From a virus (lineage: Duplodnaviria > Caudoviricetes): 64,000 nucleotides of DNA. Position 1 is the first letter of the stretch, and each line of letters begins with the position of its first letter. Position numbers and translations under genes: made by a program. Location: the IMG/VR virus record IMGVR_UViG_3300025018_000093. One strand, 5' to 3'. The notes beneath the pieces are model-generated. The model was not told the origin of the DNA, ran no database searches, and saw nothing but the letters and a program-made list of their open reading frames with translations. Below, in pieces: positions 1-64,000 of the stretch.

Positions 1-111
1 CACCGCGTTATTGGCCGCGACTTCCTTCGCCGTCGGCTCCTTCGGAGCCCATCTTCTTCCGGGGTCGGTGTACCGCCATCCGTCCTCGCTGTCATTAATC
101 CACCAACTCAT
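1..111 (-). CDS. hypothetical protein, 5' part only (runs off window start)
   Basis: ATG at 111 just after the upstream stop; open frame MSWWINDSEDGWRYTDPGRRWAPKEP... to the window edge. Confidence 0.4.
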   Translation of the reverse strand, partial: MSWWINDSEDGWRYTDPGRRWAPKEPTAKEVAANNAV

Positions 112-114
112 GGC

Positions 115-372
115 TTAGACCTCCAGAACAGAAGGGTTGGCGTCCGCAGCCAGCTTCATGAACTTCAACAGATCGTAGATGACTGCATCGGGATCTTTGA
201 AGCTAGCTTGATCGAAGCCCAAATAGTGCTCCCGCAGAGCGCTGGCCACACCTCGGATGTCTGTATCACTCGTGGGGAGCGACGTCCCATAGGCACGAGA
301 CCCTGCCAAGGTCAGAAAAATGACTCGTTCATTCAGCCAGGGGACGGTCCCCGGGTTCGTTGGTAGTTTCAT
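115..372 (-). pseudogene. truncated DNA polymerase beta-like nucleotidyltransferase
   Basis: GSRAYGTSLPTSDTDIRGV (GS...DxD) motif; stops at NPSVLEV after 85 aa; the other frames also close at once. Confidence 0.7.
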
Positions 373-820
373 CTTGCTCTCCTTTTCCAAGTAATTCCAC
401 GTCGGGTATATGGTCCCAACGCCAGTTGGAGTTCAGTTGGATCTGGTCATCGGAGAAGGGAAACTGCACAGCATTCTCGAAGTCATCCCCTCGAAACATC
501 AGCTCCGCCACAGTCGTCTCCACACTCGACCTGTGCTCCTCCCCCAGGAGGACCGTTGTCCAGTCCACGAGCTTCTGTGGCTTTACAGGCCACCGTATGT
601 ATGCCAAGCATACCAGCACGGCTGCCGTTTCATAGGACAGATTGTGGTACGCCTTGGCCAACCGCGTGGCCAACCAGGGGCACCAGTTCTGTGGACGAAG
701 CGTACTCAGATAGAGTACAGCCGCAGAGAGACTTCCTTGCTTGCGAGCACAGTTGTACCCGAAAAGAGGTTCTTTCTCCAAGAGTATCACTCCGTCCTGA
801 CTGATTCTCCGTATGGTCAC
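329..820 (-). CDS. hypothetical protein
   Basis: 163-aa ORF in a - strand run, overlapping its neighbours; no recognised motif. Confidence 0.5.
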   Translation of the reverse strand: MTIRRISQDGVILLEKEPLFGYNCARKQGSLSAAVLYLSTLRPQNWCPWLATRLAKAYHNLSYETAAVLVCLAYIRWPVKPQKLVDWTTVLLGEEHRSSVETTVAELMFRGDDFENAVQFPFSDDQIQLNSNWRWDHIPDVELLGKGEQDETTNEPGDRPLAE

Positions 821-1113
821 TCTTGCTCTCCCCTTTGCATGTCTGCATAAAGTTTCTGGAACCCACTAATACCCATGATGTACCGACGGTTAGCGGAGTC
901 ACGAGCTAGGGATGTTCGGGGTAGAGTTGTGATCACGATAAGTGACCGAAGCCCCACCGTCTGCACTCGTATATGTCCCCGTGGACAACACTCCAGCACA
1001 CGAACGAAAACACCTGCATACCGTCCCTGTACAATCTGGAGGAGTTCTCCAACGAAAGTCGCATCCTCTTCCGCGAGAGGCTGAACGGCAAAATGTGTCC
1101 ACTTGTCACTCAT
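817..1113 (-). CDS. stand-alone KOW-domain protein (paralogue of the NusG C-terminus)
   Basis: GELLQIVQGRYAGVFVRV...QTVGLRSLIVITTLP aligns with GDQVKVVEGKYAGLLMEV...QTSGLRSLSVITRLP of the 49114-50106 product; ATG at 1113 after GGGGAC. Confidence 0.7.
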   Translation of the reverse strand: MSDKWTHFAVQPLAEEDATFVGELLQIVQGRYAGVFVRVLECCPRGHIRVQTVGLRSLIVITTLPRTSLARDSANRRYIMGISGFQKLYADMQRGEQE

Positions 1114-1232
1114 CTTGTCCCCATGGCAGGCAAACGTATGCCCTCCGGCCAGAGATACGCGAAGCCAGCGATTTTTGTCCTGCACTCCGGGACAACAGGG
1201 TACTTTGTTTCCTCCGTTAGATTGACCTCTGA

Positions 1233-1305
1233 TGGCCCCGCTCGGGATCGAACCGAGAACCTGCCGATTATGAGTCGGAAGCTCTAACCATTGAGCTACG
1301 GGGCC
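1233..1305 (-). tRNA. tRNA-Ile2 (anticodon CAT, lysidine type); CCA not encoded
   Basis: GGCCCCG-TA-GCTC AATGGTTA GAGC...GACTCATAATC...GGTTCGATCCC...CGGGGCC-A; closely resembles enterobacterial tRNA-Ile2 rather than tRNA-Met. Confidence 0.85.
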
Positions 1306-1500
1306 GCCCCCATACATCATACGCCCGCTCAACCCTCGGGTGACAAGCTGATAAACGGCCTATGCCCCAGTAGGATGGGAGGGTGTATGCGCCGAGAGTA
1401 TCGTAATGCGGATAAAGGGGCCGCCCTTTGCCGTCTCACCAAATTGCACAAGCGGGTTGAGTTTCAAGTCGTCAGTCCAGACGCTGCGGAGGAAGTGGAG

Positions 1501-2073
1501 ATGTCGGAACTTCGAAAAAAAGTCATTCGTCTTGCTTATCATAGGCCAGACTTGAGGGCGGACCTTCTCCCCCTCCTTTCTCGGCAGGACAAGATGGCGT
1601 TACAGCTTCCTAACGGGAAGATCGTCCTGGATAAGCTCAACTCCTTCCTGCGGAACCAGATGACTGCCATCGCGCAGTACATGGTCCACTCCGAGATGTG
1701 CGCCAACTGGGGATACTCGAAGCTAGCGGCTGCTGGGAAGGCGCGCGCCATGACGGAGATGCGTCATGCGGAAGCTTTGATCGAACGCATCATTTTCCTG
1801 GAGGGTACTCCCATTGTGGGTCTCCTCAATGAGGTGTTCACGGGCAAGATTGTTCCCGAGCAGCTTCAGCTCGACCTCGAAGCAGAACAGAAAGGGATCG
1901 CCGGGTACAACGAAGGCATCGCGATATGCAACCGCGTCCAAGATCACGGAACCCGGCAACTCCTGGAAGCCAATCTGAAGGATGAGGAAGGTCACCACGA
2001 CTGGCTGGCCTCCCAGCTAGACCAGCTCAATCAGATGGGCGTCGGAAACTACCTGGCAGCTCAGATGGGCTAG
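1501..2073 (+). CDS. bfr: bacterioferritin with an N-terminal ~30-aa tag
   Basis: LNSFLRNQMTAIAQYMVHSEM, EMRHAE (heme Met), DLEAE, DEEGHHDWL, QMGVGNYLAAQM; ATG 1501 after GGAGGAAGTGGAG. Confidence 0.95.
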   Translation: MSELRKKVIRLAYHRPDLRADLLPLLSRQDKMALQLPNGKIVLDKLNSFLRNQMTAIAQYMVHSEMCANWGYSKLAAAGKARAMTEMRHAEALIERIIFLEGTPIVGLLNEVFTGKIVPEQLQLDLEAEQKGIAGYNEGIAICNRVQDHGTRQLLEANLKDEEGHHDWLASQLDQLNQMGVGNYLAAQMG

Positions 2074-2312
2074 CCCCGGTACTTTGACTTGTCGACGTCG
2101 GCATAATGGTAGACGGATGCCTCTCTATCAAGGGGAGATTCCTCCCCCATGATGCACAGGAAGGCTCTTTCCGCCCAAGCTGCATGCTCCGTCTCTTTTT
2201 CCTTTGTGAGTGCCACCTCAAACTCCTTGAACAAGTCTGTGAGCTTCTCTTGGACAGAAGGCATGAGTCTCTCCAGCAATAGCTCCCCCAAGCAGGTGTG
2301 ATAATGATTCAA
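2070..2312 (-). CDS. hypothetical protein (start may be 2264)
   Basis: 80-aa ORF filling the gap, converging on bfr. Confidence 0.45.
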   Translation of the reverse strand: MNHYHTCLGELLLERLMPSVQEKLTDLFKEFEVALTKEKETEHAAWAERAFLCIMGEESPLDREASVYHYADVDKSKYRG

Positions 2313-2329
2313 TTGCCACCTACCAGTAG
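2302..2329 (+). promoter_or_regulatory. candidate phage promoter motif TAR-N5-CWAT-N13-TAG
   Basis: TAA tgatt CAAT tgccacctaccag TAG, 25 bp upstream of ATG 2355. Confidence 0.4.
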
Positions 2330-2354
2330 GTTGTAACTAGCTCTGGAAAAGACT

Positions 2355-3053
2355 ATGCCTCGTTCGCTCAAGTCTCGTATCGTTCGCCTTGCCCACAGCA
2401 ATCCCGTGTTACGTGCCCCGCTTCTGGAGATTCTGGAAAGAGTAGCCACGGGTCGGGTAGATGATGAGTTCGAGCGTCTTCTGCACACCCCGCAGTGGTG
2501 GGAGGATAGGGAGGCTACAGACCGCTTGGCGCGTCTGATTTCTCGGAGGTCCCTTTCCGAGCCACAGCTCCGGCAAATCTTCAAGGGACTCCACCGAAAG
2601 ATAGATCCCGCAGAGGCAAATCAGCTCCGCTCCATCTTGGACTGGCCTGCCATCCCTTCCTACGTGCTGACAGAGGAGCAGGCCGATACAATTGTGGAAG
2701 CTCCTTGGTTGTATCCGCACATGGAATCTTGGAAAGGGTACGAGGTGACGGTCTACTATGAGGTCTGGACACACGAGGACCTGGACGTTGGGGATACCGA
2801 TGACAGGGGTGAAGAGTACGAGAAGGAAGCTTTCAGCCTAGAGGAAGCTGTGGATCTCCTGGACAGCTACAGTTGGGAAGATTGGTCCGCTTCTACCCCT
2901 CGCTCTGGTGACTGGTTGGTCTCTGAGGGACAGCAGGATTACCGTGACGGGTCCATAACGTACTATCATGGCTTCGTACAAAGGCTGGACAAGAAAGACC
3001 TCACACGCGAGGAAATCCAGTACCTCTCTAAGAAGTTAGGGGTGCGAGTATGA
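2355..3053 (+). CDS. acidic hypothetical protein with N-terminal RLAH tag
   Basis: 232-aa ORF beginning MPRSLKSRIVRLAHSNPVLRAPLLEIL. Confidence 0.8.
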   Translation: MPRSLKSRIVRLAHSNPVLRAPLLEILERVATGRVDDEFERLLHTPQWWEDREATDRLARLISRRSLSEPQLRQIFKGLHRKIDPAEANQLRSILDWPAIPSYVLTEEQADTIVEAPWLYPHMESWKGYEVTVYYEVWTHEDLDVGDTDDRGEEYEKEAFSLEEAVDLLDSYSWEDWSASTPRSGDWLVSEGQQDYRDGSITYYHGFVQRLDKKDLTREEIQYLSKKLGVRV

Positions 3054-3142
3054 ATGGAAGCAGGAAAGTCCACGGTGAGAACTTGAACGGGGCGCGGTTG
3101 CTTCTACAGCAAGCCAGCGTAGCTACAAAAAAAGGAAAGAGC

Positions 3143-3637
3143 ATGCACACACTTCGCAGTAAGCTTATTCGCCTAGCCTATGCAAACCCAGGAAAGCTCA
3201 GAGATAGCTTGTTGCCTATTCTCGCGAGTAGCCTCAGAAAACACTACGTAGTGTACGGTACGCATCGAAGGGCAAATACACCCCCCGTAACGTTTCGAAA
3301 GACGCAACAGGGTGAGTGGGTCATCATGATGCCTGAAAGCTATGCCCGAGTAGGGGACACGGTGGCAGTCACTAAGAAGGACGGGCACACCAAGAATGTG
3401 CAGATTGTTCGAATTCGACGACCCTTCAATGTGCAAGGCAAGCCCTACGTATACTGTGAGTTCAAAGATTCCTCTGCACGCCCCGTGTCAGCACCGTCAA
3501 TGTCTGTAGCAATTTGTGATAATTGTGGGGCACGTATCAGTGGTTCAGGAGAAGAGCGTGTAGATTCCTCCGGTATCCGAGGGATTGTGTGTCGAAATTG
3601 TGCACGTGCGAGTCGGTATGAACTGAGCTTTGCCTAA
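3143..3637 (+). CDS. hypothetical protein: RLAY tag, small beta domain, C-terminal zinc ribbon
   Basis: ATG 3143 after AAAGGAAAG; MHTLRSKLIRLAYANPGKLRDSLLPIL; GDTVAVTKKDG; CDNC...CRNC. Confidence 0.75.
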   Translation: MHTLRSKLIRLAYANPGKLRDSLLPILASSLRKHYVVYGTHRRANTPPVTFRKTQQGEWVIMMPESYARVGDTVAVTKKDGHTKNVQIVRIRRPFNVQGKPYVYCEFKDSSARPVSAPSMSVAICDNCGARISGSGEERVDSSGIRGIVCRNCARASRYELSFA

Positions 3638-3706
3638 TTTGAGCCGGGATACAGTAGTGCTGGTAATGAGAGAAGATTGCTAGGTTCCGGGGAGTCATGG
3701 GTGGTC

Positions 3707-4435
3707 ATGAATACAGACCAAATGGCGAAGCGAATCTTGACCCGAGTTTTGCGGGCGAGTTCCGTGTCCAGCTCTGACCTCCGGGACGCACTGAACCACG
3801 TATCGGATCTGGCTGGGCGCACACTTCGGGTGGCGGACTTTGATCTCTCCCGCCCTCAGCTTCTCCCCCTGCAGAAGCTCTACGACTATGATGACATCAG
3901 TGCCTGGGCAGAGTGGACTGCGGGAGAGCTTCTGGAATACGAAGAGGACGAGAGAGAAGAAGAGGTAGCTAGATTCCGGGGAGCCAACTGGGCTCGACGC
4001 GCTCTCAAGTGGACCCCTCAGAACATGCCTCCTATCATCGTGGTGATACCGCGAGACAAAGGGACGGAGATCGGGGACGGTCGCGGTCGAGTATCCCTGG
4101 CGCTAGGACTCGGGTGGGACAAGATCCCCACCGTCATCGCAACAGAGCGTTGGAACCAAGACCTTTCGTGGACCCCGGCACGAAATACCGTCTACTGCGC
4201 TGAGACAGCGGCGGGCCGTGGTGGTCCGCCCCTACCTAGAGGGTGTCATGCCTACAATTCACGACTTGTTACCGAAGTGAGGAGAGGGTGTCATGACCAC
4301 TGCAACGTTGCTTCTGAACGCTTCCTACGAGCCCTTACGGGTGATCCCCTGGCACAAGGCGATCACTCTTGCTTTGCTTCAGAAGGCAGACATCCTGGAG
4401 AGCTACGAGGGCAAGGTTATCTGTGCAACCAATGA
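3707..4435 (+). CDS. ParB/Srx-like domain protein; the C-terminal ~90 aa look like run-on
   Basis: MPPIIVV...EIGDGRGRVSLA...IPTVI motif; the tail overlaps the HNH gene by 143 bp. Confidence 0.55.
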   Translation: MNTDQMAKRILTRVLRASSVSSSDLRDALNHVSDLAGRTLRVADFDLSRPQLLPLQKLYDYDDISAWAEWTAGELLEYEEDEREEEVARFRGANWARRALKWTPQNMPPIIVVIPRDKGTEIGDGRGRVSLALGLGWDKIPTVIATERWNQDLSWTPARNTVYCAETAAGRGGPPLPRGCHAYNSRLVTEVRRGCHDHCNVASERFLRALTGDPLAQGDHSCFASEGRHPGELRGQGYLCNQ

Positions 4436-4790
4436 CGTCTACGCCTGGCCAGCGGTAGCACGTCTTCGTTCTCGTGTGTCCTGGAGGGACCGTGGTGTAC
4501 GCTTCAGCCGTACAAACGTGTACAAGCGGGATGACTTTACTTGTCAGTTCTGTGGGAAGAGACATGCTCCGGCTCAGTTGACGTTCGACCACGTTCTGCC
4601 GAAGTCCCAGGGAGGACCAACATCCTGGACGAATATCGTGACGGCATGTCTCTCTTGCAACCAGCGTAAGGGAGCCAAGACACCCAAGCAAGCGGGAATG
4701 GCACTACTGCGGGAACCACGTGAGCCGACGTGGTTCCAGAAGGACCTTGTGGCCTACCAGGAAGTGTGGGAGCCCTACCTCTGGACCTAG
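4293..4790 (+). CDS. HNH endonuclease (McrA-like)
   Basis: LLLNASYEPL, NVYKRDDFTCQFCG, LTFDHVLPKSQGG, NIVTACLSCNQRKG. Confidence 0.95.
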   Translation: MTTATLLLNASYEPLRVIPWHKAITLALLQKADILESYEGKVICATNDVYAWPAVARLRSRVSWRDRGVRFSRTNVYKRDDFTCQFCGKRHAPAQLTFDHVLPKSQGGPTSWTNIVTACLSCNQRKGAKTPKQAGMALLREPREPTWFQKDLVAYQEVWEPYLWT

Positions 4791-4881
4791 CCTCCCAACT
4801 CGCCCGCAAGGGCAACCTGGGCCTCTTGAACTCACAGACGCACATGGTAGTATGTGAATAGCTGGACTTCGGTCCAGCCGC

Positions 4882-5068
4882 CCCAGGGGAGCCTGACGGA
4901 TAGGCGCTCGCAAACGGAACGAGTACTGTAAAAGGGTATCGAGACGTTGACATGACGTAACATGCGGAATTTGCGGAGGCACCGAATGGCTCTCAGCAGG
5001 GTCTGTAGGGAAGCACGTTTGGCCGCGTGTTTACTCGATATAAGTGGGTTCGACTCCCATCCCTGGGA
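4882..5068 (+). ncRNA. tRNA-like RNA with a ~120-nt structured insert at the variable-arm position
   Basis: acceptor CCCAGGG(4882)/CCCTGGG(5061)+A; D arm GCCT-GACGGAT-AGGC; arm CTCGC-AAACGGA-ACGAG; T arm GTGGG-TTCGACT-CCCAT; insert closed by TATCGAG/CTCGATA. Confidence 0.7.
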
Positions 5069-5092
5069 TAGGTTACTATGGAAGGCCAAGCT

Positions 5093-5614
5093 CTACTTCT
5101 GGGCTTGGCCTTCCTGCTCGCGCTTGGACCGCAACTGGTGGAGAACCCGCAGGAGGGTTTCTACAGGTTGCCATAGTCCATACACGGACTCATAGAAGCT
5201 GTCTGTGATACGTCGCACATGATCGTATCTGCTTGAAATGATCCAGTCCTGCTTCGTTTTTGTGGGAAGCCACATCAAAGCACCTGTCTGCTGTGAGACA
5301 CACAGAACGAGTTGCGGGACAGGGCGCTTCCCCTCCCATCCAGATACGGTATCGATTAGAATCGTCGGGTGCGGGAAGTCTTCCGGGGTGTGGAAAACTA
5401 CATTCCGGCTCTTCACCTCCATTAGCACACCCTCGCACAAGACGTCGCTAAGCTGTTTGTATCTCCCAGCATCCGCAATGGTGGCGCGAATACCCTGAGG
5501 CAGTACTTGCGTGTCCAACCCCTGGAGCTGGAAGAACAGAGCAACGTACCTCTCTCAGGCATGTCCCGTTTTGCACTCCCGAATGAACAAGGCGTCGTTT
5601 TCAAACCAATCCAC
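5093..5614 (-). pseudogene. PD-(D/E)xK nuclease-like gene with an in-frame TGA at codon 20
   Basis: GGAGG then GTG 5614: MDWFENDALFIRECKTGHA*ERYVALFFQLQGL...SDVLCEGVLMEVKSR. Confidence 0.65.
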
Positions 5615-5685
5615 AGCAGCACCTCCGAGGAGCATACGCAGTAGCTTTCCGATCTGTCCTGCACAGTGCTTGGAGAGCTGCCCGG

Positions 5686-5713
5686 TAAGTCTTCTATGAG
5701 TGCGGCTTCATAG
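5686..5713 (+). promoter_or_regulatory. candidate phage promoter motif TAR-N5-CWAT-N13-TAG
   Basis: TAA gtctt CTAT gagtgcggcttca TAG upstream of ATG 5757. Confidence 0.4.
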
Positions 5714-5756
5714 CGTTCGCAATGCCACCGGATCAGGTGGAACCTGGAGTACATTC

Positions 5757-6080
5757 ATGCCTACTGACTTCAACGAAATCTCGCAGTGGATGCAAGTGCT
5801 TGAAGCACACAACCTCTTGCACGAGGTACAGGCGCGCCCCCACATCTGGGGAAAGCTCAACCAAGCTCTTGCTGAGGAGGACTTGGAAGGTTTGCAGGAA
5901 GCCCTTGAGAAGGCAGACTTCTATGGACTCCTGACCAACGTCTGGACTTCTCGCTTCGGTGACAAGTTCCAAAAGGCTATGCGTCTTGCCGGGGATCAAT
6001 CTCTCCGCCGAAAGATCATTCGTCTGGCGCATAGGAAACCTGAGCTACGGCCACACTTGTTACCCCTACTGATCAAGTAG
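5757..6080 (+). CDS. small helical protein with a C-terminal RLAH tag
   Basis: ends ...SLRRKIIRLAHRKPELRPHLLPLLIK*. Confidence 0.8.
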   Translation: MPTDFNEISQWMQVLEAHNLLHEVQARPHIWGKLNQALAEEDLEGLQEALEKADFYGLLTNVWTSRFGDKFQKAMRLAGDQSLRRKIIRLAHRKPELRPHLLPLLIK

Positions 6081-6579
6081 ACTTCGGTAGTTTGGGGGCT
6101 GGGAGCACATCCTGCATCTTGCGCAGAATAGTGCAGATGCCACCCATTCTGTGGAATAGAGTGCCCAAGTTCTTGAAGTCCTGGTGCACGAGGATGATGT
6201 GGGAATGCGTCAGGATTGGAGCCTCATCCGCTACCCCCTCCTTCTCCAGTAGGCCAAGCAAGTTGAGGTACGGGAGGAGAAGAAGCTGCATCTGCCGCAG
6301 AGACAGCTCTGCACTTTGCAGAGACTTGTCCAGCTCGGCTATCCAAGTTGCTTGGGAACTCTGCTGCAACTCTTGCAGGACCCGCTTCATTTCCTGGACA
6401 GAGATCCCCATATCCCGAAGAAGCTTCTTCGTGCCCCCTCGCTCAGAGAATGTGTCTGTCTCTGGAGAACTCGTATCCTGAGCAGAGGCTGGGGCTTCCG
6501 ATTCAAGAGCTTTCCCCAGAGAGCTTTCCAGCTCTCGGAGCATTAGATCGAAAAGGCTACCATCGGACTTTCCCTTCAT
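6073..6579 (-). CDS. hypothetical helical protein
   Basis: ATG 6579 after AAGGGGGG; 168-aa ORF. Confidence 0.65.
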   Translation of the reverse strand: MKGKSDGSLFDLMLRELESSLGKALESEAPASAQDTSSPETDTFSERGGTKKLLRDMGISVQEMKRVLQELQQSSQATWIAELDKSLQSAELSLRQMQLLLLPYLNLLGLLEKEGVADEAPILTHSHIILVHQDFKNLGTLFHRMGGICTILRKMQDVLPAPKLPKST

Positions 6580-6924
6580 ATACCCCCCTTGGGGTTTGAG
6601 CCGCCTGTAGTGCGGAGAAAAGAAAGTGGCTTTCAACGAGTAGGAAAGCTCTGAGTGACTCGCCTTGGGAAATCCTGTGGGAACTCCCCATCTCCTCTAA
6701 CACAGCCTGCCAATTGGCTAGCTAGTGGATACTTTCTCCCCTCTTCCGGTATAGTCCAAAGATGGCCCGAGGTTCACACCCAAGAGGTTTTGGAACCTGC
6801 AAGAGGGTCTGCCGCGCTCCAATGGAGCTTTGGGCTTGTCCTGAGGACACACCCGTTCTGGTTTTTGGGGAGGACTTCAGTCCTACCTCCCGCGCCCGAG
6901 CAGAGACAAGTAGCGGAGAAAAAC

Positions 6925-7249
6925 ATGAAAACCAAGATCAGAATGACCTTCGACAAGGTCCGTCATGACCAACCCAATGATATCCACTGCGTGGTGAGTC
7001 TTCAGGCTCCCAAGCTAGAGTGGCAGAAGAAACGACCTCCGATTTGCGTCACCAACGCAATTGATGTGAGCGGATCCATGAGCGGAGAAAAGATGCACTT
7101 CGCAAAGCAGTCCGTGCTCAAGCTCGCAGATCACCTCAAACCTGGAGACTGGTGCGGGGGTGGTGGCTTTCGAATCCAACATCCACCCTATTTGCGAACC
7201 CCTTGAAATGACGCCAGAGCAAAAGGAATGTCTCCTCTTCGACTCGTGA
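6925..7249 (+). pseudogene. von Willebrand factor A domain gene, frameshifted and truncated
   Basis: MIDAS-like IDVSGSMSGEKMHFAK; removing one G from 7156-7160 restores CGVVAFESNIHPICEPLEMT, which stops at 7249. Confidence 0.75.
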
Positions 7250-7261
7250 AGCCAAACTGAG

Positions 7262-7648
7262 GTGGATCGTATGGACTATTCAATACCTCTAGGTCTTCTT
7301 GTGCTCTCGGGTGTGTACTTCCTGTCCACTCTGTTGCTTCTCTGGGCTTTGACACGAACTCTGGGAAAACAGTTTCAACAGGCGTCTGCGACACGATACG
7401 ACTACAAGGTGGTAGACCTGATCATCTTACAAGACCCCGGCAATCACGAGACACAAATCCAGAAGTGGGCGGATGAGGGGTGGAGCATTGTAGCCTGCGT
7501 GCCTTTAGTTGGAGGCGCGACGGAGGGGGCTCCCGAGGTTCGATACATTCTCTCGAAGCCGTGGCAGCCTCGACGCTTGGCAAGCGTCATCAAAGCAGAG
7601 TCAAAACAACTCCCTTGTGAAAAGCCGGATACGGAAGGGAAAGAGTAG
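7262..7648 (+). CDS. membrane-anchored protein with a DUF4177-like domain
   Basis: N-terminal hydrophobic helix, then YDYKVVDL...QKWADEGWSIVACV. Confidence 0.6.
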   Translation: MDRMDYSIPLGLLVLSGVYFLSTLLLLWALTRTLGKQFQQASATRYDYKVVDLIILQDPGNHETQIQKWADEGWSIVACVPLVGGATEGAPEVRYILSKPWQPRRLASVIKAESKQLPCEKPDTEGKE

Positions 7649-8063
7649 CTGCTCTTGACACAGCAGACTGCGTGGATAACACTCTAGGGGATGCCCGTGT
7701 GCTGACGGGACGAAGCGTAGAGGGACGAAGATGAAAGCGATGCCAGCCGGTCACACGTAGGTACCTCTAGCGGAGTCTCCAAGGATTGGTGTTCCCCTGC
7801 CCTATCTGGACGTGGAGCCCTCTTGCCGTCCTGGGAACAAGCCAGTAGCCTCAGTGATCCAGGAATCTCTGATTCACACTGGAGGTTTCAGCAAAGACAT
7901 CTGCGCCACCCTCTGGACCACCCCCCAGATTAGAGAGTGGATGGCCCCAAAAGCGGAAGCTACACAGGCCGCTGCGTAACGAAGGAAGCCCCTATGGAAT
8001 TTGCGGACGTATCCCGGGGAGGCCCCTGGGATACCACTAAGAAACACGTCAGAAGGAGAAGAG

Positions 8064-8870
8064 ATGCAGTCCGGAAGTAACAGTCCAGCTCTTGTGCAAA
8101 TGCGAAAGCAGGGTCTGGATGCGAGCGGGCAGCCTGTCAGCTCCTACTGGAAAGCTCGCATTGAAGCGGAGGAGGGTCGCGTCCGAGTGCAAGAGCTGGA
8201 GGAGGAAATTGCACAGCTCCGCTCCCAGCAGCCGGACCCCTCCCCTTTCATACTCTTGACCCAAAGCCAAGAGGAAGAGCTTGTACGGCTGCGAGCGGAG
8301 AATGCGAAGCTGAGGTCCAACTCACAGACGAAGGAACTAAAGTCGGCTCTGCTAGAAATGGAGTGTGCCAAGAGAACAGCTGCCACAAAGTTTCAGGAAC
8401 ATCTCCGAGTACTGCAGGAAAAGGAGCGGGAGCTTCGCAAAGAAACTCAAGAGGCTATCCGTTCCCGGGACTTCTGGAAGAACGAAGCGGAGATGCTCCG
8501 CAAGTCTTTGAAAGACTTGCACGCTTCCATGCTGTCCACGGAGAACGAAGAGGTCATACCCCTGGGACGCACACCCACCATCCGGGACTTTCTCCTCTGG
8601 GTAGGCGTTCGTCTCACGGAGGGGAGGGTTCTCGCAATCGGAGATGACTTTGGAGTCCCCATCAGCATTGAAGTAAAGGACGGAAGTCTGCGCCGCGTTC
8701 ACGAGGTCGATATCGGGGTGCGAAAGAGCTTCCAGACAGTAGCTCTGTCCGACTCCGTGCCCCAGCTAGTCTCAATTTTCTTTCCATACAAGAGTTACTG
8801 CGGGTATCAGACGGACCCCCGCATACTGGAAGCCTTTCGCATACTCGGACGTCCCTTGACCACCATGTAG
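8064..8870 (+). CDS. coiled-coil hypothetical protein
   Basis: ATG after AGAAGGAG; long heptad-rich region. Confidence 0.75.
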   Translation: MQSGSNSPALVQMRKQGLDASGQPVSSYWKARIEAEEGRVRVQELEEEIAQLRSQQPDPSPFILLTQSQEEELVRLRAENAKLRSNSQTKELKSALLEMECAKRTAATKFQEHLRVLQEKERELRKETQEAIRSRDFWKNEAEMLRKSLKDLHASMLSTENEEVIPLGRTPTIRDFLLWVGVRLTEGRVLAIGDDFGVPISIEVKDGSLRRVHEVDIGVRKSFQTVALSDSVPQLVSIFFPYKSYCGYQTDPRILEAFRILGRPLTTM

Positions 8871-8929
8871 GAGCGGGAGTTCGACCACCTGCGCAAGCTG
8901 AGCAGTCGGTCCCTACTGGAGTTCCTGCC

Positions 8930-9268
8930 ATGAACCTGGAAGAGGCACTCAACAGGTACAGCATTCCCGTGGAGCAGAGTCATGGGCTGTACTACCTCAG
9001 CTACCCTCCTGTCCGGGGGGCTCACTTTCAGATTGTCCCTGGACCTGGGAAGCAGGTGACGCTCCACTTCTTCGACGCTCTCATGGGGTCTGTAGCAGCT
9101 AGCGGAAAACCAATCCGTGTAACCAACGATCCCCACAAAATTGCCAGTGTCATCAAGACACGCCTCAAGCAATGGAATACTGCCATCCTGGAAAACCCCA
9201 GAGGGGCTTCTCAGAAACCAAGCGTCCACAGCGTTGTACAGCGGTATCTGCGACGACTCGAAGGATAG
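8930..9268 (+). CDS. hypothetical protein
   Basis: GGAG RBS; 112 aa; ends SVVQRYLRRLEG. Confidence 0.7.
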   Translation: MNLEEALNRYSIPVEQSHGLYYLSYPPVRGAHFQIVPGPGKQVTLHFFDALMGSVAASGKPIRVTNDPHKIASVIKTRLKQWNTAILENPRGASQKPSVHSVVQRYLRRLEG

Positions 9269-9323
9269 CCTGTCTAGGTGTGTCACAACTTCTTGCTTCC
9301 AGGCGTGGTTGCTCAGTGTGTGC

Positions 9324-9395
9324 GCTCCTGTAGCTCAGTCGGCAGAGCGCTGGCCTCGTATGCCAGTGACCTCGGTTCGATTCCGGGCAGGAGCT
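9324..9395 (+). tRNA. tRNA-Thr (CGT); CCA not encoded
   Basis: GCTCCTG/CAGGAGC acceptor; CTGGC-CTCGTAT-GCCAG anticodon arm; GGTTCGATTCC. Confidence 0.9.
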
Positions 9396-9397
9396 TT

Positions 9398-9468
9398 GTC
9401 TCCATAGCTCAATGGCAGAGCACTGGCATGGTAGGTCAGCAATCCAGGTTCGACTCCTGGTGGAGGCT
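9398..9468 (+). tRNA. tRNA-Thr (GGT); CCA not encoded
   Basis: GTCTCCA/TGGAGGC acceptor; CTGGC-ATGGTAG-GTCAG; CCAGG-TTCGACT-CCTGG. Confidence 0.9.
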
Positions 9469-9485
9469 TTGCTACTAAAGCCCTT

Positions 9486-9515
9486 TTCGACTTCCCTTTT
9501 TCCCCGTGGTAATGT
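9486..9515 (+). promoter_or_regulatory. possible sigma70-like promoter for the chaperonin gene
   Basis: TTCGAC-18 nt-TAATGT, with TGG before the -10. Confidence 0.3.
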
Positions 9516-9545
9516 AGGGTGTTGCGTCTAGCAACAGGGGGGGGG

Positions 9546-11174
9546 ATGATGCGAAAGACAAAGACAAGAACTCCCAAGACCATCTACTTCGGACAAGCCG
9601 CGAGAGAAAAGCTCTTACGAGGTGCTCTCCAACTGGCGGAAGCTGCCGCTGTGACCTACGGCCCTTGTGGACGTATCGTTATCCTGGAAAGAGTCGCGGG
9701 CAACATTGCCACTAAAGATGGTGCTACTGTCGTCCGGGAGATTTCTTTCAGGGACCCGGGGATGTCCATGGGAGCTGCTTTGCTCAAGGAACCTTGCTTG
9801 GCCATGTCGGAGACAGTCGGGGATGGAACGACAACAACAGCCATCCTGGCAGCCAGCTTGCTCAAGGAGTGCCATCGATACCTGGTTGCGGGTGTCAACC
9901 CCATGCACCTGTCCAAAGGGCTCAGAGAGGCTGCTAGGGCCGCTATTGACCTCCTGCATGAACTTGCGATGCCCGTTGAAAGCGAGCATGAGGTTCGCAG
10001 CATTACCCTCATCGCTTCTAACGGGGATACCGAGATTGCACAGCACCTGACGAAAGCCGTCATGTCTGTGGGGCAAAAGGGAACTGTCACCATAGAAGAC
10101 GGCTTGGGGACAGAAACGGAACTGGTACTCCGTGATGGAATGTCCTTGGAGGCAGGATTTGTAAGTCCTTCCTGCTGGCCATCCTCGAAAGAAATCCGAG
10201 AGCATTTCGAGCAACCTTTCCTGGCATTGTTCGACTGTGGTCTATACAGCTTCGAGGACATCCGGGATGTTGTCGAAGTAGCTTCTCAATGGCCGCATCC
10301 ACTCATCATCTTTGCACACACGGTAGAGGCGGGAGCCTTGGCCACTTGGGTGTTGAACGGCAAGAGTAGTGACGGTCGCCCCAGCTGGCATGGTGCCTTG
10401 GTAAAGTGTCCAGGGTGGGGGGATCATAGAAGAGCTTTCCTCGATGATATTGCCAGCCTCTCTGGAGCCACCGTAATTGACCCCAAAGCAGGGATGGACT
10501 TGCACAACCTCAACCCTGAATGGTTTGGTTCCGTACAAACGGCCACGGTAGAGAGGAACAGTACGCTTCTCGTGGGCTATGCAGATGGGGTGACCACGGA
10601 GCGGGTGCAAAAGAGAGTCCGGTGCTTGCAGGCCGAAAAGGAAAGAGCACTCCACGAGTACGACCAAGACAGATTGCAGGAGCGAATTTCCAAATTGAAT
10701 GGTGGTCTGGCAACGCTTCGCGTGGGAGGTATCACAGAGTCTGCTCTTCAAGAGCGTCGCGCCCGTATCGAGGATGCCTTGGGATCTGTACGGGCCGCCT
10801 TGGCGGAAGGGATCGTCCCTGGAGCAGGAGCCGCGTACCTCTTTGCGGCACAGTGGCTAACCGCGCAGGATCCTCCCGAGGGAGATGCATCCTTGGGGTA
10901 TCTCGCATTCATCCACGCTTTGCAGGAGCCTTTCCGCGTGCTCCTTCGCAATGCGGGCCAGGAATCAAGCAATGCTCTGGAGAAAGTGGACCCGATGCAG
11001 GGGGAGGAGTGCAATCCGTGGATGGGGTGGGATGTGGTCCAAAGGAAAGCTCGCCTACTCTATGAGGAACCCATGATCGTGGATGCCACACGGGTAGCTG
11101 TAGAAGCAATCCGATACGTGGCCTCCGCCGTGGGCACCATAATCACGACAGAAGTAATGGTGGTACGGGAATGA
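9546..11174 (+). CDS. groEL: divergent GroEL-like chaperonin
   Basis: AVTYGPCGRIV, TKDGATVVREI, VGDGTTTTAILA, LQERISKLNGG, EGIVPGAG. Confidence 0.93.
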   Translation: MMRKTKTRTPKTIYFGQAAREKLLRGALQLAEAAAVTYGPCGRIVILERVAGNIATKDGATVVREISFRDPGMSMGAALLKEPCLAMSETVGDGTTTTAILAASLLKECHRYLVAGVNPMHLSKGLREAARAAIDLLHELAMPVESEHEVRSITLIASNGDTEIAQHLTKAVMSVGQKGTVTIEDGLGTETELVLRDGMSLEAGFVSPSCWPSSKEIREHFEQPFLALFDCGLYSFEDIRDVVEVASQWPHPLIIFAHTVEAGALATWVLNGKSSDGRPSWHGALVKCPGWGDHRRAFLDDIASLSGATVIDPKAGMDLHNLNPEWFGSVQTATVERNSTLLVGYADGVTTERVQKRVRCLQAEKERALHEYDQDRLQERISKLNGGLATLRVGGITESALQERRARIEDALGSVRAALAEGIVPGAGAAYLFAAQWLTAQDPPEGDASLGYLAFIHALQEPFRVLLRNAGQESSNALEKVDPMQGEECNPWMGWDVVQRKARLLYEEPMIVDATRVAVEAIRYVASAVGTIITTEVMVVRE

Positions 11175-11614
11175 TCACAGCTACCCTGGCAGAGAAGATC
11201 CTCCAGCTGTTACGGGAACTGATCCAAGGATCCTGGGCACTCCGAGAGGAGGGAAAGTTCACCCCGGATGTGGTGGGTAGCACCTGTGTACTACTGACCA
11301 ACGCAGTGCACCTTCTGGACTCCTATCTAACCCAGGTGCAAGCTCAGCAAACAAACAACCTTGGTTGTATACTGAGGTTCCTCGCGCAATCGCAATCCGC
11401 TATCTGTCTTCTATCCGACCAGCGGACGCAACTGATTCTACGATGGCCTACACCGGAGGACTCCCGCGTGGTGTACCCCCACACACAGGACGAGAGCACA
11501 CAAAGCATCGATATCAGGCGGAGATGGATGCGGATCGACAATGCAAACTCAAAAGCTGTCGAGTTCCCTGTGGAAGAGACAGTCACCAAAAGGGCTCACA
11601 ATGGAAGAACGTGA
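11171..11614 (+). CDS. hypothetical protein
   Basis: ATGA overlap with groEL. Confidence 0.7.
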   Translation: MITATLAEKILQLLRELIQGSWALREEGKFTPDVVGSTCVLLTNAVHLLDSYLTQVQAQQTNNLGCILRFLAQSQSAICLLSDQRTQLILRWPTPEDSRVVYPHTQDESTQSIDIRRRWMRIDNANSKAVEFPVEETVTKRAHNGRT

Positions 11615-12041
11615 GGGGCCGCCGCAAGGTCCTTGGAAAAAAGGGAAGGGAGAGTACACAGCCTTTGTGTTGGAGGTGCATGTGTGCGAGACACAGAAAG
11701 AGGGTGTCCGCATGGTGTACACCTATCATGACTTCCAGAGTCCAGAGGACGAAAGGATCGCTCGCAGTCTCTCCTCTGCGGGAGAAGAACAAGCAGCCTA
11801 TGCGCTCATCCTGAACGCTCTTCGTCGAGAGTGCTTTGTCGAGGCTCTACTTCAGCTCCAGCAGGAACCCGGATTCCTGGACAGGTATCGGCAAGCAGAA
11901 CAGGTTGAAAGAAGAGACCTGGAAGTGGAGGTCGCTTCCAAGACCGTCACGATGCTCTCTCGTGTATTGCGGAAAATGGCACCCGAGGTAGCGCGGGAAA
12001 TCATGACGATGATCGATGGGATGCAGGACAAAAAGTCCTGA
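11601..12041 (+). CDS. hypothetical protein
   Basis: coupled ORF, helical C-terminus. Confidence 0.7.
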   Translation: MEEREGPPQGPWKKGKGEYTAFVLEVHVCETQKEGVRMVYTYHDFQSPEDERIARSLSSAGEEQAAYALILNALRRECFVEALLQLQQEPGFLDRYRQAEQVERRDLEVEVASKTVTMLSRVLRKMAPEVAREIMTMIDGMQDKKS

Positions 12042-12071
12042 GACCGCGTAGGTTCATTGGAGGGCTTGCGC

Positions 12072-12293
12072 ATGACTGCAGTAGTACTAGACCTTTCGAC
12101 GAAAGTCCGAAAAACCTTCTGGAACCTCTGGAAAGGACGCCAGCAGGACTTGGAGCTGCCGGCTAACGTTTCCGAGCTGACCCCAGAGAAAGCTTTTCGC
12201 ATGGGGCATAGAAAAGGTTTCTGGGAAGGAGCACTGGACGCTACCCAGGTGGTGGCAAGTCAGTCTTTGGAAGACACCATCCGATCCCAGTAG
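12072..12293 (+). CDS. small hypothetical protein
   Basis: GGAGGG RBS then ATG; FRMGHRKGFWEG. Confidence 0.6.
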   Translation: MTAVVLDLSTKVRKTFWNLWKGRQQDLELPANVSELTPEKAFRMGHRKGFWEGALDATQVVASQSLEDTIRSQ

Positions 12294-12562
12294 CGATCCC
12301 CCGGGGATAACTTCAGACGGTGCCCTGTCCTGAGCTGAATCGTGATCTGCTCTGGGACCTCCCCCGTCTCGATTCCATCCGGCAGAAGAATCGCACGTTT
12401 CTTCCGATGCTTTGCGACAAAGGTGCCGACTGGTGTTTGCACTTTCTCGCCAGCACGCAACTCCAGAAGCACCTCCGGGAGTGTCTCCAGGATCTCTCGG
12501 ATCTCTTTGTGGGTCTTCTTTGTCTTCTGGCTCAGCGATACGAGCAAGTCATGGTACTTCAT
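12260..12562 (-). CDS. HU/IHF-family DNA-binding protein
   Basis: LSQKTKKTHKEIREIL...GEKVQTPVGTFVAKHRKKR...GE. Confidence 0.8.
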   Translation of the reverse strand: MKYHDLLVSLSQKTKKTHKEIREILETLPEVLLELRAGEKVQTPVGTFVAKHRKKRAILLPDGIETGEVPEQITIQLRTGHRLKLSPGDRYWDRMVSSKD

Positions 12563-12582
12563 GGGGTAGCCTAAGTCCGTGA

Positions 12583-12611
12583 TAGTGATGCTATACGGGG
12601 ATTCCCTGTAG
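12583..12611 (+). promoter_or_regulatory. candidate phage promoter motif (N14 variant)
   Basis: TAG tgatg CTAT acggggattccctg TAG upstream of ATG 12648. Confidence 0.35.
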
Positions 12612-12647
12612 GATGATGTCTTTGTTTGAAGGGGACCCGTACCAGCT

Positions 12648-14282
12648 ATGAAACCTCGGAAACAGAAATCAGCGCGGGCTGACGTGACGCCCGTTCGTCA
12701 GCGTACTCAATTTTCGTGCATGGCCGCCTCCATGGCAATGGCTCTTCGTGCACTCGGCATCGATTGTACCGAGGATGAGACGGCAGACGTAATGGGTGTG
12801 CGACCAATGCGAGGGGCAACCTGGGAGGATGCGCTTGCTGCTGCACAGCACTATGGCTGCCGTGCGACGTTATGCGTTCCCGCAACACTCCAGCAAGTCA
12901 AGGAGTGGACGGATGCCGGAGACCCCGTACTGATTGCATGGAACCCTGAAAACAGAGAGTGGTCCCATGCCTCTGTGATCTTCGACGTCACAGAAGAACA
13001 TACCGTTCATGTGGCTGATCCGAACATCCCAGACCCAGACGAAACAGTTCGTGTTGTTCCTCGAAAGGACTTTTACAGCAAGTGGTCAGAGAAGTGGCCT
13101 CGGTACCTCGTTCGGCGCCCTGCCATGCGAATCACGAGAGAAATCACACCTGACGGGAGACAGGTTATGGCTGGCAGCCGAAAAGCAGATGAAGTCTCGG
13201 ATGATCTCCTGGAAGCCCTTCTTACAGGCGTAGGTGACCTTCACAAGATCATTCTCGCACAAGATGACGGAGGTAAGATCGTGAGTGAGGGACTGCTGAG
13301 TTTGAACTCCTTTGCGAGTGTTCTGCGAGAAGCTAACCGACAAGCCAAGTTCGAGAAGGGAAAGGATATGTCCGCGCAGGACGTAGCCGACTATCTCTCG
13401 GAGCACGGGGCTCCCGAGGCTGCGAAGCGATGGATGGAAGAGCACGAGAAGAACAAGGACAACTTCGACAAGAAGGCCAGCCCTCTTCTCAACGCAGATG
13501 ACTACGCTCGTCTCTTGCAAGCCAAGTTCGAGAAGGGGAAGGAAATGTCTGCCCAGGACGTGGCAGACTACCTCTCGGAGCATGGGGCTCCTGAAGCTGC
13601 GAAGCGGTGGATGGAAGAGCACGAGAAGAACAAGGACAACTTCGACAAGAAGTCCACTTCGCGACAAGCCAAGTTTGAGAAGGGGAAGGAAATGTCTGCC
13701 CAGGACGTGGCGGACTACCTCTCGGAACATGGGGCTCCTGAGGCTGCAAAACGGTGGATGGAAGAGCACGAGAAGAACAAGAACAAGTTCGATAAGAAGT
13801 CCTCAAGGGGCCGTGGGCGATTGACGGCGCACTACCCTCAGGGTATCCCCGGAGTGCACAAGCAAGCCATGGAAGGAAGAGATGAGGACGTCATCTCGAA
13901 GGATCTTCTTTTAGCTACCTTCAGGGACCTGGCAGAGGAGTCCGCTGCGGACTTGGCCGCTGTCCTGGCGAATGCCAAGTCCGATGCGGACGTGCAGACG
14001 GCTCTCCGTTACGCGGCCGAGCTGCTGGATGGCTTCGGAGTCGAGTCCATCAACGCCGAGAACTCTTGGGACAACTTCTTCGGGGAAGCTGTGGCTTTGT
14101 ATGTTAACACAGGGGACACCTTCAACACTACGGTCCTCTATGACACACAAGAGAGCATGTTCTACCTGACGAGCTGGGGTGTCTGGGTAGAGAAGTTTGA
14201 ACAACAAGGTGGAAGAGTCAAAGCGGCCCATTGGGATGAGATCCCTGCTTCGGTCGAAGACTGGCTAACCTGGAAGGAGTAG
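12648..14282 (+). CDS. modular protein: C39-like cysteine peptidase, three 45-aa repeats, C-terminal small domain
   Basis: QRTQFSCMAAS (Q,C), WSHASV (H), VADPN (D); repeats QAKFEKGK..NFDKK; YVNTGDTFNTTVLYD. Confidence 0.8.
   Translation: MKPRKQKSARADVTPVRQRTQFSCMAASMAMALRALGIDCTEDETADVMGVRPMRGATWEDALAAAQHYGCRATLCVPATLQQVKEWTDAGDPVLIAWNPENREWSHASVIFDVTEEHTVHVADPNIPDPDETVRVVPRKDFYSKWSEKWPRYLVRRPAMRITREITPDGRQVMAGSRKADEVSDDLLEALLTGVGDLHKIILAQDDGGKIVSEGLLSLNSFASVLREANRQAKFEKGKDMSAQDVADYLSEHGAPEAAKRWMEEHEKNKDNFDKKASPLLNADDYARLLQAKFEKGKEMSAQDVADYLSEHGAPEAAKRWMEEHEKNKDNFDKKSTSRQAKFEKGKEMSAQDVADYLSEHGAPEAAKRWMEEHEKNKNKFDKKSSRGRGRLTAHYPQGIPGVHKQAMEGRDEDVISKDLLLATFRDLAEESAADLAAVLANAKSDADVQTALRYAAELLDGFGVESINAENSWDNFFGEAVALYVNTGDTFNTTVLYDTQESMFYLTSWGVWVEKFEQQGGRVKAAHWDEIPASVEDWLTWKE
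13341..13799 (+). repeat. three ~135-bp intragenic repeats (13341-13475, 13518-13652, 13665-13799)
   Basis: near-identical 45-aa modules carrying synonymous differences. Confidence 0.95.
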
Positions 14283-14285
14283 AGA

Positions 14286-17200
14286 ATGCGTCAGCGTAAC
14301 CCTGGGGACCGCCTTTCTGCAAAGCGAGTGGCAAACATGCATGCTCGCAGAGAAGCTATTCGGAAGAGAGCGGAAATCCGTGAGACCTTTGATATCTTTC
14401 CTGCGGAATTGGAACAAGAGGCCCTGATCGATGCCAAGACGGCAACCCGAGAGGGGTACAAACTCATTTCCCCGCAGCTCTACAAGGACTTGAGAGCTGT
14501 CTATGGAGCGCGAGCGATCAGGTTCTTTCACTTGTATCGTGTGCTCCGTGGGATTCAGCTCGGTAGACCTGTTCCTCCGAATCTGTCCACAGACTTCCGG
14601 GACCTCGTGCGCATCATGGCCAATACCAAGGCCCGTGCGGACGGCAGGAAGATCAGTCCTCCGGTGAAAGACCAGCTCTTCAGTAGCTCCAAGCGTATCC
14701 TCCCCAAGCTAGACGTGGTGGAGAGCGCTTTCCAGGCAGACCCCTCTAAGCGTGGTGGGACACAAACCTGGCGTCCCATCACCGAGCAATATGGACTTCT
14801 GATTGAAGCCCTGGCACGGGACAAAGGTGTCTACCTCAAGATTGGAAAGTACATCGGAGCGGGTGGTGTGCAGTGGCCCGTCTTCTTCAAGATGCGCCCC
14901 GAGGAAGAGGGTATGGCTCGTCTGGAAGACGAGGACACACCAACCTTCGAGGCAATGCAACGACTTCAGAAGAATGTGCAAGAACTTAACGATCTTGCCG
15001 TGTCCTACATCAAGGAGGATGGCTTCATCCCCGAGAAGAGGCAGATAGCAGGCCGGTGGGTGAACATCGCTGTCTCTGAGGAAACGAAACTGGCACTGGA
15101 CGAGCTTCGCAAAAGGCAAGCCTCACTCAGCAGCGTCTTGCGGAAAACCAACAAGACCTGGGCAAAGTGGTGGAGAAGTGCCGATACCTTTGATGTGGAC
15201 TCCGAAGAGTATCGCGCCTGGTTGGAGAACAACCCAGAACCAGAGATGATGCCGAAGACGAAACTCAAGAAGCTACGCGAGAGATGGGAGCGCCGTAAGC
15301 CCAAGGATGGTGACCCTGAATCCCTCAAGGTGTGGGAGAAAGCAGAACCCACGATGGAGGGGCTCAAGGAAGAGATTTCTAAGCGGGGTGCTTCCTATCG
15401 GGCACTGCGGGAAGAGTATGATCGCAACGCCGACGAGACAGTGTACGACCACACAGGTACTCGTTACTCAGTGCAGGAGTTCCAAGAGAAGGAAACAGAA
15501 CGACGGCAGCAGATGACGGAGCTGGCCTCCGACACGCTCATTGATGATGAGCGTATCGAAAGCATGCGTCTCCTTTCAGAAAGTACTCTGGACAAGATTG
15601 AAGGTGACAGCTACACCGTGTCCCTGACGGATGACGCGGCGAAGTCCAATCGGCTGACAAAGATTTTCCCCGTCAAGGAAGTTCCCGCCCGTATCCTGAA
15701 CCAGCTGCTCCCACCCGACAAGCAGCTCTTCACAGGGTTCAAGGGCCAACCCCATATGGTTCCAGTGGTCACCAGTGGAAGGTACGCAGGGATCCCTGTG
15801 GACCATCTGGTGAACGAAAATGGACGCATGATCGAGCGCACGGAGTATATCTTCGACGTACAGAGTGGGACAGGCCGAGGAAGGCCCAAAAAGGCTGCCG
15901 ATTGGGAGCTAACCTCCCGCGAACCTTTCGTGACCGTCGCGGATGACGGACGTCTGTTCATCAGCGTTGAGGGTGGAAAGGGAAGCAAGTGGCGAAAGGT
16001 AGCAGACCAATTGCATGCCATCGCGGGGTTTACGCGAAATGAGAAGGGGGAGATGACCTTCGCAAAGCGGGACCGTCTTGTAGGGGTACCTGGATTCGAA
16101 AAGGACGGATCCTACTACACGCAAGCTGTGGACAAGAATGGGGAGGTGAAGAAACGAGGTCAGTTTGGCTTCTACTTCACGCCTGAGAACTTCGGCACGG
16201 TCCAAGAGAAGATTGGGGCAATGGCTCTCTCTGAGGGTGCCGCGAAACACCTCGAAGACTACTTCGAGGATCTTCTCCGAGCCGAAAAGGCCACGGAAGA
16301 GCAGAATCTAGCACCCTTCCACCACAGCAACCTGGGGGGCTTCCGGGACTGGGTTCTGAATGCAGACGGGGAAGAGTGGCTCAAGGAGAAGCAGAACTTC
16401 GAGAATCTCCAACGGCAACACCCAGAGGATGCCCGTGTGGGGGAATGGGCGAGAAAAGCTCAGGTGCTACGAGACAAGCTCAATTACCCGAAGACCCTTC
16501 TGGAGAAACAACGAAATCTCCAGTCCAAGATTCGAGATTTTCCTAAGTCACCAAATGTCCCAGAGTGGACCAAAGAAGTTGAAGAGATCAACCAGACTTT
16601 CAAGCGCAAAGACCTCGGAGGTTTCCAGTTCCAGCTCCTGGAGCTTCAAAAGAAGTCTCTGGCCTGGATGGAGGCTCGCGGGGATAACGGTGTCTGCTCC
16701 CTAGACACGGGCATCGGAAAGACGCTGGTTGCCTTGGCGATGATCCAAAAGCTTCAACGAGACGGGTGGACAGACTCCGAGATGGTCATCTCGGAGGCGG
16801 AAGCCGCGAAGTCCCTCGCAGATTTCGATTCTGTTAAAGCTGCACTGGCTGCGAACCCGGGAAGTGAAACTCTGCAGAATCAATATCAGGAGCTGAAGGA
16901 CTCTGTAGCTCAGGAGTACCCACACGGAACCAATGGTCGTTTCCTGTACGTGGCTCCATCCAAGAATCTCTTGGGGAATCTCGACAAGGAAGCTGCCGGG
17001 TTCTTGGACTCCGAGGGGTACTCCATCACGGGTGAGAAGATTGACTCGATTCATGCTAAGGGCCAGGGTAGCTTCCAGTCCGTCATGAACAAGAAGCCAG
17101 GGCAGGACACCATTAAGGTGCAGCGGGGTGGCGGGACTGGAGCAATCACCATCGAAAACTGGAAGAAGGAAGTCACGCGGTACGTCGCAATCTTCTTTGA

Positions 17201-18833
17201 TGAGGCACACGAGTACATCACGGGGAGCACAGGCGCCGCAGGGAAAGCATACCTGGGGCTCAAGCACCCACGAAAGATTCTCCTGACGGCCTCTCCCATG
17301 ACCAATGAGCCGATGGACGCCTACCTCCTGGCTTCTGTCTGCAACAACAACGATCTCTCGGACACACGCACACCGGAAGGCCGGAAACGGCGCTCGGACA
17401 TGCGTGAGTGGAAAGACAGGTACTGTGAGACAGTTGGCGGCCGTGTTGTGGGAGCAAAGAAGGGTGACCCCTCCGTGGAGCGGGATCTTCGAACCTGGGC
17501 ACGGACAAACCTCTTCTTTGCCGACAAGCAGAAGGTCAAGGAAGGGTGGGCAAGGCCACCTGAGTTGCGACCGGACAGCGAGCGACCTGGCGGGGGCACT
17601 CGTGTTTTGATGGACCCTGAAGTGGAGTCCATGTCCAAGGAAGTAGCTAGTCTAGCCGTGGACCAGCTCCGCGCATTGTACCAAAGGTTTGAGGACCGAG
17701 GGTACCTCAACAGCATGAAGACCATCATCAACCCCAAGACGGGTGAAGAGGAGCAAGTGATTGTTGGAGTCAAAGAGGACAAACGAAAAGGGGTCCGAGA
17801 CCCAGACTTGGAAAAGTTCACCAAGTTGACAGTGCGTCCGATTTTCGATCTTCTCACCATGTTGTCAATGGCGCCTGAGATGGCAACGGTTCCTAAGATC
17901 GACAATCGCGTAACGGGGGCGACACGGAAGAAACTGGAGTCCTTGTTCTCGAAGCTGTTCCCAGGCAAAAACCCAGGGGACCGCATCTTCCCGGACAGGA
18001 CCATTGCGGACAACCCCAAGTTCCAGGAAGCCAACGCTATCGTCGGCCAGAAGCTGAGCAAGGACATCGACACAGGAACCAGTCGTGTTCTTCTATGGAC
18101 TGACAACGCTAAGCTCGTGGAAGCCACGGCGAAGGAGCTGTCCAAAACGCAAAGTGGCATTCACGTTGCGGCTCTGGCTAACGAGATTCGGTTCTTCCGG
18201 GGTGGGCAGGAGATGGAAGTCTACCTCCACCCTGGTGGCAGGGGAGAGATGGACACTGAGGGTCGCAACAAGGGTATCCCGAAAGATGGGTACAGGATTC
18301 CCTTTGGCCCCAAGATTTACAAGCTCTACCGAAGCAAGAGCAGACACCCAAAGAACAACCCCGGGATGAAACAAGGGGAGCAGTTCAAGTGGTCCCAGTT
18401 CGTCACCTCGAAGTTCGTGCAGGGTAACCCCAACGTGCGCAGCATGACCTGTCTCGGTCAAGCCTACCAATCGGGACAGAACTTCCAGGGCTTTCAGACG
18501 GTCATCCACCTTGACCGCAACCACTGGAACAATGAAAACATGAAGCAACGTACGGCACGGGCATACCGGCAGGGGCAGAAGGAAGAGGTCGAGGAAATCA
18601 CGCTGGATTCGATGTACACTACAGAAGCGAAGCCCGGGGATGCCTCCCTGGATGAGCTTCGACGACTCCAGCAGGCAATGGAAGGGTCGATCTTCGACAG
18701 TATCGTCAAGGAATCCCAGACCCAGCCTCTGGGTACGGAGTGGACCTCGATTCAGAAGCGGTTGTCCAAGTACATGCACGTGGACAAGAAGGCAATGGAA
18801 CTGTCTCTGACCCCAGGGTCCATGACACGATAA
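14286..18833 (+). CDS. giant SNF2/SF2-like helicase (1515 aa)
   Basis: DTGIGKT (I), FFDEAH (II), LTASP (III), GQNFQ...HLDR (V), KQRTARAYRQGQ (VI). Confidence 0.85.
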   Translation: MRQRNPGDRLSAKRVANMHARREAIRKRAEIRETFDIFPAELEQEALIDAKTATREGYKLISPQLYKDLRAVYGARAIRFFHLYRVLRGIQLGRPVPPNLSTDFRDLVRIMANTKARADGRKISPPVKDQLFSSSKRILPKLDVVESAFQADPSKRGGTQTWRPITEQYGLLIEALARDKGVYLKIGKYIGAGGVQWPVFFKMRPEEEGMARLEDEDTPTFEAMQRLQKNVQELNDLAVSYIKEDGFIPEKRQIAGRWVNIAVSEETKLALDELRKRQASLSSVLRKTNKTWAKWWRSADTFDVDSEEYRAWLENNPEPEMMPKTKLKKLRERWERRKPKDGDPESLKVWEKAEPTMEGLKEEISKRGASYRALREEYDRNADETVYDHTGTRYSVQEFQEKETERRQQMTELASDTLIDDERIESMRLLSESTLDKIEGDSYTVSLTDDAAKSNRLTKIFPVKEVPARILNQLLPPDKQLFTGFKGQPHMVPVVTSGRYAGIPVDHLVNENGRMIERTEYIFDVQSGTGRGRPKKAADWELTSREPFVTVADDGRLFISVEGGKGSKWRKVADQLHAIAGFTRNEKGEMTFAKRDRLVGVPGFEKDGSYYTQAVDKNGEVKKRGQFGFYFTPENFGTVQEKIGAMALSEGAAKHLEDYFEDLLRAEKATEEQNLAPFHHSNLGGFRDWVLNADGEEWLKEKQNFENLQRQHPEDARVGEWARKAQVLRDKLNYPKTLLEKQRNLQSKIRDFPKSPNVPEWTKEVEEINQTFKRKDLGGFQFQLLELQKKSLAWMEARGDNGVCSLDTGIGKTLVALAMIQKLQRDGWTDSEMVISEAEAAKSLADFDSVKAALAANPGSETLQNQYQELKDSVAQEYPHGTNGRFLYVAPSKNLLGNLDKEAAGFLDSEGYSITGEKIDSIHAKGQGSFQSVMNKKPGQDTIKVQRGGGTGAITIENWKKEVTRYVAIFFDEAHEYITGSTGAAGKAYLGLKHPRKILLTASPMTNEPMDAYLLASVCNNNDLSDTRTPEGRKRRSDMREWKDRYCETVGGRVVGAKKGDPSVERDLRTWARTNLFFADKQKVKEGWARPPELRPDSERPGGGTRVLMDPEVESMSKEVASLAVDQLRALYQRFEDRGYLNSMKTIINPKTGEEEQVIVGVKEDKRKGVRDPDLEKFTKLTVRPIFDLLTMLSMAPEMATVPKIDNRVTGATRKKLESLFSKLFPGKNPGDRIFPDRTIADNPKFQEANAIVGQKLSKDIDTGTSRVLLWTDNAKLVEATAKELSKTQSGIHVAALANEIRFFRGGQEMEVYLHPGGRGEMDTEGRNKGIPKDGYRIPFGPKIYKLYRSKSRHPKNNPGMKQGEQFKWSQFVTSKFVQGNPNVRSMTCLGQAYQSGQNFQGFQTVIHLDRNHWNNENMKQRTARAYRQGQKEEVEEITLDSMYTTEAKPGDASLDELRRLQQAMEGSIFDSIVKESQTQPLGTEWTSIQKRLSKYMHVDKKAMELSLTPGSMTR

Positions 18834-18844
18834 CGGAGGGCGTG

Positions 18845-19234
18845 ATGTCGGTAGCGAACCCCGAGACGCTAGATGAATGGATGGAGTATATCTCCATCCT
18901 TCAGGAGGATGAGATCCTCAGCAAAGCCAAGGCAGCCAACTCCAAACGCTTCTTCGATAAGCTGCTGGAAGAGGGCTTCACGATGAATGACCTCGACGTC
19001 ATCATGAAAGCTCTCGCGCGAAAGTTCCTAGACTTCAACCTACAACCCCCAGGAGGTCTGGTGGACTTGTCCGACCTCTTGACGGCTGCGGACGTGACAA
19101 GCATGAAGCTCCCAGATCCCAAGACAGTGGACTATGAGCCTGAGCCAGATGAGGTAGACCGAGAGGTCGATGCTCTTGACCTAGAAACAGACTGGGAGGA
19201 GACAACGCCCCTCCTGCCCACAGAAGTGGTCTAG
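18845..19234 (+). CDS. acidic hypothetical protein
   Basis: GGAGG RBS then ATG; MSVANPETLDEWMEYI. Confidence 0.75.
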   Translation: MSVANPETLDEWMEYISILQEDEILSKAKAANSKRFFDKLLEEGFTMNDLDVIMKALARKFLDFNLQPPGGLVDLSDLLTAADVTSMKLPDPKTVDYEPEPDEVDREVDALDLETDWEETTPLLPTEVV

Positions 19235-20520
19235 GACAGGTACTCTGCAAACACGCCCTGCTCCCGAGCTTGTTGCAGGGTCCTCTTCAGAAACTGGACC
19301 TGATTCGAGATTGTACTGCGGCTGACATTCAACTCCACAGCCAACTCCGATGCTCTGCCCATGTCTGTTAGCCCCTGCACCAGATACTGCAATCTCTCCT
19401 GGCGCTCCGGGAGGGGAGCAGAGTCTCGAAGCACCTCTTCAATCTTGTCCAGGAAGCGTTGCCCCAAGTCGGCTTCCAGGATTTGGTCTTCCAGGTCGGC
19501 AGAATAACCCCAGTGCTGGTGCCACCTCGGAGTCTCATCCCCACCATATGCTAACACACAGGCGGGGCGTTCCAGGTAGGAACGCTCTTGCTGCACGAGC
19601 ATTTGAATTTGACGCTCTTGGGTATGGTACTCGGAGTGCTTGTCCACATTTCTTCTCTTCCAGGTACGCACTTCTAATGGAGTGCGTGCCCCCCGAAGAC
19701 AACGGGTGACCGGATCTCGACCCCAAGGGCGCATCTCACTGATGGCAGACCTGTAGGCGAACCAGACAAGATTCAAGAGGGAAGGGTCCCTCCCTTGTGA
19801 CAAGAACTTGTAGAGGGAATCCTTTGCAATGCAGCGAGTTATGAAGTGCATCGCATGGTCCTCTACCAGATCGGATGCGGCTGAAATGCGGAGCTTCTTC
19901 CGAAGGAAAAGACAGATTTCCGGGTACACGACATTCCAGTTCTTTTCAAAGTAGCGTGCCGTGAGATTCTCTTTCAGAGTAGTCGCCTGCACGGGAAGCG
20001 TGGTGTCTTCTGGGAGGGGTGTCTCCACCACGGAATCCGGGGTGACCACAAAGGAGACTTTTCGGGGGCCAGAGCCAGAGCCAGAGCCAGAGCCCCCCTT
20101 CTTACCCTTACGCTTTTCCTGTACGGGCTCTTCCTGTACGGGCTCTTCCTGTACGGGCTCTCCCTCTTCAAACCCCTGACTGAGGAGCTTGGACTTCTCT
20201 ACCCCAGCCTCCGTGAGAGCCCACATCCCGCGCTTCTGTCCCTGCTGGCAGGGGATGCGTAGTTTTGTGTTCTCCCCCCGATGCTCTGCACGCTGGTTTC
20301 GGAAAGCCCACTCGATACACAGCACCAAGCGGGACTTTCCGTCCTTTCTGCTTTCGGAGATTCCACCCGAACTACGATCCAGACCCCTGTCGAAGAGGAC
20401 TTTATCGATGACCACACTACTGAGCACCTCGGCCTCCGGCACAAAGTCCGTCAGCTCGCCAATGACCCGAACAACGTCATCGTAGAAAAACGACGCGGTA
20501 GGCCGCTCTTGATTGTCCAT
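19231..20520 (-). CDS. sigma-70/ECF-like factor with an N-terminal winged-helix (Mrr_N-like) domain
   Basis: region 2-like VEDHAMHF...WFAYRSAISEMR; C-terminal HTH ELAVELNVSRSTISNQ; N-terminal RGMWALTEAG; EEPVQ x3 and GS linker. Confidence 0.65.
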   Translation of the reverse strand: MDNQERPTASFFYDDVVRVIGELTDFVPEAEVLSSVVIDKVLFDRGLDRSSGGISESRKDGKSRLVLCIEWAFRNQRAEHRGENTKLRIPCQQGQKRGMWALTEAGVEKSKLLSQGFEEGEPVQEEPVQEEPVQEKRKGKKGGSGSGSGSGPRKVSFVVTPDSVVETPLPEDTTLPVQATTLKENLTARYFEKNWNVVYPEICLFLRKKLRISAASDLVEDHAMHFITRCIAKDSLYKFLSQGRDPSLLNLVWFAYRSAISEMRPWGRDPVTRCLRGARTPLEVRTWKRRNVDKHSEYHTQERQIQMLVQQERSYLERPACVLAYGGDETPRWHQHWGYSADLEDQILEADLGQRFLDKIEEVLRDSAPLPERQERLQYLVQGLTDMGRASELAVELNVSRSTISNQVQFLKRTLQQAREQGVFAEYLS

Positions 20521-20583
20521 GTTGTCCTCTGTTGACTTGGGCTCTAGGAGCCACAGTCTCGTCTAGGGGGTAGCTGCGATAAG

Positions 20584-22965
20584 GTGAGGTCCACGTCGGG
20601 ATGTCATGGATCGCAGCCTCCAGTATCCTATCTTGGATTGAGGTGTTCTGTCAAGGGAATCGTCACCAACACAGAGCCCGTTTTTTGGGCGTTGTCTGGG
20701 GCAGTAACAGTACAATCATTTGACTATAGAGAACTGGTTAGAGAGTGTAGGACCTTGTCAAGTTACCTGGGGAAGAAGATGCGGCGCAACCTCGATGAAC
20801 TGCTAGCTCTCCGTGCAAAGTTACGCAAAGCACTATCCGTGCGCGTGGGATCGTGCGCGAGGTCTCGTGTGCGGAAAATGAAGCTACGCAAGGCGTACTC
20901 CAAGGTCTCACAGGAGTTGTCTGACACACAGCTCGACATTCTGGCTCGACTTCAGTTCCTTGAGGGAGCATTGAAAAGTCGCAGTGCGAAGGATAAGCTA
21001 GAGTGGATCAAGGGGAAGCCCTTGCGAGCGGCGCTCGCGGAGGCAACAACGTACATCCAAGAGAACTACGGTGAGCTGCCCGAGATATCCCGTTACACCT
21101 GGATTACCAAGGAAAGTACGGGATTCTACCGGGATGTGCGGCGACGCTTGCTTCCCTTGCTCAAGCAATCCACAACTGCACCCGACGACATCATGCAGAT
21201 GCTCCTCACAGGTATGAACCCCTCCGGGGAGACCTTCTACATCGACAAGAACAACGAGAAGATGGAGCTTGACCGAATGTTCCAGGTCGCGGGCTTCAAG
21301 AGCCGCGCGATGCTCCGTCGAGACTTCTCAAACAGGGACGGGAAACTGACGCCCTACGACTTCTCGAACATCATTGCTTCATGGGCGCAGAAGAAAGCGC
21401 TCATCATGATCAAGATGGAGACGCGAGACAAAAAACGACGAGAGAAGTACTGGGGAGAGGAGCTACATCCGCCCGGTGACACCTGGGATGGACCTTCCAG
21501 TACCTGGGAGGGAGAGGCGCAGGATGTCAGCAGTGTTCTCCCAGGGGAAGCTGTGCACGAGGACTGGGGTGCCCAGTCAGAAGCCTGGGCCTTCTCCAGC
21601 ATGCTCTTCCACACGGACACTCCAGAGGCACAGAGGGTTCGAGACTGGCTCTACAACGTGGTGTTCCCACAGCATACAGCTGTGGACATTACCATGCGCA
21701 CTCTCTTCGATATGCTGGAAGAGGGGAACTGGGATGTGTCGGGAAGCAAGCCTCTCCTGCGTCTCCAAAAAATGAACGAGGAGCTGGCAAAGCGCGTTGG
21801 CAAAGCCCTGGGTAAGGACATGAGTCCGAACGCAAAAGGGCAGTACACTAAACTCAATGCTGCACGAGAAGCCGGGTTCAAGAAAATCACCCAGGCCACA
21901 GAGAACCTCAAGAAAGTCGACGTCCGGGCTCTTCGCGAGGAAGAGACTAACATTCAGAAGTTCCTGGATGGCTTGGCACAAAGGGCAGAGGGAGTCCCGA
22001 ACACAAAAGCCAAGGCAGAACTATCTGCAGCACATCGAGAGCAGCAAGCAAACAGGAAAGCAGTCAAAGACCTCCGTGCTCAGATCGAAAGTCTGCAGAC
22101 TCAGGCTACTTCCCGTGGTGGCGTCAGCCCTCGTGTTGTGAAGAACCTAGCCAAGGTCAAAGAGGAACTCAGTGCTGTGCGTAGTTCCCTTACAGCAAAG
22201 CGGAAGGAGTACCGTGCTCTTCAAGCGGAGGCCGTTACTTCTGCGAAGCCTCCCCTGGCAATCCGAAAGCAGCTCGCGACGGCAAAGAAAGAGTTAGCGC
22301 TGCGGGGAGATGCCGTGGAGGTTGCGGATGCTGCGTTTATGGAAGCACAGCGGGCAGCCGAAACAAGTCCCCGCCTCACACCCAAGCTGCGCAAGCAACT
22401 CGACAACACGAGAAAGGCAAAACGCAAGGCCCGCTTACAATACACACTCCAGCGAAAAGCGCTGGATGCATTGGCAGCGGAGGCTATCGCTACAGCAGTG
22501 CTCCCGAGGAAGCTGCAAGCGACAATGACCAAGGTGGAGGGGGAGTTGCAGGTGCTCTCTGTCAAGTTCAAGGACAGCTCTACCAAGGCAAAGGCACTGG
22601 AAGAGCGTGTAAACGCAGGTGGAACTGCACAACGCAACACTGCGGCGATCTCCAACCTCCAAGCACAGCTTGCTTCTTACGAGCAGAAGTCCGAGGAAAC
22701 AAGACAGCAAATCTACCTCCTGGAGAACGCCGCCAAGGGTGGACTCCCGACCGCAGAGGAAAAGGTAGAAGCCGCAGAGGCTACGAAAGCCCTCCAAGTA
22801 ATTCGTGGAAAGTTGTCTCTCCTGACGATGCTCGACGCCATGGAGCTTTCGGGGATGGGCTTCGGTCGACTGCGAAAGGCTAAGACGTTGTCAGCACATC
22901 GCATCCTCTACCGCTGGGCAAGGAAAAGAGGAGCAAGCTGGCAGCGGATTAGGGGTAGAGCTTGA
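20584..22965 (+). CDS. large protein with a long coiled-coil C-terminal half (true start uncertain, probably 20779-20878)
   Basis: 793-aa ORF with an Ala/Lys/Arg-rich heptad region. Confidence 0.7.
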   Translation: MRSTSGCHGSQPPVSYLGLRCSVKGIVTNTEPVFWALSGAVTVQSFDYRELVRECRTLSSYLGKKMRRNLDELLALRAKLRKALSVRVGSCARSRVRKMKLRKAYSKVSQELSDTQLDILARLQFLEGALKSRSAKDKLEWIKGKPLRAALAEATTYIQENYGELPEISRYTWITKESTGFYRDVRRRLLPLLKQSTTAPDDIMQMLLTGMNPSGETFYIDKNNEKMELDRMFQVAGFKSRAMLRRDFSNRDGKLTPYDFSNIIASWAQKKALIMIKMETRDKKRREKYWGEELHPPGDTWDGPSSTWEGEAQDVSSVLPGEAVHEDWGAQSEAWAFSSMLFHTDTPEAQRVRDWLYNVVFPQHTAVDITMRTLFDMLEEGNWDVSGSKPLLRLQKMNEELAKRVGKALGKDMSPNAKGQYTKLNAAREAGFKKITQATENLKKVDVRALREEETNIQKFLDGLAQRAEGVPNTKAKAELSAAHREQQANRKAVKDLRAQIESLQTQATSRGGVSPRVVKNLAKVKEELSAVRSSLTAKRKEYRALQAEAVTSAKPPLAIRKQLATAKKELALRGDAVEVADAAFMEAQRAAETSPRLTPKLRKQLDNTRKAKRKARLQYTLQRKALDALAAEAIATAVLPRKLQATMTKVEGELQVLSVKFKDSSTKAKALEERVNAGGTAQRNTAAISNLQAQLASYEQKSEETRQQIYLLENAAKGGLPTAEEKVEAAEATKALQVIRGKLSLLTMLDAMELSGMGFGRLRKAKTLSAHRILYRWARKRGASWQRIRGRA

Positions 22966-23595
22966 GAGCTAGAAAATCTAGTGGACCCCTTTTCCACACA
23001 ACAAGTCTGGGAAATCTCCTCAGCATCTTGCGATCTGGGAAGCTCATCGCGAGCAGTCAGGACTACAACGATGCATTCGTGTCGCTCTCCGAGATCCCCT
23101 ACACGGGTGACATCAGCCACAACGACGTGATTCTGGTGTTCCGACCAGGATCGGCTGTTCATACCCAAGTCATCCAGGTCAAGTACACAGAGGGCTGGTA
23201 TGACCAGCACCCTGAGCACTCTAGCTACATTGCAGGAGCTGGGTGGCAGGAACAGTACGTGGAGCCCGAATGGGAGCCCCCAGAGAACTTGGACGAGGAC
23301 GGGAGACCCTGGCGATCAGGATGCTGCTTGGAGAGAGGCTGAACTGCTCTCTTTTCTGCACAAGTCCAATGAGAGGGAGTGGGTTTCGAAGACTCCTAAC
23401 GAGGACGTCCGGTTCAACCCAGATGATCTGCTCGGAGTCCTAGTTGTTTCCCCTAGTGCTGTACCCAGCATCGAAAAAGCCCTCTTGAAAGAGGGCTACC
23501 TAGGTGTCAAAACCAAGGCGATGTCCGAGGGTGTTCGGTCTCTCATGCGAGCATCTCTCAAAAAGCGACAGGCGCAGCTCCGTTTGCTCTCTTGA
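22962..23595 (+). pseudogene. ADP-ribosyltransferase-fold protein split by a +1 frameshift
   Basis: LFHTTS...SILRSGKL...FVSLSE in one frame and NEREWVS in the other; deleting one G at 23301-23303 joins DEDG-DPGDQDAAW. Confidence 0.55.
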
Positions 23596-24164
23596 CGACT
23601 CAGCTCCCTGTCTGCTATCCTATGCGAGACCCTCGAAGGATGTCGGTGGGTTTTGAGCGCTCTCCGTTCAAAGCTAACCGACAGGCCGAAAGGACTCTGG
23701 TCACGGGCTGCCAGCGAGGGGTCGGTTGAAACTGAAGAAGAGAGGAACCCTGGCCTTGTTGACGCTTCAGTACCGAAAAGCCCTGGGATTAGGCTAACCC
23801 CATCGAACTATCAGGAGGTGAGGAACCCCTGTCGATGGACATGCCCTGGATGACATACACACCGCAGAAGGGATCTGAGGGAACGTGATTGGGTCATCAA
23901 GTTTGAGTTAGTCGCCCGGAGAGATAAGAGAGCGAACTCGAACTTTCCTCTTTAAGCACCCCAATAGTAATTAGAGAAACACAAGAAAAAAGAACTCTGT
24001 ATCGGCTTCCATAGAGAGTAGCAAAACACGTCGTTTCAGGTTTACGGTCGATCACCCAAGGTAGCTGGGGGTCAGATTAGCCCCGCTTCAAGATTCAGCC
24101 TATCAGGCTTTACTCTTGAGGCTATGGGGAGGGGGGAGTTGCGTCTGCTCCGACCCCCTGGACC

Positions 24165-24724
24165 AAAGTTTCGAAAGTTTCGCCCCAAAGTTTCGCCCCA
24201 AAGTTTCGCCCCAAAGTTTCGAAAGTTTCCCAAAGTTTCGCTGAGTGTCGAATCACTAGGGATGACGCGGGGTTGGAAAGTTTCGAAAGTTTCGTCCCAA
24301 AGTTTCGAAAGTTTCCCAAAGTTTCGCTGAGTGTTGAATCACTAGGAATGACGCGGGGTTGGAAAGTTTCGAAAGTTTCGTCCCAAAGTTTCGAAAGTTT
24401 CCCAAAGTTTCGCCCCCAAAGTTTCGCTGAGTGTTGAATCACTAGGGATGACGCGGGGTTGGAAAGTTTCGAAAGTTTCGTCCCAAAGTTTCGAAAGTTT
24501 CCCAAAGTTTCCCAAAGTTTCCCAAAGTTTCGCTGAGTGTCGAATCACTAGGGATGACGCGGGGTTGGAAAGTTTCAAAAGTTTCGTCCCAAAGTTTCGA
24601 AAGTTTCCCAAAGTTTCCCAAAGTTTCGCTGAGTGTCGAATCACTAGGGATGACGCGGGGTTGGAAAGTTTCAAAAGTTTCGTCCCAAAGTTTCGAAAGT
24701 TTCCCAAAGTTTCGAAAGTTTCCC
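24165..24724. repeat. nested repeat array: ~37 copies of AAAGTTTC interleaved with five 37-bp units
   Basis: 37-bp unit GCTGAGTGTYGAATCACTAGGRATGACGCGGGGTTGG at 24240, 24326, 24426, 24532, 24628. Confidence 0.97.
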
Positions 24725-24736
24725 GGAGGCCCTCAC

Positions 24737-25423
24737 ATGCCCAAGAAGTACCAGCAGCCGCAAGTCGGATTTCAGGTTGCAAAGCCTCCTTCAACAGACC
24801 CTGACGAGCGAACCCTGTCTGCGATTTCAATCCGCCTGACAGGGACAATGCCTCTGGAGCAGGACTATCAGTCACAGGTGCTGGATACTGGGTGGGGCTC
24901 TTCCTCTCCCTGGTTGCAATCGATCAGCTTCTCAGGTGGACCTGGTGGTCAGATTCCGATTTCCCAGGCTGTGGGTATCCCCACAACAGCTGGTACTAGC
25001 GAGGCAACTGTCAGTGAGACGCTAGTCAGTCACGAGGTTCGCCTCCCACAGGACCTGGAGGTCTACCTTGGAGGCATGTTTGAATCCTTAGCTATAGGGT
25101 GCTTCTATCTCCTGTTGGATATGGCTAGAGTGCAATTCCCCTCTTCCAGCCGCTCTGCTCCTTCCCAAAAGGTCTGGGTGTTTCAAAAGGCCCCTACGCT
25201 GTTGCGTCCAGGTGATGCAGCCTTGTTCCCGCTGGTGGTAGACTGGAGACGATGGAACCGGGCTGTGGTACCCGTCCTGAAAGATGAGCGCTGGAGTCCT
25301 CTCATCCCCATCAACAACCAAAGAGTAGCTCAGGGGAGCTACTCGGAGTTCATAGCCCTTCTGGAAGGGTCCCTTCTTCAGTCATTCAAGGATGCAGGGT
25401 ACCTTCCGCAGGATCTGGCATGA
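24737..25423 (+). CDS. hypothetical protein
   Basis: GGAGG RBS then ATG directly after the array. Confidence 0.75.
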   Translation: MPKKYQQPQVGFQVAKPPSTDPDERTLSAISIRLTGTMPLEQDYQSQVLDTGWGSSSPWLQSISFSGGPGGQIPISQAVGIPTTAGTSEATVSETLVSHEVRLPQDLEVYLGGMFESLAIGCFYLLLDMARVQFPSSSRSAPSQKVWVFQKAPTLLRPGDAALFPLVVDWRRWNRAVVPVLKDERWSPLIPINNQRVAQGSYSEFIALLEGSLLQSFKDAGYLPQDLA

Positions 25424-25629
25424 GTATCCCTGCAGATAGACCACAGAAGGCTGTAGCTGTTCCTGCTGGGAAGTCCGTGATGATTTCCTGCCAAGCAACA
25501 CGCGGGTGCCCTGGAAGGCAAGCTATCCTTGTCTCTGTTTTCGACTTGGAGGGTGCTTTCGGGTACGCGGGGCGCAGGACGAGATTTCGATGTCAAACTT
25601 GTGGCCGTGTGTTTGTCATCCGCCACTGA
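25420..25629 (+). CDS. small zinc-ribbon protein
   Basis: CQATRGC...CQTCGRVF. Confidence 0.7.
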   Translation: MSIPADRPQKAVAVPAGKSVMISCQATRGCPGRQAILVSVFDLEGAFGYAGRRTRFRCQTCGRVFVIRH

Positions 25630-25691
25630 CAGAAGTCCCCGGTTTCGCGTAGAATCCCTGGTGGGTTGTGCGGAACGCGAGGGGTCTGAGC

Positions 25692-26330
25692 ATGTCTTGT
25701 TCTTTGTTTCACGGTCCTGGTGCTCGTGATGCAGCCATAGCAGAGGCCTCCCGGATTGGACGAGAAGTCCATCCTCCGATGGGAGACGAGGGCCTGAAAG
25801 TTGAGGACGCACGGGAAGCGGTTCTGATACTGTCCTCACCTGCTGTTGGGGATGACCATGGAGTTCTCCTGATCGGCCCTATGGACCAGGCTAATTCCAG
25901 AGCTTCCGATGTACTCTTGAAGAGCATTGAAGAGCACCGAGGCATGGATGTGGTTCCGGTGCTTTGGGCCTGGGACCTGGCAGAGGTGTCCCTCACGATT
26001 CGCTCTCGTTGCATCCCTCACTGGTCCCCTGGGGAGATGGCGGAGCTACCAGCAGAGACCTTGGAGGTGGCCTGGCAGGTATGTGATGCTGTCTTAGAGG
26101 GGGACTTGCATCGGATCATTTCGGGGGTGCAGGAGGGGAAGACGGACCTGGAGATGCTAGGGAGATGTCTGGCGCACTACATTGCTGTGAGTGCCATGGA
26201 GGGCCAGAGTGAGTTTCTTTGTGTCTGGGATGCCATACGACCGCAGCTCCAGTACACCGTGCTGAGCCCTGTGGGGATTTCTCATGCTCTCCTGCATGCT
26301 GCTCAGGGTAAGACTCGGGGGGGTGCATGA
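25692..26330 (+). CDS. holB: clamp-loader delta-prime-like subunit (short, no Walker A)
   Basis: ASDVLLKSIEE and LTIRSRC (SRC) motifs. Confidence 0.7.
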   Translation: MSCSLFHGPGARDAAIAEASRIGREVHPPMGDEGLKVEDAREAVLILSSPAVGDDHGVLLIGPMDQANSRASDVLLKSIEEHRGMDVVPVLWAWDLAEVSLTIRSRCIPHWSPGEMAELPAETLEVAWQVCDAVLEGDLHRIISGVQEGKTDLEMLGRCLAHYIAVSAMEGQSEFLCVWDAIRPQLQYTVLSPVGISHALLHAAQGKTRGGA

Positions 26331-27319
26331 GCTTCTCACCTGTCCTACTGGTATCCGGTGCGGATGCATATCGTCGCCGCAAAAGGCTCCGTCGTTTGTT
26401 GCAGGGGCTTCAGAGTCAAGGGTGGCGGATTTCTGAGGTAGAGGCGACAGACAGCTTACGGTTGTCCCAGCTACTGACGGGGTCCTCCTTGTTCCGGGCC
26501 AAGACCCTCATCCTTGTGAACAACCCTGACAAGATCAATGCAGAGCTGGTTGTCCGGCAACAGGACAACCCCATGTCGAATGTCGTCCTTCTTCTTCACC
26601 TGGATGGGGAAGCTAAGGGGGCTTTCAAAGCGCTACTCAAGAAGCTACCCGACAGTGCGCACCAGTACTTCCCAAAGCCTAATTTGTGGAAGCAGGACGA
26701 AGATGCGATCTCTCTTTGCCAGGTGGAGATGCGGGAGCACGGAAAGGTGATCTCCAAGGAGCTTTCCGAGCAGGTCGTGGGTTTTGTGGGGTCCTCTGAT
26801 CTTGGGTTTCTGTCCTTTGAGATGCTCAAGCTTTCCATCCTACTTGATGCCTACGGGGAGAAGGAAGTGAAGCCCTCCCATGTGGCTTCCACGGTCACCC
26901 TGATGGAAGAGGCGTCAGTCTTCCCCATCCTAGACGCGCTGGGGACAGGTAACTTGCGGAAGCTCCAGGCGGCTCTGGGGCGCGTCGAAAAAACGACCTC
27001 GGGGGATCCCACGATCAAGGTGGTTCGGCTGCTTGCACCCACCTTGGGGAAATGGGCTGCGGCCGCCTCCCTAGAAGAAAAGAAAGTTCCACCCGAGGAA
27101 GCGGCTGTGATGATGAATCACAATCCGTGGTATCATCAAAACAAAGTTCTGCCCCCGGCCCGGAGATGGGGTTTCCGTCGTTTGATAGCTCTCCTGGGGG
27201 GCTTAGCAGAGTCTGAGCGGCAAGTGTTTACAGGTTCCGTTTCTCCGTGGATTGGCCTTGAATCTCGCATGCTTAGGGCTTGCAGTAAGCTACGAAAACA
27301 GAAGCTCCCCCTGATCTAA
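26327..27319 (+). CDS. holA: clamp-loader delta-like subunit
   Basis: VLLVSGADAY, SLFRAKTLILV, EMLKLSIL, VFPILDAL pattern. Confidence 0.75.
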   Translation: MSFSPVLLVSGADAYRRRKRLRRLLQGLQSQGWRISEVEATDSLRLSQLLTGSSLFRAKTLILVNNPDKINAELVVRQQDNPMSNVVLLLHLDGEAKGAFKALLKKLPDSAHQYFPKPNLWKQDEDAISLCQVEMREHGKVISKELSEQVVGFVGSSDLGFLSFEMLKLSILLDAYGEKEVKPSHVASTVTLMEEASVFPILDALGTGNLRKLQAALGRVEKTTSGDPTIKVVRLLAPTLGKWAAAASLEEKKVPPEEAAVMMNHNPWYHQNKVLPPARRWGFRRLIALLGGLAESERQVFTGSVSPWIGLESRMLRACSKLRKQKLPLI

Positions 27320-27401
27320 TAGCGGTTCGATACCCTGCACTGTGTGGGTTCTGACAAGTCAAAGGAAACTCCCTTTGCAGTGGTAACAGGAGATAGGTTC
27401 T

Positions 27402-29576
27402 ATGAGGACATTCGTGGTGCCAGAGGGCATGCCCCGTTCAATTTTCGAGAACAAGTACAGTCGACAGAAAGTTGACGGCACGTTCCAGAGCTGGGCAGAA
27501 AGGGTGTCTGAGGTGGTGGCTGGGAACTTCACACTCGCCCCGGAGGCATCTCCCGAGGACTATCAGCGGACGCTGGAGCTGGCCACTGCAGGGGTGATGC
27601 CTTTCAGTGGTCGTCACCTGCAACACGGTGACCTGGACCAGAAGAACAAGATCGGAGAAAGTTATGTAAACTGCGCCACAGCTCTCTTTTCCTTCGTGAA
27701 CTTCTGGCTACTGCTCAAGGGTAGCGGCGTGGGTCGGTGCTACGACAGCGCTCTCTGCCGAACCGATTGGGATAATCTCCCCAATGTTCGTTTTGTGCTG
27801 GATGCCCCTGACATTCGCACAGGGGTGGGGGGTCACCCAGACTATGAGACTTGGATTGAGAGCGTGGAGGAGGCGCGCCACAAGTATGACTCTGAATCCG
27901 AAATGGTCCGTTGGTTTGAGGTAGCCGACTCAGCCGAAGGGTGGGTGAAGGTGATCGAGGTGATGGAAACTGCAGCTTGGCAGGGGAAGCACAGGGACAA
28001 GCTGTACATCTTTGACTTCAGTCGAGTGCGGGGCCGTGGTGTTCCCATTGTAGGACAGCAGGGTCGCCCTGCAAGCGGACCCATCCCTTTCATCAAAGCT
28101 CTGATTCAGGTTTGCTCGATTCGGGGAGCTGGGATGAAACCCTGGAAGCAGGCCATGTACGTGGACCACTACCTGGCGGATTGCGTTGCGATGGGTGGTA
28201 TCCGTCGTTCCTCTCGTATTGCTGTCAAGTCCTGGCGTGACCGGGACGTGATTGAGTTCATCGACATCAAGCGAGGGGGGTGGCTGCACACGGCTAACAA
28301 CTCTGTGGGTCTGGATGATGAGTTCTGGGAGAAGGTGCAAACTCCGGCTCCCAGTCATGCGCGACGGGTGTTCGAGGCCATGTGTTCGGCAGGTTACTTC
28401 GACAACACAGGGGAGCCGGGTTTCTTGAACTTGCAACGTATGGTCTGGAACAGTCGGGGTCTCGACCGAATCCAACCTGAGAATCTTCTTTGTGACGATG
28501 GGAGTCGCATTCTGGACCTTCATCCCAAGACGTTGGAGATGATGGGGTCCCTGCTCCAGCATGCTAAGAGTAGAAAGTTCCCGTATTTGTGTAATCCATG
28601 TGGTGAGGTGGTTTTGGCCATTTGGGGTGGTTACTGCGTCATTGGTGACATCTGCCTTGCCAATGCGGAATCCCTAGAGGAAGTTCTGGACGCTGCTCGC
28701 TTGATGGCTCCCTTCCTGATGCGGACGAACTTGATGAAGTTCCTCTACAAGGCAGAGGTGAAGCGAACCAATCGCATTGGCATTGGGATCACGGGCATCC
28801 ACGAGTTCGCCTACAAGCATTTCGGGTTGTCCTTCTGGGACCTCATCGATGAGGAGCGTTCGCAGACGTTCTGGGACTTCATGGCGAGTATGCGCCATGC
28901 GGCGGAGCAATCTGCCACGCAGTATGCGGAGCACCTGGGTGTGGAAGTGCCCCACACGATGCTGACCATTAAGCCTAGTGGCACCATTTCGAAAGTGTGC
29001 GCCTGCACGGAAGGGGCTCATCTCCCTGCCTATGCCTATTATGTGCGGTGGGTGCAGTACAACCAGGATGCGTCGGAGGTGCCCGCGCATCGCCATCGTG
29101 GATACCCCATTAAGGATATTAGCCAGCAGTACCCCGGTCGGGTGGTTGTCGGCTTCCCCACGAAACTACCCATCGCAGACGTGATGGGTGCGGATGTGGT
29201 TTGTGCCGGGGATCCCTCTCCAGAGCAGCACTACCAGTGGCTTCGTCTCCTGGAGAAATACTGGCTTGGTGAGGGGACGCACAATCAGGTCTCCTACTCC
29301 TTGAAGTATGATCCTACGAAGCTCCGCTATGAGGATTACATGCGGGCGATTCTGAAGAATCAAAGTACTGTGCGAGCGTGTTCCTTTATGCCGCAATCGG
29401 ACTTGTCAGCTTACGCCTATCTCCCAGAGGAAGTCATTTCGAAAGAGACCTACGACGGGATGCTCCAGAACATCCGTCGTTTCGCGGCAGAGGCGTATGA
29501 CGACGTGCATTTGGCATGCTCCTCCGGTGCATGCCCCTTGGAGCCTGACCATTTCACCCCCTCGACCTCTGTCTGA
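27402..29576 (+). CDS. nrdJ: class II (B12-dependent) ribonucleotide reductase
   Basis: FSGRHL, YVNCA, CNPCGE, RIGIGITG, TIKPSGTISK, C-terminal CSSGACP. Confidence 0.85.
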   Translation: MRTFVVPEGMPRSIFENKYSRQKVDGTFQSWAERVSEVVAGNFTLAPEASPEDYQRTLELATAGVMPFSGRHLQHGDLDQKNKIGESYVNCATALFSFVNFWLLLKGSGVGRCYDSALCRTDWDNLPNVRFVLDAPDIRTGVGGHPDYETWIESVEEARHKYDSESEMVRWFEVADSAEGWVKVIEVMETAAWQGKHRDKLYIFDFSRVRGRGVPIVGQQGRPASGPIPFIKALIQVCSIRGAGMKPWKQAMYVDHYLADCVAMGGIRRSSRIAVKSWRDRDVIEFIDIKRGGWLHTANNSVGLDDEFWEKVQTPAPSHARRVFEAMCSAGYFDNTGEPGFLNLQRMVWNSRGLDRIQPENLLCDDGSRILDLHPKTLEMMGSLLQHAKSRKFPYLCNPCGEVVLAIWGGYCVIGDICLANAESLEEVLDAARLMAPFLMRTNLMKFLYKAEVKRTNRIGIGITGIHEFAYKHFGLSFWDLIDEERSQTFWDFMASMRHAAEQSATQYAEHLGVEVPHTMLTIKPSGTISKVCACTEGAHLPAYAYYVRWVQYNQDASEVPAHRHRGYPIKDISQQYPGRVVVGFPTKLPIADVMGADVVCAGDPSPEQHYQWLRLLEKYWLGEGTHNQVSYSLKYDPTKLRYEDYMRAILKNQSTVRACSFMPQSDLSAYAYLPEEVISKETYDGMLQNIRRFAAEAYDDVHLACSSGACPLEPDHFTPSTSV

Positions 29577-29614
29577 GTTTTTCCAGCAAAGGAAGGACAC
29601 TTCCCTCTCAGAAT

Positions 29615-30040
29615 GTGTATGGCATGTGGGAGGGAGGGTGCGTGATCAATAAGCTGTTTGGTATTCTCTATCAATCCGGGAAATCGTTCCACATGCACTC
29701 TGTGCCCCAGGGGGATGCTGTTTCTCTGGACAGTGTTCTTCAGAGAGTGGAGGGGACGGAGGTGCGATTGTTCCTTCAGAATGCCCCGGATGGTTGTCGT
29801 TGGGGTGGCTCCGGACTATGTCCTGCGGGACACCATGACGCCCCGGATCTAGTCCTGACGTTCCAGGAGCAGGGCACGCTGCAGAGTGTAGACGGTGCTT
29901 GGAGAGTGGGTGCGCAAGCGATACCCTTCCACCTGTATGAAGGGCACGTCTGTCAGTTCGAGGTTTTCCCTAGTGAGGCGGACCTGCGTGAGCGTGCCTT
30001 GCGCTTGCAGTCTCTGCTTCGGAAAGTACGGGACTTGTGA
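29615..30040 (+). CDS. hypothetical protein
   Basis: ORF coupled to recD. Confidence 0.6.
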   Translation: MYGMWEGGCVINKLFGILYQSGKSFHMHSVPQGDAVSLDSVLQRVEGTEVRLFLQNAPDGCRWGGSGLCPAGHHDAPDLVLTFQEQGTLQSVDGAWRVGAQAIPFHLYEGHVCQFEVFPSEADLRERALRLQSLLRKVRDL

Positions 30041-32427
30041 TGTATTTTTCTGGAAAGGTCAGCGATATTGTCTTCTCGAAGAAGAACCAGGGGTTCTACA
30101 TCCTCAAGATGCTCCTCGATGGGGACTCCGGGGAGGCGCTTGTACGGGAGTACGACTCCATCGGGGAGAGTCTTGTTGCCGTCAAAGGATACGTGCCTGG
30201 CCTGACCGTCCAAGTTGGATCCTGGTTTGGGTTCGAGGGCAAGTGGATACAGGATGCGAAGTATGGTCGGCAGATTGAGATCACCTTGGCCCCTGTGTTC
30301 AAGGGCTACATTGACCCCGAAACGGTGTCCAGCCTCCTGATGGATAACGGTGTTGCGGACATGGTGACCTATGAGCTTCGACGTTCCTTTGGAAAGGATA
30401 TGTCCGAGGCTTTGAAGAGTCCCTCCCGTATCCAGGGAGCCCTGGGGATCTCTTCCTTTGAGGCAGAGTTTATCTCCACGAGGTGGTGCAGTCTCAACCG
30501 CAAGTTGCAGGCCCTGGAGGCCGTCAACAACTTGGGTTTGCCCAAGTCCAAAATCGGTGAGATATGGGGCATGTTTGGGGATGACACGGAGGAGATACTG
30601 GCTACGAATCCTTGGGCTTTGGTACGCATTGACGGAATTCCCTTTGCCAAGATGGATGAGCTGGCGAGGGCAGCTGGTACCCCTCTGGATGGGATAGGAC
30701 GAAGGAAAGCATCCGTCATCTTCGCGTGTCGAGAGTCCCTGGGCAACGGGGACTTGTTCATGGGGTCCCTTAACCTGTTGGCTGCAGTGCAACGCATGGC
30801 CTCCGACCTAACTGCACGGCAGGTTGCGGAGGCTATCCGAGAGTGTCACTCCGAGGGGAGTCTCGTTGTTGACAAGAGCACTCGACCTGGGACTACGGCA
30901 ATCTATGACCCTTGGCACTTTACACTGGAGTCTGACACCGCGAGGGAGTTGCGGGACAGGTTCAACAATGCAGCTCCAGAGCCCGAGTACTTCAACCGCA
31001 TGGCATATGTTGGTGACCGTACCGCTTCCGTTGTGGAAGCCGGTGGGGCTCCTGAGGAAGTCGTGCGGACGGCAATTCAGGAGTGTGCCGAGCAGATTGG
31101 TTTTGCCCTCTCCTCAGAACAATTCGAGGGTGTGCGAAATGGCCTCCTACATCCAATATCCATCCTGACAGGTCTACCCGGGACGGGGAAGTCGACCTCC
31201 ATGCAAGTGCTCGTGCGGGTACTCCGTGCCGCACGGATACACTTTCTCCTGGCAGCTCCCACGGGGATTGCTGCGAAGCGTTTGGGCTCGGTTTGTCATT
31301 CGGTGGCTTCCACCATCCATCGTGCTCTGGGGGCGAAGGGGAAGGATGACGACAACCAGAGAGAGTCCACCTACGCGGGTATTGTGGGGGAGTCGAAGGA
31401 CGTGAAAAACTCGGGACAGGAGGGTTTTTGGGCGAGCAATCCCCGCAATCCCCATCCTTCCGAGGTCGTCATCCTCGATGAGTGCAGCATGATTGACCAG
31501 CATCTGCTGTATCGTGTGCTGCAGGGGACAAGTCCTACAACTCGCCTGGTTCTTGTGGGTGATGCCGCTCAGCTACCCTCGGTTGGTCCTGGAAATGTGC
31601 TTCGTGACATGATCTCTTCGGGTGCTTTCCCCGTAGTGTCTCTGACCCAGATTTTTCGCCAAGAGGACACGAGTGACATTGTAACGGCTGCGCATGCGAT
31701 GTATCGAGGGGAGATCCCTGCGACGGGACGGGAGACAGACTTTGTGCTGCTCCCCGTGCAGGATGAGGAGAAGGTTCTGCAGGTTATCGTTAGGTTGTCG
31801 GAGAAGCTCTACCAGGTGGCAGATACCTGGGAAGGTGAGGGGTCCCCGCCGACGTTTCAAGTGCTCTCTCCTAGGCACATGGGGACGGTTGGGGTGACGA
31901 ACCTGAACTCCCATCTTCGACAGGTGCTGAACCCTCGTTCCGACGCACTGGCTGAGATACGGTTGGGGAAGGAGGATGCCCGCGAGAATGACCGTGTGAT
32001 GGTTGTGAAGAACAACTACGATCTTGGGGTGTTCAATGGGGACATCGGCACTGTGGTGAAGATCGACCGTAGAGCTAAGATCGTAAAGGTCAAGATTCAT
32101 GGGGTACCCCCGGTGTACGTTTCCTTCCCCCTCAGTGCCGTCTACAACCACCTTCGTCTGGCATATGCCTGCACCGTGCACAAGTATCAGGGTCTGGAAG
32201 TGGACACTGTTGTGCTACCTGTCATCCCTAGTTTTAGACACCAGCTGCAGCGGAATCTCTACTACACAGCGATCACCCGAGCCCGCAAGAAAGTCATCCT
32301 GGTGGGTTCTCGCTCTGCGTTGGAGGCTGCTGTCCACAATAACAAGGAAGACCAGAGAAACACGCTGTTTCTGGATCGTCTTCAACGTCTTTTCTCGGTG
32401 CGGTCAGTTTCCTCGGAAACTGCGTAG
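30037..32427 (+). CDS. recD: RecD2-like SF1 helicase
   Basis: LTGLPGTGKST, LAAPTGIAAKR, ILDECSM, VGDAAQLPSVGPG, LAYACTVHKYQGLE, YTAITRAR. Confidence 0.95.
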   Translation: MMYFSGKVSDIVFSKKNQGFYILKMLLDGDSGEALVREYDSIGESLVAVKGYVPGLTVQVGSWFGFEGKWIQDAKYGRQIEITLAPVFKGYIDPETVSSLLMDNGVADMVTYELRRSFGKDMSEALKSPSRIQGALGISSFEAEFISTRWCSLNRKLQALEAVNNLGLPKSKIGEIWGMFGDDTEEILATNPWALVRIDGIPFAKMDELARAAGTPLDGIGRRKASVIFACRESLGNGDLFMGSLNLLAAVQRMASDLTARQVAEAIRECHSEGSLVVDKSTRPGTTAIYDPWHFTLESDTARELRDRFNNAAPEPEYFNRMAYVGDRTASVVEAGGAPEEVVRTAIQECAEQIGFALSSEQFEGVRNGLLHPISILTGLPGTGKSTSMQVLVRVLRAARIHFLLAAPTGIAAKRLGSVCHSVASTIHRALGAKGKDDDNQRESTYAGIVGESKDVKNSGQEGFWASNPRNPHPSEVVILDECSMIDQHLLYRVLQGTSPTTRLVLVGDAAQLPSVGPGNVLRDMISSGAFPVVSLTQIFRQEDTSDIVTAAHAMYRGEIPATGRETDFVLLPVQDEEKVLQVIVRLSEKLYQVADTWEGEGSPPTFQVLSPRHMGTVGVTNLNSHLRQVLNPRSDALAEIRLGKEDARENDRVMVVKNNYDLGVFNGDIGTVVKIDRRAKIVKVKIHGVPPVYVSFPLSAVYNHLRLAYACTVHKYQGLEVDTVVLPVIPSFRHQLQRNLYYTAITRARKKVILVGSRSALEAAVHNNKEDQRNTLFLDRLQRLFSVRSVSSETA

Positions 32428-32450
32428 TAGTCACGGGAAGGGGGTCCTTT

Positions 32451-32786
32451 ATGTCTGATGCAGACACGAACAAATTGCGGGGTTACTTGCAGCAGCTACG
32501 GAGCAAGGTATCCGTGCAGCATGTGACTTGCACTCGAAGAGTGGCCTCACAGAACAAAGCCATGGGGGATACCCTGCTCAGCTACGAGGTGGTGCTTGAG
32601 GAGGGTGTCTCTTTGGACGAGGCGCGGGTGATTTCGCTCCTTCTCGGACTTGAGGTAGACTTGGCTGCACACAACAATGCCCTGGCTGGCGGTATCCTTT
32701 CGCAAGAAAGGCGGGACGTAGCAATGTCTGCTTTGCGCAACAACTACAATGCCCTGCTGTCTCAAGTGCTCGAAAGGGAACGGTAA
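32451..32786 (+). CDS. hypothetical protein
   Basis: operonic ORF. Confidence 0.7.
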   Translation: MSDADTNKLRGYLQQLRSKVSVQHVTCTRRVASQNKAMGDTLLSYEVVLEEGVSLDEARVISLLLGLEVDLAAHNNALAGGILSQERRDVAMSALRNNYNALLSQVLERER

Positions 32787-32795
32787 GACGGAGGA

Positions 32796-33824
32796 GTGAT
32801 GTCTGAGGACAAGACCAATATCCTTTGCTTGGAGGCAAAGGAAGGGGACTCTCTGGTTGACTTGGATGCTGTAGACTTTCTTCTCAATGCAATGGAGGGG
32901 ATGAGCATTGAGTTGGATAGAGATCCCCTGGGCGGTGGCCCCACGCGCCTGCAGAGTAAACTGGCCACTGTGCGGAACATGCTCTCCAAGTTGCAGAGGT
33001 GGTACCACATCGTCAGTCGTGCGGACCACACCTTGGGGCGTTCCCTGTTGCTCATCAACACGGAGCTGGAACTTCGAGTGAAGGATCTACTCGCAAATGA
33101 TCCCGAGGTGAAAAAGCCTACTTCCCACAGAGATCGAGAAGCTGTGGCGCACTACAAGCTGCGGGCGCTGTTTCAAGAGAAGTATCGGCTGGAAGCCGCC
33201 GTGCACGATACGACATCCGTTCTCCGAGCGCTGTCGCAGAAGCGCACGGACCTGAAGGATATGATCTCTCGACTTAGAGATCAGGTGCGGCTTTGCCAGG
33301 ATGAGTTGACGCTGGGTCGCAAGTGGGGTTCCAAGGTACCGGAGTCCAAGCTGGTTATCACCCCAGAGCCTTTCCTTTCTCAGGCGGTTTCGGAAGATGC
33401 CGACGTCACCCTTGCAGAACTGCTGAGCGAGAGTGATCAGGATGCCTCTCTCTACGACTTTGAGGTTCCTACACGGGCTTCCTTGGAGGAGCGCCTTGTG
33501 AGTAAGGAGCCCCTCCCGGACAGTACCCCGGAGCCTTCCGAGGTGGCGGTCACACTGACAGAACTTCTCGGTGCTGAGTTTGATTCGGGGAACCCCTCCG
33601 AGAAGAGTCTAGTTGTGAAGGCGGAGCCACCCTCTGCTCCAGATCCTGCAGAGAAAACTGACAACCCTCTCGACCTCTCTGGCGTTCCGATGGATAATGC
33701 CCTTGAAGAGTTGAGCATGGATGTGCTAGACGAGCTGTTTCAAGAGTCTCAAGGAATTGCCCCCACCGTGGAGGCGGATGCTGAGGATATCGAAGATGGC
33801 CTTCCTGCTGATTTTTGGGAGTAG
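32796..33824 (+). CDS. coiled-coil protein with an acidic tail
   Basis: GGAGG RBS; 342 aa. Confidence 0.75.
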   Translation: MMSEDKTNILCLEAKEGDSLVDLDAVDFLLNAMEGMSIELDRDPLGGGPTRLQSKLATVRNMLSKLQRWYHIVSRADHTLGRSLLLINTELELRVKDLLANDPEVKKPTSHRDREAVAHYKLRALFQEKYRLEAAVHDTTSVLRALSQKRTDLKDMISRLRDQVRLCQDELTLGRKWGSKVPESKLVITPEPFLSQAVSEDADVTLAELLSESDQDASLYDFEVPTRASLEERLVSKEPLPDSTPEPSEVAVTLTELLGAEFDSGNPSEKSLVVKAEPPSAPDPAEKTDNPLDLSGVPMDNALEELSMDVLDELFQESQGIAPTVEADAEDIEDGLPADFWE

Positions 33825-33957
33825 GGAGGTTACTTTTCTCGACGATTGCGTATGGTCACTGGAAGCGGGGGCTTCCAGAGACTGGTCTTGACCGGACCCG
33901 ATTTCCGGGTCGTCCTAACCCTTCACATAAGTCCCTGCGAAAACAAGGAGATGTGCT

Positions 33958-34704
33958 ATGGCCGATTATGATCCGTTCCGAGAGTTTGAGGTTGGTGACA
34001 ATGACGAGGACCTCGCGAGAGATGACAAGGAGAAGTTCAGTCCTCAGAAGGATGAGACGTATCGCGTGAGCTTGGCGTGGTGGCAATCACAAAAGTCCCC
34101 GGATGGTCGCATTCTGTTCAAGATGGACAGTGCGAAGCCCCGGATGCTGCAAACCAAGATCCTGTACGGTGGAAAGGGCGTCGGGTACGCCATCTACAAG
34201 GGACCGGAGTATGCGCGGCTCTTGGGGCGGGAGCCGGAAGACCGCATCGCAACTGTCGTTGTCTCATGGCCGGTGTTCCGCAAGGGTGGCAATGCAGGAA
34301 AAACGGATCCCGACCTGTTCAAGGCGGGGCGTTACGAAGTGCTGCCCTGGATCTTCAGCAAGCACAAGTACCAGCAGGTACTTCGTGCACACAACACGAA
34401 GCCTCTGGGTCGGGGTGATCTTCGGATCACCTGCACCAATGCCCAGTACCAGCATCTGGAGATGGGGTCCTACGAGGATAACTATCTTCGAAAGATCATG
34501 GAAAGCAAGCCGGAACTCTTCGAGGAGATTCGCCTCCGTGTGGCGGAGGTAGCTGGGAAGCTGAAGAAGCACCTGGGTACCGACTACACCCTGGAAGAAC
34601 TTCGCGAGAAGGTGGGCCTGGAAGGCGGGCAGCCGGAGGTGGGTGAGATCGCGACCTCCGGAGAGGACTTCGATGATCTGATCGATGGTCTGACGGAATC
34701 CTGA
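33958..34704 (+). CDS. probable phage single-stranded DNA-binding protein
   Basis: beta-rich aromatic core, acidic tail EDFDDLIDGLTES; sits among recombination genes. Confidence 0.5.
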   Translation: MADYDPFREFEVGDNDEDLARDDKEKFSPQKDETYRVSLAWWQSQKSPDGRILFKMDSAKPRMLQTKILYGGKGVGYAIYKGPEYARLLGREPEDRIATVVVSWPVFRKGGNAGKTDPDLFKAGRYEVLPWIFSKHKYQQVLRAHNTKPLGRGDLRITCTNAQYQHLEMGSYEDNYLRKIMESKPELFEEIRLRVAEVAGKLKKHLGTDYTLEELREKVGLEGGQPEVGEIATSGEDFDDLIDGLTES

Positions 34705-34757
34705 TTCCGGGTTCGGCGGGGAGGGGCTACTGCCTCTCCCCGCGAGAGGGGGAGTCC

Positions 34758-35399
34758 ATGCTAGTGCTGGGACTTGATCCCAGCCTGACGAACTATGGCT
34801 GGGCCTTACACGAGACAACAGCTCAGGGACAGAACAGGTGTGTGTTACGAGGGCGTCACCAGACACCCTCTCGAATGCTGGAGATTCTTCGTTACATGGA
34901 CCACAGGGAATATGTAGCGTCGTTGATTCGAACTCACAAGCCAGATCGGGTTGCCATTGAGTATCCCGTCTTCAACGAGTTGTACAGCTCTGGCATGTAT
35001 GGGTTGTTTCTGTTTACCTTTGAGGCTCTGCTTAGCTCTCGCGCCGACGTCGTGTTTCTCTCGAACAGCTCGACCAAGGCGCTGGTGCGTCGACTTCTGG
35101 ACCGCCCCAAGGGGTGGGGACAAATCACCAAGCAAGACATGATCGAGGCTGCCAAGCGTGATGTCGGTCGAGGAAGATGGACATCGGACGAAGCGGATGC
35201 CTACTGGGTTGCTGTCTTGGGGGGACGGTTCTGGGAGTTCTTTGCAGGGTCTCTGACGGAAGAGGCCTTGAGCGAGTATGAGAAAACGCTGTTCACTGAG
35301 ATAAAACGCCCTACGCGGGGCAAGATGGCTGGGAGAACCGTGGAGAAGGGTCTGGTGTATCGGCAGGATGACAGGTTCTTTCTTCTCTCTCAGTTGTAG
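34758..35399 (+). CDS. ruvC: RuvC-like Holliday junction resolvase
   Basis: VLGLDPSLTNYGWA, VAIEYP, DEADAYWVA. Confidence 0.85.
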   Translation: MLVLGLDPSLTNYGWALHETTAQGQNRCVLRGRHQTPSRMLEILRYMDHREYVASLIRTHKPDRVAIEYPVFNELYSSGMYGLFLFTFEALLSSRADVVFLSNSSTKALVRRLLDRPKGWGQITKQDMIEAAKRDVGRGRWTSDEADAYWVAVLGGRFWEFFAGSLTEEALSEYEKTLFTEIKRPTRGKMAGRTVEKGLVYRQDDRFFLLSQL

Positions 35400-35407
35400 G
35401 ACCCAAT

Positions 35408-36688
35408 ATGGCAAAGAAAACCACAACCGAGAACACCAAGCCGGGGAGTGCCGCTGAGAGGACTCTGCGTGCTATCGCACAGGTGAGAGGTGATCTCGGA
35501 AAGCAACAGGTACAGCTCAGCCGGAAGCACTTGAAGGCTGTCTGGCCGTACATCTCCCCTGGTAACGTCAAGCTCGAATACATTCTGGGCGGAGCTTTCG
35601 ACGCCAAGGGTATGAACTCTTGCCCCGGGTATCCCCGAGGGCGTATCACGAACATCTACGGGAAGGAGCATTGCGGGAAAACGAGTCTATGCCTGCATGC
35701 TGCTGCGGAGACCTGCGCTCGTGGCGGGTGCGTGTGCTACATCGACTATGAGCATGTGCTGGATATCCGGTACGCCGCCAAGTTGGGTGTCCCTGTACAC
35801 GACCCCTCCAAGTTTCTCCTGTTTCAGCCAGAGACTCTGGAGCAGGGTATCGGGTTGGTCTGCATGGCCGCCACCAACAAGATGGATTTGGTTGTGCTCG
35901 ACTCTGTGGGAGCTGCCGTCCCGAAGTCCGCTTTCGAGGTTTCCATCGAGGAGATGGTCAAAGCAGAGAACAAGGCCCTGGGTCTTCAGGCTCGTGTCTG
36001 GTCGAGTGCGATTCCGATGATCCTGCACTACCTGAACTCGGGTGGCACCGCGATGTTGGCCGTTGCTCAGCAGCGTGACAACATTAGCGCGAAAGGAAGC
36101 ACGGTGGTCGGGGGTAATGCCTGGAAGTACTACTCGGCGGTTCGCATTGAGATGCGACAAATCAGCCAGATCAAGGGAAGTCGTTACAATCCGATGACGC
36201 ACAAGATGGATTCAGAGGCGATTCTCGGGTCCCTGGTATCCATCAAGGTTAAGAAGGCGAAGCTTTCGGGTACCTCCAACTATGAGGCCGTCATAGAGTG
36301 CCTCCCGGATGTAGGGTTTGATCCCTTCCGCGTCTGCGTAGACCTGGCCGTCGCGCATGGCATCGTCAAGAAGGCAGGGTCTTGGTACTCTTGGGAGCAT
36401 GCCAAGCATGGTGAGATCAAGCAACAGGGCCTACAGGGTTTCATCACGGCTCTGAGGGGTATCCCGGGGATACAGGAGGAGTTGGACACGGTCATTCGAC
36501 CCTTCCTGCGGTCCCGGGACGTGTCTCCCAGTAGCGAGGATGAGGAGCCGGACTATCACGATGAGGAGGGTGCCTTCGTGGAGGGTGCCCTGGGTGAAGA
36601 GGACTTGGATGAGGAGGAGGTTCTTTCCCGGATCGGTGACATCACGGAAGGGAAGTTCTCGATTCCCTCCGAGGATGAGGAGGATTGA
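35408..36688 (+). CDS. recA: RecA/UvsX-like recombinase
   Basis: GYPRGRITNIYGKEHCGKT, LVVLDSV, GGNAWKYYSAVRIEMR, KKAGSWY. Confidence 0.95.
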   Translation: MAKKTTTENTKPGSAAERTLRAIAQVRGDLGKQQVQLSRKHLKAVWPYISPGNVKLEYILGGAFDAKGMNSCPGYPRGRITNIYGKEHCGKTSLCLHAAAETCARGGCVCYIDYEHVLDIRYAAKLGVPVHDPSKFLLFQPETLEQGIGLVCMAATNKMDLVVLDSVGAAVPKSAFEVSIEEMVKAENKALGLQARVWSSAIPMILHYLNSGGTAMLAVAQQRDNISAKGSTVVGGNAWKYYSAVRIEMRQISQIKGSRYNPMTHKMDSEAILGSLVSIKVKKAKLSGTSNYEAVIECLPDVGFDPFRVCVDLAVAHGIVKKAGSWYSWEHAKHGEIKQQGLQGFITALRGIPGIQEELDTVIRPFLRSRDVSPSSEDEEPDYHDEEGAFVEGALGEEDLDEEEVLSRIGDITEGKFSIPSEDEED

Positions 36689-36691
36689 TCA

Positions 36692-37810
36692 ATGCCCTTC
36701 ACGGTACGAGTGCAGAACTTCCAAAGTATCGCGGATGCGACTCTTGTGGTGGACAGATTCACCACAATCACTGGGCCTAACAACACAGGAAAGTCCGCGT
36801 TTCTCCGTGCCGTGCAGGGCCTCTTTCGAAACTCCAAGGGGACGGATTTCGTGCGCCGTGGTGCAACGCACTGCAGCGTACAGATCACTTTCGATGATGG
36901 TGTCTCCGTCACCTGGGAGAAGGGAAAGAACGTCAATCGCTACCGCATCAACAGCGAGGATTGGCTGGAGAAGGTGTCGCATGGAGTCCCTGAGTCCGTC
37001 GTAGACGTACTCAAGGTTCGTGCCGTGAACATTGCAAACACCTCCTGGTGGCCCCAGGTGGGAGAGCAGTTCAACGGGCAGGTGTTCCTTTTGGACAAGC
37101 CTGGGTCGGTGCTAGCAGAGGCCATCTCTGATGTGGAGCGTGTCGGGAAGCTGAACAAGGCACTCCAGGTGGCAGAGTCAGACCGGAGGAAAGCCCGGTC
37201 TGTACTGAAAGTTCGCCGTTCGGATGAGGAGAAGACCCAGGACAAGCTGGTGCTATTCCACGGTCTGGATGACGTCGGAAAACGCATTGAGGGTTTGGAG
37301 GAGCTGCAGGAACAAGCTGTGAAGGTGCGGGGGGCTCTCCTAGAGCTGCTGCGCTTGAAAGAGGCTCTTCACCGAGAGGGCGCCGTGATTGCGAAGCTTT
37401 CTGGGGTGGACAAGGTTAGTCTACCCGAGAAGGAATCCTTCTCTGAAGTGCTGGAAGACATTCGCATGCACCAGTTTCTTCAGAAGGCTAAGGGGGACCT
37501 GGGTAGTGCAAATCGAGAGGTGCAGGTACTCCAGAAGGCCTGTGAAGCCTTTGCAGCGGTAGACTTCGCGGAGGAGTTGGAGGTGCAGACAGAGAAGGCT
37601 CTTCAGAGTGTCTCTGCTCTTCGACAGTTTCGCTGCAATCTTCAGGAGGCCCAGCGGGATGTGCAGAACCTCTCCGAGGAAGTTCGACAAGCAACCGTAG
37701 ACTTTGTGTGTTCTCAGGAGGAACTCCACGGGGTTCTCCTGGAATTGCCGGAATGCCCCGTGTGCGGTGCTGACATTCAAGACCGGGAGGGACTCCAACA
37801 TGTCCACTGA
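36692..37810 (+). CDS. sbcC: SbcC/Rad50 N-terminal half
   Basis: VQNFQSI, GPNNTGKS (Walker A), coiled coil, C-terminal CPVCG hook; no Walker B. Confidence 0.85.
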   Translation: MPFTVRVQNFQSIADATLVVDRFTTITGPNNTGKSAFLRAVQGLFRNSKGTDFVRRGATHCSVQITFDDGVSVTWEKGKNVNRYRINSEDWLEKVSHGVPESVVDVLKVRAVNIANTSWWPQVGEQFNGQVFLLDKPGSVLAEAISDVERVGKLNKALQVAESDRRKARSVLKVRRSDEEKTQDKLVLFHGLDDVGKRIEGLEELQEQAVKVRGALLELLRLKEALHREGAVIAKLSGVDKVSLPEKESFSEVLEDIRMHQFLQKAKGDLGSANREVQVLQKACEAFAAVDFAEELEVQTEKALQSVSALRQFRCNLQEAQRDVQNLSEEVRQATVDFVCSQEELHGVLLELPECPVCGADIQDREGLQHVH

Positions 37811-39914
37811 AGGCCCCTTGTTGAAGGATTGCCCTGTTCGTCTTGTCTGGCGAACGGATGTTCACATGGCGGACGTATCCCCAGTGTCCCGAACGGATGA
37901 TTGGGTGGAGACCGTTGCAGACAAGCTCCGACAGGTTGGGAAGATCGCCTGGGAGACCAAGGCGCAGGCTGTTTTGGATGGGGGTGACTTCTTCCATATC
38001 AAGTCTCCGGCCCGAACCTCTCATAGGACCCTTCGCCGTACTGTGGAGGTACACAGGGAAAGCTACCCTTGTCCGGTGTACGCCAACTTTGGAAACCATG
38101 ACAGCGTCTACAGTGACCTGCGCTGGCTGCACCAGCAGCCCCTGGGAGTCTTGTTTGAGACAGGGGTGTTCCTGCCGTTGTATGACGAGCATGAGGCTCT
38201 CTTCGAGAAGGATGGTGTCCGCGTCCGTGTCGTGGGGGTTCCTTACCACGGGACCAGTTACGACCTTTCTCGGTTGAAGATCGCCAAGGGTGAGGAAGAC
38301 TACCTCGTTGTCGTTGCGCATCTCCTTGCTTCCGACACGGACAAGGACAGCTTCTATGATAGCGAAGACGTGGTGCGCTACAGTGATCTACGAGACCTCG
38401 ATGCGGACGTGTTTTGCTTTCTCCCAGGAACTCAGGTTCTGGATTGGAACGGGAGGCAGGTACCTATTGAAGAGGTGGGTAGGTCTGTGGCACTGTCAGG
38501 GCGAGCAACCCCTGTGATCGTAGAGCAAGTGCACCCTCCCAGAGAGTACCATGGGGAGGTAGTCTCCCTTGATGTAGAGGGTGTTCCTTCCACTCTGCTT
38601 CCGGGGGCTACCTTGGAACACCCCTTCTGGGTAGCAAAGGGTGTGCTTTCATATCCTTGCAGTTCCTGTGATACCCCTCCAGAGGTTTCTCCCGAGTGGG
38701 TCGCTGCGGAGGCTATTGATGTAGGAGACTTTGTTTCTATCCCGGTGCCGCAGATCCCTTCAAAAGCAGTCTCCTCTCCGGGATTAGCGCGTCTTCTGGG
38801 TTATTACCTTGCAGAGGGGCATCTCATCGAGAATCGGGGAAAGGATCCCGTGGCCGGGGTAGGGTTCTCTTTCCACTCCGGGGAGACTTCTTTGCACCAA
38901 CACGTTGCGGAGCTGGTGCGAGAACATTTTGATCGAGAAGTACACTCTCACCCCGCAGGACCTAATTGTGTACAGCTTTGCACATACGGTCCCGAGATTG
39001 CTTCCTTCTGCGGAGAGAATGGGGGGCGCTACTCCACAAAGAAGGAGGTGTCCCCTTGGGTGTGGCGGTTGGATGCCAGGAGCCGACTGGAGCTTTTGGT
39101 TGGATGGTTGCTTGGGGATGGGCATGCTCGGAACCCAGAGCGCTACGACCGAACTAAGGTCGAAGTTATGGGAGCGACCTCCTCTCCTAACCTAGCATCA
39201 CAGATGTTTCTCCTCTCTTTGTCTCTGGGCTTGCGGGCGACATATTTCATACGTCCAGGTGGAAAGAGCACATTTCCTGGTGGGATTGTCTCTGATGCAG
39301 AGCCTTCTCATATCATCTCCTTCTACGGGGATGATGCTGAGATGTTGGGCGCTCTGATGGGTGTTTCCTTTCCTGAAAGAGAGAAGACTAGAGTGTCTGG
39401 GTTTTTCCAGGGGGGTTTGTATTGGGCTAGAGTGCGAGGTGTTTCCAGGAAGTCCTACCAGGGGCTCGTTTACAACATGCGAACATCCACTCAGGAGTAT
39501 GTTGCTGGACTTCTCTTGACGCACAATTGCTTCGGTCACTGGCACAAAGACCAGGGGATCACGGAGATTACTCCTGGAAAATGGGTAGTAAACATTGGAA
39601 GCCTCACCCGGGGGTCTCTTTCGCAGGACAACCTTGAACGTGCTCCAGCATGTGCGGTTCTCGCTTTCGGTGCCTCCGGGATTCGCATTGAGAGGAGGAA
39701 CTTGCGAGTCGCTCCTGCGGGGGATGTATTTGATACGCGGGGGAGGGCGCAGAGCGAAGTGCAGTCGATGGTCATTGACGATTTTGCTCGAAAGCTCCGA
39801 GAAGTCCTAAACACAACAGAGGAGCGCAAGTCACTGGTGGACTCTCTTCGTGAGATGGAAGGTGTCCCAGAGGCTGTGCGAGAGCGTGCACTGCTCATCT
39901 TGGAGCAGGTGTAG
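37800..39914 (+). CDS. sbcD: SbcD/Mre11 metallophosphoesterase containing an intein
   Basis: RTDVHM, GGDFFH, FGNHD, AHLL and, after splicing, VF-CFGHWHK. Confidence 0.9.
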   Translation: MSTEGPLLKDCPVRLVWRTDVHMADVSPVSRTDDWVETVADKLRQVGKIAWETKAQAVLDGGDFFHIKSPARTSHRTLRRTVEVHRESYPCPVYANFGNHDSVYSDLRWLHQQPLGVLFETGVFLPLYDEHEALFEKDGVRVRVVGVPYHGTSYDLSRLKIAKGEEDYLVVVAHLLASDTDKDSFYDSEDVVRYSDLRDLDADVFCFLPGTQVLDWNGRQVPIEEVGRSVALSGRATPVIVEQVHPPREYHGEVVSLDVEGVPSTLLPGATLEHPFWVAKGVLSYPCSSCDTPPEVSPEWVAAEAIDVGDFVSIPVPQIPSKAVSSPGLARLLGYYLAEGHLIENRGKDPVAGVGFSFHSGETSLHQHVAELVREHFDREVHSHPAGPNCVQLCTYGPEIASFCGENGGRYSTKKEVSPWVWRLDARSRLELLVGWLLGDGHARNPERYDRTKVEVMGATSSPNLASQMFLLSLSLGLRATYFIRPGGKSTFPGGIVSDAEPSHIISFYGDDAEMLGALMGVSFPEREKTRVSGFFQGGLYWARVRGVSRKSYQGLVYNMRTSTQEYVAGLLLTHNCFGHWHKDQGITEITPGKWVVNIGSLTRGSLSQDNLERAPACAVLAFGASGIRIERRNLRVAPAGDVFDTRGRAQSEVQSMVIDDFARKLREVLNTTEERKSLVDSLREMEGVPEAVRERALLILEQV
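38415..39527 (+). mobile_element. intein (371 aa) with a LAGLIDADG homing endonuclease
   Basis: CFLPGT...LLTHN followed by C+1; LLGYYLAEG and LVGWLLGDG. Confidence 0.95.
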
Positions 39915-39925
39915 AGGGGAGCAGT

Positions 39926-40900
39926 ATGTCGGATGTGAAACGCGAAAAGGCCCTGTACTGGTCCTCTTACGACTGCTACACGAACTGTGCTCAGCGCTTT
40001 CTATGGAAGTATGGAAACAAGGAGATTGACCTTGGTGCCGGACTTGGGAAGCCAAAACCAGGAGCAAAGCGGAGTTCGGAGCATCACCAGATCATGGGAA
40101 ACACGATCCAGTATGCTGTGGAACGACTCTACAACGACTATCTCTGGCAGCGCCTCATTGCAAAGGATCCTGCGGAGCGGTGGTCCGAGCGACGCTTGGC
40201 GGAGGCTTTGATTCATATCGTGACGACGGACTTGGAGAGGAGGTTAAGCAGTGCCTACATAGAGTGGGCGTGGGCTCCCTCTCACAGAGAGATGGCGCAA
40301 ACGTGCATCGCAGGTGTCATCGGATTTCTCAAGACCATGAAAGCTAACCATCTGGTGGGGAATCCGGCGAAGGCAGAGCACTTTTTACGGGGCTATCTCA
40401 ATGACGTGCCCGTGGCCGCTAGGGTGGACCTTATCCTGGAAAGGAGTCCTGAGTTGCCCCTCCCAGGTGTGACGATCCTGGATGGAAAGAATAGCCAGGA
40501 AAAAGGGGTGTACACAAGTCCAGACCAGCTTCGTTTCTACGCCCTCACCTATTTGTTGGTGCGTGGAAAGCTCCCGGACAGGGTTGGGTTTGTCTACTAC
40601 AGGTTCCCTTACGGCACCCCCACCGAGGAAGGTGGCACTGAGTCTGGGATTGATTGGGTTCCCTTGGATAAGGAGGATATCCGGGGTCTTGCTCATAAGA
40701 TCGTAGCTGTCCGAGAAAGTATCCGAGAGATGAAGTTCGATGCAGATCCTGTCCCATCGAAGTGCAAATGGTGTGTGTATGAGGACATCTGTGCTCCAAG
40801 GCAGGCACAGAAACAAGTGAATCGAGAGAAGCGTAAGAAGAAGGGGGAGGAGGAAGCTTTCTCTTTCAACGCCGATGAGTTGTTCACCGAGATCGACTAG
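39926..40900 (+). CDS. RecB/Cas4-like PD-(D/E)xK nuclease with probable Fe-S cysteines
   Basis: NCAQRF, ARVDLI...ILDGKNS, QLRFYAL, CKWCVYEDIC. Confidence 0.8.
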   Translation: MSDVKREKALYWSSYDCYTNCAQRFLWKYGNKEIDLGAGLGKPKPGAKRSSEHHQIMGNTIQYAVERLYNDYLWQRLIAKDPAERWSERRLAEALIHIVTTDLERRLSSAYIEWAWAPSHREMAQTCIAGVIGFLKTMKANHLVGNPAKAEHFLRGYLNDVPVAARVDLILERSPELPLPGVTILDGKNSQEKGVYTSPDQLRFYALTYLLVRGKLPDRVGFVYYRFPYGTPTEEGGTESGIDWVPLDKEDIRGLAHKIVAVRESIREMKFDADPVPSKCKWCVYEDICAPRQAQKQVNREKRKKKGEEEAFSFNADELFTEID

Positions 40901-40971
40901 GAGCTTCGTTAAGTTGCCATAGTAGCTGACAAACTGTACCTGTTTACATAGATTGTGAACAGGAGGTGCTT

Positions 40972-41604
40972 GTGCAGTATGTCAACACCAAGACCGCACG
41001 TTCCTTGTTCGGTGTCCACCCTAACACACTTCGGAAATGGGCAAATGCAGGACAGATCAAGTACATACGAACTCCGTCGGGACGACGGCTGTATGACTGC
41101 TCATCACTGTCCTCCGTCCCCAGATCAAAAATCGTGTATGCCCGTGTGTCCTCACGAGGACAACGACACGACCTTGAATCCCAAATCCGAGCACTACGAG
41201 CTAGCTATCCAGACCACGAAGTGGTCTTCGATATCGCCAGCGGTCTTAACTTCAAGCGAAAAGGACTTGACTCCGTACTGGAGCGAGTTCTGTCTGGAAA
41301 GGTCGAAGAAGTTGTCGTTGCTCACAAAGACCGGCTCTGTCGGTTCGGATTTGAACTCTTCGAGTCCATTGCAAGATTCCACAACACAAGGATCGTGGTT
41401 CTCGACGCTGCACAGGAATCACCTCAAGCGGAGCTTGTCCGAGACCTTCTTTCCATCATCCACGTATTCTCCTGCCGTCTTTACGGCCTCCGAAAGTACA
41501 GTAAACAGATCAAGGAAGATTCGGATCTACCCAAGGCCGGAGAGCCTTCCGAGGATTCAGCAGTACCTGGGGATTTCGAGGTATTGGTACAACAAGGCGA
41601 TTGA
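40972..41604 (+). CDS. tnpA: IS607 TnpA serine recombinase
   Basis: MerR-like HTH GVHPNTLRKWA; IVYARVSS; VAHKDRLCRFGF; SCRLYGLR. Confidence 0.95.
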   Translation: MQYVNTKTARSLFGVHPNTLRKWANAGQIKYIRTPSGRRLYDCSSLSSVPRSKIVYARVSSRGQRHDLESQIRALRASYPDHEVVFDIASGLNFKRKGLDSVLERVLSGKVEEVVVAHKDRLCRFGFELFESIARFHNTRIVVLDAAQESPQAELVRDLLSIIHVFSCRLYGLRKYSKQIKEDSDLPKAGEPSEDSAVPGDFEVLVQQGD

Positions 41605-42616
41605 GTACTTACGTCAAAAAGGTACGAAAGCTTCGCTGTATGAGGTTCGGAAGATTCAAGCTCTTGAACATCCCGAGTGGGCACTAACGTGCCCTCAGCG
41701 TATTCGTGAACACGCTATCGCAGACGCTTGCGCAGCAGTGCGCAATGCTAAGCGAAAGTTCGTGACTGTAGGCGGTTTTCAGGCAGTCAAATTCCGGTCC
41801 CGCAAGAATCCAGTACAGGGGTTCGGGTTTGATGCTCAGAGTCTCCACGAGACTTTTGTCTTCCGAGGGAAGAACACCTGCGGCTTCGCCGCAACAGAAC
41901 CATTCGAAGCAGAGCTAGAGGGTTGTAGGGTCAAACGAGAATCAGGGCGATGGTTTCTGACTCTACCCTGTCGGGTAGCTATATCCAAACCTGAGAACCA
42001 AAGGCTAGGAGTTGTAGCACTTGACCCTGGGGTACGCACGTTTGTTAGCTACTACAATCCGTTGTGTTCGGGCTCCTTCGGAGCCGGTGACTTTCGGCGT
42101 TTGTATCGGCTGTGTCTGGGGCTAGACAAGTTGATCTCGAAGAAGGCGCTTGCACCTTCGAAGTGTAAGCGGAACATGCGCAAAGCAGAGCAACGCTTAC
42201 GTTGGAAGATCAAAGATTTTGTTGCGGACATCCACAACAAAGTTGCTCACTTTCTAGCCACGAACTTCGATACGATTCTGATACCGTACTTCAAGACCAG
42301 TAAGATGGTTGGCCGCCTGCGGTCGAAGACCGCGCGCAGCATGCTGACGTGGGCACACCATCGTTTCAAGACAGTTTTGAAGTCGGTTGCAGAGCGCTAC
42401 AGCGCTCTGGTTGTCGAGGTATCAGAGGCTTGGACGTCGAAGACGTGTTCGTACTGCGGGGAAGTACAGAACATAGGTTCGAAGAAAGTCATGCGGTGCG
42501 CCTGCGGCGCGACCGTAGACCGTGATTCAAACGGTGCACGAGGGATTTTCCTTCGTGCTTTGTCGGCAACGACCTGGACGGGCGAACCCCGTCTTGCATC
42601 TGTTAGCAACAGTTAG
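41267..42616 (+). CDS. tnpB: TnpB RNA-guided nuclease with rearranged RuvC (start uncertain)
   Basis: KIRIYP, ALDPGVRTF, ILIPYF, VSEAWTSKTCSYCG, CACG, DRDSNGARGI. Confidence 0.9.
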   Translation: MTPYWSEFCLERSKKLSLLTKTGSVGSDLNSSSPLQDSTTQGSWFSTLHRNHLKRSLSETFFPSSTYSPAVFTASESTVNRSRKIRIYPRPESLPRIQQYLGISRYWYNKAIEYLRQKGTKASLYEVRKIQALEHPEWALTCPQRIREHAIADACAAVRNAKRKFVTVGGFQAVKFRSRKNPVQGFGFDAQSLHETFVFRGKNTCGFAATEPFEAELEGCRVKRESGRWFLTLPCRVAISKPENQRLGVVALDPGVRTFVSYYNPLCSGSFGAGDFRRLYRLCLGLDKLISKKALAPSKCKRNMRKAEQRLRWKIKDFVADIHNKVAHFLATNFDTILIPYFKTSKMVGRLRSKTARSMLTWAHHRFKTVLKSVAERYSALVVEVSEAWTSKTCSYCGEVQNIGSKKVMRCACGATVDRDSNGARGIFLRALSATTWTGEPRLASVSNS

Positions 42617-42634
42617 CAGAAAAGGTAGCAGTAC

Positions 42635-42913
42635 ATGATGGACCACAGCACCAGATTCCAGCAGGCGGTCAAGAAGCGAGATACGCTGCGAGGGAAGTTG
42701 GACCGCTTGCAAGGAAAGCTGGAGAGTGCGCAGTCGCGCCTCTCGGAAGTAGAGGCACAGTGCCGGGCAAAGAACATTGACCCCAGCCAGATCGATGAGC
42801 TGATTGAGAAGGTGGAGAAGATTCTTCTGGGGCGGGTCGAGAACATCGAGCAAAGAGTGCAGGAAGCTGAGGACCAGCTTGCCCCTTACCTTGAGGAGGT
42901 CGCGTCGCTATGA
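42635..42913 (+). CDS. small coiled-coil protein
   Basis: heptad pattern; coupled to the next gene. Confidence 0.8.
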   Translation: MMDHSTRFQQAVKKRDTLRGKLDRLQGKLESAQSRLSEVEAQCRAKNIDPSQIDELIEKVEKILLGRVENIEQRVQEAEDQLAPYLEEVASL

Positions 42914-44079
42914 AGTTGACAGCAAAGAAGGAGGATCTTGAGCGGGCGCTTAAGATCGGAAGTACCACTGTGGCAAACTCCGGTGACGAGTTGCGGGCAC
43001 ACTATCTTTTCCGCTACCGCAATGGGAAGATGGAGGTTCTGGGAAATGACGAGCGCCTTCTGGGAAGTGTCGTCCTAGAGTGCGAAGTTGAGGGGGCCTC
43101 CGACAATCCTGACGAGAACAGGTTTACCGTAGAGGCAGACCGAATCAATCGGTGGCTTTCCGCATCTCCCAAGGGAAACGTCTCTCTTCGATTGAAGGAT
43201 GGAAAAGTGATTGCCCAGGCAGCTCTGGGAAAGGTCACGTTCCGCTCTTTGGACCCCGCTCGGTTCCCGTACTGGGAGTCTCGGCTTGAAGCTGCTACCT
43301 TCACAGGGAAAATCTCTGCTTCGCGTCTGCATCGCATTCTGAAGCATGCCCAGTTGTTCATGTCCAACAACGAAGCCCAGGATCCCGAAATCTGCTCCTG
43401 TGAGTTCAAGGACAATGGGTTCCTGTACGCGACGGATGCCGCTTCTGCGACGATCATTCGTGTGGCTGGGATGGAGAAGTCGAATGCCAGGATGACGAAG
43501 AAGAAGGACATTAGCTCCTACCTCCGATTTCTGGAAGCGCACTCGGAAGACGAGATTGAGTTCTGGGAGCATGACCAGTGTCTGTTTTTGAAGACAAGTT
43601 CTGGAAACCTTTTCGGACAGACGAAGTGGAAGTATGACTTCCCGGATATCGACTTGGGGTCCGCCTTTGAGGATGCACACCACTGGTGGACCTTCTCACG
43701 GGAAGAGATGATTTCGGTGATTGGGTTCCTCACACCCAGTGCGGTCCGAGACCGCTACCAGATCCATTTCAAATTGGATGGCGTCGGGAACATTAACGTT
43801 TCCCTCACCTCCGCTGCGGGTGGAAAGGTGGAGATTCCGGTCAACTGCAAGGAATCCAAGTCCGTTGCCGATTGCGTCCCTCTCCCACAGGGTGGCTTCC
43901 CGTTGTCCTATGAGTACCTCAAGAGTGTCCTCAAGGGTTTGAGCGGAGAGTTCGTGACGATGGCCTCCAGCCAGCTCCTCAATGACGCGGGGGATCCTGC
44001 GGGTGGCTACTGCTCCTTCAAGCAGGAGGTGGAAGGCGACCAGTATCTTGTGGTGCTCGGTTGGTACGAGGAGCAATAG
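42910..44079 (+). CDS. dnaN: DNA polymerase III beta-like sliding clamp
   Basis: 389 aa; KKEDLERALK start, FPYW, LYATD and DFPDI patterns of the three-domain clamp. Confidence 0.65.
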   Translation: MKLTAKKEDLERALKIGSTTVANSGDELRAHYLFRYRNGKMEVLGNDERLLGSVVLECEVEGASDNPDENRFTVEADRINRWLSASPKGNVSLRLKDGKVIAQAALGKVTFRSLDPARFPYWESRLEAATFTGKISASRLHRILKHAQLFMSNNEAQDPEICSCEFKDNGFLYATDAASATIIRVAGMEKSNARMTKKKDISSYLRFLEAHSEDEIEFWEHDQCLFLKTSSGNLFGQTKWKYDFPDIDLGSAFEDAHHWWTFSREEMISVIGFLTPSAVRDRYQIHFKLDGVGNINVSLTSAAGGKVEIPVNCKESKSVADCVPLPQGGFPLSYEYLKSVLKGLSGEFVTMASSQLLNDAGDPAGGYCSFKQEVEGDQYLVVLGWYEEQ

Positions 44080-44083
44080 CATC

Positions 44084-44737
44084 GTGAACATCCCACAGGT
44101 TCCCTCTCTTTCAGGTCTTCAATCTAAGCTATCCCGTGCCCAGGGACGCAGAGACACACTCTTGCAGCGACTCCAGGAGGTTCGTCAGGATATCATGCAG
44201 CTGAAGGAAGAGGAGAGCCTTCTGGACCACGTGGAGACGCTCTTCCGAACGCTCATTGACGCGGAGATTTCAGAGGCCGTGAAGGCAGCCGAGGACTTGC
44301 AGACAGAGGCCCTACGGTCTGTGTTTGTAGACCAGGACTTGTCCGTGCGGGCTGACGTCTCCACGGAACGTGGGAAGGTTTCCGTGTCTCTTGTTACCAT
44401 CCAAAAGGATAAGGATGGTAACGTGACAGAGGGAGGCTGCAACGATACGTTCGGGGGCTCCGTCACAACGGTGGAATCTGTGCTGCTCCGCTTCTTGGTG
44501 CTGCTGCGCCGGAACCTTCGTCCGTTGCTTGTGCTGGATGAGTCGCTACCAGCCTTTGACCCCAACTACGCGACCAACATGGGACAGTTTCTGATGGCCG
44601 TCTGCGAGCGCATGGGTGTCGACATCCTAATGGTGACGCACAACCCGATGTTCTACGAGTCTGCTCATCGAACGTACAGGATTCGCCGCCACCAGGACGG
44701 AGTCAAGTTCGACTTGGTGCATGAGGTGTCGAGATGA
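44084..44737 (+). CDS. sbcC: SbcC/Rad50 C-terminal half
   Basis: short coiled coil, FGGSV signature, LVLDES (Walker B), VTHN (H-switch). Confidence 0.85.
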   Translation: MNIPQVPSLSGLQSKLSRAQGRRDTLLQRLQEVRQDIMQLKEEESLLDHVETLFRTLIDAEISEAVKAAEDLQTEALRSVFVDQDLSVRADVSTERGKVSVSLVTIQKDKDGNVTEGGCNDTFGGSVTTVESVLLRFLVLLRRNLRPLLVLDESLPAFDPNYATNMGQFLMAVCERMGVDILMVTHNPMFYESAHRTYRIRRHQDGVKFDLVHEVSR

Positions 44738-45519
44738 AACGAGAGGGGCAAATCCGGCAGCAGTACAAGCAGGTAAAGTACCGGATACGAAAGAAGTTGC
44801 TGGATAAGAACATGCGGGTGGAGCCCAGTAATTGTTGCTTCCATGCCCCGGTTTCCGTGGAGAAGTCCTCTGGGGTTGTTCTTTGTGCCTACAAGGAAAT
44901 GGCTGAGGATGCAGATTGGGACGTTGTTGTCTGCGATGTGGACCAGGCAAGACAGTGCGACAGGTTTGCACCCGAAGCAACGCCTGACGAGATCAAGTCT
45001 CGTTTCGAGAGATTCCTGGCAGCCGCAGAGACTTCGGGCAATGCTCAGGCTATCGGAACACTGGCGTATCACTACCCAGACTTGGCTGCTTTGCTCTGGG
45101 TACTAGAACCCTGGACTTCCCAGGGGGAGACTTCCTGCGAGGAGTGTGGAACAGGAGGGCGTTGCTATGAAGCTGGTCAACTGGACTCTGAGGGTTCTGG
45201 GGCATCTTCTGTACCCAATACTTCTGCTAGTGATACGATCCTCGTAGAGGATGAGCACGAGAATCCCCAGGGATTGGAAGAGGAGGTTTTTTCGGAGACC
45301 TCCTCTTCGTCCCTTTCGGTCCTACCTCTGGCAGCCTGTGTTGCACCTGACAAGGTTGAGGAGGATGCCGACGCTGAGCACCCCGTTATGACTTCCGCAG
45401 AGGTTCTGCGGAACCAGGAGCGTCTCCCTTCGAGACGGTGGCTTCTCGTGAAGGGTAGTTTTGTGGCAGCCGCAACGGCTCTGCTTTTTCTCCTCATCTA
45501 CTGGTCTCTTTCGGGGTAG
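44734..45519 (+). CDS. hypothetical protein with a C-terminal transmembrane helix
   Basis: FVAAATALLFLLIYWSL tail. Confidence 0.7.
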   Translation: MKREGQIRQQYKQVKYRIRKKLLDKNMRVEPSNCCFHAPVSVEKSSGVVLCAYKEMAEDADWDVVVCDVDQARQCDRFAPEATPDEIKSRFERFLAAAETSGNAQAIGTLAYHYPDLAALLWVLEPWTSQGETSCEECGTGGRCYEAGQLDSEGSGASSVPNTSASDTILVEDEHENPQGLEEEVFSETSSSSLSVLPLAACVAPDKVEEDADAEHPVMTSAEVLRNQERLPSRRWLLVKGSFVAAATALLFLLIYWSLSG

Positions 45520-45524
45520 CTTAG

Positions 45525-46130
45525 ATGAACCCTGCTCTCTTGCAACTACTTCCTACTCCACCCCTAGAGCGGGAGTCCTCGCTGGCTCTCATTCGAGAGT
45601 TTGTGGTGGACCCCCGTTCGTTCCCCTACCTGGTTTCTGCGTCAAAGACGCCATTTCTGTGGGTTGAGCGTCCTCTTATGGGCCATCTTGTGAGAGCGTT
45701 CATCCGCAGAGACCAGGATGTAGACCTCATCTTTCAGCAGGTTCTTGCTACGGTCATTGACCGTGGGGAGACGTATACCTACGGCAACATCCACCCCTAC
45801 ACGGAGGAAGGGGTGCAGAGTGCTCTGGAGTACGTGAGTTATTTTCTGAGTGGCGGTGAAACAGAGATAGTCAACCCTCTCCACCAGTTGCTAGAGCTTT
45901 TAGTGCCAGAGGGATCTCCGTGGGCAGAGACATCGCATTTGGACTTCCAGGGGATCAAAGTTCCAGTTGAGGTGGCGAAGTGGCTCCCCAAGGATACGGC
46001 TGTAGTTGTCCCCTTAGACAGAGGGTTCCTGGGGGACGTCCATCTTTTTGGCCAGACATCCTCCGCAGTGGTTGTGCATAACCCTGCACGCGGCATTGCG
46101 GTTGTCAGGGGTACCCAGGATGGGGGCTGA
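45525..46130 (+). CDS. hypothetical protein
   Basis: operonic ORF. Confidence 0.7.
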   Translation: MNPALLQLLPTPPLERESSLALIREFVVDPRSFPYLVSASKTPFLWVERPLMGHLVRAFIRRDQDVDLIFQQVLATVIDRGETYTYGNIHPYTEEGVQSALEYVSYFLSGGETEIVNPLHQLLELLVPEGSPWAETSHLDFQGIKVPVEVAKWLPKDTAVVVPLDRGFLGDVHLFGQTSSAVVVHNPARGIAVVRGTQDGG

Positions 46131-46827
46131 CACCACAACCGAGATGCGGTCTTGGTTGCAGGAGAACCTGTCTCGCTTTTCCCTTTCCGAAGAGGTCGAG
46201 GAGTATCTCTTGGGCCGGGGGGCAAAGGAGGAGTCCTACAGGGAGTTGGAAATTAAGACCTGGGCTGCGTCCAGCTCTCCTGCACCTTGCAAGGATTTCC
46301 GTGCGAGGTATGGGGACCGAGGAGAGAAACTGCGAGGGTGTCTCGTCACCCCGTACCACTCCCCCTCGGGAAGTCTGATTGGGTTTGAGGCCCGCAGGAC
46401 CACCCAGAAATGGATCACAGACTACCGTCTCATGCCGGAGTGCAAGTGGCTTCCTGTGTGGCTAGGTACACGGAGAGCCATCCCAAAGCTCTGGGATGGT
46501 GGTGAGGTGTGGATTGTGGAGGGGTTGTTTGACCTTTTCGCGATGGAGTGGGTCATACCAAGCACGGATGCGATCTTGGCGTCTGTGCGCGCAGCCCTCA
46601 GTTACTCCCATGTGCAGTTCTTGCGGAGGCTTTCCACGAAGTACGTGCACATGGTGTACGATGAGGACAGTACCGGGAGAGATGGAAATGAGAAGGCCAT
46701 TTTTTCCCTAGATCGCGTAGGTGTGCCGGGGGGTGTTGTGCGCTACTGTGGCGGAAAAGACCCCGGAGAGATTTGGGATAGAGGCGGAGAAGAAGGTCTC
46801 CTCCTCTCTTTCAGCAACATGAGGTGA
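46120..46827 (+). CDS. TOPRIM primase-like protein without a zinc-binding domain
   Basis: YLLGRG, IVEGLFD, VYDEDSTG, KDPGE. Confidence 0.8.
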   Translation: MGADTTTEMRSWLQENLSRFSLSEEVEEYLLGRGAKEESYRELEIKTWAASSSPAPCKDFRARYGDRGEKLRGCLVTPYHSPSGSLIGFEARRTTQKWITDYRLMPECKWLPVWLGTRRAIPKLWDGGEVWIVEGLFDLFAMEWVIPSTDAILASVRAALSYSHVQFLRRLSTKYVHMVYDEDSTGRDGNEKAIFSLDRVGVPGGVVRYCGGKDPGEIWDRGGEEGLLLSFSNMR

Positions 46828-46830
46828 ATC

Positions 46831-47451
46831 ATGGATCTTTGGCTTGCAGGACCCGAGACGAGGAAGCTGTTGGAGAAGGCTATTGCGGAGTGGCACCCGC
46901 ATTTGGCGGACATTGATGCGAAGATTGCCATCTTGATGCGGGATCCCGCATCCAAGTCAGGTGGTGTCGTTTGTCTGGGAGATGCTAAGAAGGCGTCTCC
47001 CATGCTTCGCGCCCTCGGGAAGGAAGACTACATCTTCATCCTGGAGATCGCCGCCAATGAGTGGCAGGAGCTGGATGACAAGCAAAGGTTGGCCCTGATC
47101 GATCACCTGCTGTGCCAGTGTGGAGCAGTCGAGGACGAGAAGAAGGGGACCACGTACACTATCCTGAAGCCAGAGATTCAGCTGTTCAAGGCGAACCTCC
47201 GACGCTTCGGGGTTTGGATGGACATCTCCGATGAAGAGGATGATGGGGACCACGCGGCTACGACCATTGAGGACATGTTCAGTCGGGAGGCCGTGGCCAA
47301 GAGAAAGGGCAAGTCGGATGACACTCAAGTCACAATCGAGGCTGCGGGAAGTTCTGTCACGTTGACAGGGGAAGACTTCCAGGGCATCTCGAAAAAGATC
47401 AGGGGTCTCTCGAAGAAGCTGGGAAAGAGCAAGGATGACCCGGAAGAGTGA
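46831..47451 (+). CDS. phage metallopeptidase-like protein with a degenerate HExxH
   Basis: GDAKKAS...FILEIAANEW...LALIDHLLCQC. Confidence 0.55.
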   Translation: MDLWLAGPETRKLLEKAIAEWHPHLADIDAKIAILMRDPASKSGGVVCLGDAKKASPMLRALGKEDYIFILEIAANEWQELDDKQRLALIDHLLCQCGAVEDEKKGTTYTILKPEIQLFKANLRRFGVWMDISDEEDDGDHAATTIEDMFSREAVAKRKGKSDDTQVTIEAAGSSVTLTGEDFQGISKKIRGLSKKLGKSKDDPEE

Positions 47452-47546
47452 TCTCCCTGCGCGGACCATTCCGCGCCATTAGGCGCACGATCCTCGCATT
47501 TCACAGTCATGGCGAGGTGCCCCCTGTGGGGCGAGGAAACTGACGT

Positions 47547-49190
47547 ATGAGCTGGGACACTAAATATCGTCCAGTCACCTACGCTGATGTGTTGGGTCAG
47601 GAAGCTACAATCAGCATCCTGCGTCAGATCGTGAAGTCCAAGCGGGGTTTCCACCAGAGTTATCTGTTCACGGGACCCTTTGGTACCGGGAAGACAACGC
47701 TGGGTCGGATTCTTGCCCGAGCCCTCCTGTGCTCTGAGGCACGGGAGGGTAACCCCTGCGATGAGTGCCCCTCCTGTATGGAGATGCTTCGAAAGGGGAG
47801 CACGGAGTGCTTCACGGAGGTTGATGCTGCCACGAATAGCGGCAAGGAAGGCATTCGGCGTATCCTGGAGACTATCGAGTTTGGTACGTTCAGCGGAAAG
47901 CAACGGATCTACTTGTTTGACGAAAGCCATCAGCTCTCTCGGGATGCGCTGGATGCGCTTCTGAAGCCGCTGGAGGATACCCGAGGGGACACCGGGGAAC
48001 GCAAACTGGTCTGCATCTTCTGCACCACGGAACCCGAAAAGATGCGGGAGACAATTGGTTCGCGATGTGGCCCCACCTTCGCTGTTCATACGGTCCCTAC
48101 AGAGAAGACTGCAGCTCGACTTGCAGAGATATGCCAGAGGGAGGATGTCCCCTTTGAGTCCGAAGCTCTGGTCCGGGTAGCCGAGAGTGTAGAAGGGCAC
48201 ATTCGAGATGCCTTCAAAGCGTGTGAAATGCTTTCGATGCAGGGAGGGATCACCCTTGCGAACGTCGAGTACTATCTCGGGCATGACCTGAATCGTTTGT
48301 ATCTATCGATCTTCGAGGGCTTGCAGGGGGAGATTTCTTCCGTCATGAACACCCTCGAACAGCTTTTAATTCGAGTTTCTCCGGCTGTGATCTACGAAAA
48401 ACTTGCCAAGGTTGCGATGTTAGCCTACAAATTAGGGTTGGGGATCAGTAAGGTCCCTTCCTACTGGGAAGCTGGGAGGTTACGGCAAATCGGAGCGAAG
48501 TACGGGGGTACCCTACTTGATCTTGCTGAAATGTTTAGCTCTCGCCCTAGGCACCCCTCGAAGGATATGCTCCGATGTGATCTTCTGTCTGTGCATCGCC
48601 GCCTCCAGAGTGGTATTCAATTAAAGTACGTGGAGTCCTCTCCTCTCGCTTCGGCAGGGGAGGTTGTTCTTTCACAACCTGAGACAACCCGAGTGCAGGT
48701 AGCGATAAGCGCGGAGCCGCAGGTGAAGTCTGCAGTCCCGGCCTCGGCAGCGGTTCCTTCTCCCCAGGTGAGTCCCTCTCCTGGGGAGGAAGGTGCCCTC
48801 CGGAAGCCTTCTCTCTTGCCAATACCCTCCGACCAGAGTAGCAATTTCCTGACTACTAGTGGGGTTTACAACCCACCGTGGGGGCAGAGTAAAAGTCGGA
48901 TCGAGGCTATCAAGCGTTTGGAAAACGGTGGCATTGTTTCCAAGGACAGTCCGGTCACGTCTGCTCCGCAGAGTGCTCAGAGCTTTTCTCAACCCCGCGC
49001 TCAGGAAGTCGCTACAGAAACCGCGAGCGAGTTGCCGGCAAACTTGTTTTGCTCTCTCGTAAACGCACTTTCGTCTGAGTTGAGCAAGAGTGGGAAAAAG
49101 CAAAGATCCCAGCATGAAGAGGCCGACAGCCAAGCAGTTCTTCGACCCCCTGGTGAAGGTCCTGGGGAGGTTGACGGACTACCGTGCTGA
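47547..49190 (+). CDS. dnaX: DNA polymerase III gamma/tau-like clamp-loader ATPase
   Basis: KYRPVTYADVLGQ, GPFGTGKTT, CDECPSC, EVDAATNSG, FDESH, TIGSRC. Confidence 0.92.
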   Translation: MSWDTKYRPVTYADVLGQEATISILRQIVKSKRGFHQSYLFTGPFGTGKTTLGRILARALLCSEAREGNPCDECPSCMEMLRKGSTECFTEVDAATNSGKEGIRRILETIEFGTFSGKQRIYLFDESHQLSRDALDALLKPLEDTRGDTGERKLVCIFCTTEPEKMRETIGSRCGPTFAVHTVPTEKTAARLAEICQREDVPFESEALVRVAESVEGHIRDAFKACEMLSMQGGITLANVEYYLGHDLNRLYLSIFEGLQGEISSVMNTLEQLLIRVSPAVIYEKLAKVAMLAYKLGLGISKVPSYWEAGRLRQIGAKYGGTLLDLAEMFSSRPRHPSKDMLRCDLLSVHRRLQSGIQLKYVESSPLASAGEVVLSQPETTRVQVAISAEPQVKSAVPASAAVPSPQVSPSPGEEGALRKPSLLPIPSDQSSNFLTTSGVYNPPWGQSKSRIEAIKRLENGGIVSKDSPVTSAPQSAQSFSQPRAQEVATETASELPANLFCSLVNALSSELSKSGKKQRSQHEEADSQAVLRPPGEGPGEVDGLPC

Positions 49191-50106
49191 GGTAGGGGTA
49201 CCCTGCGCCCAGGTTCTGGATCAAGTTCTAGCGGAGGTGGGGGTTGATCCGGTACAAAGCCCCTGGCCGCTTACAGGCTCGGCTCCACTGGGTCTATACA
49301 GAATCATTGGGTTTGCCTACCGCAACCAGAGACCCAACATTGAGACCTCCAGGTACACGGGGAAGCGTTCATCCTTGTGCATGGACTTTGGTCGCGGTAT
49401 CTGGGGGCTCACACATAGCGGGGTGGAGAGATCCCGAGAATTAGCCAATGTTGTTCTTCCCAGGCTTCTCTCGGACCTGCACCCGGAAACCAGCGGTGAC
49501 CTTGACCCAGAGTTGATACCCGAGAGGGAGCCCGAGCAGGATACCCGAGATGCTTTGACATGGGTGGTGCTTGAGCTATCTTACCTGGGAGAGATCAAGG
49601 TGATGGATGGCTCCCTTGAGCAAGCTCTCCGTCGTTCCCTGCGCTTGGATGCAAATCATCCTATCTTCATCCCGGCAACTTCCTATTGTCGAAATGACCG
49701 CGTGGTGACCCTCCAGCTCATGGAGGGTTACGTGTTTGTGGGGGCCGGTCTTGATGAGGTGGAGTACTTTACGCTGGAGCGGACAGGTTACGTAAAGCAG
49801 GTCATGTCCGTCATTGGGCCAAACGGGATGCGTGTCTTGCACACAATCCCGAACCGCAATGTTGAGGATATGCAGCGGAAGCTGCGTAGCATGGCAATGC
49901 TGGATGTGAATCCTGGAGATCAGGTGAAGGTAGTTGAGGGGAAGTATGCGGGACTTCTGATGGAAGTTCTTTTCGTTGAGGAAGAGTATGTCATTCTGCA
50001 GACAAGTGGTTTGAGATCCCTCAGCGTGATCACACGCCTGCCAAAGATGTTCATGGCTCTGGATAAGACAGAAGAAGAGATGTGGGAGGGGGAGGATGAA
50101 CTCTGA
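49114..50106 (+). CDS. nusG: NusG paralogue (NGN+KOW) with an N-terminal winged-helix (Mrr_N-like) domain
   Basis: WVVLEL, IFIP, LMEGYVFV, GDQVKVVEGKYAG; N-terminus GRGIWGLTHSG. Confidence 0.8.
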   Translation: MKRPTAKQFFDPLVKVLGRLTDYRAEVGVPCAQVLDQVLAEVGVDPVQSPWPLTGSAPLGLYRIIGFAYRNQRPNIETSRYTGKRSSLCMDFGRGIWGLTHSGVERSRELANVVLPRLLSDLHPETSGDLDPELIPEREPEQDTRDALTWVVLELSYLGEIKVMDGSLEQALRRSLRLDANHPIFIPATSYCRNDRVVTLQLMEGYVFVGAGLDEVEYFTLERTGYVKQVMSVIGPNGMRVLHTIPNRNVEDMQRKLRSMAMLDVNPGDQVKVVEGKYAGLLMEVLFVEEEYVILQTSGLRSLSVITRLPKMFMALDKTEEEMWEGEDEL

Positions 50107-50707
50107 ACTGTGGCCCGGACATCACATGGTGGACCCTTCGGTAATGGACTCTCGATTTTCAACGCAGGATGGAATGCAGTACATGGACTCTATCTTCGAG
50201 GAGACCTCGGAGGAGAGCCAAGAGATGATTGAGAGGATACGGGGTATCCTGGATCTTCTCCCCGCTCGTGAAGCGGACTTCATTGACCTGTACTACTTCA
50301 ACCGGCTCAAGCAGACGGCTATCGCCAGGATTTTTCGTTGCAGCCAGCCGACAGTGTGCTACCGGCTGCAGCGGGCAGCAGCTCGTATCCAATTCCTGCT
50401 GGAGCTTCCAGACGTCAGCTCGGCTTCCGTTGAGGTGGCCATGCGATCCTTCCTCAGCAATGAGGTTGACATCAAGATCATGGTCTTGATGTTTGAGACG
50501 ACATGCCAATCTGAGGCTGCAAAACAGTTGGGTATTAGTCAAGGGAAAGTTCGTCACAGGTTCATGCGGTCCCTGGAAAAGATGCGGGGCGTGGAAGAAC
50601 TGTCTGTGTTTGTTACCCTTTTCAACAAGATATCCGAGAACTTGAATATCCTTCGAGAGGTTTGCCGCTCTTCCACGGAAGAGCCTGTCACTCACATTGT
50701 GGACTAG
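50096..50707 (+). CDS. protein with two sigma region 4-like HTH domains
   Basis: LPAREADFIDLYY...QTAIARIFRCSQPTVCYRL and QSEAAKQLGISQGKVRHRF. Confidence 0.75.
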   Translation: MNSELWPGHHMVDPSVMDSRFSTQDGMQYMDSIFEETSEESQEMIERIRGILDLLPAREADFIDLYYFNRLKQTAIARIFRCSQPTVCYRLQRAAARIQFLLELPDVSSASVEVAMRSFLSNEVDIKIMVLMFETTCQSEAAKQLGISQGKVRHRFMRSLEKMRGVEELSVFVTLFNKISENLNILREVCRSSTEEPVTHIVD

Positions 50708-50715
50708 CCGTGCGT

Positions 50716-50743
50716 TAGAAATCCTATCAGACCCTCAAGGTAG
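50716..50743 (+). promoter_or_regulatory. candidate phage promoter motif TAR-N5-CWAT-N13-TAG
   Basis: TAG aaatc CTAT cagaccctcaagg TAG at the head of the structural gene block. Confidence 0.4.
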
Positions 50744-50783
50744 AGTCGGACTACCCCCGACGCTACTCTGTCTGGTAGAAAAA

Positions 50784-51086
50784 ATGGCAAGACCATCCAT
50801 ACAACGTGTTGTGCTGTCACGGGATCTTGCTCGCAGGTGGCTACAGGATAAGGGGAAGGCGGAGCACCGCCTCCGCATTTTTGGTAGCCAGGTGCGAAAC
50901 CTCCCAGGATTGCTCCGGTCACTACGGGACAGTCGTGTCCGTATTGCGGGGATCGAATCTTTGCCTGATCTCGGTATCCAGGAGGGTTTTGACATCGTAA
51001 CCGTATGGTCCTCCGATTACCGTGCTCTTCGCTCTCTCCAGGCATGGGTAGAGCACAAGGGTATGGAGACGTCAGGAGTCTGGTAA
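50784..51086 (+). CDS. hypothetical protein
   Basis: first ORF of a tightly coupled block. Confidence 0.7.
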   Translation: MARPSIQRVVLSRDLARRWLQDKGKAEHRLRIFGSQVRNLPGLLRSLRDSRVRIAGIESLPDLGIQEGFDIVTVWSSDYRALRSLQAWVEHKGMETSGVW

Positions 51087-51087
51087 C

Positions 51088-51516
51088 ATGGCGCTGACCC
51101 GAGTTCAAACAGTTCTGACGTATCAGTCCGGGGGAGGTGGAGTATTCTATCGTTTTGATGTTGTCCAAGATCAACTCGGGAACAGGTCTGTGCGTAACAT
51201 ACGCACTCCCCAAGGGTTGATCGTGGACTCTCTTACAGGTCTTCCGCAGACCGTGGTGAGCGACATCCAGACGGCCCTTGGACAGTTGGGGGACCTCGTG
51301 GCACAGACAAGTGCAGTCAATGGAAATCTCTCCTACACAGGAGAGACTACGCAGTCGGTGGTCTTTGCGACACCTTTCCTGAGCACGAGCTATCGTGTCC
51401 TGGTGAGTGTTGGGGACTTCATCGCTTGGCGGATCGTGAACAAAACCCTCAACGGGTTCGATATCGAATTGGCCAGCACCTACACAGGCGCTATTGGCTA
51501 TGACGTGTTCGTGTGA
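51088..51516 (+). CDS. probable virion protein with a C-terminal beta-sandwich
   Basis: SVVFATPF..SYRV..KTLNGFDI. Confidence 0.6.
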   Translation: MALTRVQTVLTYQSGGGGVFYRFDVVQDQLGNRSVRNIRTPQGLIVDSLTGLPQTVVSDIQTALGQLGDLVAQTSAVNGNLSYTGETTQSVVFATPFLSTSYRVLVSVGDFIAWRIVNKTLNGFDIELASTYTGAIGYDVFV

Positions 51517-51524
51517 GGTGATGC

Positions 51525-52733
51525 ATGGCTCAGGGACCGCTACAGATTGATGCTATCCGGGTGGAGCCCGGATTCTTTGGAACTCGCACCATCGACCGGG
51601 ACAGCTCGGGTTCTCTCCGTTTCACGGACCCCGATGTACCAGGTGGAATTACGTTGGCAGGGCTTGCGGGACTCCGGTCAGTGGCCTCCATCCTGGTAGT
51701 GGGGAAAGGGGGTCCCGGTGCACAGTACGACACTCTGCAAGCAGCTGTGGATGCTGTACCACCGACGTCTAGCTTGACGGCGCCCACTCTCATCCTGGTT
51801 GGTCCTGGGTTGTATCAGGAGAATCTGGTCATCGAGAAGGATGGGGTGTGGATTGTAGGGTTGGGGGGTGTGGTCATCGAGGCTGCCGTTGCGGACCCTA
51901 CTCTTACCATCCAAGCATCTGTGACAGTTACTCCTCAGTGGTGTCGTCTCCAGAACCTACGGGTTCTGAATGCTAATGCTGGAGAGTCGTGCGTTTCTGT
52001 GCTAGGTGGCGTGGGAAGTGAGGTAGGTGCCCAGGAGATCAGCCTGATCGACTGTGACTTGGTGGCCAGCGGGGCGAGTTCCATACAGGTTCTGGCAGAC
52101 ACCATCAACAACCTTCGGGTGATGGGTGGGACTTTCGAGGGGAGCGCTTCCACATCTCTTGTGAGGGCGACGAATTGTCATCAGGTTTCCCTGTCTTCCA
52201 TTGAGAAGCTGTTCAATCTGCAACTCGACTACAACACAGCAAATCCCACACCCGATCAGGTGGGGTGCTCCTACACAGCTAAGAACTCCACGCTCTGGGG
52301 AAACATCCTCTCCACCCTCATCGGGACAGGAACTTTGGAGCTGGGGTCGCTGCTGGCGCCGACAACTGCGGGTGACCTGACTGTCAATGGGGATGGCTCT
52401 GGGAGCTTCCGTGCGGCCGGATGCCGGCTTCGGAACCTATCCCTGAATGGTTCTGCCCCCCTCACACTTGCGAGCTGTACACGGGGCTCTGCTGCGGGAT
52501 CTGGCACTCTGGCTGAGGACATCCAAGAGGGTACAGCATCCTTTTCGGCGGCTAGTAGCAAATCCGTAGTCTTCGGAGTACCGCAACCCGATGCCAACTA
52601 CACGGTTCATCCTGAGACAGAGTTGACATCTGTGATCAGCGTCACAAGTAAGACTGCCGCAGGTTTTACGCTGGGTTTCAGTACCCCGCAGACTACCACG
52701 GTGAGCTACAAGATTCTGCGGAGGGCTTTGTAG
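51525..52733 (+). CDS. pectin-lyase-like beta-helix virion/fibre protein
   Basis: VGKGGPGAQYDTLQAAVDA, ILVGPGLYQENLVI, beta-helix repeats. Confidence 0.7.
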   Translation: MAQGPLQIDAIRVEPGFFGTRTIDRDSSGSLRFTDPDVPGGITLAGLAGLRSVASILVVGKGGPGAQYDTLQAAVDAVPPTSSLTAPTLILVGPGLYQENLVIEKDGVWIVGLGGVVIEAAVADPTLTIQASVTVTPQWCRLQNLRVLNANAGESCVSVLGGVGSEVGAQEISLIDCDLVASGASSIQVLADTINNLRVMGGTFEGSASTSLVRATNCHQVSLSSIEKLFNLQLDYNTANPTPDQVGCSYTAKNSTLWGNILSTLIGTGTLELGSLLAPTTAGDLTVNGDGSGSFRAAGCRLRNLSLNGSAPLTLASCTRGSAAGSGTLAEDIQEGTASFSAASSKSVVFGVPQPDANYTVHPETELTSVISVTSKTAAGFTLGFSTPQTTTVSYKILRRAL

Positions 52734-52734
52734 G

Positions 52735-53625
52735 ATGCTGACGACACAGGAATCAGCTCGAAGAGTTCTGGATCGTTACGTCTTGCGGACAGTTGTGCGC
52801 GGGATCTGCGCTTCAGGGGACTTTCGTACACGCCTATCGTCTTTGCAGGACCTTACTCCAGACGTGATGGAGGCATTCGGAGAGGCCTTCCTTCTTTCGA
52901 TGGTTCGCCCCAGCACAAGGGTTGCTCTTCTTGGAGGGCTCGGCGGGAAAATCAAGAAGCTCTGGGATCTTTTCAAGAAGGCTCCTCAGCTTTGGACGCA
53001 GATTAAAGAGTTCCTGGGTATCCAGGGGTTGACTGACATCCCCAAGCGGATCAAGGAGTGGGCGAAGAAGGGGATGGACGCCTTGAAGAAGGGTCTGCAT
53101 GCAGTGATCGTGCAGAACCCTGTCGCGGCCTTGTATGTTGTTCCGCATAAGAAGATGCCGGGCGTGACGAACATGCTGACCCAGATCAGGAATGCACACC
53201 CTAAGTTGCAAGCTATCCTGGATAAGGTCCACACCAGCATTGTGGATCCCATAGACAAGGTCCTTGCCGAGAGCAAGCTCCTGCGCACGGCAGCTCGCCC
53301 TGTGTTGGCCGCGATTTTCATCTGGGTCTGGCTCCATGTGGTAGAGATATCCTGGGACTTGCACGACTTAGTTCGTGGGTTCACGGGGGCTATTACTTTT
53401 GGGGAACTTCTGCAGTCTCTTCCTGAGTCTGGTGTCGGTTTGCTGCTTTCAGTTTTGTTTCCAGGGCTGGGGACATTCGCGTTACTCCCCCTCACGCTAA
53501 TTGCTCGTGTCCTCTATTTGTTGGCGAAGAAGGTCCTTGTTTGGGTGAAGGGTAAGGGGTTCCTTGTTGACTGGACCAAACTCGGCAAGCCGGAGCAAGG
53601 TCGTGAGCTGGTTCCTGTTTTCTAG
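52735..53625 (+). CDS. membrane protein
   Basis: two hydrophobic C-terminal segments. Confidence 0.7.
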   Translation: MLTTQESARRVLDRYVLRTVVRGICASGDFRTRLSSLQDLTPDVMEAFGEAFLLSMVRPSTRVALLGGLGGKIKKLWDLFKKAPQLWTQIKEFLGIQGLTDIPKRIKEWAKKGMDALKKGLHAVIVQNPVAALYVVPHKKMPGVTNMLTQIRNAHPKLQAILDKVHTSIVDPIDKVLAESKLLRTAARPVLAAIFIWVWLHVVEISWDLHDLVRGFTGAITFGELLQSLPESGVGLLLSVLFPGLGTFALLPLTLIARVLYLLAKKVLVWVKGKGFLVDWTKLGKPEQGRELVPVF

Positions 53626-53636
53626 GGGAAGTATCG

Positions 53637-54224
53637 ATGAAAGACCTATGGGAACGTGTAGCAGAGGGTGACGCTCTATTTGGAGAGGGCACCACGATTG
53701 ACTCTGCCCTAGGCGAGGACGGTGCCTATCTACGGTTTGCTGCCTCTTTGCCACCAGAGAGGGCCAAGAGGAAGAACATGCGGAACGAAGATTGGCTCGG
53801 AAAAAGGCCAGCAGCAGGAACCCGTGTCGCGTTTGCGGATACACTGGAAGCTATCCTGACTTACCCCGACTTCCCGTCCCCCGGGATTGGAAGCACCAAG
53901 GCAGAGGGCAGCATCATTGCTGTGCGTACCAGTTCCGGCGACACGACCTCCAGAGGTGGCCGTGTCTACGTGCAGTGGGATGATGGAAAGGTACGCGCGG
54001 TTGCGCATGAACACCTTCGTCCTGCCTCGGGTCGTCTTCGCATGGCCAACAGCTTCCGCAGAAAGGTGGCTGGTCTGGGTGACCTTACGGACTTCCTTCG
54101 CAGCAGCGAAACAGACCTGGTGCACAAATCCACAAAGGATCTGTGGAGCCTGCGAAAGGAAGGGGAGCAGTACGTCATCGAGCGTATGTTCGATGCCAGC
54201 GGGGATCCCCTGAAGGGAGTCTAA
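53637..54224 (+). CDS. hypothetical protein (SH3-like segment)
   Basis: GRVYVQWDDGKV. Confidence 0.7.
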   Translation: MKDLWERVAEGDALFGEGTTIDSALGEDGAYLRFAASLPPERAKRKNMRNEDWLGKRPAAGTRVAFADTLEAILTYPDFPSPGIGSTKAEGSIIAVRTSSGDTTSRGGRVYVQWDDGKVRAVAHEHLRPASGRLRMANSFRRKVAGLGDLTDFLRSSETDLVHKSTKDLWSLRKEGEQYVIERMFDASGDPLKGV

Positions 54225-54225
54225 C

Positions 54226-54831
54226 ATGAAGAAGCCTGATGCCAGAAAAGTGATTGCGGCATACTTGGCGGGTTTGACTTCCGTTGAGGGACTTTGGCAC
54301 CTCAATCGAGGACACCTAGCGCTGCAAGAGTTGCAACGCCGTCCGAAGACAGCAGGAGAAGTCCGTCACGTCAAGGACAACTCGGGGGATGCATCCACCT
54401 GGGCGTACTCTACGCACAATCCTGTTGACCGAGAGATGGACCCCAAGTTTGACTGGGATCCTCGGATGGCGGAGGACCTGGCTTTGGTTTTGCGCTCCAC
54501 CGTGGCTTCAATGGGTCACGCGATCAGCGCACAGAACAAGTTTGCGCAGATCAAATCTCGTAACGTGAGTCCAGATGGTCGTCTTGGGGGGCGTGGGTAT
54601 GTCCAGCGTGTGGCTGACATGCGGCGTCAATACTTCAACATCGTGGAGGCGCTCTCCTCTTTGCAAGACACCCTGTATGATGAAGTGCACGCTCCGCACT
54701 GGGCTATTTTCAGTCGCGAGATGGATGAGGACACACAGGAAGTTCTGGAGCAGACAGACGACATGCGAAAGGATCCTAGCGGGTGGGCCGACGAGGAGCT
54801 TGACGAGGATCTTGAGGAGGAGTTGGCCTGA
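54226..54831 (+). CDS. hypothetical protein
   Basis: coupled ORF, acidic tail. Confidence 0.75.
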   Translation: MKKPDARKVIAAYLAGLTSVEGLWHLNRGHLALQELQRRPKTAGEVRHVKDNSGDASTWAYSTHNPVDREMDPKFDWDPRMAEDLALVLRSTVASMGHAISAQNKFAQIKSRNVSPDGRLGGRGYVQRVADMRRQYFNIVEALSSLQDTLYDEVHAPHWAIFSREMDEDTQEVLEQTDDMRKDPSGWADEELDEDLEEELA

Positions 54832-56903
54832 TGTCCAAGCACAAGAAAAGAAGTGGCGACGCCTCTCGTCTCCCCAGTGATGACTTCACCTGGACTGAGG
54901 GCAATAGCTTTGGTCTGGATACCTTCCTGTTCGACATGGAAGACGGAGAGGGTGTGGCGCAATCCGCCAGGTTACCCCAAACCAAGGGGTACTCTCGTCT
55001 TCCCGGTACGGAGCAGGTTGAGGAAAGCTCTTTTAGTTCCGTTCCCCTGGGACCTTCCGTTTACACGCATGCCCCGGGGAAGAAGCACGGAAAGAGGCAT
55101 GGGAGTGAGTTTGACGGGGAGGACCGCCTTGGTATTCGAGGATTGTTTGCTGCGGATGCGCATGCGGATGAGTCTGTTCGCCTCCCAGCGTTGGATTGGC
55201 TAGAGCTGGAGACGGACCAGGAGAAGCAGGATCCCGCAAGACTCCCTAAGAATCCCGTGGACAGGTCTATCCGGGAGCTGGAGGAGGCATGGGGTGTTCG
55301 CCATCGCACAGATGGTGTGGTCACCTATGACGAGAATGTCCAAATGGCGGGTGACTTCCGCTTGGGTGAGAACAACCTCGACCTGGACGCGGCTCGCTAT
55401 GCACGTTCGATGGAGGTGGACCCTGCGGAGAAGCATCGTTTCACGGCATCCGACTTGAAGGTGGTTGTCGCGGAGGCGATGCGAAGGTCCGCAGCTGGCT
55501 ATCCTATCCGGGAGGTTCTTCTCCACACGGCTCGTTTGCTTGAAGATGAGGCATACCGGGTCAAGGAGTCCATGCAGGCTCTCGTATCGGAGCATGGACT
55601 TGCAGGAAACGTCTACGTGCGTGCCTCTGCATACCCAGGATGCCACAACGGGGAGTGGACGGAGCATGTGAATAAGCATGCGAAGTCTGCCCGTTATGTG
55701 ATGGCCGCAGAGAAGTGTGCGGATTGTTCGCACAATCGCCAAGGTTCCTGCGCACTACTTCAACGGCGTTTGGTTTCCAGTGTGCCTTGGGAGGAAGCTC
55801 GGGACGTCTACCTACCACGGTTCCTGGCAGAGGGTGTCAAGGTTGCTTCTAAGGGGGATCCCAAGGAAGCCTTGCGCAAGGCCTTTCAATCCAAGGCTGT
55901 CAAGAAAAGTCCGGACACGTATTTCCCCTCAGAGAACTCTTCCGGGGAGGAGAGGCTGGACGCAAAGCTCAAGTCTGCTCGTGACCAGCAAGCTTTCGTT
56001 GGGATACAGGACGTCAAACTCCGACAGCAGGCTCGTCGCCGGGATAAGCTCGCAGCCTATCTAGGCAAGCTCAAGGCAGCGGGTCTCCTGACTGCAAAGG
56101 AAGCTAAGACTCTTCTCCGTGAAGGCGGGGAGATGGAGGATATCAAGTCGACGGTGACCGCCTTGATTGCCCGAAAGGACATTAAGAGTGGGTCTCACGA
56201 CACAGGGGAGCGCGCGACCTACATTGGGCAACCGAAAGAGGTGGTGCGAAAGCTCACGGCTCACGAGAAGGATATCCATAAGATTGCCAAAAAAGCAGGT
56301 GTTCGCCCTGCTGAGGTAAATGGGATGATTCGCTGGGTTCGCGAGGAATTGAATGCAGGGTGGATGGGAAGAGAGCTGGATGGCCTCCTCCGGGCTCGTT
56401 TTGCAAAGCCTCTCCTCAAGGCAGCCAGCGGTATGATTCAGAACCTTCGTGATCAGCACGAAGGACTGGCTGGGCAGCTCTACATTGATGCTGCTACTTA
56501 CGGGGACAAGAGGGGTGTGAAGGGGTGTGAAGAGGGTGCTTTGAAGCACCGCACCAATGACATCCCCTATGTGCTGCGGATGGCCGCGTGCGATTCGTGT
56601 GTGCACTGCAACCAGCATGAAAAGTGCAACAAGTATGGCAAGGAGCTGGTGTCCCTGGAGGACTTCAACAGTAAGGACTTGCGGTCCTACCAGCAGGAGT
56701 CCATCCGCATGGCGGATGCTCCAGACGCCGAGAAGACAGCTTCCATTTTCGCTCCTGTGGAGGATCCTGCGTCGGAGTGGGGGTTGCGCAACGATAACTT
56801 GGAGAACTTTTCCTACTACGGGGAAGAGGAAGATCCAGACGAGATTGGTGATCTTGGCAGCATCGCTTTCAGTGGTATGGACTTGCCAGAGGAGTGGGGT
56901 TGA
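54831..56903 (+). CDS. large protein with two homologous four-cysteine modules
   Basis: HGLAGNVY...C...CADC...C and EGLAGQLY...C...CDSC...C. Confidence 0.8.
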   Translation: MSKHKKRSGDASRLPSDDFTWTEGNSFGLDTFLFDMEDGEGVAQSARLPQTKGYSRLPGTEQVEESSFSSVPLGPSVYTHAPGKKHGKRHGSEFDGEDRLGIRGLFAADAHADESVRLPALDWLELETDQEKQDPARLPKNPVDRSIRELEEAWGVRHRTDGVVTYDENVQMAGDFRLGENNLDLDAARYARSMEVDPAEKHRFTASDLKVVVAEAMRRSAAGYPIREVLLHTARLLEDEAYRVKESMQALVSEHGLAGNVYVRASAYPGCHNGEWTEHVNKHAKSARYVMAAEKCADCSHNRQGSCALLQRRLVSSVPWEEARDVYLPRFLAEGVKVASKGDPKEALRKAFQSKAVKKSPDTYFPSENSSGEERLDAKLKSARDQQAFVGIQDVKLRQQARRRDKLAAYLGKLKAAGLLTAKEAKTLLREGGEMEDIKSTVTALIARKDIKSGSHDTGERATYIGQPKEVVRKLTAHEKDIHKIAKKAGVRPAEVNGMIRWVREELNAGWMGRELDGLLRARFAKPLLKAASGMIQNLRDQHEGLAGQLYIDAATYGDKRGVKGCEEGALKHRTNDIPYVLRMAACDSCVHCNQHEKCNKYGKELVSLEDFNSKDLRSYQQESIRMADAPDAEKTASIFAPVEDPASEWGLRNDNLENFSYYGEEEDPDEIGDLGSIAFSGMDLPEEWG

Positions 56904-56908
56904 GCAGT

Positions 56909-57499
56909 ATGCTAAAGCACACAGATCAGCAGAAATCACTTCTCCGGGAGGTGCTTACGGATATGCTTTCTCTCCTGCAGGCACAGCGATGGAACTACCA
57001 GACGTCGCACTGGCAGAGCCAGGGAGAGCCCTTCTATGGTGACCACCTCATGTTCCAGCGTCTCTATGAGAGTCTGGATGCGGACATCGATGGTTTGGCC
57101 GAGAAGATCCTCGGGCTTCTGGTGATGCCCGGGGATGATGCCTATCCCTTTGACAACACCACGCAAGCTACGAAGCTCTCCCAATGGCTGGAGAGTTGGA
57201 ACGTCTTTGACTGCCCCTACAAGCGTTCTCTCCAGAGCGAGCGCGACATGCAGACACTTTGGGCGAGGGGCTACGAGGTCTTGAAAGACACGGGGTCTCT
57301 GTCCTTGGGGTTAGATGACTGGGTGATGAGCACTGCGAGTGCCCATGAGACCAACCTGTATCTTCTCCAGCAGCGCATGCATGCGCAGGATCACATGCGC
57401 AAGGCGTCTCAGGACTTGACCCGAGCTTGGTATCTCAAGCCGTCTTCCAGTCGTCGTGGGCGAGAGTTCCATGCGGCGGAAGATAAGGAGTCTGATTGA
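56909..57499 (+). CDS. Dps/ferritin-like protein
   Basis: SHWQSQGEPFYGDHLMFQRLYESLDADIDGLAEK, HETNLY. Confidence 0.8.
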   Translation: MLKHTDQQKSLLREVLTDMLSLLQAQRWNYQTSHWQSQGEPFYGDHLMFQRLYESLDADIDGLAEKILGLLVMPGDDAYPFDNTTQATKLSQWLESWNVFDCPYKRSLQSERDMQTLWARGYEVLKDTGSLSLGLDDWVMSTASAHETNLYLLQQRMHAQDHMRKASQDLTRAWYLKPSSSRRGREFHAAEDKESD

Positions 57500-59882
57500 C
57501 GTAGCGGCCAAACTGCGCTCGAAAAAGTGGTCGCACCCGGAGACGGGGAACCAGGTTGAGTTTTCTTCGCTGCCCTCTGAGGAGCAGGAGAGGTTGCGTG
57601 CGCAGGCTATGGCCGCTGCCGAGAAAGAGGAAGCCAAGGGTGGTGAGGGGACTGCCGAGAAAGAGGAAGCCAAGGGTGGTGAGGGGGCTCCCGCGTCGGA
57701 GTCGCCCAATAGTCAATCTCCTGAGGACTTGGAACAGGAGATGTCAGAGCAGAAGGTTCAGCATGTTGTCGAGCTGTCCGAGAATGATCGAAAGCTCTAT
57801 GACAGGATGCTCCAGGAACCCGCTGCGAAGGGGAGTGTGAAGGAACGCCTCTTGGGGAGCTTGAAGCGTCTACAGAACTTGCTCCCTGATGAGGTGATGA
57901 AGCCCATCCAGAAGTATATGCTCCAAAGAGAGCTTCGAAAGTCGGATGCGGATGCTGCCAAGGAGCAGGAGGCGCAGCAGGAGGCTGTGGAGAAGGCTCT
58001 CCAGGCATGGGAGGGTCGTTTCCAGGAGGGTATGGCGGGGGCTCTGGAAGAGGAGGGTGTGAACGCATCTGAGATGACCATTGAGGATATCAAGGGGAAG
58101 TTCGAGGATGCGAAGCTTCGTCAAGAGTTTGCAGATGCCTTCATTGATGATGCGCCCCCAGAAGTGAAGAAGCTGGGTCCACCCTCATTCCTTAAGTTCA
58201 TGCTCACGCACATCCTGGAGAGTATGTTCGAGTGGGCTGGTGCGCCGGAAGGCCATGAGTCTGCAATGGACAAGATGAAGCGCTATGAGGATTACAGCCA
58301 TGAGTTTGACAAGAGTAAGACCTTGGCTATGGAGTCTGAGCAAGAGCTGAAGCTGGCAGAGAAGGATCTGAATGCGCTAGGGAAGCGTCCTACTGTGGGC
58401 AAAGAGCCGCCCGATCCCGGAAGAGAACCCCAGAGAGGAACCCCTGAATGGGATGCTTGGGCAAAGGCAAGTGATACGCTGAAATCTTGGGAGAAGAGTG
58501 TAAAGAAGCAGGAAGACTGGGACGCTAAGAAGGATGTGGTCATTGAGAAGAAGAAGGCTCTCAATGATGCCATGCGTGGTTTGCTGGACATGACTGAGGA
58601 CCAGCAGTTGGGTCCTGGGGACAAGTTGGAAGAGCGGAAACGAGAACGTGAGCAGCAGGAGAAAGAGAAGCCCATCGCGAAGAAAGAGAGAGAACTTCCC
58701 TTCAAGAGTGTCTCGGAGCTTATCCAAAGTCTGGAGCAGGCCCAGGAGGAACTAAGGGAGGAGGCTGAGCAGGAGTCCTCCGATGATCTACCGGATGACG
58801 TGTTTGCGGATGATGATACGGATGTGGAAGAACCCGAGGTGACTTCCAAGACGCCCAAGGCCCCCAAGACGCCTAAGGCCCCCAAGACGCCTAAGGCCCC
58901 CAAGACCCCCGAAGAGACCCCCGAAGAGACCCCCGAAGGAGAGGAAGCGGAAGAGGCTGCCGAGATGGCAGATCCAGGGACGACTTCGGAGAGAAAGAAA
59001 GAACTGGCAAAACGGAAACGCGAGCGAGATCGTGCAAAGTACGTGGCCAAGAAGTATGACCTGGATCAGGGTGCAGTGGAAGCTATGCGCGTGTTCAAAC
59101 GACAGCTCTCTGAGATGGAGACGGAAGAGAAGCCTCCAGCGGCATCCAAGTCCAAGCCCAAGTCCAAGTACCCGGAGAAGTCCAAGTCCCCGGAGAAGTC
59201 CCCTGCCAAGCAGAAGGTGAAACCCCCGCAAACAGATGCACAGAAGATGCAGGAGTTCATGCGTAATGCCGATCCCGACATGAAGAAGCGCATGAAGGAC
59301 ATGACACCCAAGGAGTTCATGGCAATGTTGGCAGTCATCTCTGAAGAGGAAGAAGGGAACAAGCCCGAGACGTTGCGATTCGCCCGGTATCTCCAGGGTG
59401 ATTGGATACGGTGGGCTGAGGATTCTGGGGACGCGAATGGAATGTCGGAGTTCTTTGCGGGAATCCAGGAGGGGCTCAAGGAGCCCTCGGATGAGGTCCT
59501 TGCTTCGACGTTGAAAGCAATGGCGGATGACGCAGAGAAGAGCCAGAAGAAGGCTAGTCGAGAGCTGGAGCGGCGCTGGTTCCGTCTGGGAGCAACAGCC
59601 GAGGGGTACTTCTTTGATAACCCCGAAAAGCGAGAAGTGCGTGAGTTTGCAGAGTCTCACGCAATGGGCAACAGCACGCGCAGAGAGCGTGCTGAGGGGG
59701 CTCCTCCAACGGTAGAAGAAATTGATCATGCTCCCGGTGGCGAAGCTGTTTCCACACTCAATCGCTACCTCATTCAGACAGAAGAGCCTGTCCCTACAAG
59801 TGTTCCGCAGGATCGTGATGATCTTCCCAAGCACCCTAAAATGGCTGCTCGCCAGAGACTGACACGAGGGAGAATCCGATGA
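57471..59882 (+). CDS. large charged low-complexity protein
   Basis: KWSHPETGNQVEFSSLP; AEKEEAKGGEG x2; PKTPKA repeats. Confidence 0.8.
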   Translation: MRRKIRSLIDVAAKLRSKKWSHPETGNQVEFSSLPSEEQERLRAQAMAAAEKEEAKGGEGTAEKEEAKGGEGAPASESPNSQSPEDLEQEMSEQKVQHVVELSENDRKLYDRMLQEPAAKGSVKERLLGSLKRLQNLLPDEVMKPIQKYMLQRELRKSDADAAKEQEAQQEAVEKALQAWEGRFQEGMAGALEEEGVNASEMTIEDIKGKFEDAKLRQEFADAFIDDAPPEVKKLGPPSFLKFMLTHILESMFEWAGAPEGHESAMDKMKRYEDYSHEFDKSKTLAMESEQELKLAEKDLNALGKRPTVGKEPPDPGREPQRGTPEWDAWAKASDTLKSWEKSVKKQEDWDAKKDVVIEKKKALNDAMRGLLDMTEDQQLGPGDKLEERKREREQQEKEKPIAKKERELPFKSVSELIQSLEQAQEELREEAEQESSDDLPDDVFADDDTDVEEPEVTSKTPKAPKTPKAPKTPKAPKTPEETPEETPEGEEAEEAAEMADPGTTSERKKELAKRKRERDRAKYVAKKYDLDQGAVEAMRVFKRQLSEMETEEKPPAASKSKPKSKYPEKSKSPEKSPAKQKVKPPQTDAQKMQEFMRNADPDMKKRMKDMTPKEFMAMLAVISEEEEGNKPETLRFARYLQGDWIRWAEDSGDANGMSEFFAGIQEGLKEPSDEVLASTLKAMADDAEKSQKKASRELERRWFRLGATAEGYFFDNPEKREVREFAESHAMGNSTRRERAEGAPPTVEEIDHAPGGEAVSTLNRYLIQTEEPVPTSVPQDRDDLPKHPKMAARQRLTRGRIR

Positions 59883-60706
59883 GCCACAGGTACTACACAA
59901 CCCCACCTTTCACGGTACTGGTGGCGCATCCCCGTCGAAAAGCGTTTCGCAACCAGATTGTGCGTGACAATTCAGGACAGGCCCAGGTATCCCTCCTGAC
60001 TGGAGATCCCACTGCCTCCTCGGGTAGCATCACAGTCTTGGACGCAGGGTTTCTGGTGACAGCGCTTCCCGCAAGGGGAGGGCTCACGCTAACCCCACCT
60101 CTGACAGTAGGGGTTGTCGTCACTATCAATGGCAATACTCTCACTGGGGTTGCAGGGGCAAGAACACCGGGGGCCAATAACTTTCAAGTTACAGCTTCGG
60201 ATGTGGCGGCGGAGATTGTCGCTGCTATCAATGATGCTGCTAATGCCTTTAAGACAGACGTGGTTGCATGCCGTACGGGTAACTTCGTTGGCTTGACCGC
60301 TGTTACAGCGGGAGCTGCTGGGAATAGCCTTACGCTTGCGACTAGCGACCCGACGGAGGTTAGTCTGTCTGGCGACACACTCCTGGGTGGTGGACAGTCC
60401 GCTGGACAGTCTGTTTTTCGTCTTGGTCCCTACACTTTGGTCACAGGACTGCACTGGTCTCCCGTGGTGGGAAATATCAACAGCTCCGCCACGGCTCTGG
60501 CAGCGGCGATCAATCGACTTCAGTGTTACAGTGCTACGGCTGCGGGTCCCGTGGTCAATATCGTGGGTCCCCCTGGGGTACAGGATGCGGAAGGTTTGGT
60601 CTTCTCCGTCAGCTATGACGGAGTGGTTGAGAACTTTGCCGTGAGTCCCACCAATGGATTCCTAGGTGGGGGAGCACCCAACATGGGTCCACCTGAGATA
60701 CTCTGA
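59879..60706 (+). CDS. virion structural protein (tail-sheath-like insert domains)
   Basis: AAEIVAAIND / ATALAAAIN repeats, LTAVTAGAAGNSLTL. Confidence 0.6.
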   Translation: MSHRYYTTPPFTVLVAHPRRKAFRNQIVRDNSGQAQVSLLTGDPTASSGSITVLDAGFLVTALPARGGLTLTPPLTVGVVVTINGNTLTGVAGARTPGANNFQVTASDVAAEIVAAINDAANAFKTDVVACRTGNFVGLTAVTAGAAGNSLTLATSDPTEVSLSGDTLLGGGQSAGQSVFRLGPYTLVTGLHWSPVVGNINSSATALAAAINRLQCYSATAAGPVVNIVGPPGVQDAEGLVFSVSYDGVVENFAVSPTNGFLGGGAPNMGPPEIL

Positions 60707-60718
60707 TGAGGTGTTGCC

Positions 60719-61459
60719 ATGACGAAGTTGAAGGGAAAGACTCAGAAACTGAGTAACTATGTTGTTCCAGATGCCCCACAGTCCCCCAGGGATAAGGAAC
60801 TCATCCTTGCGGAGCTACCCCGTAACACAAGGGTGTACGTCAAAGAAGAGGGTGGGAAGCTCAAGTACAAGGAGTTGTCGCAGGTTCGCGACTCCGACAC
60901 GCTTATCTACAAGAAGAACGGGGATCCCGTGCTTATGCGGGGTCGCCCAGGTCGCCTGTCGGAGGACCGGACCAAACTCGAAGTTGCTAACAGTGAAGTA
61001 GCTGAAATCAACCGACAGAGGGATGACTATCTTGCGCAAGACAGTCTGGTTCAGGCAGCAAGGATCAACTCGGATGGTCCGGATGTACTGACAGAAACGA
61101 TCATTCGATTGACGGAGGTAGCCTCCACAATCTCGTTTGAGCGTCAGGAGGCACATCGAACAGGAACCCCAACAAGCATCATTGCACGCCGAGAGGTAGC
61201 TGCTCTGGTGGCTGTTCGAGATGCTTCCCTCAAGCGTATCGACCAGCGCTTGCGCAAGCAGGAGATTGACCTGGAAAGTTTGGCTTTCCGCAATCTCTTT
61301 GTCTACATGGTCAGGACATTCACTGAGGCAATGGATGCCACTGGAATACCAGCAACGGAGATAGACTCCGTTGTATCCTACCTCTCGAAGGAAGTGGACA
61401 CGGAAGAGTGGAAAAACTCGGCTCTCAAGTCGATGGTAGGCCCCTCTTCGGTTCATTGA
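60719..61459 (+). CDS. hypothetical protein, possibly the terminase small subunit
   Basis: position directly upstream of the terminase large subunit; helical C-terminus. Confidence 0.35.
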   Translation: MTKLKGKTQKLSNYVVPDAPQSPRDKELILAELPRNTRVYVKEEGGKLKYKELSQVRDSDTLIYKKNGDPVLMRGRPGRLSEDRTKLEVANSEVAEINRQRDDYLAQDSLVQAARINSDGPDVLTETIIRLTEVASTISFERQEAHRTGTPTSIIARREVAALVAVRDASLKRIDQRLRKQEIDLESLAFRNLFVYMVRTFTEAMDATGIPATEIDSVVSYLSKEVDTEEWKNSALKSMVGPSSVH

Positions 61460-61467
61460 GATGATGT

Positions 61468-64000
61468 ATGACGGGAGCCAAAGGAAGTCTAGGCGAATTG
61501 GCCCTTGGAGTGTCTCGCTCCAGGTCTGCCGTACGCGAAAGCGTCTCCGGTCAGGATGACTGTCCCAGTATTATTGACTTCATCGAAGCCCCCTGGGGCC
61601 TTGCCCAGAGGATGTTTCCAGTCCAGAAGGTCATTCTCAAAGCCTACTATGGCTTGGCTCTGGATACGAAGAAACGCAACGTTCGGATCACTGACTGGAA
61701 GCATCAGAACGAGCGCATTCTCACGGAAGCCGAGTACCTTGAGTGGCTTTACGAGCAGGGACGAAGCAATATCCGGGAAGTGGTCGCGGGGGACCGCCGT
61801 CGTGATCTAGTCCTGGCCATCGGACGTCGTTCTGGGAAATGTGTTTTGGGGGGCACCTTGGTCTTGACCAACCAAGGGCTACTCAAGATCCGTGACTTGC
61901 TTCCAGATCCGAATCTGCCCGAAAACCAGTCCGCGCCTTTGCGTGTGCAGGTGGCGCAGGAAGGAAGTCGTCGAGCGGACACCAGTCATTTCTACAATGG
62001 GGGTGTCAAGACAGTCCGTGAGTTGACGACACGGTGTGGGTACCAGCTTGGGGGGACGGACAATCATCGTATCAAGGTGCTGTATCCAGACGGTGCGGTG
62101 CGTTGGAAGTATCTGGCAGACTTGCGTGAGGGAGATATTGTGGCGGTCCATCGGGGGACAAACCTGTGGGCCGTAGATCCTGTAGATTGCCGTTCACACC
62201 ACGTGGCCTCTGGGCAGAAAGAGGTGCGTCTACCCGAGATCCTGGATGAACGCTGGGGCCTCTTGTTGGGGTGTCTTGTCGGAGACGGACATTGGACTAA
62301 GAGGTCCAGTGTTGCGATGACGATGGAAGATCCCGAGATGTGGGATCAGATGCAGGAGCTGTTCTCCGAGTTGCTCGGGCACAGCTCGACATACATGGAC
62401 AAGCGAACTGCAAACACAGGAGACCTCCAGTTTCATAGTGTTGCGGTTCGGGAGTTTCTGCACCGTCTTGGGTGGCGTTGGGATCTGGAGAGAGACCAGA
62501 AAGAGATACCCTGGTCGATTCTGCAATCTCCGAGGTCTGTTGTTGCTGCCTTCCTTCGCGGGTTGTTCGAGACGGATGGTTGCGCAGAGAGCCAGGGGCA
62601 AAGTGTTACTTTCTCTTCTGCTTCTGAGGTTCTAGCACGGCAGGTGCAGACCGTGCTGCTTAACTTCGGCATTGTCAGCTTTGTGTTCCCGAAGCCCGTG
62701 CATGACAAGACGTACTGGATTTTGCGGGTGCGTGGCACGAACTCCCGTCGCATATTTGCGCAGGAGATTGGGTTCCTGACTGATCGAAAGATGTGTCCGC
62801 TACTCGAATCTTTCAGGGAGGATCCTCGGGAGGGTGGGGACACCGAGGCAATCCCCTATCAGCAGGTTCTAGCGCGGCAACTTCTCGAATCGGTGCCCAA
62901 GAACGTTTCTGGTAAGGGATGGACGAGGTCTGCATTGCGTGCTGCTCTGGGGAATGTAATCAAGCCTTCTTCGGGTGAGCCGTTGACATACCCCAGGCTC
63001 CGAAAAGTCATCCAGATCGCTCGGGATGTAGAGGCACAAGACAGTGAGACTCTTGCCCACTTTCAGGGAGTTCTGGACACCAACTACTTCTTTGATCCCG
63101 TAGTCTCCATCACAGAGCGAGAGGAACAGGTATGGGATCTGACAGTCCCCAATGGCCATGCCTTTGTGGCCAACGGGATGGTCAATCACAACACCGAGAT
63201 GGCAGCCTGGATCACGTCTTACGAAATCTACAAGCTTCTGCGCAAGCCTAATCCCCAGGGGTACTACGGCATTCCTCCTGGAGACGAGATCAAGCTGTGT
63301 GCTGTGGCTACGGGTAGAGATCAGGCTGGGGAGCTATACGCCAAGGCGAAGCACTACTTCCTAGACTGCACCTTGTTCGACCCCTATCGGGCGAATATGA
63401 CGACCACCTACAGTCGTTTTCAGACCCAGCACGACATTGAAAGTTATGGGAGATACGGGGAGCACGACGTCACGCAGGCGACGATCAAAGCCACGTTCTA
63501 CTCCTGTATCGCAAAGGGTCTTCGTGGTGCTGGAAATATCGTGGTGGTGTTGGATGAGATTGCTCACTTTGTGACGAGTGGGCAGAGTTCAGGAAAGGAA
63601 GTCTATAAGGCGGTCACGCCTTCTATTGCTGCCTTCAGCCCTAAGGACCCGGACAAGTCCGTTTCGGCGGCACCCAGCCGAACAGATGGGCGAGTCATCC
63701 TGATTAGCTCCCCTCTGGGGAGAGATGGGTTCTTTTACCAGAAGTTTCGACAAGGGTTCGAACGTTCTGAGTCGATGCTGTGCATTCAGGCTCCAACGTG
63801 GGAGGTCAACCCTTCCATCTCGGCAGAGGACCTGGAAGGGTTCTACCTGGATGATCCCACAGATTTCTTCACGGAGTTCGGGGCAGAGTTCTCGGACCGT
63901 ACCCGAGGGTGGATTGAGCGCCGTGAGGATCTGGTGCATTGTATCGATCCAAAGTTGTCGCGACTCTTGAAAGCTCCGGCCCGGCAGCCGCACTTCATGG
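61468..64000 (+). CDS. terL: terminase large subunit with an intein (runs off window end)
   Basis: GRRSGK|T Walker A, VVLDEIAHF Walker B, ILISSP coupling motif, QAPTWEVNP; open frame from ATG 61468. Confidence 0.9.
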   Translation, partial: MTGAKGSLGELALGVSRSRSAVRESVSGQDDCPSIIDFIEAPWGLAQRMFPVQKVILKAYYGLALDTKKRNVRITDWKHQNERILTEAEYLEWLYEQGRSNIREVVAGDRRRDLVLAIGRRSGKCVLGGTLVLTNQGLLKIRDLLPDPNLPENQSAPLRVQVAQEGSRRADTSHFYNGGVKTVRELTTRCGYQLGGTDNHRIKVLYPDGAVRWKYLADLREGDIVAVHRGTNLWAVDPVDCRSHHVASGQKEVRLPEILDERWGLLLGCLVGDGHWTKRSSVAMTMEDPEMWDQMQELFSELLGHSSTYMDKRTANTGDLQFHSVAVREFLHRLGWRWDLERDQKEIPWSILQSPRSVVAAFLRGLFETDGCAESQGQSVTFSSASEVLARQVQTVLLNFGIVSFVFPKPVHDKTYWILRVRGTNSRRIFAQEIGFLTDRKMCPLLESFREDPREGGDTEAIPYQQVLARQLLESVPKNVSGKGWTRSALRAALGNVIKPSSGEPLTYPRLRKVIQIARDVEAQDSETLAHFQGVLDTNYFFDPVVSITEREEQVWDLTVPNGHAFVANGMVNHNTEMAAWITSYEIYKLLRKPNPQGYYGIPPGDEIKLCAVATGRDQAGELYAKAKHYFLDCTLFDPYRANMTTTYSRFQTQHDIESYGRYGEHDVTQATIKATFYSCIAKGLRGAGNIVVVLDEIAHFVTSGQSSGKEVYKAVTPSIAAFSPKDPDKSVSAAPSRTDGRVILISSPLGRDGFFYQKFRQGFERSESMLCIQAPTWEVNPSISAEDLEGFYLDDPTDFFTEFGAEFSDRTRGWIERREDLVHCIDPKLSRLLKAPARQPHFM
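61840..63192 (+). mobile_element. intein (451 aa) with a LAGLIDADG homing endonuclease
   Basis: CVLGGT...VNHN followed by T+1; LLGCLVGDG and FLRGLFETDG. Confidence 0.95.

Follow-up and report, generated by a model that had tools for sequence, protein, structure and literature searches.

A pro-Fanzor/TnpB2-type TnpB in an intact IS607-family insertion sequence, a would-be homing element of a phage recombination/repair module

In the window, the whole 64-kb stretch of DNA that was analysed, we very probably have an intact IS607-family insertion sequence (about 40904-42631) that carries a TnpB of the pro-Fanzor/TnpB2 type and lies in a phage recombination/repair module as a would-be homing element. 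PHROG hits and synteny with IMG/VR viral contigs support the phage origin given in the initial annotation, and the host looks like a huge uncultured aquifer phage. The element and its two genes are as follows.

40904..42631, + strand: IS607-family element, 1728 bp (~1.7 kb), with boundaries inferred by comparison
40966..41604, + strand: tnpA, intact, encoding an IS607 serine recombinase (MerR-type HTH and resolvase domain)
41045..42616, + strand: tnpB as it most probably extends (523 aa), with 41267-42616 as its minimal conserved part

The tnpA gene starts at GTG 40966 or at GTG 40972, the latter being 5 nt after an AGGAGG. Its product matches NF033518 (2.5e-53, 180 bits, cut-off 110) as well as Pfam Resolvase and MerR, and a serine recombinase with an N-terminal MerR-like HTH is what defines the IS607 family. 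Since tnpA is directly upstream of tnpB, the IS607 linkage first proposed holds, and the TnpB has the partner that characterizes the pro-Fanzor/TnpB2 lineage.

No stop interrupts the tnpB frame between 40955 and 42616, so the ORF is indeed intact. All the motifs initially annotated were found in their places, with residues numbered from 41267.

42023..42025, + strand: RuvC-I Asp, D253 in DPG (ALDPGVR), corresponding to ApmFz2 D324 in the HMMER alignment; invariant
42284..42286, + strand: Pro, P340, at the canonical RuvC-II Glu column (ILIPYF), aligned to L79 'ICIGKL'; at least 90% conserved
42425..42427, + strand: alternative RuvC-II Glu, E387 (VSEAWTSKTC), corresponding to ApmFz2 E467; invariant
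42446..42505, + strand: zinc finger, C394-x2-C397 ... C411-x-C413 (Pfam PF07282, 2.6e-15)
42524..42526, + strand: RuvC-III Asp, D420 (second D of DRD, VDRD), corresponding to ApmFz2 D501; invariant

The invariance of D253, E387 and D420 was judged in an 80-sequence family alignment, where G255 of the DPG is likewise invariant and P254 reaches at least 90% conservation. E387 stands six residues ahead of C394, the first zinc-finger Cys. The combination of DPG and an alternative Glu placed six residues ahead of the zinc finger is the published fingerprint of Fanzors and pro-Fanzors (PMC10711439), and with P340 in the canonical column the protein has the Fanzor-like rearranged RuvC site that was first reported. 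The second pair of the zinc finger is CxC (C-A-C) and not CxxC, as in most close relatives, and for this reason the published pattern DPG x(120,160) E x6 CxxC x(12,18) CxxC x(4,8) D fails to match literally, while all its other parts fit. This pattern is a search aid and not a biological definition.

Family models recognize the protein as a guided TnpB (NF040570, 118.7 bits, cut-off 100), and it has the HTH_OrfB, RuvC and zinc-ribbon architecture of the TnpB superfamily, with PF12323 and PF07282 above their Pfam cut-offs and PF01385 below. The score with NF038280 (IS607_TnpB) is 45.4 bits, under the curated cut-off of 350; this model describes another IS607 TnpB subfamily. We give practically no credence to an ordinary IS200/IS605-type TnpB with a canonical active site. 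Generic TnpB models do match, NF038281 (IS200_TnpB) reaching 74 bits, far under its cut-off of 425, but canonical TnpBs of this type have the RuvC-II Glu some 50 residues ahead of the zinc finger and are paired with a Y1 TnpA, whereas here a Pro occupies the canonical Glu column and the partner is a serine recombinase. The best solved sequence match is ApmFz2 (9B0L), with E 9e-24 vs 1e-3 for ISDra2 TnpB when HMMER is run with the single sequence, and the family profile reaches ApmFz2 with E 3.6e-39. Fanzor2 is also the top fold match of the TnpB model (Foldseek E 1.4e-22), and in VIA-align it has Z 26.9, about 1.5 above ISDra2 TnpB, with 401 vs 320 aligned residues. The tree, obtained by a quick method with an outgroup of two sequences only, separates all 59 of the 59 DPG/alternative-Glu proteins from the two canonical-Glu TnpBs (SH-aLRT 99), and no clustering with canonical IS605 TnpBs was seen. 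The canonical IS200/IS605 identity is refuted by family scores, alignment, conservation and tree. The TnpB belongs to the published pro-Fanzor/TnpB2 lineage and is of a kind already known; with its catalytic residues intact, it is a candidate RNA-guided nuclease of predicted activity. The phrase "ancestral to Fanzors" in the initial annotation is right for the lineage and not for this copy.

Conservation between related elements ends at 40904 and 42631. We infer the boundaries from this comparison because the syntenic phages are too diverged to give a base-level empty site, and none of the same phage was found in syntenic contigs or in the contigs of four aquifer runs. When 40904-42631 is excised in silico, the product is TAG-GAGTAC-ATG, leaving 6 nt between the flanking genes, and in two syntenic phages without the element (L084 and L087) these genes are just 6-7 nt apart. 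The insertion point is this 6-nt gap, which separates two phage genes of the recombination/repair module. As deduced from the related elements and the IS-free syntenic phages, the element-free junction in the same phage would read GACTAGGAG joined to TACATGATGG. Two features mark the left end.

40900..40903, + strand: GGAG, directly left of the element; putative TnpA target core and predicted TnpB TAM
40926..40954, + strand: sigma-70-like promoter in the left end (CTGACA, 17 nt, TAGATT)

The GGAG overlaps the TAG stop (40898-40900) of the PD-(D/E)XK gene, and the left ends of 5/5 elements of the window's clade consist of GGAG, 9 nt and then GTTNNCATA. IS607 insertions are expected to show one core dinucleotide both left of the left end and at the right tip, and no target-site duplication. 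In the window an AG is present at 40902-40903 on the left and at 42630-42631 in the right end, a pattern common to four related elements. The left flank is identical over 10 nt in the window and L006 (CGACTAGGAG); no shared synteny was found on checking, and the identity is therefore a matter of target preference or chance. The promoter is the only promoter-like site in 40700-42900, and related left ends have TTGACA-type and TATAAT-type hexamers at the same place.

The extent of tnpB towards its 5' end involves the overlap with tnpA. The TTG at 41267, initially taken as the start, is unlikely to be one because its Leu lies conserved inside longer homologues; strong conservation begins there. 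In-frame ATGs are found at 41138, 41093, 41045 and 40979, and tnpB probably starts at ATG 41045; about half of the related loci have an ATG at the corresponding place, 73-85 nt inside tnpA. No ATG, GTG or Shine-Dalgarno sequence occurs close to where the N-terminal domain described below begins. The gene sits in the +1 frame of tnpA with an overlap of 338-560 nt; in elements of the L066 type the two genes share about 20 nt.

One could read TnpB as a TnpA-TnpB fusion made by programmed +1 ribosomal frameshift within tnpA, given that the +1 relation is kept in 56/56 loci, that the start positions differ among loci, and that the window has no ATG, GTG or good Shine-Dalgarno sequence between 41138 and the core. 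We find this very improbable: no conserved slippery or shift-prone site was identified, the N-terminal domain is found in tnpA-less loci, and ApmFz2 was expressed stand-alone (PMC11832414). Besides, a stop in that frame mostly comes right before the recurrent ATG, pointing to initiation of the ordinary kind.

41267..41500, + strand: coding region of a Fanzor2-like N-terminal domain, overprinted on the resolvase-domain part of tnpA

This N-terminal domain is dual-coded within tnpA. Along its stretch, the +1 frame is stop-free in 46/46 related loci vs 4.9 expected, while the +2 control frame is stop-free in 0/46; over 84-300 the +1 frame is stop-free in 32/46 loci vs 6.8 expected, the expectations coming from synonymous shuffles that preserve the TnpA sequence and codon pool. 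These tests were made by sub-region; taken over nucleotides 0-300 of tnpA as a whole, the shuffle comparison lacks significance, owing to a cluster of stops within the first 66 nt. The frame is still open in loci whose tnpA is full of stops or missing, giant-virus contigs included, and conservation of W5, S43, W44 and F45 reaches at least 90% in the 80-sequence alignment. In VIA-align, model residues 1..437 correspond to 53..518 of the 9B0L chain (the 401 aligned residues include the N-terminal domain), so that at the fold level the protein has the structured N-terminal domain (RuvC-R and thumb) that precedes the WED/REC core in Fanzor2. Nearly all other chains listed align from model residue 67 or later, with every TnpB and Cas12f near 77, and only the Fanzor2 N-terminal domain aligns to the N-terminal stretch among solved structures. 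The link to ApmFz2 is here by fold only, since HMMER, with the single sequence or the profile, does not align this domain. A giant-virus protein (L078) was tried as a sequence bridge and is not a close relative of ApmFz2.

It is unlikely that the extension is untranslated, with the +1 frame kept open by tnpA composition and TnpB starting near 41500 at a non-canonical codon. Such a reading would suit the absence of a canonical start codon close to the core, the patchy AF2 confidence (pLDDT 40-78 in the extension) and the conservation in the +1 frame, which largely mirrors conserved TnpA motifs; it would also suit four proteins called short (P0088, P0098, P0106 and P0112), with an ATG about 8 codons ahead of 'RKIRIYP'. 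However, the excess of open +1 frames over the shuffles, the empty +2 control, the persistence of the frame where tnpA has decayed or is absent, and the ApmFz2 domain as the only solved-structure match all argue for a translated domain. We consider it likely that the Fanzor2 N-terminal domain is an older invention of phage or bacterial DPG/alternative-Glu TnpBs, which arose through overprinting in the +1 frame of tnpA, and not a eukaryotic addition. The dual-coding constraint would run from phages to giant viruses and would lock tnpA and tnpB physically, and the domain would survive as ordinary coding sequence after the loss of tnpA. With so deep an overlap, tnpA and tnpB offer a clear natural example of a gene born by overprinting in a transposase. 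If RNA and DNA binding depend on the domain, as they do in ApmFz2, prokaryotic pro-Fanzor annotations with a downstream start are truncated, and constructs based on them may be inactive.

The 3' end of tnpB and the right end of the element contain a conserved RNA structure.

42420..42632, + strand: predicted omega/reRNA scaffold, covering the tnpB 3' end and the right end
42566..42570, + strand: pseudoknot 5' arm, GCAAC, in the loop of a 3-bp hairpin
42625..42629, + strand: pseudoknot 3' arm, GUAGC, 2 nt from the right end
42632..42651, + strand: predicted guide-encoding flank (TACATGATGGACC...), by analogy with ISXfa1

The scaffold folds with an MFE of -91.2 kcal/mol (z = -5.4 vs shuffles), and its hairpins and pseudoknot covary in 16 elements, with 91% of cells paired vs 67% in shuffles and the observed value reached by 0/500 shuffles. 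In 15/16 elements the loop homologous to the 5' arm can pair with the 3' arm at every base, using 8 different arm pairs. The covariation was obtained with a shorter alignment and by specifying the pseudoknot by hand; from a broad MAFFT alignment of 25 right ends, RNAalifold recovered just 3 pairs. Rfam with permissive thresholds had zero matches in 40700-43000, so no curated omegaRNA or RAGATH family covers the scaffold RNA. The reRNA of ISXfa1 extends beyond the right end, its first flanking nucleotide being part of the scaffold (PMC10711439), and by this analogy the guide would be read from 42632..42651, a stretch in which the downstream coiled-coil gene has its start codon (42635). Its predicted target is GGAG+TACATGATGGACCACAGCAC.

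The only mismatch in this 5-bp pseudoknot among the 16 elements is in the window copy, where A42568 is opposite A42627 and four of the five pairs are kept. For tnpB the change is silent, with GCA in place of GCT (Ala), and it is also present in contigs of other aquifer samples. A second partner for the 3' arm at -236 (42396-42400) was rejected in spite of its perfect complementarity: its position is non-homologous and its occurrence by chance is about 1 in 4. One pseudoknot mismatch abolished the activity of ISXfa1 TnpB (PMC10711439, legend to Fig. 4). The element could accordingly be a fixed and decaying passenger, with an omegaRNA so impaired that cleavage by TnpB and homing of the IS have both ceased, which we regard as possible but doubtful. 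Consistent with it, the copy number in the window is one, the element is 100% identical across contigs of all four further aquifer runs, and no contig joint there skips the element, although contigs cannot show rare alleles. On the other hand, both ORFs are full length with all catalytic residues intact, and the synonymous change, which leaves most pairs in place, may be recent or tolerated.

If the insertion sequence works as a homing element, TnpA would excise it in circular form and integrate it at sites of the GGAG type, and TnpB would bind an omegaRNA made of its own mRNA 3' end and the right end, with a guide coming from the flanking phage DNA. TnpB would then cleave element-free copies of the site (GGAG followed by TACATGATGG...), for instance after excision or in a co-infecting relative, and recombinational repair would restore or spread the element.

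Relatives of this TnpB are carried by 122 IMG/VR viral contigs, which makes the lineage common among phages and huge phages, beyond cyanobacteria; phages with rearranged TnpBs are already in print (PMC10691335). The nearest relatives in MAGs are labelled Luteolibacter, Parachlamydia, Desulfobacterales and Myxococcota. For the neighbouring genes, IMG/VR scans found relatives of the SbcD-like N-terminus and zero relatives of the PD-(D/E)XK protein and the 389-aa downstream protein. The abundance of the lineage in phages fits the published idea of viral spread. This lineage is the accepted prokaryotic source of eukaryotic Fanzors and is of interest for compact genome editors; the window copy alone adds little to the picture of Fanzor origin.

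Compared with known systems, the element is closest to the pro-Fanzor/TnpB2 group (Yoon et al. 2023, PMC10711439; Jiang et al. 2023, PMC10530073), sharing the DPG, the alternative Glu, the Pro at the canonical site, the linkage to an IS607 serine recombinase and a (here predicted) right-end reRNA with a pseudoknot. It differs in its host, since the published set is mostly cyanobacterial and this copy is in a huge aquifer phage, in the CxC second pair, and in having a right end that finishes in CAG with a left-flanking GGAG target, whereas the right end of most relatives finishes in CGG.

ISXfa1 of Xylella fastidiosa (PMC10711439) has the same IS607 architecture, a reRNA crossing the right end, a TAM equal to the TnpA target motif, and a pseudoknot of an upstream loop with the last scaffold nucleotides, which is required for its activity. 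Its 5' partner, in the U-130/A-3 pair, is about 130 nt from the end, against about 62 nt for the 5' arm in the window; its TAM is GGG, against the predicted GGAG; and, to judge from the text of that paper, it appears to fall outside the DPG pro-Fanzor clade of the paper's tree.

ISDra2 TnpB, from an IS200/IS605 element (PDB 8EXA, 8H1J), shares the core fold (Z ~25 over 320-336 residues) and a presumed role in RNA-guided transposon retention, but it carries the Glu at the canonical RuvC-II position, is partnered by a Y1 transposase and lacks an N-terminal domain; it aligns from model residue 77 onwards.

Fanzor2 of Acanthamoeba polyphaga mimivirus (ApmFz2, L79; PDB 9B0L) is the best solved match in both sequence and fold, with an identity of just 21% to the window TnpB. 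It is an amoeba giant virus protein with an N-terminal NLS, and the TnpB in the window, being encoded by a phage, is not a Fanzor by definition, a name that for Fanzor2 implies a eukaryote or a eukaryotic virus. Still, the ApmFz2 triad D324/E467/D501 (PMC11832414), of which the D324A and E467A mutants are catalytically dead (PMC10530073), corresponds one-to-one to D253/E387/D420, and the N-terminal domain of ApmFz2, reported as unseen in other TnpB structures (PMC11832414), aligns in fold with that of the phage protein.

The initial annotation had described 41267-42616 as an intact IS607 TnpB gene, and both points held. The tnpB frame is open from 40955 to 42616, contains TnpB zinc-ribbon and HTH domains (Pfam) and reaches 118.7 bits with the NCBIfam guided_TnpB model (cut-off 100), the match starting at residue 188 of the 553-aa frame. 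Beside it lies a second gene:

40966-41604, tnpA, IS607 serine transposase with MerR HTH and resolvase domains, frame one base behind tnpB (180 bits with NF033518, whose cut-off is 110)

The locus is therefore a tnpA-tnpB IS607 unit. It is a new member of a lineage already known, and it looks intact. All the motifs previously listed for the RuvC site (ALDPG, ILIPYF, VSEAWTSKTC, DRD) are found in the protein, with residues counted from 41267:

D253, RuvC-I Asp, motif ALDPG
P340, canonical RuvC-II Glu column, motif ILIPYF
E387, alternative Glu, motif VSEAWTSKTC, six residues ahead of C394
D420, RuvC-III Asp, motif VDRD

For the Fanzor2 protein ApmFz2 (mimivirus L79), the structure paper names D324, E467 and D501 as the triad (PMC11832414); D253, E387 and D420 occupy these positions in the alignment to L79, and the mutants D324A and E467A are catalytically dead (PMC10530073). 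In L79, 'ICIGKL' sits opposite 'ILIPYF', a column that holds the RuvC-II Glu in canonical TnpBs. The three acidic residues are invariant across 80 TnpB sequences reaching down to ~30% identity, with P254 and P340 conserved in at least 90%. The reading as a Fanzor-type rearranged site is supported and the underlying observation confirmed. In a large phage-borne sub-branch of the family, the cysteines of the zinc finger are gone ('EAYTSKT.SW.G') and DPG and the alternative Glu are retained (loci L002, L003, L014-L019, L021, L023, L026-L035, L041, L044, L050, L055, L059 and L061).

L79 (PDB 9B0L) is also the best solved relative by sequence, with E-values of 9e-24 for the single sequence and 3.6e-39 for the family profile, against 1e-3 and 1e-8 for the canonical ISDra2 TnpB. 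Foldseek placed 9B0L at top rank (E 1.4e-22) for an AlphaFold2 model built from the 80-sequence alignment (mean pLDDT 85, pTM 0.82). In a quick tree of 61 proteins, rooted with two canonical-Glu phage TnpBs, all 59 proteins with DPG and the alternative Glu split from the outgroup (SH-aLRT 99), and clustering with canonical IS605 TnpBs was not observed. The window protein belongs to a clade of five members, with L004, L005, L006 and L033 (support 98). Two contigs of chlorovirus-like size are nested within a phage-rich clade, and sequences from giant-virus MAGs are scattered over several others.

The start proposed at TTG 41267 was not sustained. Among 1596 database proteins matching the TnpB query at E 1e-10 or better, ~80% of the top 120 cover it from the first residues, and in representatives down to 33% identity query residue 1-3 aligns at approximately residue 75-100 of their own sequence. 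The Leu encoded by this TTG is a conserved internal residue of these longer homologues ('EKDL.PYW'), so the real start is probably upstream of 41267. The conserved core starts at ~41501 ('SRKIRIYP'), and from 41435 up to there the tnpB frame has no ATG, GTG or TTG. Roughly half of the loci share an ATG located 73-85 nt into tnpA, mostly just after an in-frame stop; its putative equivalent here is ATG 41045, a candidate start giving a TnpB of 523 aa and a tnpA overlap of 560 nt. No candidate ATG of tnpB has a good Shine-Dalgarno site.

In phage records and IMG/VR, tnpB was found in the +1 frame of tnpA in 56 of 56 loci, where the conserved TnpB N-terminal stretch starts ~300 nt into tnpA. Dual coding was evaluated in 46 loci by shuffling synonymous tnpA codons, keeping the protein sequence and the codon pool, and counting stop-free loci in the other frames.

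Stop-free loci observed and expected in the alternative frames of tnpA
tnpA nt 0-66: +1 frame 13 of 46 loci, 16.3 expected; +2 control 17, 13.5 expected
tnpA nt 84-300: +1 frame 32 of 46 loci, 6.8 expected; +2 control 0
tnpA nt 300-534: +1 frame 46 of 46 loci, 4.9 expected; +2 control 0

In loci with a stop-riddled or missing tnpA (Vibrio phages, several IMG/VR contigs and giant-virus MAGs), the tnpB frame stays open across the N-terminal stretch. Three IS607 loci with DPG/alternative-Glu TnpBs (L066, L067 and L073) align only from the core, at query residue 81, with a tnpA/tnpB overlap of only ~20 nt; they are natural controls lacking the overprinted N-terminal domain. Our literature search on the overlap retrieved just the general statement that IS607 ORFs overlap and a remark on an N-terminal '100-aa insertion' in an Acanthamoeba ORFB (PMC3673617).

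The only solved structure aligning with residues 1-76 is the N-terminal domain of ApmFz2 (residues 53-130, 'RuvC-R' and 'thumb'), which touches the RuvC domain, the omegaRNA pseudoknot and the target DNA and is stated to be unseen in other TnpB structures (PMC11832414). VIA-align matched 401 residues to 9B0L (Z 26.9; model 1..437, chain 53..518), and the chains of ISDra2 TnpB (Z ~25), ISFba1 TnpB and Cas12f all start at model residue 77-79; no TnpB or Cas12f chain begins far from residue 77. The pLDDT is patchy over this stretch (40-78). HMMER gave no alignment of it to ApmFz2, so this homology rests on the fold, and giant-virus relatives do align to it at the sequence level. From the fold match and these relatives, the domain seems to be ancient and common to the whole DPG/alternative-Glu lineage, overprinted on the resolvase part of tnpA.

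Related elements at different sites (L028 and L030) lose their similarity exactly past '...TATCGG' on the right side; on the left, they diverge upstream of a conserved terminal block. The right end in the window's clade is 'GTTAGCAGAAA(A/G)GTA(G/A)CAG', and the left side in all five members has GGAG, 9 nt and then GTTNNCATA. These clade-wide motifs place the element at 40904-42631 (1728 bp), with AG at both junctions and GGAG as the putative target and predicted TAM. Two syntenic contigs devoid of the IS (L084 and L087) share with the window the order RecA, SMC head, SbcD, PD-(D/E)XK, small coiled-coil gene, 389-aa gene and SMC tail, with 6-7 nt from the PD-(D/E)XK stop to the next start. Removal of 40904-42631 leaves TAG-GAGTAC-ATG, likewise a 6-nt gap, indicating that insertion of the element broke up a Shine-Dalgarno-like GGAG, with AAGG in the right end, 9 nt before ATG 42635, as the replacement. 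The only sigma-70-like site of the region (40926-40954) is in the left end.

In the SbcD/Mre11-like phosphoesterase gene (37704-39914), an intein that includes a LAGLIDADG domain occupies approximately residues 240-608; it is absent from the homologues of L084-L087, where residues 37-239 and 609-735 align directly joined. A Rad50/SbcC-like ATPase appears split into ORFs 36692-37810 (N-terminal head, AAA_15/SMC_N) and 43982-44737 (C-terminal head, SMC_N profile positions 143-218), ~6 kb apart, with SbcD, the PD-(D/E)XK nuclease, the 92-aa coiled-coil gene and the 389-aa gene between them, in the same order as in L084. The L084 SMC-head homologue aligns as two pieces (4699-4803 and 5713-6705) ~900 nt apart, which suggests an intein or other insertion absent from the window. 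Another intein (Intein_splicing and LAGLIDADG_3) is in a large ORF running off the window end (61468-63999). Over the whole window, the GCTAC pentamer occurs 132 times on two strands, against 66.9 +/- 7.3 in dinucleotide-preserving shuffles; codon usage or a modification/recognition motif are possibilities.

The window encodes a GroEL-like chaperonin, RNR, Dda-like helicase and clamp loader among phage-type replication/repair genes (PHROGs), and the closest match to its RNR is a 309-kb jumbo phage. It comes from aquifer metagenomes, and the sequence including the element is found at 100% identity in several samples. Relatives of the TnpB were found on 122 IMG/VR contigs, and MAGs from several phyla have them too. 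The suggestion of the phage as a vector is plausible but not new, since virus-specific branches of rearranged TnpBs were already noted by Altae-Tran et al. (PMC10691335).

The last 213 nt (42420-42632) form a much more stable structure than shuffled sequences do (z = -5.4). Covariation across 16 elements supports three hairpin helices and a pseudoknot: the paired fraction of cells is 91%, compared with 67% for shuffles (none of 500 as high as observed) and 35-54% for slid controls. In the pseudoknot, the loop of a 3-bp hairpin pairs with 5 nt ending 2 nt before the right end, through eight different complementary arm pairs. Among the 16 elements, only that of the window has a mismatch, A42568 opposite A42627, due to a synonymous change (GCA in place of the GCT of relatives). 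The same base recurs in contigs of further aquifer samples, which rules out an assembly error; the mismatch may weaken the guide RNA, and on its account it is doubtful whether this copy encodes an active nuclease. If the locus works like ISXfa1, its guide is predicted to begin at 42632 or 42633 and to span the start of the downstream gene. The main points to retain are the revised extent of the gene, the Fanzor2-like N-terminal domain in overprinted frame, the element ends, the putative target, the predicted guide and the pseudoknot mismatch.

DPG with the alternative Glu is the fingerprint of Fanzors and their prokaryotic 'pro-Fanzor' relatives, less than 1% of TnpBs (Yoon et al., PMC10711439). 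The window protein departs from that pattern solely in its second zinc-finger pair, CxC instead of CxxC, and the search pattern of that paper, taken literally, would therefore miss it and most of its close relatives. The covarying pseudoknot of its family agrees with the ISXfa1/IS607 reRNA, in which a pseudoknot is required (PMC10711439).
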